Part shown: positions 1-64,000 of the stretch, one piece after another
Layout: every line of letters starts with the position of its first letter
Position numbering within the stretch: position 1 is the stretch's first letter
NCBI GenBank assembly: GCA_965113315.1
Contig: OZ220363.1
Length of the DNA: 64,000 bases
Reading direction: 5' to 3' (one strand)
Source: Podarcis vaucheri
Taxonomy: Eukaryota
Program-made: the position numbers and the translations under genes
The notes under the pieces: generated by a model
The model's input: only the letters and a program-made list of their open reading frames with translations
Databases searched by the model: none
What the model was told of the DNA's origin: nothing

Positions 1-402
1 CAGCAAGCCAAGAAACCATTCCTTCAGAATGGCTAATGATTATGGCTTGCGAAGGAGCAACAAACCATAATTTGTGGCTGGGATATAAGGGGAAGACAAG
101 CCTTCCTGGATTGCTTTTCCCAAACTCGTGCCAGGGGAAGAGCAAAGAGGGAGTGATCAGGCACCAGGCTCCAGCAGGCTGGTGCTTCCTGTTAAGCCAC
201 AAGAAGACAGAAAGTCGTGCTTTGTTATGTGTGAATGTTGTTTAATGTAGACACCTTCTAATAATTGTAATTTCATTTGGGATGCAATCCTAAGTACAGT
301 TAGAGCCACATGCCTAGGATTACACTGTTAGAGATGCAACAAAACAATCATTTCAGTTCCCAAGAACTGAACACACACAAGTCACAAAATATGCCAAGAT
401 TA

Positions 403-804
403 AAAAGGTAAAGGGACATAAAGGGACCCCTGACTGTTAGGTCCAGTCGTGACTGACTCTGGGGTTGCGGCGCTCTTCTTGCTTTCTTGGCCGAGGGAGC
501 CGGTGTACAGCTTCCAGGTCATGTGGCCAGCATAATAATTTAATAATAATAATTTATTATTTGTACTTAGCATGACTAAGCCGCTTCTGGCAAACCAGAG
601 CAGCGCACAGAAACGCCGTTTACCTTCCCGCCGGAGCGGTACCTATTTATCTACTTGCACTTTGATGTGCTTTCGAACTGCTAGGTTGGCAGGAGCTGGG
701 ACTGAGCAACGGGAGCTCACCCGGTCGTGGGGATTTGAACCGCCAACCTTCTGAGCGGCAAGTCCTAGGCTCTGTGGTTTAACCCACAGTGCCACCCGCG
801 TCCC
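403..804 (-). mobile_element. Sauria SINE, full length
   Basis: Minus strand begins GGGACGCGGGTGGCACTGTGGGTTAAACC (tRNA-like head) and ends in an ACCTTT tail; TSD atgccaagatta at 391-402 and 807-818. Confidence 0.9.
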
Positions 805-1740
805 AGATGCCAAGATTAGGTCTGCTTAAAACCCAAATCTCTATACCCGCTGCTACAAAAATACAGTATTTAATGAACACGCATTTCTCCCCTCTCTCAT
901 GATACTGGAACTTGGGGTCTACCAATGACATGGATTGGCAATGTATCTATCCTGATAGACAATAACGAAGCCCATTATGGAATTTGTTGCTCCAAAATAA
1001 AGTGTTGACTTCTAAAAGAACAATCCTGGCTTGCTCCCAGGGAAGTGGATATAGAATTGCAGCCTAAATGGAATTAGAAAATGCACTGCAATAAGATATG
1101 ACAGCCACAGGCTTATATGTCTTTAGAAAGGATCAAACAAATTCATGGAGGTTAACTTTGATAACTAAATAGGACCTCTAGATTCAAAGGCAGTATACCA
1201 CACTAGGGGGCAGACAATGGGGGAAGGCTGTGTAGCCTTTATACTCTGCTTGTGGGCTTCTGCAAATCATTTTACTAACCACAAGATGCTGTATTAGGTT
1301 GACCTTTGGTCTGACCTAGCAGGATCTTCTTATGTCTCTCTATAGACTCATACGATGGGGGAGGGGGTATCTGACTTGAGTTTTAGCCACAGGCTTAAAT
1401 GTGAGGGATCTTTTGTTCATTAACTAAGAACTAAATTTTCCATGCATTTATCCAAAGTCATTTATTTATTTTTTTGGAAGAAATAAAAATTAAATAATAG
1501 AAAATGAGAGGTAAACAGCACAACGAAGATAAAAACACAACAACGAGGACTCCAGCAAGAAAACATTGATGCTCTTTTGACTTGCAGTGCATTGAGCTGG
1601 CACATAGTAACAGCCAGAGTTGCCTGGTTCCTGACATGAAATGGACTTTCATCAGTTGTATGCTCTTTGTATCAGTGTATGTGGAACAAAGTAAGAGGGT
1701 TCAGACAGCATCCAGGAAGAAAAACGTTTGATTTGTAATA

Positions 1741-1949
1741 CAATGGTACCTTGGTTTACGAACTTGATCCGTGCTGGAAGTCCGTTCTTAAACCAAAGCG
1801 TTCTTAAATCAAGGCATGTTTTCCCTTAGCAGCAGGGGACTCAATTTACAAATGGAACACATTCAACAGGAAGTGAAACATGTTCTCATTCAAAGGCAAA
1901 GCGTTCTTAATCCAAGTTGTTCATAAACTAAGCTGTTCTTAAACCACTG
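1741..1949. mobile_element. Related Tc1/mariner MITE (degenerate)
   Basis: ta|caatggtaccttgg...accactg|ta with gttcttaa repeats. Confidence 0.7.
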
Positions 1950-4900
1950 TATAACTAACACCACTTGAAACACCCCGAAGGCAACAGACTTGGGAAAATA
2001 CGTATCTACACTTTGGAGGGGCTTAGGGTGTCAAGCAGATTTGTACCTCCAGAAGTTCAGCATGTGGTTTTGTCCATTAGTCTGACACTGAGCTGAAGAA
2101 AAATCTTGCTAAAGCCCAGTGACAATTGTCTCAGTCACAACTGTTGTAGCCTGTGTGAGTCTGGTCTCTATGATACATAATCCATTTGTGTACATGGGTG
2201 AGCCAGCTTCAAAACCCATGGTCTCAATTCTTTATTGCAGGCCATAGGACAAATGAACTAGAACATTTCAGTTCCCACTGAAACGAAAAAGAGCTGTTCC
2301 CATACTGAAAAAAGGAGATGGAAATAATTTTTTGCTGAGAAATAGCTGCTTAAATTGCTTAAGCAGAAACACAACTTTTGAAGCAAAAATATGTGAGAAG
2401 CTTCTGAAGTCTGCATGCTAAGCTTGTGGAAGCATCCATAAAGAGACAAACTTTTTGAAAAATGTACCAGGCATGGATCCAATAAAACAATATTCAAACA
2501 AAAAGCATGTTATTCCAAAGACACATTTTTATTTAATTAAAGGAAAAATAGAACGATCCCTAATAGGTCAATAACAATGACTTATGACTTCCTTTATGTG
2601 ACACATTCAGAATAAATGGTAATTTACCATTAAAAGAGACATTTCTTTTTTCTGCAGAAGAAATTAATGTTTAAGCAAAGGTTTTCCATTTCCTTCTCCA
2701 GGATTTGTATTCAGGTACTGAGTCTCAGGATATTACAGGCTTCAATCCCCTTCAGCAAATACAGGAAGGGTTTAACCATAACAACCTATGACATCATTCC
2801 AGCTGTACTCTGATGGGTTTAAGATCATTTCATTGGTGCCATTTGAGAAAGAAGAAAAAATATGTTCTGCTTCTCCAAACTTAGGTTGGCTAGGAGGATT
2901 TGGTTGCTTTCATGGTTTAATCATGAACACTTTAAATACAACGCACACAAACCAGCAGGGATATTCTGGCTTATACAACAAGCTGTGCGATGCAGTCACT
3001 CCTTTCTAGTGGGTATGCTTTCCTTGGGACCTTGACTCACTCTCTGAAACTAAGCAAACTTGTCACTCCGCCTGATAATGGCCTCTTGTGTGTAATACAT
3101 AAGAATGTAACCATACTGGACTAGGCTAAGAAAGAGTTAACCGAGGTTGCATTCTCATGGCAGTTTATTCTGTTTTCACAATGTTTCCCTAACTGTTGAC
3201 TTCCGCATTAGATTTGAGTTTTCACTCAACATAAAAGCCTTTTTCCAGAACAACAGTGGAACATAATGTAAATTTAGTGCTCATTCCCATGTTACTTGCT
3301 TCCGCATTTGTGTTTGCAGATAATACGGAAAGGAGTGCTGTATTTCACTATTTTTGCTCCGGAATAAATTGACATGTGATTGCAGCTTATGTCCAGCCTT
3401 CTGTCTTCATCAGTGGCAATCCAGAGGATTTCTGGAAAACTCACAAGCAGAGCAAGGTTGTTTCACGTGTTCCTTGAAAAGTTAATGCAAAATGTATGCC
3501 CAATATATTAAGTAATCTCAGTTTTTTCTTGCCATGAACATTTCTTTACAATTCCTCTGAAATTCAAAGATTTTGTCTTGGTGATTTAGTTTTACAAAAG
3601 GGTTATTATGAGCTACAAAATTCTAGTTTACCAACTAGATAGGGACATAATACACCAAAGTCTCTTTTAACTTTCTAGAATCTTGATTATTCAGAACCAA
3701 TTGCCTGTTGGAGTAGATGGCTCTTCCTCACGCCTTCAAGCTGAAACTGAACAGCCATGCATTGGGAATCCTCCAGCTCTGGACTTCTTCTCTCACACAG
3801 GGGGTTGGGCTTGATGGCTTACAAGGCTCCCTCCGATGCTACAAAGAGTAAATCAAGGGACCCTTGCTAAGCTTTGGTTTGGAAAGCTTCCTGAACTTGG
3901 GCGTAGAAACTGAAGGCTCAAGAGCTTTCGAGCACGGTGCGTGAGCACTGTGCTCAGGGATTGCAAATTCCCCTGAGCCTTAAAAATAAGGCTTTGGCTG
4001 ATTTTGTACAGCTATGTCTGAGTGCCCAGGACTTCAACTAAAAGTGTGGTAGATGAACACTTTCAATTGTTGTGGCAATAGCTCAAACTGTTCAATGAAA
4101 ACATAACTTTCTTTCATTGAACATGCAATTTTTGACTTTGAAAATGGAAACTTATGCAAGTTCAGCTCAGTTCTACCAAATGGAGAAGATGATCACCAAA
4201 CCAAGGTCGCTTGAATGATTCATCTGCCCATATAGACAGCAATGGAGAGTTTCACTGAGAGAAAGATGTTGATGTTAAATAACATTTTGTGCCTGCACCT
4301 ATAAAGTAGCCCGGTCGGCTTAGATGCTCACCAGGCAGGTATAGGATCTCAATTTACATTATGAGCTGGATAAGGGCTTCTGGGAGATTCGTAATGTGAT
4401 TCGTAATACAGCCAAGCATTATGAGGTGGACCGATTCGTATTCCAAATCAGGTAATTACAAACTTCAGTGACATTCCTAATTCTTTGCACAGAGATTCCG
4501 TTCACATAGATAAAAGGTATCTTTGCCAAATCCCTAGCAATTAGCAAAGAAGATAGTCACTTCAGCCTTGTAATGTAATTATTAACTAATTATATCACAC
4601 CGTTGCTCCCTCCCTTCATTACCAAAATGCGCAGGAACTAAGATAACTGCACAGTTTGAAAACAGATTGGATTTAACATGCCAGCTTTCATTTCATTTGA
4701 ATAAACCTCAGAGAATGGAAGGGTAAAGTTTATTGAATTTGATTTAGCAGCAATATGGTCCAGATGGCAGCTAACAGTTTGAAGATGCTGTTGAAATACT
4801 GTAAGCCAGAGGCAGGCAGGTACTCGATAAAGCTGACCATAAATAATTAACCACTTTGGCTTTTAACTAAAGATAAGAGACAGAGATTTTCTTTTTAAAA

Positions 4901-7900
4901 AATGAAGAAATCTGGCAACTGAAATATCTGATCCTATCAGTGCTAAGCATGTTATAATTACTAATTACATATAAGATTAGAGAGCTTCAATGGAGAGTTT
5001 GCAGTAGCTAGAGTTACTTACTGGAATGAAAGGAGCTAATGATAATGTTAAACCAAAGGAAACCACATCAAAGTTGGGGGAAAAACATTTGGCCAAGCTC
5101 AAGCAATTGATACCAAATTCATCCTGTGTGAGAGGGTAATCCAGTCATTGAGATTGGATTGTGTTTGGGGCAGTGAAGCCTCTGACACTGGTTGGTTTAA
5201 CTGGTGCTGTAGCATGGAATGTACAGTTTCTTCGGGAATTAGACAGTCCAATTTCTGTGGGGAAAGTTGTCAGTTTGGCTGGGATGAAAACTGTATGCAG
5301 TGGCAGACTGAAGTCTAGGAAGAGGCCCTAGGATTTAAGGAAGCTGAGATATAGAGATCCCAAAGGCAATTAAGGCAATGGACTGGGTATGAGAAACTCA
5401 AGGGAAGGATAGGGAAAGAATGATGCATGAAAAGGGCAAAGGCGGCATGGAACTGAGTCACAAGGGAGCAATTGTTCTGTGCATGTTTTTACTGTATTGT
5501 AAATCACCTTGGGATGCCTCATGGGAAGTGATCCATAAATGAAATAAATAAATAATAAGAGGACATAAGAAGAAATAGTAGAAACTTTACAGTGTTCATT
5601 GTCACAGTGTTCATACGTTAATAAGGGGTGGAGGGGGTGGGAGAGGGAGAGGAACCATGATACAGAGTAGCTACATGTGGTGCAATAAAGTAGGACTGAA
5701 AATAGGAATTTGGTGAACCAACAGGTGTTGAAAGAACTATAGATCTGATGAAAAGAAGTGGCAAGGAGACACTAGGGTTGGAGCTTTGAATTCTTGGTAG
5801 GAATGAGGCAGACAGACAAGCTGGCAGCTTTAGGCCTAAACTAGTTTTAATTGAACTTGTTGCCTGGCCCTGATGCTACAGATCCATGTGTTAGTACGGT
5901 CATCTGCAAAGAAGCAGCCTTCATGTGGACTTCCATGCAATTGGGATGTGCTATCAGGAATAGTGGAAGCCTTTGTCAAGGTACTGCTCACTGTAGGCTT
6001 TTATTCACAGACGGACATCTAGAAATAGGGCCAGGCACCATGTCTGACACCAGGGTCAGGACCAGGAGTGTGAATCTACTCCCTAGTACTCCAGTGATGC
6101 CCCCAAGGTAGCATCTAGCCTATCCAGGATTTCTGAGTGAAATCTATCCCAGCTCTGCAAACTGATTGCCTGTAATTTGTGAAGGTATTGAATAACTCAG
6201 GAGGCAACTAACCATTAAAAAATGCTAGCCTTGCCCCAAAATTGCAGCCTTGTTTCAAGTTAGCTCCTACTTTTCCACAACATCCAGCACAATTTATCCT
6301 GCATCCCACTGTCCTTACAATGTGCGTTTTTCCACCTTGACAGTGACGACCAATGACATGGAGCAGGGGCAGGGATATGGCCAAGCAGAGAAACTCATGT
6401 AGCATTGAAGCATTCCTTTAGGAGGGGTAGGAAATCCACTACAAGAGGGTCAAATGGTATTGATGCATATATCTACTGATGGTGCCTGTCCTCTGTGTGC
6501 TGCATTTTGTGTCATATTTCTTAGAAAACTTGACAAAGCAGATGTCCCAGGCATGAGCACAACTGTCTTCCCGAGGGGCCATTTCTATTTTAGCTGCTAC
6601 ATCTGTACGTCGTGTGTCGTCAGAAGCAAGAAGTTCCACTCATCGAATGAATTCAGAGAACGCAAGGAGAGAATCAAGGAGAAGTTGTCCTACGGTAGAA
6701 TTCCTGAGCAAAGCCAATTGAAGTTGGCAACTGAGCATCTTTCTAGCCGTGCCTCCTCAAAAGACCATAATAGTGGCCTGAGACCAGAGGTGCATAACTC
6801 AAATAATTTGGACAGCCATTTGCTATATTCAATAGTCGGACGGAAGAAACACATTTTTGTTACAGTGTTCCCCCTGCCCGCCCCATTCTCTCTTAGCTGC
6901 CTTTTCCTCTCTGCCCTTTGTAGCACATGAACCCTTCTTTCTCTGAATCCTTCTCAGTCTACCTGCCCTCCTTTCCCCTCTCCCTAATAGCCTAAAATGC
7001 TGTAATTTACATTGAAAGAAGTTGCCACCATTTCAATGCTTTAATGCTTGTTACAATAACTGCACCTCACATTTTCTTTGGTCTTCCATTTCTCCATATT
7101 CCAGTTTCTCATATTCCCTTTCTCATAAGATTGCCTTAATCAATGTTGATGCTAGCAGCTCCTCCACTTGGTTATGTCTACTCAGTCAATATAACCCCAG
7201 TTGTCAAGTCCTTGGCATTTGCTTCCTAAACACTATTGGGTGAGCTATAATGCCCAACATATCCACATCTGTATGATAACATGATGCCCTGGGAAAAAAA
7301 TGATGTAGAGTGTGGTGATACATAAGGACAGAATGTTGTATATTTTGAAAACTTAAAAAAAAACCCAAATGGAAAAGAGTGCTTAAAAAAACAAAACATT
7401 GGCATTTCCATTAAGAAGATAAAAATGAATCAAATTGTTGATGCTACTTTCACTTAATTATTCTTAGATCACCCTGTGGAATCACATGTGCTATGCTTTA
7501 TATACAAATGAGATGCAATCTTCTCAAATTTCGTGTTTCAGAGGTACGACAAAATAGATAGTTGTTTCTTCAAACAATTTACAAATGCTACGTTTGGGAG
7601 AACAAAACGTCATATTGAAAATGTCAGAGGGCTTAAGACATTTTGTAGACACGTCTGCTGTCAAATTAAAAGACGTGTCATCCATACACCCCTGCGCTCC
7701 TGGCATCATCTGTTTTACAAGTTTCCTGGGAATTGTGTGAATATGCTACTGAATTCTAAGACAACCTCTGGCCAGCTCTGCCACAAATATGCACTCTAGT
7801 CTCTGCTTCATAGCTGCTGAAACTGAGCATGGCTGACATCCTGCCCATAGCTATGTGGCTGTTGCAATCAATGGGATGTAAGTAGCTTATCTGGTTCAGA

Positions 7901-10586
7901 ATGGCAGCCTCTGTGTTTCTTCTGCGGGCATTTCTCTTGGCAATGACAGCTTTATATTGTCGTTACAAAGACAGACTTTCTTTTTTTAATATTTGGAAAT
8001 AAAACAAAAATTGCTTATGGGAGGTATTCAGAGAATGCACATGCATGTAGATTTGATTCTGTGCCCAGCTGCATTTGTCTTTACTTTACATGTACTTTGA
8101 GCAATTTCTTTCCCCTGATAAATATAATTATTATTTCGCAAATGTGTAGAATTCTGTAAGGTCAACTTGCTAGAATATGTAAATTAAAACAAATCAATTT
8201 TATCCAGTAGTGGGAAGAAAAGCCAATTTGAAGAACTGGAAAGCGGTGAAGATGTTTTGAGTGAATTCATGGAAACATACAATGGTAAATATCTGAAGGA
8301 AAAACCAAGCTCAGTTCACAGGTAATGCTAGCAGTGGGACAGAATAATTTGCAGTCACACGTTGAAATATTGTAATGCTTTTTGCCCATTTCCCTTCCAA
8401 GCATCCATCTTCCTCCACAGAAGCTGAGTGATATACAGGCTTTTGCACATCTTTATCATCTTCTACACAGGCAGAACACTAAATGCACTCACAGTGCCGG
8501 CTACTATTACAGGAACTCCTGAACTCCATCAATCAGTCCCATGTGATGCTCAGGCCACCTGCATCAGCTCCATCACTCTAGCCACTTGACCATAGTGGCT
8601 GTCTTTACTAGAGTGCCCAAATCAAATGATGCAAGCGTACTCTTTTAAAGCAAAGGATACAAGCAAATTCTAGCAACTTCAGAGCAGTTGCCCTGCTTCA
8701 AACATTATTATGCTCATAAGCAAGAGCAAGACAGCCACCAATTCCCCTCACCTTTCATACAGAGCGCTTCCAGATGGAGTCAATCATTCTCTGATGGTGC
8801 ATTTCTCATTTCCCACTGTCCTTAGAATTGCAACGGAACAGTGTGTTGACATCAGCCTTTCCCAATGTGATGCCCATTAGATGTAGCTGGACTATAACTC
8901 CCATCCTCTCTGACCACTGGCTATGCTCGCTGGGACTGATGAGTGGCAGGCCAGCAACACCTACTGGGCATAGTTAATTTTCCCACACAAATTCTACTGT
9001 TTTCTGTCCCTACAGTGCGCATTAAACAGATGGGTGGCAATGCTTGGCTTCTCTCGTTCCCACAGTCCCCTCATGGTTGCTTTATAACTTCCTGAAGTTG
9101 TTCCCTGAAGCGAGGCACATCAGAGAGCAGTTTTCAGAAGCACCTCCCCACTTTTCTAAACCTTGCTGAAGCTGCGCTTCATGTATATGGGGGGAGGTTT
9201 CTTATTTTTCTGGTAAGTTTCGCTATTTCTGCATATTCCATAAGTATTTGTATTCATTCTTCCTTTGCTGGGACTTCTACTTCTTTCCATTTTGGGGTAA
9301 GTAACATTTTTGCCACTGTAGGAGCATACATGAATAAGTTTCTACATAGTTTTAGGTAGTTCTGACCCTATAATTCCCAAAAGAAAGGCTTCTGTTTTTT
9401 TTTTTAACAAATGTAATTTTAAACATCCTTTTCAGTTCATTATATATCATTTCCCAGTAAGCTTTAACCTTACTACAAGACCACCACATATGATAAAAAG
9501 AACCTTCTTTCTCTTTACATTTCCAACACTTATTTGATTTAGATTTATATATTTTGCCAATTTACTCGGTTAGATACCATTGATATATCATTTTCATATA
9601 ATTTTCTCTTAGACTACAACATACTGTAAATTTTATATCCATATTCCACAATCGTTCCCATACTTCCGTGTCTATATTATGAGCAATATCTATTGCCCAA
9701 TATATCATTGAGGATTTTACTTGCTCATCCTTTGATTCTATAATTTAGGTGAGTTAAAAATATGAAACTGCTCATGCTCAAGTTATTTATTGATTAATTT
9801 AAAAGGAAATTGGGGCTGAAAAACTCTTTTTTTGCTGTCAGAGTTTTATTGCTATTTGTTCTAACATATCAGGAGTATAGAACCCTTTTGTAAAGCCTTG
9901 GGTGACAGTGGAGGGTGTTTGTGGTAGGGAGCAGAAATGTTAATTGTGTGCTTCATGACTGAAGTAATGAGCATGGCTGTCTAAAAACCCCGCCTGCTCT
10001 GTAAGACCATTAAGTCTGGGGTCTAAAATTACATATTCGCATCACTGCAAATCTTGTAATCAATAAACTATTTCATAGGGAAACGGTTCTGCCCCTGAAA
10101 GTTATGATCTAAATTGTCTATGTCAGATGATAAGCTGTGCTGCTGCCTTTGCAGCTTTGGCGAGCTCCATTCCAATAGCAATTATCTCATGTTCGTATTT
10201 GCATAACAAAAATAATAAGAAAAATGGTGCTGAATCAAGAAACTTCGAGAAACAGAAAGTGAATAAATGCAAAACCGGGCAGGAAACATTCCTGATGCTG
10301 GTCACTAGAACAAATCTAACATTTCTAGCAAAATGCAAAGTATCTAGCTGAGAAATAATGATGTAATGAGCCATTTCCTAAACTGTCTTGCAATTATAGT
10401 ACTGTGACAGGAAACAGCCCCACAGATGTTTCATTTTGTGATCTTGCATGGTGCCCCCAAAATCATGTATTTGGGTGCTGTCCCTGAAAAAGTGTCTTTT
10501 CCAGGTTCGTGATGTTGCACGGGTCGTGTGACTTGTGCAGGAGTGCGGACCTGGAAGATGGTACCCTGGTTTTTCCCCCACGATGG

Positions 10587-10879
10587 GGTGAGCTCCCGTT
10601 GCTCAGTCCCTGCTCTTGCCAACCTAGCAGTTTGAAAGCATGCCGGTGCAAGTAGATAAATAGGTACCACTGCAGCAGGAAGATAAATGGTGTTTCCAAG
10701 CATTCTGGTTTCCGTCAAGGTGTTCCATTGCGCCAGAAGCAGTTTAGTCATGCTGGCCACATGATCCGGAAAGCTGTCTGTGGACAAACACCAGCTCCCT
10801 CGGCCTGAAGATGAGATGAGCGCCACAACCCTATGGTCACCTTTGACTGGACTTAACCATCCAGAGGGCCCTTTACCTT
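10587..10879 (+). mobile_element. Sauria SINE, 5'-truncated
   Basis: Reverse complement of the 403-804 body; ends cctttacctt. Confidence 0.85.
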
Positions 10880-12036
10880 GCTCTGGTTTGGGGCCATGGC
10901 ACATTGGAGGGTATGCTTTGGTCATTGGTGACAGTGACCTCAGACACGGGTGGAAGCAGGCCTGTGAGGCAACAGGCCTGTGAGGCAACAAACAATAAAG
11001 CTATGCTTGCAGCAGATCAGATGTGAATCAAAGCCTTCTTTGACTTCTCAGGTGTGGGCCCATGGAAAAATATGGAAATGGGGAACTTTTGATGGGCCCC
11101 TCCCTCTGGGTACAACACACACACACCCAAGTCAATTTATTAGGATAACGTTTATCATAGCATAGCATAATAGAGCCAGTGATGCAAGCACAACTGACAA
11201 TATACACAGGAAGAGGAGAACGGTTTCCACCCCATTCATAGCCACAGAAACACTATCAGAGGACCGTTTTATTTATTGTAACAAACTGGCCCCACGGAGG
11301 CACACACTAATGAAACGATGTTTTTACAAAGTGGTCCAAAGGCTGAAAGTCTGGGGAAAGAATGGCAAAGGATACATGTGGAAAGCCACAAAAAAAGATC
11401 AGAATCCACCTACCGTCAAACATAAGGTCAGTAAAAAATCCTCATTAAAGATACCTCACTGCATTGGCCTGATTGAAATTTTTCAAACACTGTATTATTA
11501 TAGTGGAGGTAAGGGCTGCGATTGACCTGCCACAACCTCCTCCTCCTTTTCCCTTTCCCCCTCCTTTTTTTTTGAGAACCTTTGGTACAGAAGGCATATT
11601 TGAAACAGGGAAGAAATCTGAGAAATTGCTCCCAGGGCAGGGAAAGGCTGCTTAATCAACTGTTCCTCCAATCTATAGCAAAGAAACCCGCTCTCTGATG
11701 CCAAAGAGGTGTTAATGATAGAGATTATAAAAAGGAACTGTTGAAGTACATCTTCCAAGCATCCCCATAAAAGCCTGACTGGCAACAGATCAAGAAAACA
11801 GGTTGCAGCTACAGGGCCACATCTATATCAGCAAAAGATCTGGCAGGTTTAAAATATATAAACCAGAACTGAAGTCTGTAGTTCAGAATCACAATTATTC
11901 AGTCCTGCTGGAAACTCAGCAGTTGAGCCATTTGTTGCAGGATTTGAGTTTCTCCTGGTTATTTGTTTTTAGGCAATATCCAGTGTGGCCTGTCTTCCAA
12001 CATACATCTTTTTTTAAAAAAGTGTTTATTGATTAC

Positions 12037-12039
<3 letters not shown>

Positions 12040-12114
<75 letters not shown>
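12040..12114 (+). repeat. Compound (CA)n(GA)n microsatellite
   Basis: Direct reading. Confidence 0.97.
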
Positions 12115-12119
<5 letters not shown>

Positions 12120-12604
12120 CTGGGTGGTATCTAACACATCCCATCAGTGCAAGGAATTAATCTTTCACAGTTGGACTTTATCCCCTCCCTCTTCTCCCCC
12201 AAGAGGCGGAGCTAGCTGTCACCCCCCTCAGGGATGTCACCCCCCTCAGGGATGACACCCGGGCAGACCACACCCCCCCACACACACATGCACTTGATTG
12301 CAACCCCACCCCACCCCCAGAAAACCTCTAAATGGTTTACAAAAATACTAAATACTAAAATTGTCACTAAAAAACAGTTAAAACATGTATCTAAAAACAT
12401 TCAAAAAGTGATTGAAAACAGGAAATGTGCCTGTCTTGATTTATATTTGTGTGCCACCATTTCCTTTTTCTCATTGTTTATTATTTGCTTTGTATATGGT
12501 ATTGCTACTGCACTTTTGGGTTGTTAATAACCTAATAAAGGTTAAAAAGAAAAAGATGATTAAAATCAAGAGTAGCTAAAAATAAATGAAACACATATAG
12601 ATTC

Positions 12605-13525
12605 AACCTGTCAAGAATGTATAATTTGCTGCTGAAGTGGAATACACAAGATGAAACAGTTAAATCAGCTATGATTAAGTGGGCACAGGATATTGGTCAT
12701 AACATTATGTTTGCTGACTGGGAATGGTTGTGGAACACCGGTATAAAATTTACGGCATGTAATGCCTTAAAGGAAAATATTATGAAAATGATTTACAGGT
12801 GGTACATGACCCCAGTCAAGCTAGCAAAAATTTACCATTTGCCTGATAATAAGTGTTGGAAATGTAAAGAAACTGACGGTACTTTCTATCACCTTTGGTG
12901 GACATGCCCGAAGATTAAGGCTTTCTGGGAAATGATATATAATGAAATGAAAAAGGTACTTAAATGTACCTTCCCTAAGAAACCAGAGGCCTTTCTCCTG
13001 GGCATTGCCGGCCAATTGGTGTCAAAGAAAGATAGAACTTTCTTTGTGTACGCTACTACAGCAGCAAGAACACTTATCGCAAAGTATTGGAAGACACAAG
13101 ATCTACCCACCTTGGAAGAATGGCAGATGAAAGTGATGGACTACATGACATTGGCTGAGATGACTGGCAGAATCCGTGACCAGGGAAAGGAGGCGGCGGA
13201 AGAAGAATGGAAGAAGTTTAAAATCTATCTCAAGGACTATTATAAACTTGATGAATGTTAGAATGTCGAGGTTTAAAGAAAGAAAGGGTTACAGTGTTAT
13301 AAGATTGGACTGAAGGAAAGACTAAGAGGATAGAGGTTTGAGAGAAACAATTAGAAATTGCTAAAAATTTTGGACATCGGGATGCAGAAAGGGGAGGTAT
13401 GGGGGAGTCTGAGAAACAAGGTTTTAGGGAAAAAAGGCTATGAAACTATACATGTTTGTATGTTTTTATATATGTTTGTATTGTCTTAAAAAAATTGTAA
13501 AACCAATAAAAAAATTTTATATAAA
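12605..13525 (+). mobile_element. 5'-truncated L1-clade LINE (ORF2 C-terminus plus 3' UTR)
   Basis: ORF 12617-13261 with CCHC knuckle CWKC...TFYHLWWTC; AATAAA and A-rich tail; perfect 16-bp TSD aaacacatatagattc at 12589-12604 and 13526-13541. Confidence 0.9.
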
Positions 13526-15198
13526 AAACACATATAGATTCTATATGTCTTGGCTTGGCTAAACTATTTTATAATCTATTTGTCTAAAGCATTTATAGTC
13601 TGTTTAGATATTTCTATTATCGGAAGTGCCCTGAGAATGAGGTGGAAGAATAGAAGCCTGCTTTGCAGAGGAAGAAATAATTTGAGACACTGAAGGGCAG
13701 ATCTTGGCATAACACCAGGTTTTGCAATCACACAAATGGCACAATGGTGGGCTGAAGGATGCAGTGTGGACTGCAACTCTGCTTGCGCAGACTGCAACAA
13801 GGTGAGGGACATGGGAAACTGCCAGCCTAGACTTAACCGGCACCAGAGAGAAACAGCTCATCTGGTTCATATCTAGGCCCTGACAAGAGAAAGATATGAT
13901 GCTTTGTACTGGTTCTTTCACAATAGAGGATAAGAAATAAAATGCCAAAGATGTCATAGTTTGACAATCCTGTTTTGCCCATAACAGTAGCAGTTTAGTT
14001 TTCCCATTATAATTACTTCTGTGGAAACATCTAAATTTCAACAATAGAAGGTAATTGAATAAAATGCCACCAGTCAAGATAAGGCTGAAGGAAGACACAT
14101 TTGTATTTCGACAGAATTCACTTCGCTTTCAAAGACATTTGTATTTTGGTGGGCAAGATCAGAAAGATGGAGGCACCACCTAATCTTTTGCCGTAGTTTA
14201 TGTAGGCAGAACACATCTCCATCTCTATAAATTGCATGCTGAAGTACAAAGATACGGCTCACGTGTAAGGTCACCCACAACATTTTTCTTGAGAGACCAA
14301 AGTACATCAATAATATTTCTCTTAAATCTTCTTCTTCTTCTTTAACAACTACAGTTCCTGTAATTCTAAAAGCCACACCGCGGTTACGGAAATTTAAGGC
14401 CACTACAAACACAATTTAAAGCCACTGAGCTCCAGGTTTAAAAGCTGAAGCCTCATTACCTTGAGCGAGGTAGGAATAGGGAACACGTATTAATATGATG
14501 GACAGAATGTGCACCGAATACAGCATCTACTGAAACTATCTAGTCTGTGTAAAGTTATTATCCTAGCAAAAAAAAATTCCATAAGGGAAACACTGTACTT
14601 TAGGCTACCACTTTGTCCAAACACAAAGCACAATTCATTTCAACATTTTAAGTCCCATTAATTCTGATGGGACAGTTTTAGGGACATACTAAATTCCACA
14701 GGTAAAGCCAATGGGATTTAAAAGTGCTGAGCTTTGATGGATCATTTCCATATATACCTATCACTTTCCTACTGTAGGAGAATTTAGCAGTGCTCTGAAT
14801 TGTTTTGCATCCTTTCCCTAGAACCGAAGTGCTGGTTTCATCCACCCAAGTCAGTTTGTGTTTTCCTAATAAGATGAAGACTGAAGCCCTTTTCTTGTTG
14901 TTTCTGCTTCCTGCAAAAATTCAGATCATTTCTTTCCTGGCAAATCGTCTCTGGACGCTGCTAGACTGTCACTATTTTCAGGTGTGATGCAATCACATAC
15001 TGACAAGTTCAGGCTACACATTTATAGCTGATTGGGAGGTCTTGCACCACAAGCCCTGTTCTCCCAAATATCAGACTTTTTGCAAGAAGGAAAGTGAAGG
15101 GAAAATGCACTGCAAAGTGTGGGATGTAACATCTTGCTTTGATGCAATATCACCTAAATTCTCCCTGAAAACAAATAAGAAAGAGTGCTCATTATGTC

Positions 15199-16295
15199 AG
15201 AATCATAGAATCATAGAGTTGGAAGGGACCACAAGGGCCATCGAGTCCAACCCCCTGCCAAGCAGGAAACACCATCAGAGCACTCCTGACATGTGGTTGT
15301 CAAGCCTCTGCTTAAAGACCTCCAAAATAGGAGACTCCACCACACTCCTTGGCAGCAAATTCCACTGTCGAACAGCTCTTACTGTCAGGAAGTTCTTCCT
15401 AATGTTTAGGTGGAATCTTCTTTCTTGTAGTTTGGATCCATTGCTCCGTGTCCGCTTCTCTGGAGCAGCAGAAAACAACCTTTCTCCCTCCTCTATATGA
15501 CATCCTTTTATATATTTGAACATGGCTATCATATCACCCCTTAACCTCCTCTTCTCCAGGCTAAACATGCCCAGCTCCCTTAGCCGTTCCTCATAAGGCA
15601 TCGTTTCCAGACCTTTGACCATTTTGGTTGCCCTCCTCTGGACACGTTCCAGTTTGTCAGTGTCCTTCTTGAACTGTGGTGCCCAGAACTGGACACAGTA
15701 CTCCAGGTGAGGTCTGACCAGAGCAGAATACAGTGGCACTATTACTTCCCTTGATCTAGATGCTATACTCCTATTGATGCAGCCCAGAATTGCATTGGCT
15801 TTTTTAGCTGCCGCGTCACACTGTTGGCTCATGTCAAGTTTGTGGTCAACCAAGACTCCTAGATCCTTTTCACATGTACTGCTCTCAAGCCAGGTGTCAC
15901 CCATCTTGTATTTGTGCCTCTCATTATTATTTTTGCCCAAGTGCAATACTTTACATTTCTCCCTGTTAAAGTTCTTCTTGTTTGTTTTTGCCCAGTTCTC
16001 TAATCTGTCAAGGTTGTTTTGAAGTGTGATCCTGTCCTCTGGGGTGTTAGCCACCCCTCCCAGTTTGGTGTCATCTGCAAATTTGATCAGGATGCCCTTG
16101 AGTCCTTCATCCAAGCCGTTGATAAAGATGTTGAATAAGACCGGGCCCAAGACAGAACCCTGTGGCACCCCACTAGTCACTCTTTTCCAGGATGAAGAGG
16201 AACCATTGATGAGCACCCTTTGGGTTCGGTCAGTCAGCCAGTTACAAATCCACTGAGTGGTAGCATAGTCAAGACCGCATTTTACCAGCTTCTTT
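15199..16295 (-). mobile_element. 5'-truncated young CR1 (C-terminal half of RT plus 3' UTR), same family as 59741-62918
   Basis: Near-identical to 59741-60833; GVPQGS and FADD motifs; tgtcag repeated at 15195-15200 and 16295-16300. Confidence 0.95.
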
Positions 16296-16807
16296 GTCAG
16301 CATCGCTCTTGAGCCAGTGTCACCAACTGGACTCATCCACTTCAGCTCCGACTGGGCTAGGCGAGCTGGCTAGCACTTCCAGAGACCACCTTCTGGACAG
16401 GAACAGGTCAAAGTGCTGTGGACTCACAGCTTAGAGTTGTGAGCACCGGATTCACTTCCACAAGAAGACAGTCGTCGCACAGCAGAGTATAGCAGAGTAT
16501 AACAGAGCATAAACGACTCGGAGAGCAGCTCTGTAAAATATCTCCTTTATTCTATCTATAACTATAATACACAACTATATACAGAACTAAATGAGGTCTA
16601 AATGAAAATGCTGAACTGCACTGAGTGTCTGCAGCTGCTCCTAGCAGCAACCTTATCTATACAGAGATCACACAGAGTCTCTCTCTCTCTCTTTGATGTG
16701 AGGCTGAAGCGGAATAAGTAGAGAGCAGAAAACCGCCCCCTCCTCTCTGGAGAATCAGCACAGCACATCAGCAGATTCTTGGATATGGGAGGGGTGAAAT
16801 CTCCTCA
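16295..16807 (-). mobile_element. Solo LTR (~513 bp) interrupted at its terminus by the CR1
   Basis: TG...CA ends; 5-bp TSD catta at 15190-15194 and 16808-16812 once the CR1 is removed; AATAAA on the minus strand at 16546-16551. Confidence 0.65.
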
Positions 16808-19511
16808 CATTAAATAGCCAATGTTGTCTATTCTCCCTTCAAAAAAGTCAGGATCAATGCTCAATAAACTGCTGTCATAATGTACTAGGTGGGCTGGAAA
16901 ATTCCCAGCATTGATGTATGAAACAATAGTGCAAATGAAGAGCAGAGCTGCTCCGTTGCACAGTCCCCTGCTTACTGTCACCCCTTCTACAGAAATAACT
17001 CCCTTTGATTTAATAATGTTGGCATTTATATGCATAATAGATTATCTGTCTCCAAGCCAACTCAGTCATGTTTAGCAAGGTATTGAAAGACTGCAGCATA
17101 TGCTCACAGTTCGATGTTTTCCCCTTATCTCCCACCATCACTTTATTACAAGCCACAGGTGAAATTTTCCCTATAATTCTATTTCCATACCAGAAAAGCT
17201 TAACCTGTTGAAATTCTGCATGCCATATAGCTTTTAAAGTCACAAGAACCCTGCTCTCCCCCATGCCAACCCTAAACCAAAGCCTAGGCTTTGATCCTGT
17301 ATTCACTCACCTGAGAGCAAGTTAAATGCTAAACACAAAGAGACTTATTTCATAGCAGACATATTGTGTCTTAATAAGTGCCTTGGCTTTAGCTCCTGTC
17401 TCCATGCCTAAGCCATTTTGCAAAGTTGTCACATTTTGCATTTGCCATTTGGGAGGAAGGTGATTCTTTAACACCCACCTGTACTGTACTCACAGTGCAG
17501 TAGAATTTGCAGAAAATAACTCCAAATAATATGAAGATAACAAGGCCAGCAGCTTTTGCTAAACAGGCCGGCAACATTGAAACAGCACAAAAGCCCCAAA
17601 CAAATGATGATGATAGTAATAAATATATGAGAAAATAAATTGCAAATTTGGTGAAGATTGTTCGTTGTTGTATTGTATCCACCATAATGTAACATTTCTT
17701 GTTTGTATGATGCTTGAATTTTGTTTTCTTACATTCTTTTTCAAAGAAATCAAAAATCAAAAAAGAAATACTTGTTACTGTATTGTTTTAAAAGAACAGG
17801 AATCTGCCTTATGCAGAGTTGGACCACAGGTCCGTCTAGCTCCAAACACAGATTTACAGCAAGTTTTCAAGGTGTCTAAAACTCTTCAATCCAACAATGA
17901 AATAAAACACTGTGAGTGCTACTGGTTACTAAACCATAGCCTCGAAAATTCCACAGATGGAGTGATAGCTGGGCGCAAGGGACCAGGAAGGAAGTCACAC
18001 ATGAACCACTGGAAGTTCAGTCAATGGATGAGACACATTGCAGTGTCTGTAGTAGCCGAAACAACAAGATACTAAAGTTGCCACTGGGGCAAAGAAGCAA
18101 GAGTCTTCAGGTGAAAGGGGCTCTGGTTTGGGGGGAGCTCCTGCAGACAGGAGGACGCTACCCCAGCCACCCTTAATGATGAGCCTCCAATGTTTCCATA
18201 TGTAGCTAAAACACTTGGTCTGATGATATCTGCTTCTGGACTGGAGATCTGGCTGATGATGGTATCCTGTCATCCACACTTTGTAGCGAATGTGTTCTCA
18301 AGAGTCAGCCTGCATGGCCTGCTCAGAGATTGGTAAACATACAGTCACCCTAGAAACCATGAACTGTAAACACCTCAGCTGTTAGTGGCAATGGAAGAGC
18401 TCCGAGCCAGGAATGTTGAAAAGGCTTCTCATTCCTTGCCAGAACAAAACAAAAAGGCGGCATTGTTAATCCATCTCTGAGCTGGATTATCTTTTCCAAA
18501 TCAGCCGCTAGCCCTTTGAGTGTCAAATGGACCATTTAGGGGTGTGGGGAAAACAGCTGGTTTTTACTGGGCAGGTACATAGGAGACCACTAAGTAAAAC
18601 CTTATTTGGCTGTTATTTAGAATGTCCCCGTGCCAGTGGATGAAATTCATTTCCTTGTTTCAGACAAATCTAGCCTCACCCAGGTAGAGCAGCTGTGTTA
18701 CATTTGACAAGGACAGAATCTTCAGAGAGAAAGAGGAGGGGAATTGTTGGATGGAGGCAGTGTTTATCCCCACCTCCATTCAATATTAAATCTCCCGGCA
18801 GGAGTGTGGGACAGATATAAGTGGGTCATACAGCATCGTGGAGAAAATAAATGTCATTTCAAATGTGGTGACTCTGTGCAAGAGCTGCACTTTGGTTTCA
18901 AATCAAAGGCGTCTTGCTGAAGCTCAGCAACACATAAACACATTTCAGTTTATCTCCACGTTGACTTAAAAATAATTAAAATCCCAAATGGAAAGGAGGT
19001 AGACTTTTTAGTTCCTCAAGACTTCGCAAATTGCTATGATGGGAAAGGCGGGGGAAAGCTTTCTGAAGTAAAGGTAGTGACCTATTTCACTTACGTGAAG
19101 CAACCGGAATTAAATTTATTTCAGCTTTAAAACACAGCAGCCATTTGAACAATTTAACACAGGCTCCCTGCCGCCGCCCGCCCCCCCCCCCGCTATTAAC
19201 AGAGGCCATTAATAAGTAACATTTACAGGTTTGTGTCAGCTTTCACCGTCTTTGCAATGTGCACCCCAGTGTAGATTTGAACTGTAGCAACCTCAGAAAG
19301 AATATATGGGCCATGCCCTTTGTCTGGCATATATCAGTAGAATACACTGAAATCATTACTTACGTGGATTTATGATAGCATGATCAGGGGCATTTATTTT
19401 CATAAATAAATTCCTTTTTATATCATCGCTACATTCCTGCATGTAAAAGAAATATAAAAGAATGCAGACACCTTTCCCATGGGCCCTCCCCCCCCAACTT
19501 TCCTGTGGGCC

Positions 19512-20062
19512 TGTCACAGACTGGAGGTAGAGGAAAGGTGGCAGGAACCAGCTGGGGAACCCGCACAGGAAACAGGCTCAGAAGCTGGGGATTGGTGGTG
19601 GGACAATGATGAGTGATTGCAAGGAAAAGAGGGAGCGGACTGGGAGGAGGTAACAGGGTTCAGTGAGTGGGGGAAGCCTGTAGCAGAGAGAAGTCCAGAA
19701 TCACAGGCAGAAGCTGAAGCAGGAGAGGAGGGAGGCCAAGAGGCAGAGATGAGTCCGGCTGGTGAAGAGTCACGGGTGTATCCCCCTCCTGCTGCAACAA
19801 ACTCCCCTCCCCACTGGTATCCCAGGACCAGGAGAGGCATGAAGAGTGCAGAGAAGTTAGCTTCATACAGACACAGTCTCAGATTGCTTAGGAAAACCCT
19901 GGCAAGGAGAGGACTTAGGAAGCTGTGGGGAGGCAGGGACCTTCCGTCTCACTCAGCAAGTGCTTCATGGAAGCAAGACCTGCCTGTGCAGATCATGTTT
20001 TTGCTAATGAAGTGTTGACTCCAACTTGCTTGGTGTGATTTACTCCTGGCTTGCTCCTGTCA
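19512..20062 (+). mobile_element. Probable older solo LTR with an acidic/Arg-rich ORF remnant
   Basis: Starts TGTCACA and ends ...CCTGTCA; GA-rich body sharply bounded from its flanks; TSD only partial (gggcc/atgcc). Confidence 0.5.
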
Positions 20063-20270
20063 ATGCCCTTCCTTTCTTCTCTTTCTCTTTGGCTACTTTA
20101 TGCTCCGTTCCTCTTCTTGTCTATGCCCAGGCCTTTTGTGAACTTTATTCCCTCTTATCAGCCACACTAATTGTAAATGTTCTGTTGCTAAAAACTCATC
20201 CCAAAGTGTCAAAATATTTGGGAGTATTTCATGATATCATAATAGCTTAATCAATACCCCCAATCCCCCC

Positions 20271-20274
<4 letters not shown>

Positions 20275-20316
<42 letters not shown>
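20275..20316 (+). repeat. (TG)n microsatellite
   Basis: Direct reading. Confidence 0.97.
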
Positions 20317-20317
<1 letters not shown>

Positions 20318-20405
20318 ATAGCTGTCATGTTTTCCCTTTTCTTGTGAGGAATCCTATTCGGAATAAGGGAATTTCCCTTAAAAAAGGAAAACGTTGACAG
20401 CTATG
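20317..20405. mobile_element. 89-bp hAT-type MITE inserted in a (TG)n microsatellite
   Basis: 11-bp TIR catagctgtca/tgacagctatg; gtgtgtgt on both sides. Confidence 0.75.
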
Positions 20406-20466
20406 GTGTGTGTGTGACAACTGGTAACTTTATCCTCTATGTAAGAGTGCATGATAAACAAATGTA

Positions 20467-20708
20467 CAGTGGTACCTCGGGTTAAGTACTTAATTCGTTC
20501 TGGAAGTTCGTTCTTAACCTGAAACTGTTCTTAACCTGAAGCACCACTTTAGCTAATGGGGCCTCCTGCTGCCGCCACACCGCCAGAGCCCGATTTCTGT
20601 TCTTATCCTGAAGCAAAGTTCTTAACCTGAAGCACTATTTCTGGGTTAGCGGAGTGTGTAGCCTGAAGCGTATGTAACCTGAAGCGTATGTAACCCAAGG
20701 TATCACTG
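20467..20708. mobile_element. Tc1/mariner (Tigger-like) MITE
   Basis: TA|CAGTGGTACCTCGGGTTA...TAACCCAAGGTATCACTG|TA; internal ttcttaacctgaa repeats. Confidence 0.85.
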
Positions 20709-21180
20709 TATTTGAAAGAAACTAGTGTGCCTGTTGCTGGATTGCAGGCACTATGTTTCAACTGACTTTGAAGGTAGATAGATAAAGAACTAGAAAGACC
20801 TATTGAATGTATGGCTGAGTATAAACCATTCACTTTAATGTTTCCTAAAAAGTTTCACTCATTTTTGTCCAAGATTTGAACTGTGCGGCCCTGCAATCAC
20901 ATCTCTTTACCCCATAATTATCTAGTCAATGATTTAAATACTTACATCCTTTTTTATCTTGTATTGTCAACATAAATTGAAGTTCCTGCGGTGGCTTAAA
21001 CACTAACATAACAAACAAAAACAGCAGCAATCAAAAAATAAAGACTACTCCAAGTTAAAAATGCTTTAAAAGTTCTTTAAAATCCTGAAATGTTCTTGCA
21101 TGGTACCTAAATGATTGTACTGAGGGCACCTGAGGGCTGAGTTGGCGCAGAATGTCTTGGCTGGCGCAGAAATCAGCATC

Positions 21181-21313
21181 CATGGGCATAGCCAGAGGGG
21201 GCAGCTGCCCCCCTAAATCACTAAAAATCAATAAAAATACATAGCTAACTGAGGTTCTGCCCCCTAAGAAAAGGCCTGCCCCCCTCCCAACAAAAATCCT
21301 GGCTATGCCCATG
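21181..21313. mobile_element. hAT-type MITE
   Basis: 15-bp TIR catgggcatagccag/ctggctatgcccatg; imperfect 8-bp TSD tcagcatc/tctgcatg. Confidence 0.75.
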
Positions 21314-21860
21314 TCTGCATGCCCCACAACATCTCTCCAAGCTGCCATGTGGCAGGGCTGTGGTCCACGCCAAGCTCATGGGGGGCAATTCAGTTCTTTA
21401 AAATCTGATGATAATAGAACAATGTATTATGTTGTGGAAGGAAGTTGACAACTGATGGTATATAAGAACTGCTACATATGGTTTAATATTGTCTTCAATT
21501 TATTGAGAGTGGGAGTCCTGGGATTTGGAAAGGTGTACCATATTTTTTTCTTTCTGAGTCCCCCCCCCCATCTGCAAACTTCTGACATTCTAACAAGGTT
21601 TCAAATTTTGATTTTATTTTTATTTTTTTAAAAAGATAAATGCTGGAAAAGAGAAAGGGCTTATAAATGGCAATCCTATATCCACACATACTGCAGTAAG
21701 GCTTAGAGCAAATCCTTATTTTCCTGGAAAGAATTTTTCCCCACCCCATTCTGTATTCCTTCATTTCATTTAGTATATTTGAAAAAATGGGTGTGTGGCA
21801 AAAAATACCTTTATAATATTAATAGTATTTAGCTAGACATAGGGATTTAGGTGAGATAAG

Positions 21861-21875
21861 GCACCACCTAGTGGT
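21861..21875 (-). promoter_or_regulatory. CTCF-like motif
   Basis: Minus strand ACCACTAGGTGGTGC resembles the core CCACYAGRKGGCRS; motif match only. Confidence 0.4.
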
Positions 21876-22698
21876 GAGAGTTGCATTTGAAACAACTTAA
21901 TAATATTTTAAGTTGGATTCGGCATTTCCAGATGTGAAGTTGCAAGGCAGAAAAGCCTAAGGTTACAAAAAATATGTAAGAGGCCAGCAACTTCAGCAAC
22001 GTTCTGCTGCTAGGTTTAGACGCTCACAAATTTTATCTAACATTTTTATTAAGGGTTTGCACACACAACCACAAGATTCATTTTGGATCCCACTTTGAAG
22101 CTGGTGACTGCAGAACGCAATCCTGCAGCCAGGGAACAAACTGGCGAAGCAGCACTTGGCAGGATTGAACCCCGCTCATCAGATGACATCGTCCAATGAT
22201 GTCAGTTGATGGCAGGTGTGGTTTGTGAAACATGATCTTGCAGGCCAAAGCTGGGATCTTTGGAGGAGTCCCTACCCCTGGCATAGACAACGCTGAGATC
22301 GATTGAGTAGATCTGACTCAATATAAGCCAGCTTCCTATCTTCCTATGAACCTGGGACTTTCCACATGTAAACATATGGTCTGTCACTGAACTGTTGCTC
22401 CTCCATCTTTTGATCCTTCTCTGCAAAGCAGGAGTGCTCCACTTTAGAAATTTATTTCTAGAAATAACCAGTTGCAGAATGCCAGGAATGAAAACAAATT
22501 TGTTCCCACTTGAGTGACTGGGCTAATACATCCCCTGCACTTTCATCATAATGTAAACTAATGAGATCAAATGCCATTTTAATGAAAACATGGCATCTCT
22601 AGTTTATTGATTTATTTCTACTTAAATCACACTTGATAGCACAAACAGGAGAACTTGCTCCTCCAGCCAAAGCACTTTTATATTCAGGACAATAACTA

Positions 22699-22913
22699 CA
22701 GTGGTACCTTGGGTTACAGACACTTCAGGTTACAGACTCTGCTAACCCAGAAATAGTACCTCGGGTTAAGAACTTTGCTTCAAGATGAGAACAGAATTTG
22801 TGTGGCGGCAGCCGAAGGCCCCATTAGCTAAAGTGGTACCTCAGGTTAAGAACAATTTCAGGTTAAGAATAGAACTCCAGAACGAATTAAGTTCTTAACC
22901 CGAAGTACCACTG
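22699..22913. mobile_element. Tc1/mariner MITE, same family, opposite orientation to 20467
   Basis: TA TSD; CAGTGGTAC TIRs. Confidence 0.85.
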
Positions 22914-25909
22914 TATTAATATCTCTCTTCATCCCCTTCCCTCAACCAGAAAGCCTTTAGAACCTTCCAACCAAGCGAGGCATTGTATTATTGATGCAGC
23001 AGGCTTCAAAAAGAGAATGTGGTCAGATGGAAGCCTTCTCAAATTCATGAAAATATGAGGTGATTGATATAAAAAGCATTCTTTGTCACCATATAACTCT
23101 AGCCATATAGTTTTGCTACGAGCCCTCATTTAAGAATGTAAGAGCTGACTCAGAGCAGGTCAAATTCTCTGTCCATCAAGCTGAGTTTTTGGCTCCCATC
23201 TCCTGCTGTCTGATCCCTTTTAACTTAGATTCCAAAGAATGGAACATGGGACTTTCTGTATTCAAAGTATATGTTCTAACAAACACATATTTTTGTAAGA
23301 TTGTATTGGGCTGCTTTTTTTTCTATTCCAGGAGCAGAAATTCAGTTGCACAGCTGCCTAAAATGAATTCCTCCATTAATTTCAAAGGCAGAGCCAAATC
23401 CTTTGCTTGCACAGATTGCTGCTGTCTATTGCATTTAATGGGGTCCTTTTTGTTCCCTCTAATCATATGGATCATTGAATGCATGTAGTTTCAGTCAAAA
23501 CTTTTTATTATGAAGGACACTGAATCCAGAGATAGCTCTAAAAATAACTTTACTGTTTTATAGGATTTTTATGACAAACTGTAATTGGAATATTATAAAT
23601 TGTTTCAAAAGATTCAGACAGAAATATAGATCTCCAAAATACATAACAATCGTTTGTAATTTAAATGATAACTTATAATTACATAAGTACTTAAGAGGCA
23701 CTAAAAGTTATTTTAAATAGCCATAACCTTCAAATTGCTGATTTATTTTGAGAGGTGACACTAATACATGTAGCTCAGAAACCACTGAGAACACAACATC
23801 AAATTCTGGTTATTTCATGTGGCATAAGATATACGTCTCCTTTTTGCTCAGCATTTCCAGGACATTCAAAACTGCTGCACATACTAACTGATTTCCCAAA
23901 ACCAGTATATTGTGCAGAGGTCAGAGAAAAGTCAACTCAATGAAATATTGTCATTGTACATTTTACATAAGCCAGTGTGGGCATGTTGTTGAAACGACCA
24001 CAAAAATCTATTCAACTTATATCTTCGATTAATTAAAATCTGCAGATAAGATTTCGGTTTTCTGGTAATATTCACCGATAGCCAAAGAATTTCTTCTTTT
24101 ATGGGAAAAAGGAGAGGGGGGAAAAGGAAATCCGTTAGTTAATTACGGGAGGGGGAAGATAAACACTAATTTGTCAGAACAGGTGCATTAAGTTTGATAA
24201 TGTTTAAAAAATTTATAGAAGCAGTTTCTTCAAGGTCCTATGTGACTTATGAAGCCTAATTTTCTTTTCATAGCTCTGTGATAAAATTTTATCCACGTTA
24301 TAAAAAGGGTCTTTACTAAAAATGACCGGAAATCTGAACTACCTGGCCATGCAATAAAAACACATTCCACTGTTGCAAAGTGTCAGGCAAGCCAAGTTTA
24401 GCTAGAAATTGATCGATAAGTCTTCCTTTTACACTTGAGTGCATTCACTTTTTCTTCATTGGATAATAGTTTTTTTTAATGGGTTTTCCATTAATATTGG
24501 TCTTTACTGTTAGCAAGAAAAGGCAGACATTAAAAAGAGACAGGAACAGCAAAGAAAAAGTTTAGTGATCTTTAATGATATGGTGCAAAATACCAGGAAG
24601 TGTTATGATGTTCCCTTAAAAAAAAACAGGTGTCATGTTAAATGCTGTTGGCTGTTCCAGCAGAGCAAAAGGGATGTAAAACACAGTTGAGATAGACTGC
24701 TTGGGAGAGATTCCGCCTTTATTCTGGGAAAATCCATAGATGTAAGAGAGTCTATGGTCAACAACATTAAAAGAAAATATAGCTATTTCTTGTGGGGTTC
24801 CTACATCCATATTTCTCAAAGCAATTTGCTAACCAGCAAAAAGCTTAATTCTGGAACTCACTGTCCGCCTTTAATATTTCAGGTTCCTCCTTTTTGACAT
24901 TGAACATTGTCCATAGCTACAAGAAATAAAACTTGACAAAAGGATAAAAGTGGATGGCTCTTTTTACACGCAAACTGTAAAATTGGAGCGACACTTAATT
25001 GTGGTCAGGTTACGGTCCAAGTATATGGCCTGGAACAGCTTGCAAGCTGAACTTCCCCAACCCGCATCTCCCCAGCACACATTCCACTGAATGGTTATAT
25101 GAGGTGCTTACAGTTCCTTTGAGGCAGTGCTGTAAAAGCAGGAGTGAAGCTAGGACTTTATGGATGAGAATGTTATTGGTTTCACTGCTTAACTAAGGGA
25201 GATATTACCAGTTAGCGAAAGCTCAGTGCATTTACAGACGTACGTAAAATTGTGAGTCAGAAATAGGTGGAGATTGTTCAACTACTATGGTATATTTTTT
25301 GGACTGATGGTCAGAGAACTCGGTGCGAATACATAGATTACCACCCACTTTACTACACTCAAGTAGGCTTGGTTCCTGAATTCTTGATAAAAATAGAATG
25401 CATGGGCAGAAGATGAGGATAGTGGAGGGAGAAAGTAGTTCTGTGGTGGGTCCATCTGGGTGCAGAACTGAACAGAGGGCACCTGTGTAGGGGGCAACCA
25501 TGCTATCCTGACCAGACTGGGAGTGTAGGCTTCTAGGCTCTGGAATTTATCATCATGGGGCAGATCCCAGAGTCGACTGTAAAATGTGATCCTGAATAAA
25601 GACTAATAGGAAAGGAGCTATTGTTTATCGACTGCAGTCCCTGGCATTCATTAAACAGAATTGTCTGCATAAGCTGTGGTCTGCCTGGCATGGATTAGTC
25701 TCTGGCTGTCACTCTCCAAAGGTCACTGAGGGGACAGAAAAATACATGATGCATCTGAAACCATTAACATTTGTTAACTAATCCGGATACCAACCAAACA
25801 CATTTTAGCAACACTAAAATGCATTAGCAGCAAAGGCTCGCAGAGCTAAACCAAGGACTCAGCTACATTAGTCAAAAAGCAATGCTTTGAATGCGTTATA
25901 AGCATGCAA

Positions 25910-25922
25910 CACCAGATGGCAC
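25910..25922 (+). promoter_or_regulatory. CTCF-like motif
   Basis: CACCAGATGGCAC; motif match only. Confidence 0.4.
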
Positions 25923-27123
25923 CAGAGAGCAAACAACTTTTCTATGCGATTTTTACATAGGATTTTTTTCCTTTTAATTTAATTTCTGAATTATTTATAA
26001 CGTCCGTCCCCCCATTTTTTTAAAAAAAATGGTGGTGGGTGGTATTCCTACTAGCATTGCTGCAATGCAAGTTCCATGCATTCTGTGAAAGATTGAACCC
26101 TTGTGTAATAGCACACACACACACCACTGGTCACAAACTAGCAGAATTAAGTGCATTATAGACCATGGCTTTAAACATGCTTGACTCTGTGCCAGATTGT
26201 GCCAAGATACGTTAAATGTTTGTCCCGACCCCACCCCAATGCAGCTCTCCTGGAAAATGTGTGGGGTTAGGAATGGTCACTTCTCTAAAGGAAGATACAT
26301 TCTTAATTGGGGAGCAGCAACATCACTTCCTACCAATGCAATTCAAACTGGCTGCATTGGAAGTGACTACAGAAATGGCAAAATAAGGAATGATTTTAAA
26401 ACTGGTGCTGTTTAGGAAATACAGAGGTCCAAACCTATAGGATAATACAAGTGATATCAATTGAATAGCAAGTTAAAACATTATAAGAACATTTACTTGT
26501 GATTTAGTGACATTTATTGAAAGGGATGGAATGCCTCATGAGTCTGAGTTGGCACTGGCTAAAATAACTAGATTTTTTTAACGTCAGTGACTACTTACCT
26601 AGTCGCTGGAATACTGATCAGTTCTGCATGTAAGAGCCAGAAGACTGCCATTTGTGTTGACCTGTATATATTTTTAAAAGTCACTATTAATATTGCTGCA
26701 GTTTTTTAAAAAAAGAAATTCACAGGAATCATGATGTTGCCAAGACTTCAGTCATACTGTCTAAAACTATTCTGCTGCATGTCCTGCAGTAATTTTTTAT
26801 TTAAAATATTTCCTTCCCAGGGTCATTTTTGCACACTGAGCTTTTTCAAGGGAACATAAGACATTAAATTCTCCAGTGTGCTTGGCCTTACTTGCACTTC
26901 TTCTGCCCTGCATGTTTTGAATGCTTGAATGCATTCACAGCATGACTTAATACAGAGCTTCCACATACAGAGAGACAAAGTACAGCAACTGCTGATCCAC
27001 CAAGCTAAGCAGCTTCATATGATGGATCTCAAGTGTCTTCCTGGTTTTGCAGTCTTCTGGGACAGGGGCAACCTTTTTAAAGTTGAGGCTTTTTTTTTTA
27101 ATTGATAGCCACGTTCCATTGAG

Positions 27124-27374
27124 GAAGAAGAAGAAGAGTTTGGATTTGATACCCCGCCTTTCACTCCCTTTAAGGAGTCTCAAAGCGGCTAACATTCTCC
27201 TTTCCCTTCCTCCCCCACAACAAACACTCTGTGAGGTGAGTGGGGCTGAGAGACTTCAGGAAGTGTGACTGGCCCAAGGTCACCCAGCAGCTGCATGTGG
27301 AGGAGCGGAGACACGAACCCGGTTACCCAGATTACGTGACTACCGTTCTTAACCACTACACCACACTGGCTCTC
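27124..27374 (-). mobile_element. tRNA-derived SINE with (TTC)n tail (Squam3-like)
   Basis: Minus strand starts GAGAGCCAGTGTGGTGTAGTGGTTAAGA (A box) with GGTTCGTGTC (B box); second copy at 57163-57394. Confidence 0.75.
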
Positions 27375-27548
27375 CAAGTAAGGAAAAAGTAGTTTGGGAC
27401 ACATACTACCAGTGCTTGAAGCCAAAATCAAAAGTGGACAATCCCAGAGCTAACCCCAAGCCCCCATTTTGTCTTTGACTCACTCTCACTCTCACACACA
27501 TCCATTTATTCCCTCAGAATAAACCCAGCCAGATGGGCAGGGTATATA

Positions 27549-27590
<42 letters not shown>
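27549..27590 (+). repeat. (ATT)n microsatellite (L2-type tail)
   Basis: Direct reading. Confidence 0.95.
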
Positions 27591-27591
<1 letters not shown>

Positions 27592-30163
27592 CCCCTTCAA
27601 TAGCCTATCCAGAGATTATGGTACCCAAAATAAATAGCCTCCTCTTCAGTGCAGCTACAGGGCCTGCAATCACCCTCCCTCTGCCATTAAAATAATCAAG
27701 AACATTTCTTGATTCCGCTTGCTGATGCTCTTCATTAATCTCTTACTGTCTGCAGCTTGCTGTACCTTGTAATATAGACTCAGAGACGTGAAAAAGGGAG
27801 GAGTGGCATAGTCTCTGGTGTTGCAGAGAATGGAAAGAAAGCAGCAGCAGCAGCAGGAGGAGGAGAGAGGGTGGTGGGTCCCCTCTCACATTCTCTCATG
27901 CTCCAGCACGCTGAATGCAATGGAACTGGCAATGGATAAGGTCTACTTTCTACCATGCAGGGGTGTAGGGACTAGTACAGAGACACAGGAATGTGAAGGA
28001 GGCCAGCAGATCTGATACCAACTTGGTACATGTGACCTCAGCATGGTGAAGGTGATGGAAGAACAAGGCTCTCCAGACCAGGAATATGGGGCTCAATTGG
28101 CTATAGTTGCATGCACCTGTTTCCTTTTTGTCTGTTTAATCAGTAAATGTGTATACACCTTTTACACATGATGTAAATAATGTGATTATCCCTTGAGAAC
28201 AGCATTTTTCTTTCACAAATAGCCAGTGTGTGATGTGAATGCTTGGAGAGCTTTAACCTTTTGCCCTCCAGTCCCAATCAAGATTGGGTTCTCCATAACG
28301 GCTATTTGCATGGGGTGGGGAACTCTCATGCAAATAGCAGCCATGGGACCCCTGATTGTGAGTGAGACCACATGAGGAACCCAGGGTTGCAGTCTCCCTA
28401 ACTCCATGCCACGGTTCCATTTTGTATAGGGCCCCTGCATTGCACTCAGAGGCAAACCATGTTATTAACGTCATCAGTTGTTTGGCCCACAATTGACAAA
28501 GTTGTTAACCAAGGCAAAGTTCTTTTTCAATGATGCTGAAGGAACAAAATAGATCCACAATTTTTAGTTGGAATTTTAAAACCAGAAGTGAAGTGAGACT
28601 CTACTAGTTCAACACAATCAATTTCTAACAAGACAATGATAGCAGTGATGTAGACAAAGAAGGAAGGAAAGAAGGAAAACAGTCACAGAGTCAATTGTTT
28701 TTGTTTTGTTTTTAAAACAACGTGCAAGAAAGCTCTCTATTAAGTCAACATTTTAATTACGGATTTTAAAAAACTGTTTAAGGAAAAACCTTCCTATGAG
28801 ATGTGCAGACTGGCAAATTCTCCAGAGGACACCCTGTACATAGTATGGTCATTGGTTTGTCACTCCTGATTTTCATTTGCATCACCTTAATGTTTCCATA
28901 GCAGCAGAAATTACATTTCTCAGAGAAAGCTGCCAGGATCAGAGATGTTTGGTGGCACGTCAGCTTAATGATAAAAAGGAGTCCTGCTGATATTAAAGGG
29001 GTGTGTGGAATGAAATAATTGATTCAAATCAATAAGGTACAATGACCGGAAATTACTAACTTTATTAAAAATTGGGGAGGCTAGAAGACATTTGACATAA
29101 TCAGGTATTTAGATAATTGAGTGGTATTCAATTCTTATCAAGAAGCCCTATGATCCATAGAATCTATTTTAGATAATATTTTTAAAAGATGCATTGGTAA
29201 GAGCAAGTACTAAATTTACTTGACAGGACTGACCTATTTAGTGACTAGGTTACATTTCAAGATGCAGGAGGGATTTTAGTCCCTGTGTGAATGGGAAAAT
29301 ACACTGTGTGAATAATTTAATTTAGGGGATCAACACAACAACAGAGCCATGAAAATGTTTTGAACTCCAAAATACTCTCTGAATTGGACAGATCTGTTAG
29401 GGATGGGTGATGGCACAAATCTGATATAGTGGTGATATAAATACCTCAATAGACATCTCACATGTGTTAAGATCATGTTTCACCTGAAAGTTTCCAAGGT
29501 TAGCAAGCTGTAAATATCAACACATATCAGAGCAATCAAAAGATTGGCCACATGTATGGTTTCACCAACTCACCACTTTTTAAAAAAGAAATATGGCTGT
29601 GTGAATCAGTCACCATTCTTGTGTGTTACCATAGCACACATTTTTCCATGAAAAGGATATTGCAAATAATCCAAGCAAAATTCTAATAGCTGAATTGTCC
29701 CTTAGTCCCATATTTAATTTATGAAAATAATATATTATTCAGCTTATAGAAAAATAAAGTTAGACATATTTTACAATAAAGAGGGACTGGCTTGCTCAAG
29801 TTATTTTGTAACTAGTCATCGTTTTTATTTATTATTTTATTTAGTCAGTTTATATATGGCTTACTATACGTAAAGTATCCTAGTTTACAGGATGAGGTTT
29901 CCACACACTGAACAGAGTTATGAGAGTAGATTGTAGACCTTCTCAGTAAGTGCTATTTGTGAGGAATGATGTAAAGAAAGCTTTTTTCCCCTTCCAATTA
30001 TCCACATGGAACTAACTGTGAACTTCTTATGTGTAAAAAGTCTTTTTGCTAAAGGCAACAAATATTAACCAACAATGTCAGGGACAAAGAATTTTGTTCA
30101 AAGATTCTCTATTTGTATAATCACTTGTCTTTAAAAATTTACCTAGTAAGTCAGTGAAATAAA

Positions 30164-30179
30164 CTCCCCCTCTAGTGGC
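30164..30179 (-). promoter_or_regulatory. CTCF-like motif
   Basis: Minus strand GCCACTAGAGGGGGAG; motif match only. Confidence 0.4.
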
Positions 30180-30429
30180 TTTGACAGTCCTGCAACAATT
30201 AACTTCAGACATTTGATTCTCCCTTGATTCTTTTTCTTTGAGTGAAGATACAGTTTCTGTCCAATTATTTTAAAATATTTAAAACTGCTCCAGAAATGGA
30301 GTTCCTAGCTATGATTTACTCCCAATGAGATCTCCTTCGCAACAGAAGTGACATAAGGGAAATCCTTAATCAGTTTCAGCTAAGAGCCTTCTGCGCCATC
30401 TGCTAATAACTATGTTGCATTTATGGCTG

Positions 30430-30850
30430 TGGCGAGACCACACTCGGAAGACCGCATAGAATTCTGGTTGCCTCCGCCTCCAAAAGGAACTGTGGAGCTG
30501 GAAAAGGTAGGGGGAAAGGGCAAGCAAAATGATCAAGCAACTCCCCTATGTGTGAAAGTCAAAACATTAGGAGCTTTTTTGCTTAGAGAAAAGACGAGTG
30601 AGGCATGACATGATAGAGATGTGGAGAAAGTGGATAGAGAGATTTTCTCCATTTCTGGTGAAACCAGAACAAAGAGAAATCCAATTAAGCTGAAAGTGGG
30701 AAGATTCAGGACAGACTGAAGGAATGACTTTTTCAAACAGCGCACACTTAACCATGGAATTCACTCTAACAGGAGGCAATGATGGCCACTGACTCAGTTG
30801 GCTTTAGAAAAGAATAAAATAAATTCATGGAGGATAAGGCTATCAATGAC
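30430..30850 (+). mobile_element. Old CR1 3' fragment
   Basis: Decayed [11 protein letters not shown]...ELEKV-like translation (VARPHSEDRIEFW...VELEKV); aaattcatggaggataaggctatcaa end. Confidence 0.6.
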
Positions 30851-30911
30851 TACTAGTAATACAACATAATTTACAGTCAATTATATAGTATGCGGTACTA
30901 TTATTTAAATT

Positions 30912-31033
30912 TTATGATACAACCTTCCCAGTAACTTTTTCTGATGGTAAGACAATAATGTTGGTAGATTCTGGACCGTGCTGTTTCCGAATTCTGGCAT
31001 AAAGAGCTCTAACTTCCAATTCATGTTTCATGG
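30912..31033 (-). CDS. DCDC1: DCDC1 probable last coding exon, ending at TAA
   Basis: ttcag|CC ATG...; AMKHELEVRALYARIRKQHGPESTNIIVLPSEKVTGKVVS*; a possible donor AAG|gttgta at 30924/30923 makes the exact C-terminus uncertain. Confidence 0.8.
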
Positions 31034-32186
31034 CTGAAACAACAGTTTTAAAATTCAGTTTTGAAAATTATTTGTCTACCAATCTCTTACAACATGCAAA
31101 TGTATAATTTAAGTTGTTACTGTCATACGTTTCAAGTCTTATATTCGTTTATGGACAAGTTATAAGAATAGTTGGATATGGAAATAGGGTTGGGTGATTC
31201 TAGTTTGGAATTAATCAATGGATGTAGATTATTTCTGGACTGGGACTGTTAGGAATGACATGAAGTCTAGGACGTGGATGTAGATACAAATGGAATCTCC
31301 TGGAAATGTCAATGTTCACCTTATCTGCATGGATTCCCCCCCCCCTAATTTTGCCAGTTAGCCACTGAGCTACATTTGATATGTGCTAGTGATATACAAA
31401 GCCCTACAAAGCTTGGGATCGGGATACTAAAAAAGTCTTTCCCCTCATATACCCAACTGATCAGTGCACTCTTTGAAAGGGGGCGTCCTGCAGATGCCAT
31501 CTTCCACATGATGTTGGAATCAGATCTTTACTGTGTAGTGGCACCTATACTTCGCTACATATCAGTAAGGCACCTATTATCTTTTCAGTGCCTCTTGAAG
31601 ACTTTCCTCTTCCAGCAAGTTTTCTAAATGGAGGTTTTAATCCTGGACATGATCTGTATTGGATTGAAATTATTTTCACATATGTAATCATTTTAACTGT
31701 TTTAACTATGTTTATATATATATATATATATATATACACTTTTATTGTTTTGTGAAATAACTTTTAGATGCTTCATAGGAAGCGATTCATAAATGAAATA
31801 ATTATGTGCATGACTGCATTAAAATATTGTGTATTAAAATTATGGTGCAGATATATCACATGGGGCCTTACTCTTTTATGAACAATCCTCTCTGCCACTG
31901 CTTTTTGCTATGGTGAGGACTTGTGGTGGGGCACCAAAATTATCTTATATTGTGCTGAGTATATATAGGGGTGGCATGGGATTAGGATTTCCTTTTTTCC
32001 CCAAGACCCACATACCCCATCACTAAAAAAAATAATAGTGACTGTTATCAGACCTGAATCATTGGTCGTGTTTCTTCTGTGTTAAGTGAAGGGGAAATAG
32101 ACAGTGGCAAGTGTTCTAGAGTCATCAATGGAGTACAAAAGGGCTTCAACTCAAAATAACCCTTAAGTCAAACATATTCATTATAT

Positions 32187-32243
32187 ATCTACATCTACAT
32201 CTACATCTACATCTACATCTACATCTACATCTACATCTACATA
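32187..32243 (+). repeat. (ATCTAC)n hexanucleotide repeat
   Basis: Direct reading. Confidence 0.95.
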
Positions 32244-32396
32244 TATCTGGTCAGGTGCATATCAAACATGGCCAGGGAGAGTTTTGCTAATCACACCTGG
32301 CCATGGCTGCCATCCAGACTTCTTGATCAGCCCACCCATCTCTTAGAAACATAAGACATATCTCTTATCTACAAAAACATCCTTCGGAAAATGTAC

Positions 32397-32547
32397 CTTT
32401 TCTGCTCATAAAGGGATGGCCTGTGCAAACACAAACAATCATGTCTCTTTCTATTTCATCCCATGCCTGCAGCTGCTCACCATCAGGTGTGTATAATGTC
32501 TTTGCAGGTTGTGGCATTTTTAGCTGAGTTGTACAACTGTCAAGTAG
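32397..32547 (-). CDS. DCDC1: DCDC1 coding exon 13 of 14 (C-terminal DCX-like domain)
   Basis: ttcag|CTA...G|gtacat; 151 nt, phase 0 to 1; LLDSCTTQLKMPQPAKTLYTPDGEQLQAWDEIERDMIVCVCTGHPFMSRK, containing the DCX-type LYTxDG...VCVxxGxxF pattern. Confidence 0.9.
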
Positions 32548-33323
32548 CTGAAACATAAAAACTGCATTAGTATTCAATGGTCCATGCTGGTTTGCAAGTT
32601 CAGCTTGCAGGTTAGAAAATACTGGCTTCCAATTCATTAGTGAGAACAGAGGTGCATACCAAGTAAGGCTAATTTCAAGGCAAGTGTTATGCATATACAA
32701 TGTGTTGGACATGGTCTTGAATTCCTATTATTATTATTATTCCTAATATTATTTTTATTGTTGTTGTTACTATTGACAAAGCGTGAAATTCAACGCCATG
32801 CTAAGATTCCAGCAGCACAAAGATTCATGCTTGCAAGAACAATCTCCCCTCTCTTCCCTCTGTCTCTGTTCTGGGGGTGCTCCCAAACCCTCTTGAGAAG
32901 TTTTGGGGAGGGCATGGGGGCTGGCATGGGAAGGAGAGAAGGTCCTGTTCTAGCAGGAATTGTTGTGTGGCCTTCCACTAGCGCAACAACTTAGTAGAAT
33001 AGGACCCAAGCATTCTTTTGCCTGAGAGTCAAGAACTGGATTGAGACTTCACAATTTGCACGGGGTGGAATAAAACAAAATGGGAGATGTATTAGAAAGT
33101 ACTGAATATGTCCAAGCTCTGCGTATATTGGGGGGAAATAGCCAATGTGCAGATTTCATGGCTCAACATATTTGTATCTTATTTGGTTGAAGATTTTTGG
33201 CTCTAATAAATTCGTGACCTTAAACTCCATCCATGTCTCACATTTTCATTCCTGGGTTTGTGGGCACTAAATACAATGGTCTTTAGAAGCACTATTTTGA
33301 ATGAGAGATTTCTTCTGCTTTAC

Positions 33324-33503
33324 CTCTGCAATTGTTTGCCCCCAGACATAAGCTCCTTGCTCAGGTGTAAATCCATTCACATAAGCCCACACTCTTTTAG
33401 TTGTTGGCTGCCTGTAGAGCTCTCTGTGACTTTTCACCAGTAGTTTAGGAGAAAATGGAGAAGTTCTTTTGAATTGTAATGCTTGAAGCTCTGAAAGGTG
33501 CAT
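33324..33503 (-). CDS. DCDC1: DCDC1 coding exon 12 of 14
   Basis: attag|ATG...GAG|gtaaag; 180 nt; MHLSELQALQFKRTSPFSPKLLVKSHRELYRQPTTKRVWAYVNGFTPEQGAYVWGQTIAE. Confidence 0.9.
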
Positions 33504-34085
33504 CTAATATAAAACACAAGTCATGAAGTTCATGTGTGATAATATCTTTAAAATAGTACTATTAGTGAAGATATTGCTGACTACTGATGCCAGTCATTTG
33601 TTGTAACATTTGCACTGTCTGTTAATACTGCTGTTTTCATATATTAATCCACCATATTAAACCATAGTTATTAACTATGATTTAACACAAACCATAGTTT
33701 GTGTTCTTTCTCCTGGATGTGCTCTGGATGTGCTCTGCTGGAGCAACAACCAATAAGCCTTGGCTTGTCATATCATCCAAGACTGGCCTTGTGGTTTGTT
33801 TCTCCCAAACAGTGAGGGGTAAGGCAAGAAGAAGCCTTGGCTACTGCTTGTGACTTGCTTTGTGAGAATCAAATCACATGCCTAGGTTTGGATGACACAA
33901 TAAGGCAAAGCTTGTGGTCCACTGCTGTTGATATGGTGCAACCAGGAGTGAAAGGAGTGAAGTGGGGACTTTTGACTGGGGACTCATTAATCTTAAACCG
34001 AGTAAACTATTAACTATGGTTTAGCATGATATGTGAACCAGGCCTTGTTGTTATTGTACTTCAATGGGTTTTATTAGGTACTGCT

Positions 34086-34274
34086 CCAGTGGGAAGGTAA
34101 ACGGTGTTTCCGTGCACTGCTCTGGTTTGCCAGAAGCGGCTTAGTCATGCTGGCCACAAGACCCGGAAGCTGTCTGCGGACAAACGGCAGCTCCCTCGGC
34201 TAGTAAAGCAGATGAGTGCCACAACCACAGAGTCGTCTGCGACTGGACCTAAGAGTCAGGGATCCCTTTACCTT
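34086..34274 (+). mobile_element. Sauria SINE 3' half
   Basis: gggaaggtaaacgg...cttagtcatgctggccac...cctttacctt. Confidence 0.8.
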
Positions 34275-34859
34275 AAGATGTTTTCATAGAAGCTGGTATT
34301 TAAATATTTTATTAAATTAATAATGATTAAATAAGCTATTTCTTATATGTTGTAAGTACATTCTATGCCTTATTAAGTACATTCAACTTACATTTATAGT
34401 TTTGTACTTCAAAGAAATGTTTTACATTGCTCTGTTCAACATAGTGATTATGTGTTGAAGTCAGAAGCCACTCTACTGTCTGAAGAACGGAATATCCCTT
34501 TGGGAATGAATGTTGAACTTGCTCCAGTAACTTGCTGGTAAAACTGCAGTCTCATAGCAGTGGCAGGCAAAGTTTGCTTCTCTCAGGAATCATTTGGATA
34601 TTTGTGGGAAGTTAAAAATGGTAGCCAAAATATTCAGCAAAGAACCCAATTTCTCTGCCCAGAGCAATTCTGCTCTTATTTCTTCATCTCTTTCCATGGA
34701 AAAGTATGAACAATTCCACTCTCACCTTGCTCCTAATCACAGGAGCTGTAGTTTGAATGAAGAGTTGGTTCAAGTAGTCACTACATAATTTTTATGTTGA
34801 TAGAATGTGACAGCCTTAGTAGTCAGTCAAACTACCCAGCAGAAAGTGCATTTCCATAC

Positions 34860-34996
34860 CTCTGTATGTTGTATGGTTTCCATGAGCCTCATCTCTTCTT
34901 GAGTTTCCTCAGTCCAGCCTCCTTCTACAACCACAGGCTGGAGGGGGCTCTTAGTGGGCACCAAACTGGCTGCTTTAGATTTTGCTATGCGTCGCC
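34860..34996 (-). CDS. DCDC1: DCDC1 coding exon 11 of 14
   Basis: tttag|GG...GAG|gtatgg; 137 nt, phase 1 to 0; GRRIAKSKAASLVPTKSPLQPVVVEGGWTEETQEEMRLMETIQHTE. Confidence 0.9.
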
Positions 34997-36122
34997 CTAA
35001 AACAAGGATGGCCCAAAGAGTTATTCTTTAAGTAAATAAATCAGAGTGTTTTATTTGAATGGCTCTAAGTCTTCTGGTGGCTATTTGATGCTCCAGCAAG
35101 TTTTTTTCTGACAGGAGTGATGAGATGCAGCAGGGAAGGGGTGGTGACAGGAAACCTCTAGAGGAAGTAATTCTTGGTGTACATAGAGTATCTTCATAAT
35201 CTATTGTTGTATATCTCACCGACCCACACACTTTCATGCTAAATTGCCATTTAAGATCTATGGATTACAGGTTTTCTAACCAGATTCTAGGGTAGAGAAC
35301 TACAGTTACTGAGTGAAGCTTAATTAAACACAATGATATAATTATCACATAGTGATAACTACATATATTTTAGCTTCCCTCTAAAAACAGATGGGGGGGT
35401 CAAAGCAACAACATCAGATTATTCAGGCCTTAAATTATTGTCCTCATAAATAATTGCACAGGGTAGCTAAGATAAGCTAGAGCAAATTGTAGAGGCATAA
35501 TGTAAAATATGATGTTCCATGTCAACAATATGGACAAGACTATGTATTTGAGAAAACATTTCCACCCCTAACTCAATGTATTCTTCAGCAGAGATGAGGC
35601 AGAAGCATTGAACCCATATGTTCAGAAACAGTTTATAAAGTAACAAGATTTATCAAGTGAAAATCTGAATGAAATATGTATGGATGATCCCTTCTAAAAG
35701 CTCCAGTTCAAATGTGCTTGCAAACGTGTGATTTTAGTCATGGGGTAGGTACCTGATCTTACTTCTTGCAAATCATACTATACTGTGTCTGTGTTAATTC
35801 CATGACCACCAAAAGCCCTGATTTGGGAACTGCAGGCCAAGCCCAGACTGCACAGTACCCATGATGGAAAGACTAGCATGGGCATAGGAAATCCTACACT
35901 ATGTTATCCTTTCGGGGAATGTTAGTTTAATGCCTCAAACTGAAAAGAACAATAATATACTGTGCATATATAGCCCAGAGTGAACCACCTGAGAAAGAAG
36001 CGCTTTGTGGATGAACCCCATGTGGGATAATATAAAGCTAAATGTGCTTATTTATTATGTTGTGGGAAGAGAACACGATAACAGTGAATTCTGCCATTGA
36101 CCCTGAATTCTGAGATACTGAC

Positions 36123-36224
36123 CTTGTAGTTGTCTCATTTTGTGCTTCATTGCATCTAGGTCTGCCAGAATTTTATCTTTCTCTGACCATTTTTGTCGTT
36201 CTTCCCTCTCTGCATTTTGCAAAG
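36123..36224 (-). CDS. DCDC1: DCDC1 coding exon 10 of 14
   Basis: tacag|CT...G|gtcagt; 102 nt, phase 1 to 1; LQNAEREERQKWSEKDKILADLDAMKHKMRQLQ. Confidence 0.88.
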
Positions 36225-36815
36225 CTGTAATAACGCAAGATACACATTATTTTGACTACAGTTTGTTTCATAGTGATTTTGTACCTGCAGGTCTGTAAAG
36301 ATTAACAGTTAGCATAATTGGATCTGTTTCAGCAAATAGTTTTTTAAAAGAACCAGATACTGTTAGTAAGTTAAATAGATCCAATTATAAACATGTAATT
36401 AAAATGTAAGCTTCTTCATAAGGAACTCTCTCTGAAAATACTGTAAAGTTTAAGAAAGTCTCTGTAGAAAATTTGCAACAGTAGTATTTTTGTCCATGAT
36501 AATAGCCTGTTTATTATTTCTCATTTTACAGTTATTATTTTTTGGATCCCAACTGTGAAACTAGTTCTGTGTGCCCAAGAGCGCTTCTTGAACAGAATGT
36601 ACACAGCCTGCATTGCAAACCACTTTGAACCAGTTTCAAAGACAGTTTGTATTAAGGGGTGGTCGAGCATTCAATGGAAAGGAACCAGAAATCAAGCATA
36701 GTCAAAATAGTAGCTGTCTGGATCCTAGCCAATGTATTGATATATCAGCATAACAATTTCCCCAGTTTAGGTGCTGCCATAACAATAAAAAAAATCATTT
36801 TCTTCCATGACTTAC

Positions 36816-36971
36816 TATCCAAAGGCAAGAAAGGTTCTCCAGTGGAAACCCAGACCTCAACTGGATTTCTAAGAATGATGGTGAGCAAAAAATCATCAAC
36901 CAAGGTCAAACTATCTGGAGTCATCACTGATGGTATAGACTTGGAGTTCATTTTCTCCTCTGACTCCTTAT
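36816..36971 (-). CDS. DCDC1: DCDC1 coding exon 9 of 14
   Basis: pyrimidine tract ...ccaaag|AT...A|gtaagt; 156 nt, phase 1 to 1; KESEEKMNSKSIPSVMTPDSLTLVDDFLLTIILRNPVEVWVSTGEPFLPLD. Confidence 0.9.
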
Positions 36972-37582
36972 CTTTGGAGAGAGAGAAAGAGAGTTATAGG
37001 ACTGCAGTTTTGGTGTCATTTTGTCATCTTTAAAAAATTTCAAATCATACCATATCTTGCTTTTATTTCCCTTTTTATATATTGGGTATTTAAGGTTCGT
37101 GTTCATAGGTGAACACTGGGTGTCCTAACATCAGTAAGCTCTTGCCACCAAAGTGTAGATCCTCAATCATAGTGTTGATGATATACAATAAGAACAAAGT
37201 AAGCTGCCCTATACAGTCAGACCATTGGTCCATTTAGCTCATTATGGTCTTCACACTGATTGACTGGTAGTGGTTTCCAGAGTTTCAGACAGGAGTCTTT
37301 TCCTAGCTATTCCTGGAGATAACACTGAATTAAAGTGTGTGCTCTAACACTATGTTATGGCAGGACTACGAAAAAATTGAATAGGAAAGATGCCCACTTG
37401 TATTAATTACAATACAAGCCTACTTGTATTGGGCAACCACTATTAGATAATTATGAATTTTAGATCTTTGAATATACAGTAGACCCACAACTTACACTTG
37501 ATTTAGTCATGCAATTGCAGCTTTGTGTGGGTGGTGGGAAACTAAATAAATGGAGAACAGTTGGAAGGGACCACCAGAGATT

Positions 37583-37654
37583 TTTCCTGCTTGGCAGGGG
37601 GTCGGACTCGATGGCCCTTGTGGTCTCTTCCAACTCTATGATTCTATGATTCTA
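37583..37654 (+). mobile_element. Very short young CR1 3' end
   Basis: ttcctgcttggcaggggg...cttccaactctatgattctatgattcta. Confidence 0.85.
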
Positions 37655-40600
37655 TCTCACAAGATCTTATAAAAACCAGGTGAGTCAGCTCTAGGGGGCT
37701 GAGGTGTCTTCAGTCCCCTCAACTGTTGCTGCGAAAGGGCCAGACGCCCGCAGTTTTGAGGTGGGCCGGCACGTGTGTGTGATGTCACGCACATTGTGCA
37801 TCGCAGCTCCAGTAGCTGGCTCCTTCAGAGCACTTGGCCCCCTCCAGGCAATGCAACAGCGTGCACATGTTGTGCATTTGACATCACACACATGCAACCT
37901 GTGGGTGGTGTCACACGCATGCTATGTGCCAGGCCCCCTCAATTTTGGGGGCAACCTGGTGCCTCTGGTAAAGACCCTACGAGAGCTTGCACAACCTTCC
38001 CAAAGCCCGGCAAGTTAGGGATGGCCACACCTTACACACTTTTCCCCTTTGTGTGTTGAACCCCCGGAATGTAATCCTGATGTAAGGTTTGGGCCACCTG
38101 TACACAGCTATCTTCAATATAAATATGCAGTGACATCTAACATTGTGTGTGTGCTTCTGTTCATGCAATGGGGTTGTTTCCTCTTCTTCTCCTATCCCCC
38201 AAATCCCATCCAACCTCAAATCTGCTCCAGAGCCAAATTGTACAGGAACAGCTTTGCTAGAAAAGATGGAAACAGACTGAAGAATAGACAAATAGAAGAG
38301 GATGCCTTCACTCCAGTATGGCTCCCCTTTATCACATACACAGCCCAGCAAGACAACAACAATAACCCACTGACAGGATAGGAATCAATATGGCTTACTC
38401 GACCCAACGAGCCCTTCCCACTCCCTCACAAATGCAAACAAACCCCACTGCAGCCAGCCACAAACGAACAGCCACACCCTGGGTCCCCTTAACCCCTTTC
38501 ACTACCAAGGAAATGTAACAGGCAGATAGAAAGAGAGCCTATCCAGTTGACACTGACACAAAACCCCACACCTACACTATAAAAAGTCCCTCCCCCGTTT
38601 TCCTTTTTCTTCCCCAACCTTATACTGTACTCAACACTAAAGTCTCACAACAAATGTAACTGATCTGTAGAAAAGACTTAACAGCCTGATGCATGTACTT
38701 TTGTAAACCAAGAAAATCTTGGTGTTTTTTTTAAAAAAAACCCGCTGCTCCAGAGGGTTGGGGAATTCACCGCAGCAGATTTGGATATGCGTGGAGTGCT
38801 ACAAAATGGAAGGAAGGAAGGAGAAGTCCTATTGCACAAATAAAAATCCGTTACTCAGTCAGGCAGGGATCACCATTACAGTTTAACCTTCTGTACCACA
38901 GCGGACAAGAAGGGTTAAACTTAACAATTTCAACAGAAAACAAAAGGAAATTTGTTTACACCAGTGGAATCCAAACACATAGAAAAAACGTTCTAAAAAT
39001 GCTTTTTTTAAAGCATTTAAAAAAATAAATTGGATTTTCCATAAGGCTCACCATCGCCATCTAGTGTCACATTGTATATTGCACTTAAAACACACTTAAA
39101 ACGTTTTATTTGCAGCTGTATTTATTTGCAGTCCATGGTTACTAAAGAGGATCCCATGAATAGTACATTTATTTACTCTTCCTTTAAAGGGGAAAAGAAA
39201 ATCTAAAGAAACAAATCTTTCCTTTATACATTGCATGCTTGGAAAGTTGTAATTTCTTTTATTTCACTGATACAAATGTGTCTCCAGCCTACTTTGCAAT
39301 GGACCATGGAAATGGACCTTTAGTTCTCACATTTAACCTCAATATTTCTCACAACTTATTCAGAAAACATCTTATTTTAGAATGTTTCTTCTGTTGTTGT
39401 TTCTTTCCTTGGCTTTGCTCTCCCACACCCCTAAATGTGATAGTGGGCTTCCATCTACCACACAAAGCGAATACTTTATCAAATACAAAATAATAAAGTT
39501 TATTTACGCAACAGATATCAGCTATATTTACTAAATTTCAAAGAAGTATTGGCCTTTTCTTTTGCTGAGAAGAAGAAATGATGGGTAATTGCCAATCTTC
39601 AATGTGCTGTACTGATTTTTAAGTATGTTTTTCGAAGCTTTTGCTTTAAATTTTTGAGTGGATGAGCTAAAAATCTGTAAACTTCATAAGCTGAAAGATG
39701 CCTAATATAAAGCAGCAGCAAACTTATAATGAGAAGACTCTAGTGGGCTTGTGTACTGCTTAGGAAATCAATAGGAAGGAAAATAAAGGGGACTAAAGCA
39801 GATAAGATGAGCCCTTTTCTGAGTATATTTGATAAAGATTGGGAAATAATACATAGGAAAGAAATACTTAAATGAAAAATATAGACATAAAAAGAGCCCT
39901 AAAAGTAAACTAGACCTATATTAAAAACATAACAAGATGATAAATGGGAAAGTTACCCCATGCTTCATTTTTAGATAATGATCAAAGGTATACTTTTTTG
40001 AAAATATATAAAACTCTTTCCAATATAAATATAGAATTGAATTCTTGAAAGCTAGATCAATACTGCACTAGACAAGAATGGCTATGCTTAACAAGAGACA
40101 GAAATTATATAGAAAGTTGTTTTCAGTGGTACTAAAAAATAAAGCAGGAATTTAAACTTAACAAATACATGTTTCTTTGTGCACTGTATGGTTGCAGACT
40201 CATAATTTCTTTTGCTTCATTGAGAAAAAGGAATTCCCACATACTTTGCATATATTCACTGAAATAAATTCCAGATGGGTTGCTGCAAAAACAACAGAAG
40301 AATATTGTGGCACCTTCCAGATAATTCTAACATAAGTTTTTTTGTGAACCCATTGGGAGAACATTTTAGTCCCCCAAGTGCTCAGATACTGATATGAAAT
40401 TCACCATTCTTTCAGGAGAACCCAGCACTAAACTGCTGAACTGAAATTTATCATCAAGTTTGATTATATCTGTTTTAGACTTAATAGGGCTGAGTTTTAT
40501 TGCTTATCAGTGCTGTTGTGAATGGTTACTGTACTCATATGTGGTTCAGCTTTGCGTGGAAGTATCACAACCTGTATTTCTTGTGCTACATAGTCTTTTA

Positions 40601-41921
40601 GGCTCTCTAACTAAAGTAACTCAGTGTGATTTACACGTGAAATTACAGGGGAAAGTAGTCTCAAAATATAATTTGAGCAAGGTGGAAATGGTAGCACTCT
40701 TAGGATGGTGAACCCTTCACTGATCTTAGTGCCTGGGCAAATGTTCAAGCTTGCCACTGTCTGGAGTGAACCCTGGAGTATGCCTGCAGACTACTGAATT
40801 TTAACTTCCACCAGCTTCCTGTTTCCAGTGCGGCAGGAATGGAGTCTCCCCAACACCATGGGAGAGAGACAGACAGAGATAATCAAATAATGATGGGGGA
40901 ATTTCATTATCTGCTTTCGTCTTCGGCTGGAAGAGGGACTAGACTCTCACCCACAGTTTGTCTGGTGGTCTGGCACTCGCTTCCTCATGGAATGTGAGGG
41001 CAGGCAAAGGCACTGGGTGCACAGAACACTACGGCTGCCACGACTCCCCCCCCCCCATCCCATTCCTGGAAGCACAGCTTATCCTGTTAATTGGATTGTA
41101 ATTGAAGTAAACTACAGGCGCGTGCCAGAGACGATGAGATAAGAAACTGCGAAAACAACCCAGCTACAAGGATGTAAAAGGTTTGGACTAGGAGCAGATT
41201 TCATTTCATTATCTATTACACCAACACAAACAGAAATCACAAGATTGTAGCTCTTATATAAGGGTTTGTTATATCTGAATGGAATGGAAATTATTAAAAT
41301 TTTGGAATGCAGAAAAAAGGTAGAAGAATGAACTCATCAACTCTAGCATGTGAGGGGGCCAGTTTAAACAAATTGTATAATTTGACATCTGAATAAATGG
41401 CATTGATAATTGTATTACTTGGATAAAATTGGTATTGTTAGAATGAGGCTGCTATTGAAACGCTATTGGAAAATTAATAAAAATATATTTTAAAAAAGAA
41501 TAATATATAAAAAGATATATAATATATAACTTCCATCTGAAAATAAGCTAAATGTATATGCTTTCACAATTTATGTGTATGTAAAGTAATATTTGGCCCA
41601 TTTAAAGATTCATGATAAGATGTATTGTACAAATAACTACGGTAATTAGAACCTGCAGAAGCATTCTAAAATAAAACAAAAAAAATTAAACATTTGTTCA
41701 AATACAGTGTACCAACATTAATCTTTTCTCCATGAGATGCCATTATTCCTTGTGAAAATAGAAAACAAAGTGAGAGACTTCCAAGATATTTCTTGGCAGC
41801 ATACTAGCAAACAGGCTCCCTATAGCTTTACTACAAAAAAAGTTAGCTCTGTGAAGTGAAATAATTTACATACTAGTTAAAGAGAAATTTAATTGGGAAC
41901 TTGCTGAGGATGGTATTTTAC

Positions 41922-42129
41922 CTTTCACAAGCAACACAGATGCGTTTTCGTTAAAGCCAGGAACAAAAGTTGCTCCTTCACCTCGTTTTTCAGACTCCTG
42001 CTTTCTGAAATAATCATTTACAGCGCTCAAGACTAAATCCTTCAATGTAAGAATTAAGGTCCCTTCACTTGTGTACAGTCTACTTGCTGTCCTGTTAAGT
42101 TCAAGTCGTCTTGTGCATAAAGAAAGCAG
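41922..42129 (-). CDS. DCDC1: DCDC1 coding exon 8 of 14 (DCX-like domain)
   Basis: tgtag|CTG...G|gtaaat; 208 nt, phase 0 to 1; LLSLCTRRLELNRTASRLYTSEGTLILTLKDLVLSAVNDYFRKQESEKRGEGATFVPGFNENASVLLVK. Confidence 0.88.
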
Positions 42130-42377
42130 CTACAGAAGGGGAAAAGTTAATGACATATAATTAAGCTTACTAACTCCAAATATTTAATAAAAATGCTTAA
42201 ATTGCCATCCTCAGAGTTTTCTTTCTGTTATTTATTCCTCCAAACAGCATTTAGGCTCTCTCCCCTCCCTTTTCTCCTCACAGCTACCCTGAGATGTAGC
42301 TTCGGCTAGCAGAAGTTTACTCCAAGAGCTTCTTGGCAGAGTGGGTATTTGAACCTGGGTCACCTCAGTCCTAGTCT

Positions 42378-42491
42378 AAACTCGGCCCTCCAGATGTTTT
42401 GGGACTACAATTCCCATCATCCCTAGCTAACAGGACCAGTGGTCAGGGATGATGGGAGTTGTAGTCCCAAAACATCTGGAGGGCTGAGTTT
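42378..42491. mobile_element. Palindromic MITE (hairpin); degenerate relative at ~8855-8965
   Basis: ~47-bp inverted arms aaactcggccctccagatgttttgggactacaattcccatcatccct / agggatgatgggagttgtagtcccaaaacatctggagggctgagttt. Confidence 0.75.
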
Positions 42492-43556
42492 GGGGGTGCA
42501 TCTTTGTGTACCCTCACATTTTATAGGACGAGGACCAAACTACATGGGGCACTAAATGCATCACTTTTAAGTTGTGTCAGTAGTGGTTGGCGAAGTGGCG
42601 CAGGCAGGGTGGCACTGCTGGTTCCTGAGAAGGAAAAGGGTGAGGCACAGAGAGCTCAGTGTGGTCGTGTGGGTATGATGGCAGGAGCATCGTATTGGTT
42701 CGATTGCTGCTCCCACACTGCTCTAAGCTCTCTGTGCATCCCTCTCTCAGGAACCAGTAACAGATAGCGAAGCATGAGAAACATGAGAAAGGGGATTTTA
42801 ACAACAAAGGGGGTGCCAACAAAAACTGCCCCACAGTTGCTATTTGCATTAGATGGAAAGCTGCTAATGGTGCCAATGGGAGCTTTCTTCCCAATGCAAA
42901 CAACAATGTCAGGGGGATTTTTGTTGGCAGCACATCAGGAAAAACGGGTTAGTTGCTCCATCGCACCCCTTTTAGTTCAAGTCCCGGTGGTTCATTCTCC
43001 CTTCATCCCTCGCAGCTGTTATTTGCAACAGTAAAAACACTCATGAAACTTAAAGTGGTGCCTCTCTAAGGTCATATCTAATTTGTCCTTGAATGCACAA
43101 GATAATTGGTTCGGTCGTAGATATCAGCAATATGGAAACCTTTTGTTAAAGTCAATACCAGATAAACTTTTTTTCCAAACATGCATTAGCATTTAACATG
43201 AGATAATGACACGAGGGCAATTTAATGGTTTATGTTTATACTCTGTTGTCAAAACATTAAATGAGCCTCTTTACATATACTAGAGAACATGTCAGGGCCA
43301 ACACAAAACTTTTTGTTGCCTGGCAAAATAAATAAAAATTGTCTTTCCTTCCCTCGTGGAAGAAATAATAAAAATAGTTGATCAAAGCAGCAGTGCCAGG
43401 CGAGGATGTGTTAATCATTCTCCACCATACACCACACACTCACCCTATCTAACCCCTCTCCCTAGCTGTTAGCATGAGATTCTTGGCCATGATCTGATAC
43501 CTACTGCTTGTCCAGGTCAATTCTGTTAGGATGATCTCTAGAGGATTGCTACTCAC

Positions 43557-43760
43557 CATAGGAAATGTATTAGCAACAATTAGCTGCCCATTTCTGTAAC
43601 CAGCTCCATTTCTGTATGCAATAATTTTCACAGCTCTTTGGTTTACAGCTGCAGACATCTTTTCTGAGATTATTTGCAATGATGTTTCTGTCCTCAAAGA
43701 TGCTAGAAATTCTTCTAAATAATGTAAGGTGGATTCAGCTTCAGAAGTGGACAAATCAGT
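43557..43760 (-). CDS. DCDC1: DCDC1 coding exon 7 of 14 (start of a DCX-like domain)
   Basis: taaag|ACT...ATG|gtgagt; 204 nt; TDLSTSEAESTLHYLEEFLASLRTETSLQIISEKMSAAVNQRAVKIIAYRNGAGYRNGQLIVANTFPM. Confidence 0.9.
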
Positions 43761-44227
43761 CTTTAGGATAAAAGAAAGAAGATGCAATCATGACTTCTGT
43801 TAAAGTGAATTTTTAAATGGTAACTCACTGATTCAAGTGCTGTTCCTTGTGGGAAAATGATGTGACTATTATTTGCATATGTCACTATGAGTTGCACAGA
43901 GTTGTGAACTACACAGGACACCAAACTGAACTTTTATTAAAATACTACTGAGAGATATGCATAATATACTTCAATGGGATTACATGAACGAATGTTGGGG
44001 ATACACACAGATATAGGATGTCTTACTGTTATATTGATGAAATAAAAATATATATATTAAGCTGAACATATTGACTAAATCAGTAAAACAAAACAAAAAA
44101 GCCCTCACACTTCTGTGATGCCTTTATATGAAACTGAATGGAAATTGGATTTGGCCTTTGGTGAACAGACACTCCTGAACAAATGTTTTCGCTAACCTCC
44201 CCACATAATTAAGGTTACACCTTCGTT

Positions 44228-44377
44228 CAGTGCTTCCCCCCCCCCAAGAAAAATGTTCACGGGTACTCTCATTTTCCTACTCATACTGAAATATTGCCCC
44301 TCAATGAGGCCAAACTTAAGATTCACAAAATGTTTAGGGGTATGCTCACCCCTGCGTCTCCCCAGAAAAAAGCACTG
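44228..44377. mobile_element. hAT-type MITE
   Basis: TIR cagtgctt/aagcactg; 8-bp TSD ccttcgtt/ccctcgtt. Confidence 0.75.
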
Positions 44378-45273
44378 CCCTCGTTACATATTACATCTCA
44401 AAAGAAAATTACTCCTAGACTACTAACCAGGATTTTAAGCCCTTCTTTCTCAAATGTTCAGACAGTAAAAAAATTGCTTGTTATTTTGTCACTTGCATCC
44501 AGATGAATACCCCCCAACACAATTTTCTATATACTTTTTTTATTGTGGTAAGGCCTGAAAAGCTTCTTGTTGTGTGTTATGTTTATATCTCTGCTGTTCT
44601 GGCAATCAGTATATGTGCACCCAAGGGTCATATTGTCAACCATATTCCATGTTGTTGACTTTTAATAGGCTTATAAGCTTCTGGGGAAATGTTCTTTTCA
44701 TTGGCTACAGTGCAGTACTTAGTGGGAACCTTGCAAATTACAGAACTGCTCAGAGAATCTGACTATAAATATACCTTACGATTTAAAGCATTTTATAGAC
44801 AAATCTTTACATAGATGTGGCATAGGTTTTTTTTAAGAGAGCCAGAAAAATCATTTAAGAATGTGCTTATGTTAATTAATAAATTTAGCAGGGCATCTGG
44901 TCATAAGATTAACAAAATCTTACATTATGGATAGTATCCTTGGTGTGTGTTTGAATATAGCAGTAAAGATAAAGTGTGGGGAGATAATTATAGAAAAAGT
45001 GGGGAGAGCATTATAAAATAATTATATGGTATTGGCTAGTATTGTTGCATTTTACAGATTATAACTATATTTGATTTCTATCCAGCCTTTTTGTTTGACA
45101 GGGACTCAAGGTGGCTCACAGCTCAAAACAGAAAAGAAAATCATTTAAAAAACAATTAAACATTAATAGAATACATATATGACCTGTGTTAATAAATACA
45201 AACCATTACAATAAAAACAACATAGCACCAGCCCTTTCCTTAAAAATAGTCAGTTCCCCAAAGCCTCCTGAAA

Positions 45274-45500
45274 CAATAATATAATAATAATAATTTATTA
45301 TTTGTACCCTGCCCATCTGGCTGGGTTTCCCCAGAGACTCTGGGCGGCTTCCATCAGAGATTAAAAATATATTAAAACACCAATAATTAAAAGCCTCCTT
45401 AACAAGAATGTCTTCACCTGCTGGCAGAAGTACAAGGAGGGAGCCAGTCTAATTTCTCTAGGAAGGAAGTTCCAGAGTCTGAGAGCAGCTACCAGATAGG
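45274..45500 (-). mobile_element. L2-type 3' end with (TTA)n tail; related tail at ~27520-27590 (+)
   Basis: aataataatttattatttgtaccctgcccatctggctgggtttccc. Confidence 0.6.
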
Positions 45501-45860
45501 AAACTCTGGCTCAGAAACAATGCTTTGATCAAAGTAGGATTTTAACTTAATCCACAATTCAACTCCAGAACCTGATTTTAATGCCAGGGTAAGTTTTAAA
45601 ATGTTTAAAATTATACTTAAAGTGAAATAGCCCTAAAGCATGTGCAGAATACCTAAGTCCATATTAACCTGTGTCTAGTATTTTCCAGCAAGAAAAATTG
45701 TGAATCTAATCTCATTTTAATCTCCAGACTGAAATACAGATTGCCAATGTTTCAAAGTAATCTGCAAGAAAAGGCTTAACATTGCCAGCTAATGGATTAC
45801 ACTAAATGCATATATACATGGCAGGAGGTGTCACTGAAAAGCAGGAACACTGTCACAAAC

Positions 45861-46046
45861 CTTGTTAACATCAAGACACTTATAGGGCCAGATGGATAAA
45901 TGCTTTCCTTCCTCAGAACCAGAGGCACAGGAGAATACAGTACCAGGGAGCAACTTTTTCAGGTCCTTCTTTCCTCTTATGGTCCTTGCACAAGCCAAGC
46001 ATATCTTTACCTTCTGCTTTCCACACAGTGAAAGAAAATAGTAGCC
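45861..46046 (-). CDS. DCDC1: DCDC1 coding exon 6 of 14
   Basis: tatag|GGC...AAG|gtttgt; 186 nt, phase 0 to 0; GYYFLSLCGKQKVKICLACARTIRGKKDLKKLLPGTVFSCASGSEEGKHLSIWPYKCLDVNK (a different frame from the ORF-track call). Confidence 0.85.
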
Positions 46047-46395
46047 CTATAAATAAAAATGGTTGAAACCAATTAAAAATGGGGGTTGGGAAGGGCAGAA
46101 CCCATAATAAAAATGCAGTGATCCAATATGACATTTATTATTCAAAAACTTGTCTACATCCAAAATGTTCAGAAAATACTAAGATGTATTTGTATTAAAT
46201 ACATATAAACAAATACAAATATTTTTCTAACTTTTTGGATACAGACAGCAAGTTTTTGAATAACAGATGTCATATTCACTTTCTTTTTTTTTGCCGGGGG
46301 GGAGCAGGTAACATTTCCCTAAAAAGTATATATTTTTATTATAACTTTTTTAAAATGTTGCAGCTGTTCCATTCCATTTCTGTTAAAATGGAATC

Positions 46396-46827
46396 TGTAA
46401 TGTGTATGGGTTGCTCGTGCGTAAGTTGCCGCCTCTCCACGCTTTGTTGCCTTGCTAAACCTTTCAGTCTGGGCAGCCCTTCACTTCGTGGCTGCCTCAG
46501 TCGCTAGCAGAATCCGTCAGTGGGCGTTTCTTAAATCTTTTCCAACATAAAAGTTGTTTGACACCCAGTCTCCTCCTACTCTCTCTGCGCGGAAGTCTTC
46601 TGCGCAGGGTGGGCGTGGGTAGCGGAGAACCCGTGCTCTCCCCGCTGGTGTCCGGTGAAGAGTCCTGGAGCCCTCTCGCCGATTCCCCCATCAGCCCCTC
46701 TATATCCCTGGTGTTGCGCTGATTTGCTTCCCCATCTGCGGAGCTGCCTCTCTCCCTGCTGGGCCCTTCTCCAGCATCATTTGAGAGCCTTCCCTCCGCC
46801 TCTAGCTCCGATGTCAGTTCCCTGACA
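46396..46827 (-). mobile_element. Solo LTR (432 bp, Gypsy-like) containing a 109-codon ORF
   Basis: TGTCA...TTACA ends; perfect 5-bp TSD gaatc at 46391-46395 and 46828-46832; homologous to 54889-55321. Confidence 0.8.
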
Positions 46828-47549
46828 GAATCCTTGGTTGTTGTTTTTAAATGCACATTTATAGAACGGATGAGTACCTGGGAGTAAGTCTGAGTGAGCT
46901 CAGTGAGGCTTATTCCTGGGTAGACATTTGTGTGAATGTATTCTGAAGTAACATAAACGTTTAAAATGCTTGGGCATTTTTTCTTTTCAAGTCTTAATGT
47001 GGTGCCACAAAGACTGTAATGTCAATGCCAAGCATACCTTTTTGTGGAGGGCGCGCCAAAGATGGGGTGCCACTGTGAAAAAGAAAAGCACTCAGAGAAG
47101 GGCCTCAACCAAAGATTTTATGACACAGATAGGCTGATATGAGATGACTCCTGCCTATATTTAGGTCCCAAGACATTTAGGGCTTTGAAGGCCAATTTCA
47201 CTTGAACTGAACCAGTCATGAAGGTCCAGACAAACCAACTGTAACATGAGATAACAATAAAGTGGTGGGGATCGGTGTGATTCACCCCCCCCCCAAAGTA
47301 GAAACAGGTTTGCAAAGGCTACACAATGGTATGAACTGACAGAAAAGCAGCTTCCATGTTGATGTTTTAGTACCTGAACCACACTATTTGTTAAGATGGA
47401 TAATCTCCTCATGTTTCCCATAAAATCCATATAATCACATTGGGGTACTTTGTACCCTTTCACTGATCCCATTCACTTCAATGAGATCTGTGAAGAAGAA
47501 CTTCCCAATAGCTTCACAAAATGAACATAAAACAATGCAACAACTTCCA

Positions 47550-48050
47550 GGGGGTGTAGCTGTTTTTGCTGCAAGATGCTAACTCAACAAAGAGTCTTGT
47601 AGCACATTAAGATTTACACATTTATTATGTCATAAGCTTTCATCAAATGCATGAAATTGTGTCCTGAGTGGCAGGTACGCCACACACTTGTAAGCAGTGA
47701 GATCAGAAGGAAAGGAAATGTAGAAAAACCTAGATGGTGATAATTACCTTATTAACAGTGACTACCCACAAGGAACAATAGTTGAAAACGCAAACATTTT
47801 GGTATTGGTATGTCAACTGGTGTGCTAAACTAAAGTTCCACTGCACCAATTCAATCCACAATGTGATAACATTGAATGCTCTCAGATTGCCATCTGCATT
47901 TAAATTTGTTTGTTCAAGGATGACCACCTTAATATTAGTTACAATATGTTTAGGAATAGTGAAAAGTCCCCCAACCAGCGTTTCAGTCTCCCTGAAGACA
48001 ATCAAATTGTCATAATAAATTTATTAGTCTTTATTGTGCCATAAAACAAT
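47550..48050. mobile_element. Penelope-like remnant; similar pieces at ~40270-40345 and ~53800-54330
   Basis: aaagagtcttgtagcacattaagatttacacatttattatgtcataagcttt terminal motif recurs in degenerate form. Confidence 0.4.
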
Positions 48051-48274
48051 GTGTTTTCTAAGAGTGTGCATGAATCACATGATTTTACACTAGCCTGATT
48101 CCTGCCTTATCCTTGTTCCTTCTGTTAACCACAGACAACAAGAAGCGGAATATTTGATATCTCTTTCTATTGGGTATTGGTGCACAGATACATCTAGACA
48201 TGTCTACATAGCCACCCTTTTGATTTAGCGAAGTCAAATTTCTCTAGTCTATACAGAAAACAAAAATTACTTAC

Positions 48275-48445
48275 TGGTTGGTCAATTTTCTCCATGCTGG
48301 CCACGGAAAATGTGCAAATCGAAGAATAATTTGCTGCTGTGATTTCTTGATCCAGGGTTGTGCTGTAAAAGGCACTAATAACCTTTGTAGTTTCCATGTA
48401 ATTCCACCTTTGATTGGCAGCTCCATTTTTACATTCTTTGTGTTT
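48275..48445 (-). CDS. DCDC1: DCDC1 coding exon 5 of 14
   Basis: cacag|AAA...CCA|gtaagt; 171 nt, phase 0 to 0; KHKECKNGAANQRWNYMETTKVISAFYSTTLDQEITAANYSSICTFSVASMEKIDQP. Confidence 0.9.
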
Positions 48446-48579
48446 CTGTGAGAACATAAAATAGGCCATCCTGTTTTAAGATTATTATTATTTTTTGCGT
48501 TCTCTCTCTCCAAACTGGTATTTTTAAAGAAAATGTTTTAAAATATTCAGGTTTATCTGGTAAGATATATACCTTCCCG

Positions 48580-48634
48580 CTTCTTCTTCTTCTTCTTCTT
48601 CTTCTTCTTCTTCTTCTTCTTCTGCTTCTTCTTC
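48580..48634 (+). repeat. (TTC)n microsatellite
   Basis: Direct reading. Confidence 0.95.
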
Positions 48635-48715
48635 AGCATCCTGCTGGTTTTTAGCCTTGTTGTACATACAGTTATAATAGCACCCTTCCTGGACAGGGAT
48701 CACTTGGCCACTATC

Positions 48716-49295
48716 ACACATGCATTGGTGACCTCATGTCTGGATTACTGCAATGTATTCTATGTGGGGCTTCCCTTGTAGCTGGTCTGGAGGCTGCAGC
48801 TGATGCAGAATGCTGCAGCTCGGGTAATGACTGGTGTTCCTTATCAGAGGTATCACACTAGTGCTGAGGGGCCTGCAAGGGCTGCCTATTAGCTACTGAG
48901 CCAGTTTTAAGGTTCAGCTGCTTAAATACAAAGCCCTAAATAACTCTGGACCAGGTTACCTAAAAAACTACCTTCTTCCTTGCACAGTAAGGGCACTATG
49001 TTCACCTAATGAAATCTGTTAAGGTGAATGTTATGGAATACCCTCCCTGTTGAAATGCAGAAGGCCCCATCAGAGTTGCTATTATGTGCCAACACACCTG
49101 TTTAGGCAAGCATTCTTCCCTTGAACTGAACTTCTGATGCTATTGTTTTAACCATTTCCAAGTGTGCTAATTATTATGTTTTTAATCTTTCATTGTATAT
49201 TTTAATTAAGGATGTTTTAATGTCAGTGTTAATTATAAGTTCATTTTATAGTTGTAAACTACTTAGAAGCCACTTTGACATATAAGCAGTGTAAA
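48716..49295 (+). mobile_element. Old L2-type LINE 3' fragment
   Basis: catgcattggtgacctcatgtctggattactgcaatg (decayed HALVTSRLDYCN) and cagaatgctgcagctcgg (QNAAAR). Confidence 0.65.
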
Positions 49296-49322
49296 ACTAT
49301 ATAAGCACACAAACAGTTTTAC

Positions 49323-49437
49323 CTGAAGGACGACAGGACACCCTTGCATTTCCAGAGGACTCTTTGGATACCCATTGAGTATGCTGGGCATCGATACTGC
49401 TAGCACTAATTGGGGGTCCAGCACAAGATGAAATGTC
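49323..49437 (-). CDS. DCDC1: DCDC1 coding exon 4 of 14
   Basis: cccag|G...CAG|gtaaaa; 115 nt, phase 2 to 0; TFHLVLDPQLVLAVSMPSILNGYPKSPLEMQGCPVVLQ (too short for the ORF track). Confidence 0.85.
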
Positions 49438-50273
49438 CTGGGAACAGAAAGGTCAGGTGGAAATCAGAAGACAGTTTTTTTAAAAAAAGTTTTTTTCATT
49501 GCTAAATGTATATCTTACTTTTAGATTCTTTGAAAGATATATTTCTCAGTAATAACATTGAACTGGTTCTACACAAAGCACTGCATGGACATTTTAATGC
49601 CACAGAGTGCAGCAGTGAGTCTTAGGGATTGCTCACCCTCATCCCCAGAGTGTGACCTCAAGGGGCTTCATCTTCTGTCTCCAAAGTTCTGTGACAGTGA
49701 GGTGAGAAGGAAAGAGTGAGAAGAAAAGGTGGGAGGTGACAAGGAAAGGTTTCTTGTAAAGGACTTGGAAGTTTTGTTGAATTTTGCTAAGTAAATAAAT
49801 AATTAAAAACAATAAATAGGCACCATCCGTGTAACATGGCGCTTTACAAAAAGTTGAGATGACAAGTCCTTGCCCCAAGGGGCTTATAATGTAGAACTTG
49901 ATGGGAGGGATTCAACAGACAAAGGGAAAGGGTAAAGAAGAATAAAATATTGGGTTATTGCAGTTACACATACTAAGGCTGAGCTATGCACAAGGGTTCA
50001 CAGAAAGTGTAGCATATTTAAGACTAAAATGCAGGGTCTTTTGTAAACGGAATTTTTAATTTTGGCTGTTTTCTTAGCCCCTTGTCTAAGATGCTTTCAT
50101 TTTTGAAAGACCTTCTTAGAAAATGTTAGAACTAGCTGGTGGTTGAGGCCCGCAATATCTGCACTTGAAGAACAAGTGAAATGGAAAAGTAACTTAGCCT
50201 GATTGGAAGTCCCGCTAATAATGCAATTTAATTCTTGTGAAATTCTACCACATTTCCGACAGTGAACGTTCAC

Positions 50274-50477
50274 CTGCTATCCTCTCTCCATATCCAGTGT
50301 TGATTGATACTGTCACATTTCTTTTCCAACAAAACCACTTCAGCGCCAGAGCGCAGATCAGAATTCTCCACACCTAAAGCAAGATTTCGAAAGCTACAGT
50401 TGATAATCTTCCCATTTCTAAATTCAAACTGTTGATGATGAGTTTTCTGCAAATCTTCAGTCAGTTTAGGCTGATGC
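50274..50477 (-). CDS. DCDC1: DCDC1 coding exon 3 of 14 (ricin-B-lectin-like region)
   Basis: ttcag|G...AG|gtgaac; 204 nt, phase 2 to 2; HQPKLTEDLQKTHHQQFEFRNGKIINCSFRNLALGVENSDLRSGAEVVLLEKKCDSINQHWIWREDS, with a QxW motif. Confidence 0.88.
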
Positions 50478-50734
50478 CTGAAGTAAACAAAAAGACATAG
50501 AGCTGCAGAAAAATGCTCTGTAAATATTTCATTGCATGGTAATGGACAAAAAAGAGCAAGGCAAATGGAGTGTGCCAAAACTTCGTTTACTTCTACAACT
50601 TGTGCTTTTGACATCTGAATTCAGATACAAACCATAATACAAAGAAAGTTGAGCACAGATATTGAGAAATTGGGTAGGTGGAAAGGTGAAATTGTGGAAA
50701 GAGAGATCAACTGAAAGTATAGAATGGTCTAGAG

Positions 50735-52236
50735 CGGGGGTCGGCAACCTGCGGCTCCAGAGCCGCATGCGGCTCTTTAAAGCCTTTGCTGCGGCTCCGG
50801 GGCGGTGGCGAGGGGAGGAGGCGAGGGGCGGAGGTGAGGGGAGGAGGCGAGTGGCGGAGGCAAGGAGCGGAGGCATAGGCGCAGACTCCATGGGGCCTGA
50901 GGGGGCCCGAGCCCCCTCAAAAATTCGTTTGGGGGGGCTCCGCCCCCCCCAATAATCTCGGGCGCCCCTCCAGCATCAATCCCCACGCCCGCGCCGCCAG
51001 CCCCCGACGGGCGCCCCCTCCCCGGCTTGCCAGCTCCGTGCGCGCTCCGCCTCGCCTGCCAGCTCGGCTCCCTCCTTCCCTCGTGCAGCTTGTTTTGAAA
51101 TTCCCCTTCCAGCTCCGCCACGGCTCGCCCGCTCCCTCCGCCCTCGCCGCCGCCTCCTCCTCCTCCTCCCCCAGTCCCCTCCCCTCGGCTGTCCCCGGCA
51201 CAGGCTGCCTCACGTACGCGGCTGCAGGCAGCCCCCGGAATGGAGTCCCCGCGCGCGGAAGGGAGTGGCGGGCGCGCAAAAGGAGAGGAAGCCGCTGGCG
51301 CGCGGAAGGGGCCGGTGGATGGATGGACCGGCGGGCGGTGGAGTCACCTGGCTGGAGGGAGGTGGCGCGCAGCGGAGCTTCCAGGAGCGGCGGCAAGTTA
51401 CCTGCGCGTCGCCAAGGGTGCACCTGCCTGGCAGCCAGCTGGAGGCTGAGGGCCGCGCTATCTAGACTTTTGGCTTTTGGTCTGCAGAAAATGCACCCAC
51501 ACCCAACAGGGGGTGAGAAAGGCCTAAATAGCTTTTTATTATCACTATATGTATGGTTCACTGGGGCCCTGGTTAATTTTCTTTGGCATTTTGTGGCATT
51601 GATTATGCAGTCGCGGTTGCGTGGAATTCCACGTGGAGTTAGTTGCCTGAAGCCCCTTTTTAAACTTAAGCAGGGGAAAGTTAGGTGAAAGTTTGGTGAA
51701 TTGCTGCCAAGGAGTGTGGTGGAGTCTCCTACTTTGGAGGTCTTTAAGCAGAGGCTTGACAACCATATCTCAGGAGTGCTCTGATGGTGTTTCCTGCTTG
51801 GCAGGGGGTTGGGCTCGATGGCCCTTGTGGTCTCTTCCACATATGTATGTGAGCAGGTCTTCTCCAACATGAACTATATTAAAAACAAACACCGATCATG
51901 CCTCACAGATGACACCTTGCAAGCCTGTGTGAAAATGAAGGTGACGTCTTACAGCCCTGATGTGCAGACACTGAGCACTGAGGTTCAGGAGCAAAAGTCC
52001 CATTAACCTGGTTACCTGGTTGTAAATTAAATATTTTAATTAGCTATTAATTTGTCCTTTTTTCTTGAGATTGACAGCTGACTGCACGATCCTGTATATA
52101 TAGCATTAAGGCAAGAAACAATATATGCAGTGTTATATTTGTTTTAAATGTTGCAATGTTTTTGCGGCTCCCAGTTGTTGTTTTTTCGGAAACGGGTCCA
52201 AGTGGCTCTTTTTGTCTTAAAGGTTGCAGACCCCTG
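50735..52236 (+). mobile_element. Non-autonomous composite hAT (Charlie/Buster-like) DNA transposon
   Basis: TIRs C(G)GGGGTCGGCAACC and GGTTGCAGACCCCTG; perfect 8-bp TSD gtctagag at 50727-50734 and 52237-52244; transposase C-terminus STYVCEQVFSNMNYIKNKHRSCLTD...QKSH* at ~51836-52006. Confidence 0.9.
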
Positions 52237-53196
52237 GTCTAGAGGGAGAGCATAGAGGAGCTTATTGATTAAGCCTCATAAAGAAGTTTTCTAGACACCA
52301 CACAATACTGGAATAGACTTCACCTTTATCTAAGATGTATTGTGCTTCTCTGTGCTTACTTGAAAATTTTGAAATAAGATTAACTGAAATACAGCCCAGC
52401 AAGTCTCTTCAGTCCGACTTCATTTTTAATGTCACAGAGAGAAAACAGAATACAAATGATATGTCACTGTGAGCTGGCAATGGAATAATGAAGAGCCTTC
52501 AAATTAGTTTGTAAAATATTTCAAAATATGTAAGACATTTTGACTCTTCCTTTTAGACAATTAAAGAGTTTTTTAATGCGACTTTGCTTTTAATCCAACT
52601 TTCTTGTTCCTTTTTTCCTTCCCACCAAGTTTATATTCAACAAACTTCTTTCTCTTCTGTAGGGTCAGCATTCTTAGGTAACATTTGTATGACTTTCAGA
52701 GCCTGGGCACTAGCAGAGCTGTTAGGGGACTATGAAATGACTGTTGTGAACCTAAGATTCAAGGGTGGAGCCCCAGTTATCCCCCATCCACTGGGGGAGG
52801 AAGGGGGGAGTGGGGGGAGTGCACCGCCCCCAGCAGCGCAATCCTGGTGGGGTGCCATAGCAGCTGCCCCCCCCCGCCCGAGCTGGGCAACACACCCCTG
52901 CGGGCAGTGCACCACGCCCCTGCGGGCAGTGCGCGACACCCTCAGGAAGCACGCCAGCCACGCCCCCACCTGCTCTCCACCCCACCCCACCCCCGGTGCA
53001 GGAGCATGAAGCTCTGCCACTGCCTCCATCCCAAATTATAAGAGGGACGTGATTACCATTTCTGCAAATTTCTAATTCCACAAAGTATGGAAAGAGATTA
53101 GGGTGGATAGCAAGTGATTTTACAGAATGGTAGTGACCCAAACTGCTAGATTCTATCCTAAAAAACAATTTAGGAAATATAAATATATGACCTGAC

Positions 53197-53355
53197 CTGT
53201 ATTTTTTATATAACTCTGCATCTTCAAAGAACAGTTCATCTTTATCTTTCTGAAGGCTGCAGTCCTCATCAAAATCATAGAGATTTTGTTGCCAAGCATA
53301 TTTCATGGGTGTATAAGATGCATCTGCTTTAAGATGAGATTTTGTATGTGAAGTC
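53197..53355 (-). CDS. DCDC1: DCDC1 coding exon 2 of 14
   Basis: ttcag|G...AG|gtcagg; 159 nt, phase 2 to 2; TSHTKSHLKADASYTPMKYAWQQNLYDFDEDCSLQKDKDELFFEDAELYKKY. Confidence 0.85.
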
Positions 53356-54672
53356 CTGAAAAAAATATAAAATTCAATATGAAATTTGAAGCACTGGTGA
53401 TTGTCACCAGTTTAAATTTCTCATAAAAAGTTAAGTCATTAGTTAAAACTAAGGATTATTAAGAGATTAGCAGCTGAAACAGTCAATGGCAGTTAAACTG
53501 TGTGCAGAATTGCAATCTAAATGATTCAGATTGTAGTTTTACATTTCTTAAGATTGCGTACTCAACAATGTTTCCTCATCCAACCTTACAGTTCACACTA
53601 CTACAAGACTTTGGGGTTATGTGGGAAGCATAGAAACCAACACTTTATCACTGTATGAATATTACTTCTACCTTATGGGAAGAAGAAAAATGGAGGAGCA
53701 CCAAAAATAGAGGGAGGGAGGAAGAAGACTGCACTCAAACAGGTGCTAGGTCTATAGTTTCTTGAGGTAATCCCATGTACAACCAACAAAGGAAGGTATA
53801 AACAACGAAGTCTTGAAATAGCTAAAAAAATAACACATTTATTATGGTACAATCTTTTGTAGACTATAATTCAGCTCATTAGATGCATGAAGAGTTATCC
53901 TCAGTTGACAGGCTTATATTACTTGGGTGTAGATGGAGGAACTGGGTTGTAAATAGTGAGGTCAAATGACACTGAAATGCCAATCTGAGTCATTCAAAAT
54001 GACAGTATGAGTCATTCAGTTAAGTTATGCAAATTAAATGCAGTGGTCATTCATATTAATAATGCATCTGGAAGTTTCTTTCAGTTATAAAACCTTTCTT
54101 CAGAGTAGTATCTCTGTAAGAGACAACACAAGAGATACCACTCTAAGAACTGTGCTCCTCAAGGAACATTTCGTAGTTTCATGCACTGGACTTAGCAGCT
54201 ATGTTAGTCACTAGCTGGTGGCTTGGAGGAATCATAACCAGACTTCAGCCATTTTATGAAAAGAACTATTGTTCACAATTTGCTGAATGTTGAACCCAGC
54301 AAGAGTCATGTAACATCAATTGACCAGAACCTGCACTGCTGCTTATATGCCACCCGGACTTATAAGGCCCTGAATAACTTAGAATTTAAATACTTGAAAG
54401 AGTGCCTTTGAAATATCTGCTAGCTTGAGCCTTGCAATGTTGTAAACTCCTGGTTTTATCTAATGTTTATTGACAAATAGTAACTTTATTTTTTATTGTG
54501 GGAACCCCCCCCCCCCGGTGATCATAACTGGATGAAAGGCAATCTTTAAATGATTCAGATAAATAAATAAAATCTTATGAAAATTTTATTCTCCCATTGA
54601 CAGAAAATCCCTGGTATGTGCTATGGTAAGATGATTCTTATACCAGAAGTGATGGCTGTTATAACATACCTA

Positions 54673-55336
54673 CAGTTGGACCTCTGGTTACGAACTTAAT
54701 TCATTCCGGAGGTCCATTCTTAACCTGAAACCGTTCTTAACCTGAGGTAGCACTTTAGCTAATGGGGCCTCTTGCTGCTGCCGCACCACTGCCATACAAT
54801 TTCCGTTCTCATTCTGGGGCAAAGTTCTCAACCTGAGGTTCTACTTCCGGGTTAGCAGAGTTTGTAACCCAAAGTGTTTGTAACCCAATGTCAGGGAACT
54901 GCCATTGGAGCCAGAGGGAGAGGGAGGGCTCCAGAGGGATTCCGGAGAGCGTCCCGGGAGAGAGAGAAGCAGCACATCTTCTGGGGAAGGAAATCAGCGT
55001 AACACCAGTGGAGAAGGGGGGCAGGTGGGGGAATCGGCGAGGTGGCTCCAAGACTCTTCACCGGGAACCAGTGGGGAGAGCACGGGTCCTCCGATGCCCA
55101 CACCCTCCCTGCGCAGAAGGCTTCCGCGCAGGGAGGCTAGGAGGAGACTAAGCGTCAAGGAGCTTCTTTGCTGGAAGAAGTTCAAGAAATGCCCACTGAC
55201 GGATTCTGCCAGCAATTGAGACAGCCACGGGCGCGTGCCTGTCCAGATAGAAAGGGTTCATTCAGGCAACCAGCCAAGAGTGGCGTTGATTTACACACAA
55301 GCAACCCCTAGAACCATTACACCCGAGGTACCACTG
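54673..55336. mobile_element. Tc1/mariner MITE, same family, split by the solo LTR
   Basis: TA TSD; body matches 20467-20708 on both sides of 54889-55321. Confidence 0.8.
54889..55321 (+). mobile_element. Solo LTR (433 bp), same family, nested in a Tc1/mariner-type MITE
   Basis: TGTCA...TTACA ends; TSD cccaa/cccga; removing it restores the MITE end gtaacccgaggtaccactg. Confidence 0.8.
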
Positions 55337-57162
55337 TACTATGTTCTTATGATGTACACAAACCTACCTAAACAGGTTGTGAAAATTTCTTCAGAATAGA
55401 GTGAGATAATTGCTGTTTCCTGGGGCAAGAGAAAAATCCCAGGGTTTGTGATTCCTCTCCCTACCCACCTCACATGAAGGTCATAAATATAGGTAAGGCA
55501 GGCCAGAAGTTTGTATCTACTTGGTGCTTTAAAGTTGCTAAACAACTGGAGAGTTCTCAGCAAGAAATAATTTTTTGGGGGGAGAAACCTAAATCAACTG
55601 CTTCATTAGTGTTAGCAACATGATTTGTGTCTAAGTGAATGAGTTATTGCTCTTATTCCCTTTCTTATCTTAGAATACAGCTTGCCACAACAAATTGTTT
55701 TCCTGACACCTGTGCAGGCTTCCTAACACTCATGTTGTTTCACTTCTGCATTCTCAGCAATGGGGCAAGGGAACTGTGGAGAATTAGCAAACGCTGAGGG
55801 AAAGGTTTTGTCGGTATGTTATATAAATTTACAAATAAGAATGCTTTTTTGTGTTATAATATTGTTTGGTATGTGAATGGTTAACTAGGGTAAAAAAATT
55901 GGTTGGTAGTTTATCTCTAAGTGGGATTTTAAGATACAACTGCTTGTGTGGTTTTCAGCTGGTAACCTACCAAGAAACATCTGAAGCTCATACAGAAAGA
56001 GGAACTATCTATTGCCTGGTCTATAAAAGCAGTCCATTGCTTTTATACTGGACAGTAGAGTCAAACAGAGAAAGAACCTAGGCTATTGCCACTGCTAATA
56101 GTGATCCCCACTATAAAAAAAACTGTTAAGAGAAGGTCTCCTGAAGGTCAAATAGCCCCCCACCTTTCTCAACCTACAAATAGGGTTGAGGATTTTGAGA
56201 GACCATTTGCACACAGCTCTAATATCTCTGCTCTTATTTTGTTTGGTTTTTTTTTAAAGCAAATAATACATAATAAACGGTCCAACATAATATCTGCATG
56301 CCTAATGGAAAAGTCAGTAAATTAGAATTACAATTAGAAGTAAAAAAAAAAAAATGAACTGAAGTACTTTTGAAAGTTCATCAACATTTTAAGATGAATT
56401 TCTCCTCCTACATACATTTTTTTGTACATAATATTGTCTTTTACACACATACATTTTTGCAAAGCAGCTCTCCGCAATATAAGCATTTAACCAATTTAAG
56501 CATTTTTCATGCCTTTTTGTGCACATCACTTGGCTGGAAAACTCTTCAGCAAAATTCGGATAGTGCACATTTTGGTTCACATGTTGATTTGGCAAGTGTG
56601 AATTAGTTACATTCCCCTTTAAATGTAAATCAAATTAAATTTCTCCCTCATCCCTAATGCAAGGTCGTGAAAAGCTACCCATCTACAGAATCCAGTTTTT
56701 CTCTCAGGAAGTGAAACATTTGAACCAGCAACAGAAAACGGCTTAGGCCAATGCTAAGCACTAAACTGAAAAATGGTCTACAAGACTTTCTGCAAACTTT
56801 CTCTAAAGAAATATGTACTCTTTCAACTTATGAACTTTGAAATAGACAACACACAAGCAGAGCTGTCTACTTGCAGTTTATGGGGACTCTTATAAATTGC
56901 CAATAAGAACATATTTTGCAGGTTCAAACACATACCATTTCTCATTAAGAAAGTTATTTGTTTGAGGATAGAGAGGGATCAGGAAGAAAGCTACACAGCA
57001 TAATGGCAGGAGGTAAATGAAATATGAAGCAGGGTAAAAGGTGGACTTTATAGCAGGGTAGCTGACCTCTGGTCCTGCAGTCATGTTGAACTCCAGCTCC
57101 TAAAGTCCACATGATCAAAAATCAAGGATGGCAAGAGATATAGTCTAACATCTGCTATATAC

Positions 57163-57394
57163 AGAAGAGAAGAGTTTGGATTTGATATCCCGCTTTACCA
57201 CTACCCGAATGAGTTCTCCTTTCCCTTCCTCCCCCACAACAAACACTCTGTGAGGTGAGTGGGGCTGAGAGACTTCAGAGAAGTGTGACTGGCCCAAGGT
57301 CACCCAGCAGCTGCATGTGGATGAGCGGGGACGCGAACCCGGTTCCCCAGATTACGAGTCTACCGCTCTTAACCACTACACCACACTGGCTCTC
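57163..57394 (-). mobile_element. tRNA-derived SINE (Squam3-like), second copy with a short internal deletion
   Basis: High similarity to 27124-27374. Confidence 0.75.
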
Positions 57395-57614
57395 AAAAGT
57401 TCATTTTAATTGTTTAATTAGTGTATTATTTCTCTTATTTTTTAGGAATTCCACTTATTCTCTGAGCTGTTCAAATGATTTTATATGTCTCCTCCACACA
57501 CAATTGAACATTTTCTTACATGGGAAACAAGGCACTCTGAGGCAAGGTGAAGTGACTGTCTTAGGTGGCAGGTTCCACAGGGACAGCAGATCACAATAGA
57601 AATATTTATTACCT

Positions 57615-58005
57615 CTTTGTTCCTGATGTAGATCTAATTCCTAATTTAGGACTAATTTGCAGCCAGTGCAACCTGGCCTCTAAATACTTCACCAGCTGAA
57701 GTTTCTGAACTGTCTTCAGAGACAGCTTCATGTATAACACATTGCATAGACTTTCCTTGCCAAGATAGGGGCACAGTTGGGCCACCAACCAAAGATGATG
57801 GAAGTTACTCCGTGCCAAGGCTACCTGAGCCTCAAGTGAGCAATAGATCCAGGAGGACCTCCAAGCTGCATGCGTGCTCCTTCAGAGGGAATGTAACCCC
57901 ATCAAGAGCAGGCAACCTCCCATTTATCCAGTTTAGAGAACCACCCACTAACAGTGCCTCAGTCTAATCTGGATTAAGCTTCAGTTTATTGGCTCTCATT
58001 CAGTT
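57615..58005 (-). mobile_element. Old L2-type LINE fragment
   Basis: Minus translation ARSNFHHLWLVAQLCPYL...LKTVQKLQLV resembles L2 ORF2. Confidence 0.6.
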
Positions 58006-58840
58006 TTACCGAGGCAAGAATTAACAGATCTTATATGTCTGCTTCCTACAAAAATTCTAACCTGTCTAAATGAGAGTCTGTTAGGGTCCCGTGGTATCCT
58101 GTTTCAGAGAGTGTAATGACAGCTATCACCTGAACATGCCCTTATATATATGCCCTTATATATGCCCTGGAGAAATATGCCCCATAATTGTGTTTCTAGA
58201 CCATTTCCTATGAGTTTTACATGCATGAAGCCAGTGCATACGAAGACATGAAATATATATTATTATTAGCCTTTTGGAACATGAATACTTCCCCACTGAT
58301 ACCGCAAGCACTGACATGATTTTAGTATCACCCTACAGGACAACAGTAACAGCTACTTTATGATTTCTATGATTTATTCCTAATATTGACAGCTTTTCTA
58401 TATTTCAGAAAACAACAGTGCCACCTATTGCTCGAATGAGTAAATGCGTTTGTTTTTATACAGCCAATTTCATATGGATACTGTTTCCTGCTTCAGTCCT
58501 CTTTCCTTAGGACTGTACACAGATAATAGTTTTTCAGGTTCTTGATAGTGGGAGGGGCTCTTTATAAAGTGGATTATCGTGGTCTCCAGTAAGCCTTAAA
58601 TGGATGTTGGTTTATTTTAAAATACGATGCCCTTAAGAATAAGTAATTAAAATGAGAGGAAATGAACTCCAGGTGAAGTTAAGCACTTTTAAGGTCCATC
58701 AAGCTAGATTCCAATGTATGTGAGTGCATACATGGAATTGGACTTTCCAGCCACTTTCTCCTTGCTGCAGCCCATATGTCCTTCATCAAGCTGCTCCCGA
58801 GAGTCAGGGAATCCTCAGGAATGACATGGGATGTGACATA

Positions 58841-59015
58841 AAGGTAAAGGTAAAGGTACCCCTGCCCGAACGGGCCAGTCTTGACAGACTCTGGGGTTTG
58901 TGCGCCCATCTCACATCTATTGGCCGGGGGCCAGCGCTGTCCGGAGACACTTCCGGGTCACGTGGCCAGCGTGACAAAGCTGCATCTGGCGAGCCAGCGC
59001 AGCACACGGAACGCC
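58841..59015 (-). mobile_element. Sauria-type SINE 3' fragment (divergent subfamily)
   Basis: (AAGGTA)n tail on +; imperfect ~19-20-bp TSD atgacat(ggg/ag)atgtgacata. Confidence 0.75.
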
Positions 59016-59049
59016 ATGACATAGATGTGACATAGATGACTGCAATTGG

Positions 59050-59740
59050 GAGGGTAGTAATGACAGGCTTCTTCTAATGCAAGCAAGAGCCCCTCTGGAT
59101 CTAATCTATTGATTTTAAGTCTATTTCCTGTAACTTGAGCCCATCAGATCAAGTCCTGCCCTCTTCGGCAGAAGAAAACCAAATCTTTGACCTCTTCTAT
59201 GTAAAAGCCCATCAGGCCGCTGAAGAATGGTATCACCGCCTCCCATCACAACCTCATTTTTTTCTTTTCCAAACTTAAATACAGCCAGTTCTTCCAACCT
59301 TTACTCATATGATGTTTTCCATATCTTTGAAAATCTTTGTTGTTCTCTGAACTGTTCCAGTTTGTGAATAACCTTCATAAAGTGAAGCACCCAGAACTGG
59401 ACACAGAACTTCGAAACTTAAAATAGTTCTATTACTTTGGGTGATTTGGAAATTATTGGTTGGATCCAGACTTGGCCTTCAAGAAACAAAAGGTTTTTTC
59501 TTTCCACAGACTGATGTTCAGCTGCAGCCTTTCCAAAACCCTTTGCAATTTATTAACCCCCCCATGCTATACTTGTGCATTTGGCTGTTGTTTTTTCTTC
59601 ACCTAAAAGCAGAACTTTGCATTTTTCTCCAATTAAACTTCATTTTGTTAATTTTGGGTAAGTGTCCTATTCCAGCAAAGCCATTTTGAATTTTATTCCT
59701 ATTTCTGAAGGGTTCAACTTTTTGTCATTTGCAGATTTGA
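59050..59740 (-). mobile_element. Old CR1 3' fragment abutting the young CR1
   Basis: Decayed matches to the CR1 RT C-terminus (cacccagaactggacacag, gttccagtttg). Confidence 0.6.
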
Positions 59741-59815
59741 GAATCATAGAATCATAGAGTTGGAATAGACCACAAGGGCCATTGAGTCTAACCCCCTGCC
59801 AAGCAGGAAACACCA

Positions 59816-62734
59816 TCAGAGCACTCCTGACATACGGTTGTCAAGCCTCTGCTTAAAGACCTCCAAAGTAGGAGACTCCACCACACTCCTTGGCAGCAAA
59901 TTCCACTGTCGAACAGCTCTTACTGTCAGGAAGTTCTTCCTAATGTTTAGGTGGAATCTTCTTTCTTGTAGTTTGGATCCATTGCTCCGTGTCCGCCTCT
60001 CTGGAGCAGCAGAAAACAACCTTTCTCCCTCCTCTATATGACATCCTTTTATATATTTGAACATGGCTATCATATCACCCCTTAACCTCTTCTTCTCCAG
60101 GCTAAACATGCCCAGCTCCCTTAGCCGTTCCTCATAAGGCATCGTTTCCAGACCTTTGACCATTTTGGTTACCCTCCTCTGGACACGTTCCAGTTTGTCA
60201 GTGTCCTTCTTGAACTGTGGTGCCCAGAACTGGACACAGTACTCCAGGTGAGGTCTGACCAGAGCAGAATACAGTGGCACTATTACTTCCCTTGATCTAG
60301 ATGCTATACTCCTATTGATGCAGCTCAGAATTGCATTGGCTTTTTTAGCTGCCGCGTCACACTGTTGGCTCATGTCAAGTTTGTGGTCAACCAAGACTCC
60401 TAGATCCTTTTCACATGTACTGCTCTCAAGCCAGGTGTCCCCCATCTTGTATTTGTGCCTCTCATTTTTTTTGCCCAAGTGCAATACTTTACATTTCTCC
60501 CTGTTAAAGTTCATCTTGTTTGTTTTGGCCCAGTTCTCTAATCTGTCAAGGTCGTTTTGAAGTGTGATCCTGTCCTCTGGGGTGTTAGCCACCCCTCCCA
60601 GTTTGGTGTCATCTGAAAATTTGATCAGGATGCCCTTGAGTCCATCATCCAAGTCGTTGATAAAGATGTTGAATAAGACCGGGCCCAAGGCAGAACCCTG
60701 TGGCACCCCACTAGTCACTCTTCTCCAGGATGAAGAGGAACCATTGATGAGCACCCTTTGGGTTCGGTCAGTCAGCCAGTTACAAATCCACTGAGTGGTA
60801 GCATAGTCAAGACCGCATTTTACCAGCTTCTTTACAAGAATATCATGGGGCACCTTGTCGAATGCCTTGCTGAAATCAAGGTAGGCTACATCCACTGCGT
60901 TCCCTTCATCTACCAGGCTTGTAATTCTGTCAAAAAATGAGATCAGGTTAGTCTGACATGACTTATTTTTCAGAAATCCATGCTGACTATTGGTGATCAC
61001 AGCATTCCTTTCTAGGTGCTCACAGACTGTTTGCTTAATGATCTGCTCCAGAATCTTCCCTGGTATTGATGTCAGACTGACTGGGCAATAATTATTTGGG
61101 TCCTCTCTTTCCCCCTTTTTGAAAATAGGGACATTTGCCCTCCTCCAGTCTGCCGGGACTTCGCCTGTTCTCCAGGAATTCTCAAAGATGACTGCCAGTG
61201 GTTCTGAGATCACATCTGCCAGTTCTTTTAATACTCTTGGATGCAGTTTGTCTGGCCATGGAGACTTGAATACATCTAAACTAGCCAAGTATTCTTGTAC
61301 TATCTCCTTAGTTATTCTGGGCTGTGTTTCCTCTGCTGAATCATTTGCTCCAAATTCTTCAGGTCGGGCATTGTTTTCTTTATCGGAGAAGACTGAGGCA
61401 AAGAAGGCATTGAGGAGTTCAGCTCTTTCTGTGTCCCCTGTTTGCATTTCACCATCTTCTCCTCTGAGTGACCCCACTGTTTCTTTGTTCTTCCTTTTGC
61501 TACGGACATACCCATAAAAGCCTTTTTTGTTGCTTTTAACCTCTCTAGCAAGCCTGAGTTCATTCTGTGCTTTAGCTTTTCTGACTTTGTGTCTACATGT
61601 GCTGGCTATTTGTTTGAATTCCTCTTTGGTGGTTTCCCCCCTTTTCCATTTTTTGTACACATCCTTTTTAAATCTTAACTCAGTTAAAAGTTCTTTAGAT
61701 AGCCACCCTGGCTTCTTTAGGCACCTTCCATGTTTCCGTCTCATTGGTATTGCCTGAAGTTGTGCTTTTACTATCTCCCTCTTAACAAACTCCCAGCCAT
61801 CATGAACTCCCTTTCCTTTTAGTATTACTGTCCATGGGATCTCACCCAGCACTTCCCTAAGTTTTATGAAGTCGGCTTTCTTAAAGTCAAGAAATTGAGT
61901 CCTAGTATGCTTGGCTGCTCCTTTCCGCTGTATAGTAAACTTCAGAAGAGCATGATCACTCGCGCCTAATGATCCATCCACATCTACCCCACTAACCAGG
62001 TCATCAACATTGGTTAGGACCAGATCTAAAATGGCTGTTCCTCTTGTTGCTTCTCCCACTTTCTGGACAATGAAGTTGTCTGCAAGGCCAGTGAGGAATC
62101 TGTTTGACCTTATGCTCTTGGCTGAGTTTGACGTCCAACAAATATCCGGGTAATTGAAGTCCCCCATTACTACTATCTCCCTTCCTTTTGCATGCTTGGC
62201 CATCTGTTCCAGGAAGGCATCATCTATGTCCTCCGTTTGGCTTGGGGATCTATAGTAAACTCCCACAATGAGGTCTCTGTTATTCTTCTCTCCCTTAATT
62301 TTGACCCAAATGCTCTCACTTTGGCTTTGAGGTTCTAAATCTTGGATCTCTTCACAAGTATACACATCCCTGACATATAACGCCACTCCTTCTCCTTTCT
62401 TGTCTGGTCTGTTTCTCTGAAATAGATTGTATCCCTCCATTATTACATTCCAATCTTGGGACTTATCCCACCAGGTTTCAGTGAGGCCTATTATGTCATA
62501 TTTGGTTTGCTGTACCAAGAGCTCAAGCTCATCTTGTTTATTTCCCATGCTTTGCGCATTAGTGTACAGACATTGAAGTCCATTAATCATTCCCCCGTGT
62601 CTCTTATTTAAGGATTTTTTCCTCCCACCACTAGGTCTGCGTGCTGTTTGCTCCATTTGGTCTATGACATTTGGATGATCATCTTCATCAATTGATAGAC
62701 TCCTACCTTCAGGAGCACTGTCTCCCTCCCCCAC
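59816..62734 (-). CDS. CR1 ORF2: APE endonuclease plus reverse transcriptase
   Basis: Endonuclease motifs YTNAQS, TETWW, GDFN, LDL, SDH; RT motifs [23 protein letters not shown]. Confidence 0.93.
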
Positions 62735-62735
62735 A

Positions 62736-62918
62736 TTAGTAGTTTAAAGCCCTCCTGATGAGGTTTCTGAGATTTTTGGCAAAAACATTCCTCCCAACCG
62801 TTGTGAGGTGCAGTCCATCACTTGCCAGAAGTCCATCTTCAAGAAACTGCAGTCCGTGATCTAAGAATCCAAACCGTTCCTGTTTACACCATTTGCGAAG
62901 CCAGCTGTTCACTTCCAC
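62736..62918 (-). CDS. CR1 ORF1 C-terminal fragment (SGNH/GDSL esterase-like)
   Basis: NSWLRKWC...GFGFLDH...DGLHLT..GRNVFA..L is the typical end of CR1 ORF1; immediately upstream of ORF2. Confidence 0.8.
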
Positions 62919-62970
62919 TATTTTTCCCTCTCTCCCTGGGAGAAGGATTTCCTATGCCATTTTATCTAAG

Positions 62971-62971
<1 letters not shown>

Positions 62972-63015
<44 letters not shown>
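62972..63015 (+). repeat. (TATC)n microsatellite
   Basis: Direct reading. Confidence 0.95.
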
Positions 63016-63243
63016 GTGTTCCCCATTCATCATCCTAAGTAGGAGAAACAATTAAAATGTCTTCAAATTGTAAGGAGAAAAGAATATTATTAATTAAATT
63101 CATATACGGCCCTCCATCCGAAGAATACATAAAAAACTAAATGGAAATTATTCCTGCCCTAATAGCTGCATCCTAAACATTCCACAAATGAATTTTTTTT
63201 GTTTTGGATTACCTACTGTGTTTTATCATTTAGGATTACTTAC

Positions 63244-63394
63244 AGACATTCATCCACATTGTATTCTACTTTTTCAGTAGCTTCTTTTTCTTGCAGCTCT
63301 TCTACAAACTTCTTCTCTTCAAATTCTACTGTAGCTCTTTCAACAGATAGTTTCGCCCCAGCAACAATGTCATTCTTGACTTCTAAAGCAAGAT
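63244..63394 (-). CDS. DCDC1: DCDC1 coding exon 1 of 14 visible (gene continues beyond window)
   Basis: ctctag|AT...CT|gtaagt; 151 nt, phase 1 to 2; encodes LALEVKNDIVAGAKLSVERATVEFEEKKFVEELQEKEATEKVEYNVDEC, resembling human DCDC1 ALVLEVQSDIVSGSKLAV as recalled; splices in frame to the next exon. Confidence 0.8.
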
Positions 63395-63468
63395 CTAGAG
63401 AAATGTATGCAAGAATGCTTGGCCTTAATTAAGTTACAGAAGAGGTTTCTTATTTATGATGAAAATTC

Positions 63469-64000
63469 TTACAAGGCAGCTGTTGTTGCATAAAGGAATA
63501 CTTTCCTTTGATTTTCGGGAATATCATTTGTAATTAAACCTAAAAGGAATGCCTCCGGTTTTTTACTGAAAGATATTTTAAACATCTTTTTGAATTCTTC
63601 ATAGATTTCATTCCAGAATTGTTTAATAGGTCGGCATTCCCACCACATGTGAAACATTGTTCCTATTTCTTTTTTACATCTCCAACAGGTATTCGATTTT
63701 AATTTATAAATTTTAGCCAATTTTACCAGAGTTAAGTACCATTGATACACTATTTTCATATTTTTTTCTCTTATTGTATAACATGCTGTGAATTTAATAT
63801 ATTTCCATAATTTCTCCCATTGTTCCAGCCGAATTACATATCCTATATCACATGCCCATTTAATCATAACTTCTTTTACTTCTTCATCCTTTAATTCCCA
63901 TTCTAATAATAAATTATACATTTTAGATATATTCTTTTTTGAGTTTTGTAATAATACTTTCTGTAATTTTGATTCTTCTTTTTCAAATCCAATTACTTTA
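63469..64000 (-). mobile_element. L1-clade ORF2 C-terminal fragment, a different subfamily from 12605-13525
   Basis: CWRC...TMFHMWWEC, KKPEAFLLG, YATTAA align with the 12.6-kb ORF; breaks off at its 3' side and runs off the window. Confidence 0.85.

Follow-up and report, generated by a model that had tools for sequence, protein, structure and literature searches.

A Ty3/Gypsy chromovirus family of lacertid lizards whose integrase frame probably extends into the LTR

The window analysed here—a stretch of 64,000 nucleotides from Podarcis vaucheri—contains two diverged LTR copies, A and B, that share an open reading frame of 109 codons. With a probability of roughly 0.85, we consider these copies to be solo LTRs from two subfamilies of one lacertid Ty3/Gypsy chromovirus family whose pol gene runs into the LTR. 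In an active element of this kind, pol would pass the integrase chromodomain without a stop, continue through an acidic, disordered linker of about 100 residues, and cross the polypurine tract (translated as ...GGPGEEVD). It would enter the 3′ LTR with the very first base and stay open for 109 codons, in a region that must be U3. The first ~50 LTR-encoded residues would form a fast-evolving acidic Gly/Ser spacer, and the last ~45–59 a basic module, RRR..PRRE.RRRL..LLCWKRFKKRPL.DSAS, under purifying selection. Reverse transcription would copy U3 to both ends and thus place a fragment of the gene in every LTR and solo LTR; the copies in the window would be dead relics without a start codon, their conservation inherited from active master elements.

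The layout of the full element is drawn from protein sequences and from the boundaries of the solo LTRs in the window. On this basis we infer that the full element has a PBS, a polypurine tract and a pair of LTRs, and where precisely the LTR boundary falls in it, with the putative polypurine tract placed from the Gly/Glu-rich peptides at the junction.

Anatomy of the two LTR copies

The original prediction had described both elements as solo-LTR-like, running from TG to CA between 5-bp target-site duplications, and this was borne out at the positions given in Table 1. TG...CA ends, short inverted termini and a 5-bp duplication, the marks of a Ty3/Gypsy LTR, were all found in the window copies, which are 77.5% identical in nucleotide sequence over their full length. 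The single mismatch in the duplication flanking copy B is a CpG transition. Contigs of the SINE family that hosts copy B jump from 54885/54888 to 55321, with 10–13 letters of their own in between; such skipping of the LTR is as expected if copy B is a discrete insertion of 432–435 bp within a SINE.

In both copies, the frame opens at LTR base 2 and runs for 109 codons to a stop at a common position, free of indels, just as predicted, and our recount of identical residues reproduced the earlier figures exactly (77/109 overall, 29/50 in the N-terminal and 48/59 in the C-terminal part). Of the 432 bp of the LTR, 327 can be protein-coding. The ~100 bp past the stop, said to align worse than the frame, indeed do so, with 69% identity and three indels versus 82% and no indels across the last 59 codons. 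This stretch presumably represents R-U5. Summed contig depth at the LTR end was 3- to 400-fold below that of the coding C-terminal part, depending on bin and run.

The LTR family is abundant in contigs from three organisms, among which no indels inside the frame were reported at a share of ≥10%. At 80% likeness, contig depth peaked at 55079–55218 (run X1) and at 55184–55218 (runs X2 and X3). Among the contig loose ends listed, none fell at the LTR 5′ boundary, and no junction with an internal region emerged. RNA reads on the LTR (single-cell, X23) were few, about 20 per direction, and without strand bias; six RNA molecules start at 55222, too few for defining R. The LTR shows neither a canonical TATA box nor an AATAAA, and an Rfam scan of 46200–55500 returned no match.

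Table 1 Features of the two LTR copies, with positions in the 64,000-nucleotide window
Feature	Position	Strand	Remarks
Solo LTR copy A, 432 bp, TGT...ACA	46396–46827	−	Lacertid Ty3/Gypsy chromovirus family (probable)
Target-site duplication of copy A, GAATC	46391–46395 and 46828–46832		Read directly, 5/5 identical
Integrase C-terminal tail remnant (putative), copy A, 109 codons	46500–46826, stop 46497–46499	−	66% identical to P0001 373–474
Conserved basic module, copy A, LPTPTLRRRLPRRESRRRLGVKQLLCWKRFKKRPLTDSASD, last 59 codons	46500–46676	−	dN/dS 0.185 versus copy B; permutation p~1e-4
Solo LTR copy B, 433 bp, TG..CA	54889–55321	+	Lies in a high-copy SINE (tail)
Target-site duplication of copy B, CCCAA/CCCGA	54884–54888 and 55322–55326		Read directly, 4/5 identical
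Integrase C-terminal tail remnant (putative), copy B, 109 codons	54890–55216, stop 55217–55219	+	57% identical to P0001 372–474
Conserved basic module, copy B, last 59 codons	55040–55216	+	Codon test, core motif, contig depth
Near-perfect palindrome CTGCGCAGAAG-G-CTTCCGCGCAG, encodes LRRRLPRR	55109–55131 (copy A: 46585–46607)		blastn against own reverse complement
Non-coding LTR end, ~100 bp, least conserved part	55220–55321	+	A versus B identity 69%, with indels

Integrase proteins that read across the LTR junction

The homologue search covered 1.8 billion proteins. P0001, a 474-aa protein from a 1528-bp Logan contig, comprises the end of an integrase core, an SH3 domain, a chromodomain and an acidic linker, and ends with ...GEEVD-VRELP...LLCWKRFKRRPLSDSASD, where the hyphen marks the LTR boundary. 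Its last 102 residues (373–474) match positions 1–109 of the profile built on the 109-aa frame (E 1.3e-31) and terminate at the same ...DSASD stop as the LTR frame; this tail is seven residues shorter, with the frame intact on both sides. At the junction (...GGPGEEVD-VRELP...), the first base of the LTR, T, therefore completes the Asp codon as its third base, and the same frame proceeds from LTR base 2. Pfam assigns SH3_Tf2-1 to residues 134–195 and Chromo (PF00385) to residues 221–269 (E 3.4e-11), and there are matches to Ty3 Gag-Pol (7q5b) in the integrase part and to the HP1 chromodomain (1kna, E 6e-8) in the chromodomain. The chromodomain thus lies C-terminal to the SH3/GPY-F region of integrase, the arrangement that defines chromoviruses.

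The same junction is crossed by P0004 (...GGPGGEVD-VRELTSE...) from the Podarcis muralis proteome, by P0005 from the same species, and by P0007 (ENA), P0012 and P0019, making six proteins that traverse the LTR 5′ boundary as defined by the two solo LTRs. P0007 and P0012/P0019, two lineages at a greater distance, show a D-V(R/T) junction, and their ends consist of a basic run, LLxW, and an acidic/Ser terminus. P0007 is 65% identical from integrase to chromodomain and 47% over residues 130–372; the corresponding values for P0012 are 50% and 43%. The core motif of the last 59 codons is common to P0001, P0007, P0012 and P0019, and is kept in three lineages. In the tree, every protein with the tail lies to the same side of a 100/99 branch. 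Among relatives with no tail or a different one, P0011, P0013 (Rhineura), P0015 (Python), P0016 and P0017 stand closest to them. RVT_1, RNase H-like, integrase Zn and rve domains are carried by P0018. The order RT, RNase H, integrase was accordingly found on related proteins, with none of it inside the window, anywhere in which tblastn detected neither integrase nor RT coding sequence.

Because related proteins cross the integrase/LTR junction, pol would read through the polypurine tract into U3. The in-frame passage of pol into VREL, which had been suggested as a check, is seen in the protein sequences of P0001 and its relatives. A metagenome scan with P0001 (JGI) yielded 80 loci, all of them distant chromoviruses (≤47% identical, over query residues 1 to ~280) and none tailed. 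Word searches returned no match for the 109-aa frame among proteins of 60–190 aa, and P0001 itself as the only match for its residues 360–474; these blanks say little because of the protein length windows.

Selection on the LTR-encoded tail

Across the last 59 codons, copies A and B show 10/3/19 differences at codon positions 1/2/3 (chi-square p=0.0024). The 32 substitutions cause 11 residue changes where 19.9 were expected (permutation p~1e-4), and dN/dS is 0.185—values obtained from two DNA copies only, whose divergence is partly post-insertion. The data support purifying selection on the protein encoded by these codons, with a codon-position pattern that exceeds chance. Synonymous divergence (pS 0.42) is not below the divergence of the non-coding LTR end (0.31), arguing that conservation acts on the protein and not on the DNA. 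A 23-bp palindrome lies within the conserved part (self-match of 33 bp, 91%, E 3e-7 by blastn against its own reverse complement; 22/23 bases identical between the copies) and is possibly a cis element overlapping the coding sequence.

This palindrome bears on the alternative that survives best, namely that the tail is translated as the integrase end but has no function, and that its conservation stems from overlapping U3 cis elements such as a promoter or the palindrome. We regard this as improbable. It would sit well with the first 50 codons, which are roughly neutral (dN/dS 0.80, permutation p=0.25), and with the predicted disorder of the tail; yet in the last 59 codons synonymous sites have diverged at least as much as non-coding LTR DNA while replacement sites were spared, and LLxW plus the basic core are kept in lineages that are 50–65% identical from integrase to chromodomain (41–47% over residues 130–372).

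Openness of the frame alone is weak evidence of coding, because the sequence contains 15% T and 18% of neutral permutations keep the 109-codon frame open. Other frames are likewise open for up to 87 codons, as would be expected if the frame had arisen by chance in T-poor sequence and the similarity of A and B reflected ancestry and regulatory constraint in the absence of any protein. Against this speak the codon-position bias and dN/dS values of 0.94–1.67 in four of the five remaining frames, namely both other sense frames and two antisense ones (the third antisense frame, at 0.41, shares the third codon position, which accounts for its value). Moreover, independent protein predictions from other assemblies join the same frame to integrase, and P0001, P0004, P0007 and P0012 already contradict a chance frame, leaving it very unlikely.

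Retroviruses place accessory ORFs in U3; HIV nef and MMTV sag are genes in their own right, each with its own start and a spliced mRNA. The lizard LTR is like these in that coding DNA overlaps U3, coupling coding and promoter functions, and the distinct composition of its frame would suit an accessory gene of the nef or sag type with its own start or splice acceptor; unlike nef and sag, however, the lizard frame would be the end of pol. No start codon is common to the two copies, as had been noted before, and from LTR base 2 the frame is in phase with the Asp codon and joined to integrase in at least five proteins. With no start to itself and an unbroken link to integrase, the frame gives the accessory-gene reading no support, and we rejected that reading as highly implausible. 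The original prediction had an ORF of the internal region continuing into the 3′ LTR, as an extension of Pol/integrase or as an accessory gene; P0001 and its relatives uphold the former, and the latter is not supported.

Candidate functions of the integrase tail

With pol running into the LTR as the preferred reading, the chromodomain and the tail that follows it invite comparison with known systems. Cage residues of the HP1 chromodomain are taken here to be Y24, W45 and Y48. Aligned to 1kna, P0001 carries H, W and E at these positions, P0003, P0004, P0005 and P0007 carry H/N, W and E/A, and P0008, P0012 and P0019 carry N, R/K and T/A. The full set of three aromatic residues of a type I chromodomain is therefore not present in the tail-bearing proteins, and this clade, in the small sample at hand, appears to be without the methyl-lysine cage; its chromodomain resembles the plant type II or a degenerate state. 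Canonical vertebrate and fungal chromoviruses with a type I chromodomain share with the lizard element the order integrase, SH3, chromodomain. They differ in keeping the aromatic cage (F/Y, W, Y), whereas the tail-bearing clade has H/N, W (R/K) and E/A/T together with the LLxW basic end.

For the tail itself, Pfam gave no match with either 109-aa frame, a PDB profile search returned nothing at E≤10, and an ESM Atlas search produced no usable match. With the tail matching nothing among families, solved structures and Atlas clusters, any function is proposed from composition and analogy. An AlphaFold model of P0001 from a 7-row alignment has a mean pLDDT of 41.8, with the tail below 35 and predicted to be disordered; a low-confidence helix spans residues 454–464 (VKQLLCWKRFK).

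The closest precedent is the CR motif of CRM group A, plant centromeric chromoviruses whose integrase runs into the LTR (PMC3059260), and the CRM analogy drawn in the original prediction was apt. As in CRM group A, the lizard integrase would have an LTR-encoded end, and the methyl-lysine-reading chromodomain is compromised in the lizard clade as well. Unlike CRM group A, the lizard element has a vertebrate host and retains its chromodomain fold (Pfam Chromo E 3e-11); the tail follows behind an acidic linker of ~100 residues, as an addition to the domain and not a replacement for it. The lizard tail may work like the CR motif and is not filed as a member; Pfam, which gave nothing for the tail, showed no sequence similarity to that motif, and PDB and Atlas were blank for it as well. 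In yeast, the Ty1 integrase C-terminus is reported to carry a bipartite NLS that serves nuclear import and tethering to AC40 of Pol III (PMC7459421, PMC10050235, PMC8487063). In both elements, the long, disordered C-terminal region of integrase finishes in a short basic module, but Ty1 is a Ty1/Copia element and bears no sequence relation to the lizard tail.

By analogy with these systems, we tentatively suggest a role for the tail as a short docking motif, which would tether integrase to a nuclear or chromatin partner and so affect target choice. It might instead, or in addition, be a nuclear import signal, a possibility we hold to be slightly less likely. The tail may also compensate for a chromodomain that lacks the methyl-lysine cage. 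The broadest version appears unlikely on present evidence: that a squamate chromovirus clade lost the cage and moved recognition of target site or host factor to a new U3-encoded motif of basic run, LLxW and acidic/Ser end, a would-be vertebrate counterpart of the plant CRM CR motif with a separate origin.

LTR-encoded integrase tails are known from plant centromeric retrotransposons, and going by the sequences compared here a vertebrate element would have one as well; a limited literature search found nothing on tails of squamate or vertebrate chromoviruses, which is no proof of novelty. For annotators, the family means that a "conserved ORF" will turn up in solo LTRs by the thousand, and also in chimeric gene models, as a retroelement relic and not a host gene. 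The Gla-domain protein P0002 of Podarcis muralis is an example of such a chimeric model. If the proposed layout and tail function are true, the same DNA would be promoter region and integration-targeting gene at once, and solo LTRs in their thousands would spread ready-made pieces of coding sequence for host genes to exonise. More generally, the LTR of a vertebrate retrotransposon can be mostly protein-coding, and the evolution of its U3 would then be constrained by protein as well as promoter function. In animal chromoviruses, where targeting is far less studied than in yeast Ty/Tf or plant CRM elements, the tail would be a candidate for a module that tethers integrase.

Two solo LTRs in the window

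The window harbors two diverged copies, A and B, of a single LTR, which share 77.5% identity from end to end, start with TGTCAGGGAACTG, end in ...CATTACA and represent the sole copies of this repeat within the 64 kb. Copy A is flanked on either side by a perfect 5-bp duplication (GAATC) and copy B by CCCAA and CCCGA, the single mismatch being a CpG transition; this bears out the original observation of solo-LTR-like elements with TSDs. As tblastn detected nothing coding for integrase or reverse transcriptase in the whole 64 kb, A and B are solo LTR-like units rather than the two ends of one element.

Features of the window
Feature	Position	Strand	Length
LTR copy A	46396-46827	sense on minus	432 bp
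LTR copy B	54889-55321	plus	433 bp
SINE hosting copy B	54671-54888 and 55322-~55340	minus
CpG-island-like stretch	50500-51900

Copy B resides in the GTTTGTAACCCRA-repeat part of a very high-copy SINE that begins with TACAGTGGTACCTCGGG and presumably resembles the Squam1/Sauria type. This SINE reaches a summed contig depth of ~1e7 in three organisms and is also abundant in single-cell RNA reads. Contigs of the SINE family from three organisms jump from 54885/54888 to 55321, with 10–13 letters of their own in between; SINE contigs lacking the LTR thus fit copy B being a discrete insertion.

In a single-cell RNA run, six molecules started at 55222, three bases past the stop codon of the frame described below (neighboring depth, 18). 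This could be a transcript boundary (the start of R) in some family copy, six molecules being too few to conclude. The CpG-island-like stretch between the two LTRs, with a GC content of up to 0.71, is probably the promoter or first exon of a host gene, and the long ORFs on both of its strands look like GC-rich artefacts.

Selection on the LTR frame

From LTR base 2, 109 codons are open in both copies, with the same stop and no indel, and 77 of the 109 encoded residues are identical (29/50 in the first part, 48/59 in the last); frame and counts exactly reproduce those originally read from the sequence alone. Openness by itself is weak evidence, since the T content is 15%, open stretches in other frames reach 87 codons and the frame stays open in 18% of permutations that place the observed substitutions neutrally. 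The pattern of A/B differences, assessed on these two DNA copies plus protein comparisons, is beyond explanation by chance. The 32 substitutions in the last 59 codons are distributed 10/3/19 over the codon positions (chi-square p=0.0024), dN/dS in this part is 0.185 (NG86, A vs B) and 11 residue changes were observed where 19.9 were expected (p ~1e-4). The corresponding values for the first 50 codons are 12/11/13, a dN/dS of 0.80 (NG86) and 21 changes vs 23.0 expected (p 0.25). For both alternative sense frames and for two antisense frames, dN/dS was 0.94–1.67, and the third antisense frame scored 0.41 because it has the third codon position in common with the sense frame.

Synonymous divergence in the last 59 codons (proportion, 0.42) is not below the 0.31 divergence of the non-coding ~100 bp past the stop—a segment with three indels between A and B—arguing that it is the protein rather than the DNA that is conserved. 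At 55151, 55190 and 55214 (three of the eleven copy B differences), nearly all contigs of three organisms carry the residue of copy A, so part of the replacement differences reflects post-insertion decay of copy B; this suggests that the pairwise figure, if anything, understates the constraint on active lineages. A 23-bp near-palindrome, CTGCGCAGAAG-R-CTTCCGCGCAG, identical at 22/23 positions between A and B, codes for LRRRLPRR and may place a putative cis element on the same DNA as the coding sequence.

The frame as an integrase end

Neither Pfam nor a length-limited word search with the 109-aa frames returned a match. When a two-frame profile was scored against 1.84 billion representative proteins, the best match was P0001, a 474-aa integrase-chromodomain protein from a single 1528-bp Logan contig, whose last 102 residues cover all 109 profile positions (E 1.3e-31) and whose end, ...RRRLGVKQLLCWKRFKRRPLSDSASD, is the same as that of copy A. 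Upstream, P0001 comprises the end of the integrase catalytic core, a Tf2-1-type SH3 domain (residues 134–195, E 7e-20), a chromodomain (residues 221–269, E 3e-11) and an acidic linker of ~100 residues (net charge –21); its integrase part matches Ty3 Gag-Pol (7q5b) at E 7e-16. At the junction P0001 has the sequence ...GGPGEEVD/VRELPSE (slash, start of the LTR-encoded part) and, judging from the protein, the first LTR base, T, must be the last base of an Asp codon followed by GTC AGG GAA CTG, precisely the frame originally described. The P0001 contig runs ~103 bp past the 474 codons and stop, vs 101–102 bp past the stop in A and B, which fits its termination at the LTR end. The P0001 tail is 7 residues shorter than in the window copies, the frame being intact on either side. 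Protein sequences and solo LTRs together show that the LTR codes for the last 109 residues of the integrase. Of the two possibilities originally put forward, the pol extension is upheld by the continuity of P0001; a nef/sag-type accessory gene is excluded because a start codon is lacking and the frame is continuous with pol.

A search with P0001 residues 130–372 recovered relatives, including entries of the same chromovirus family in the Podarcis muralis proteome. Best hits from P. muralis and P. lilfordi suggest a lacertid lizard as host. P0004 from this species contains the integrase zinc finger, core, SH3, chromodomain and linker, with the junction ...GGPGGEVD/VRELTSETREKE..., its gene model stopping 36 residues into the LTR part; in P0005 the junction is ...GEGVD/VRELEAE.... 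P0018 (92% identical in the overlap) carries RT, RNase H and integrase, identifying the family as an autonomous Ty3/Gypsy chromovirus. More distant are P0007 (ENA), 65% identical to P0001 over residues 1–275 (integrase-to-chromodomain) and 47% over 130–372, with a ...EEGVD/VTETS... junction and a 101-residue tail ending in KKRFTRHFRSTKGLLCWKRRVTEDSS, and P0012 (P. muralis; 50% and 43%, respectively). P0012 and P0019, a Logan protein of chromodomain and tail only, share the junction ...GGFEGGMD/VRGSG... and tails of ~210 residues, which end in an R/K-rich run and then (L/V)L(N/S)WC-GG-DS(E/D)G-S. In every case Gly/Glu-rich residues with purine-rich codons precede the junction, and these may be a translated polypurine tract. 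In a maximum-likelihood tree of the integrase-to-chromodomain region (16 rows, midpoint root), all tail-bearing proteins fall on one side of a 100/99 branch, and Python, Rhineura and environmental chromoviruses on the other.

Several further features were observed among the matches. Two chromoviral integrase fragments, P0013 from Rhineura floridana and P0015 from Python bivittatus, combine an intact aromatic cage with long tails after the chromodomain; that of P0013, at least, is acidic, then basic, ends in RQQKVRQKRGRPVSLRPKR and lacks LLxW. The linker (P0001 270–372, rows of alignment A3) holds two conserved acidic-aromatic motifs, (D/S)F.GF(P/S) after Asp/Glu runs and, likewise conserved, W..VFE, which are kept even in P0007 and may form a second short-motif interface. 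In the host gene model P0002 (UniRef100_A0A670JKI3, a P. muralis Gla domain-containing protein), N-terminal residues 16–67 correspond to the first ~50 residues of the LTR frame (E 1e-6), share 71% identity with copy B, stop near the donor-like GAG/GTGG of copy B and are followed by the Gla domain, reflecting either solo-LTR exonisation or an annotation artefact. P0010 (NCBI, P. muralis 'vomeronasal type-2 receptor 26-like', 802 aa) joins family integrase and SH3 to 7TM receptor domains and is probably a chimeric annotation arising from an insertion.

Chromodomain cage and possible roles of the tail

The aromatic cage of HP1 is formed by Y24, W45 and Y48. In an alignment with Drosophila HP1 (1kna), these cage positions are occupied by H, W and E in P0001, and by H/N, W and E/A in P0003, P0004, P0005 and P0007. 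In the lineage of P0008, P0012 and P0019 the Trp is gone too (N, R/K, T/A), and Pfam recognised no chromodomain in either P0008 or P0012. Relatives not belonging to the clade (P0011, P0013, P0015, P0016 and P0017) show F/Y, W and Y. In this small sample, the predicted loss of the methyl-lysine cage accompanies the LLxW tail.

The closest precedent is CRM group A, plant centromeric chromoviruses whose integrase CR motif reaches into the 3′ LTR (PMC3059260). The lizard family appears similar in layout; however, it retains a chromodomain fold without the cage, places its motif behind a long linker and inhabits a vertebrate. The lizard tail had no detectable similarity in Pfam, PDB or Atlas. The end of Ty1 integrase, which serves both as a basic bipartite NLS and as Pol III tether (PMC7459421, PMC10050235, PMC8487063), offers a functional analogy only. 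No paper on the tails of chromoviruses from squamates or other vertebrates turned up in a literature search of limited coverage, which does not prove novelty.

The tail opens with a variable acidic spacer that makes up its first half, and its last ~45–59 residues form a selected basic module—Arg/Lys clusters, an invariant hydrophobic LLxW and an acidic/Ser end—with a net charge of +11 in the last 42 residues of P0001. Structure prediction left the tail disordered, with nothing more than a low-confidence helix over VKQLLCWKRFK. Given this composition, the location at the far end of an extended disordered arm and the impaired chromodomain of the clade, we tentatively propose (probability about 0.4) that the tail is a short docking motif to a nuclear or chromatin partner, steering integration. 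Less probably, it would confer nuclear import, instead or in addition, and some other role is less likely still. Genomic RNA contains the 3′ U3, which reverse transcription copies to the 5′ LTR. The tail would hence be translatable as the end of Gag-Pol from the 3′ U3, and the DNA encoding it would have to serve as promoter region in the 5′ LTR. LTR–LTR recombination leaves solo LTRs that carry the fragment without its upstream frame, as in the window.
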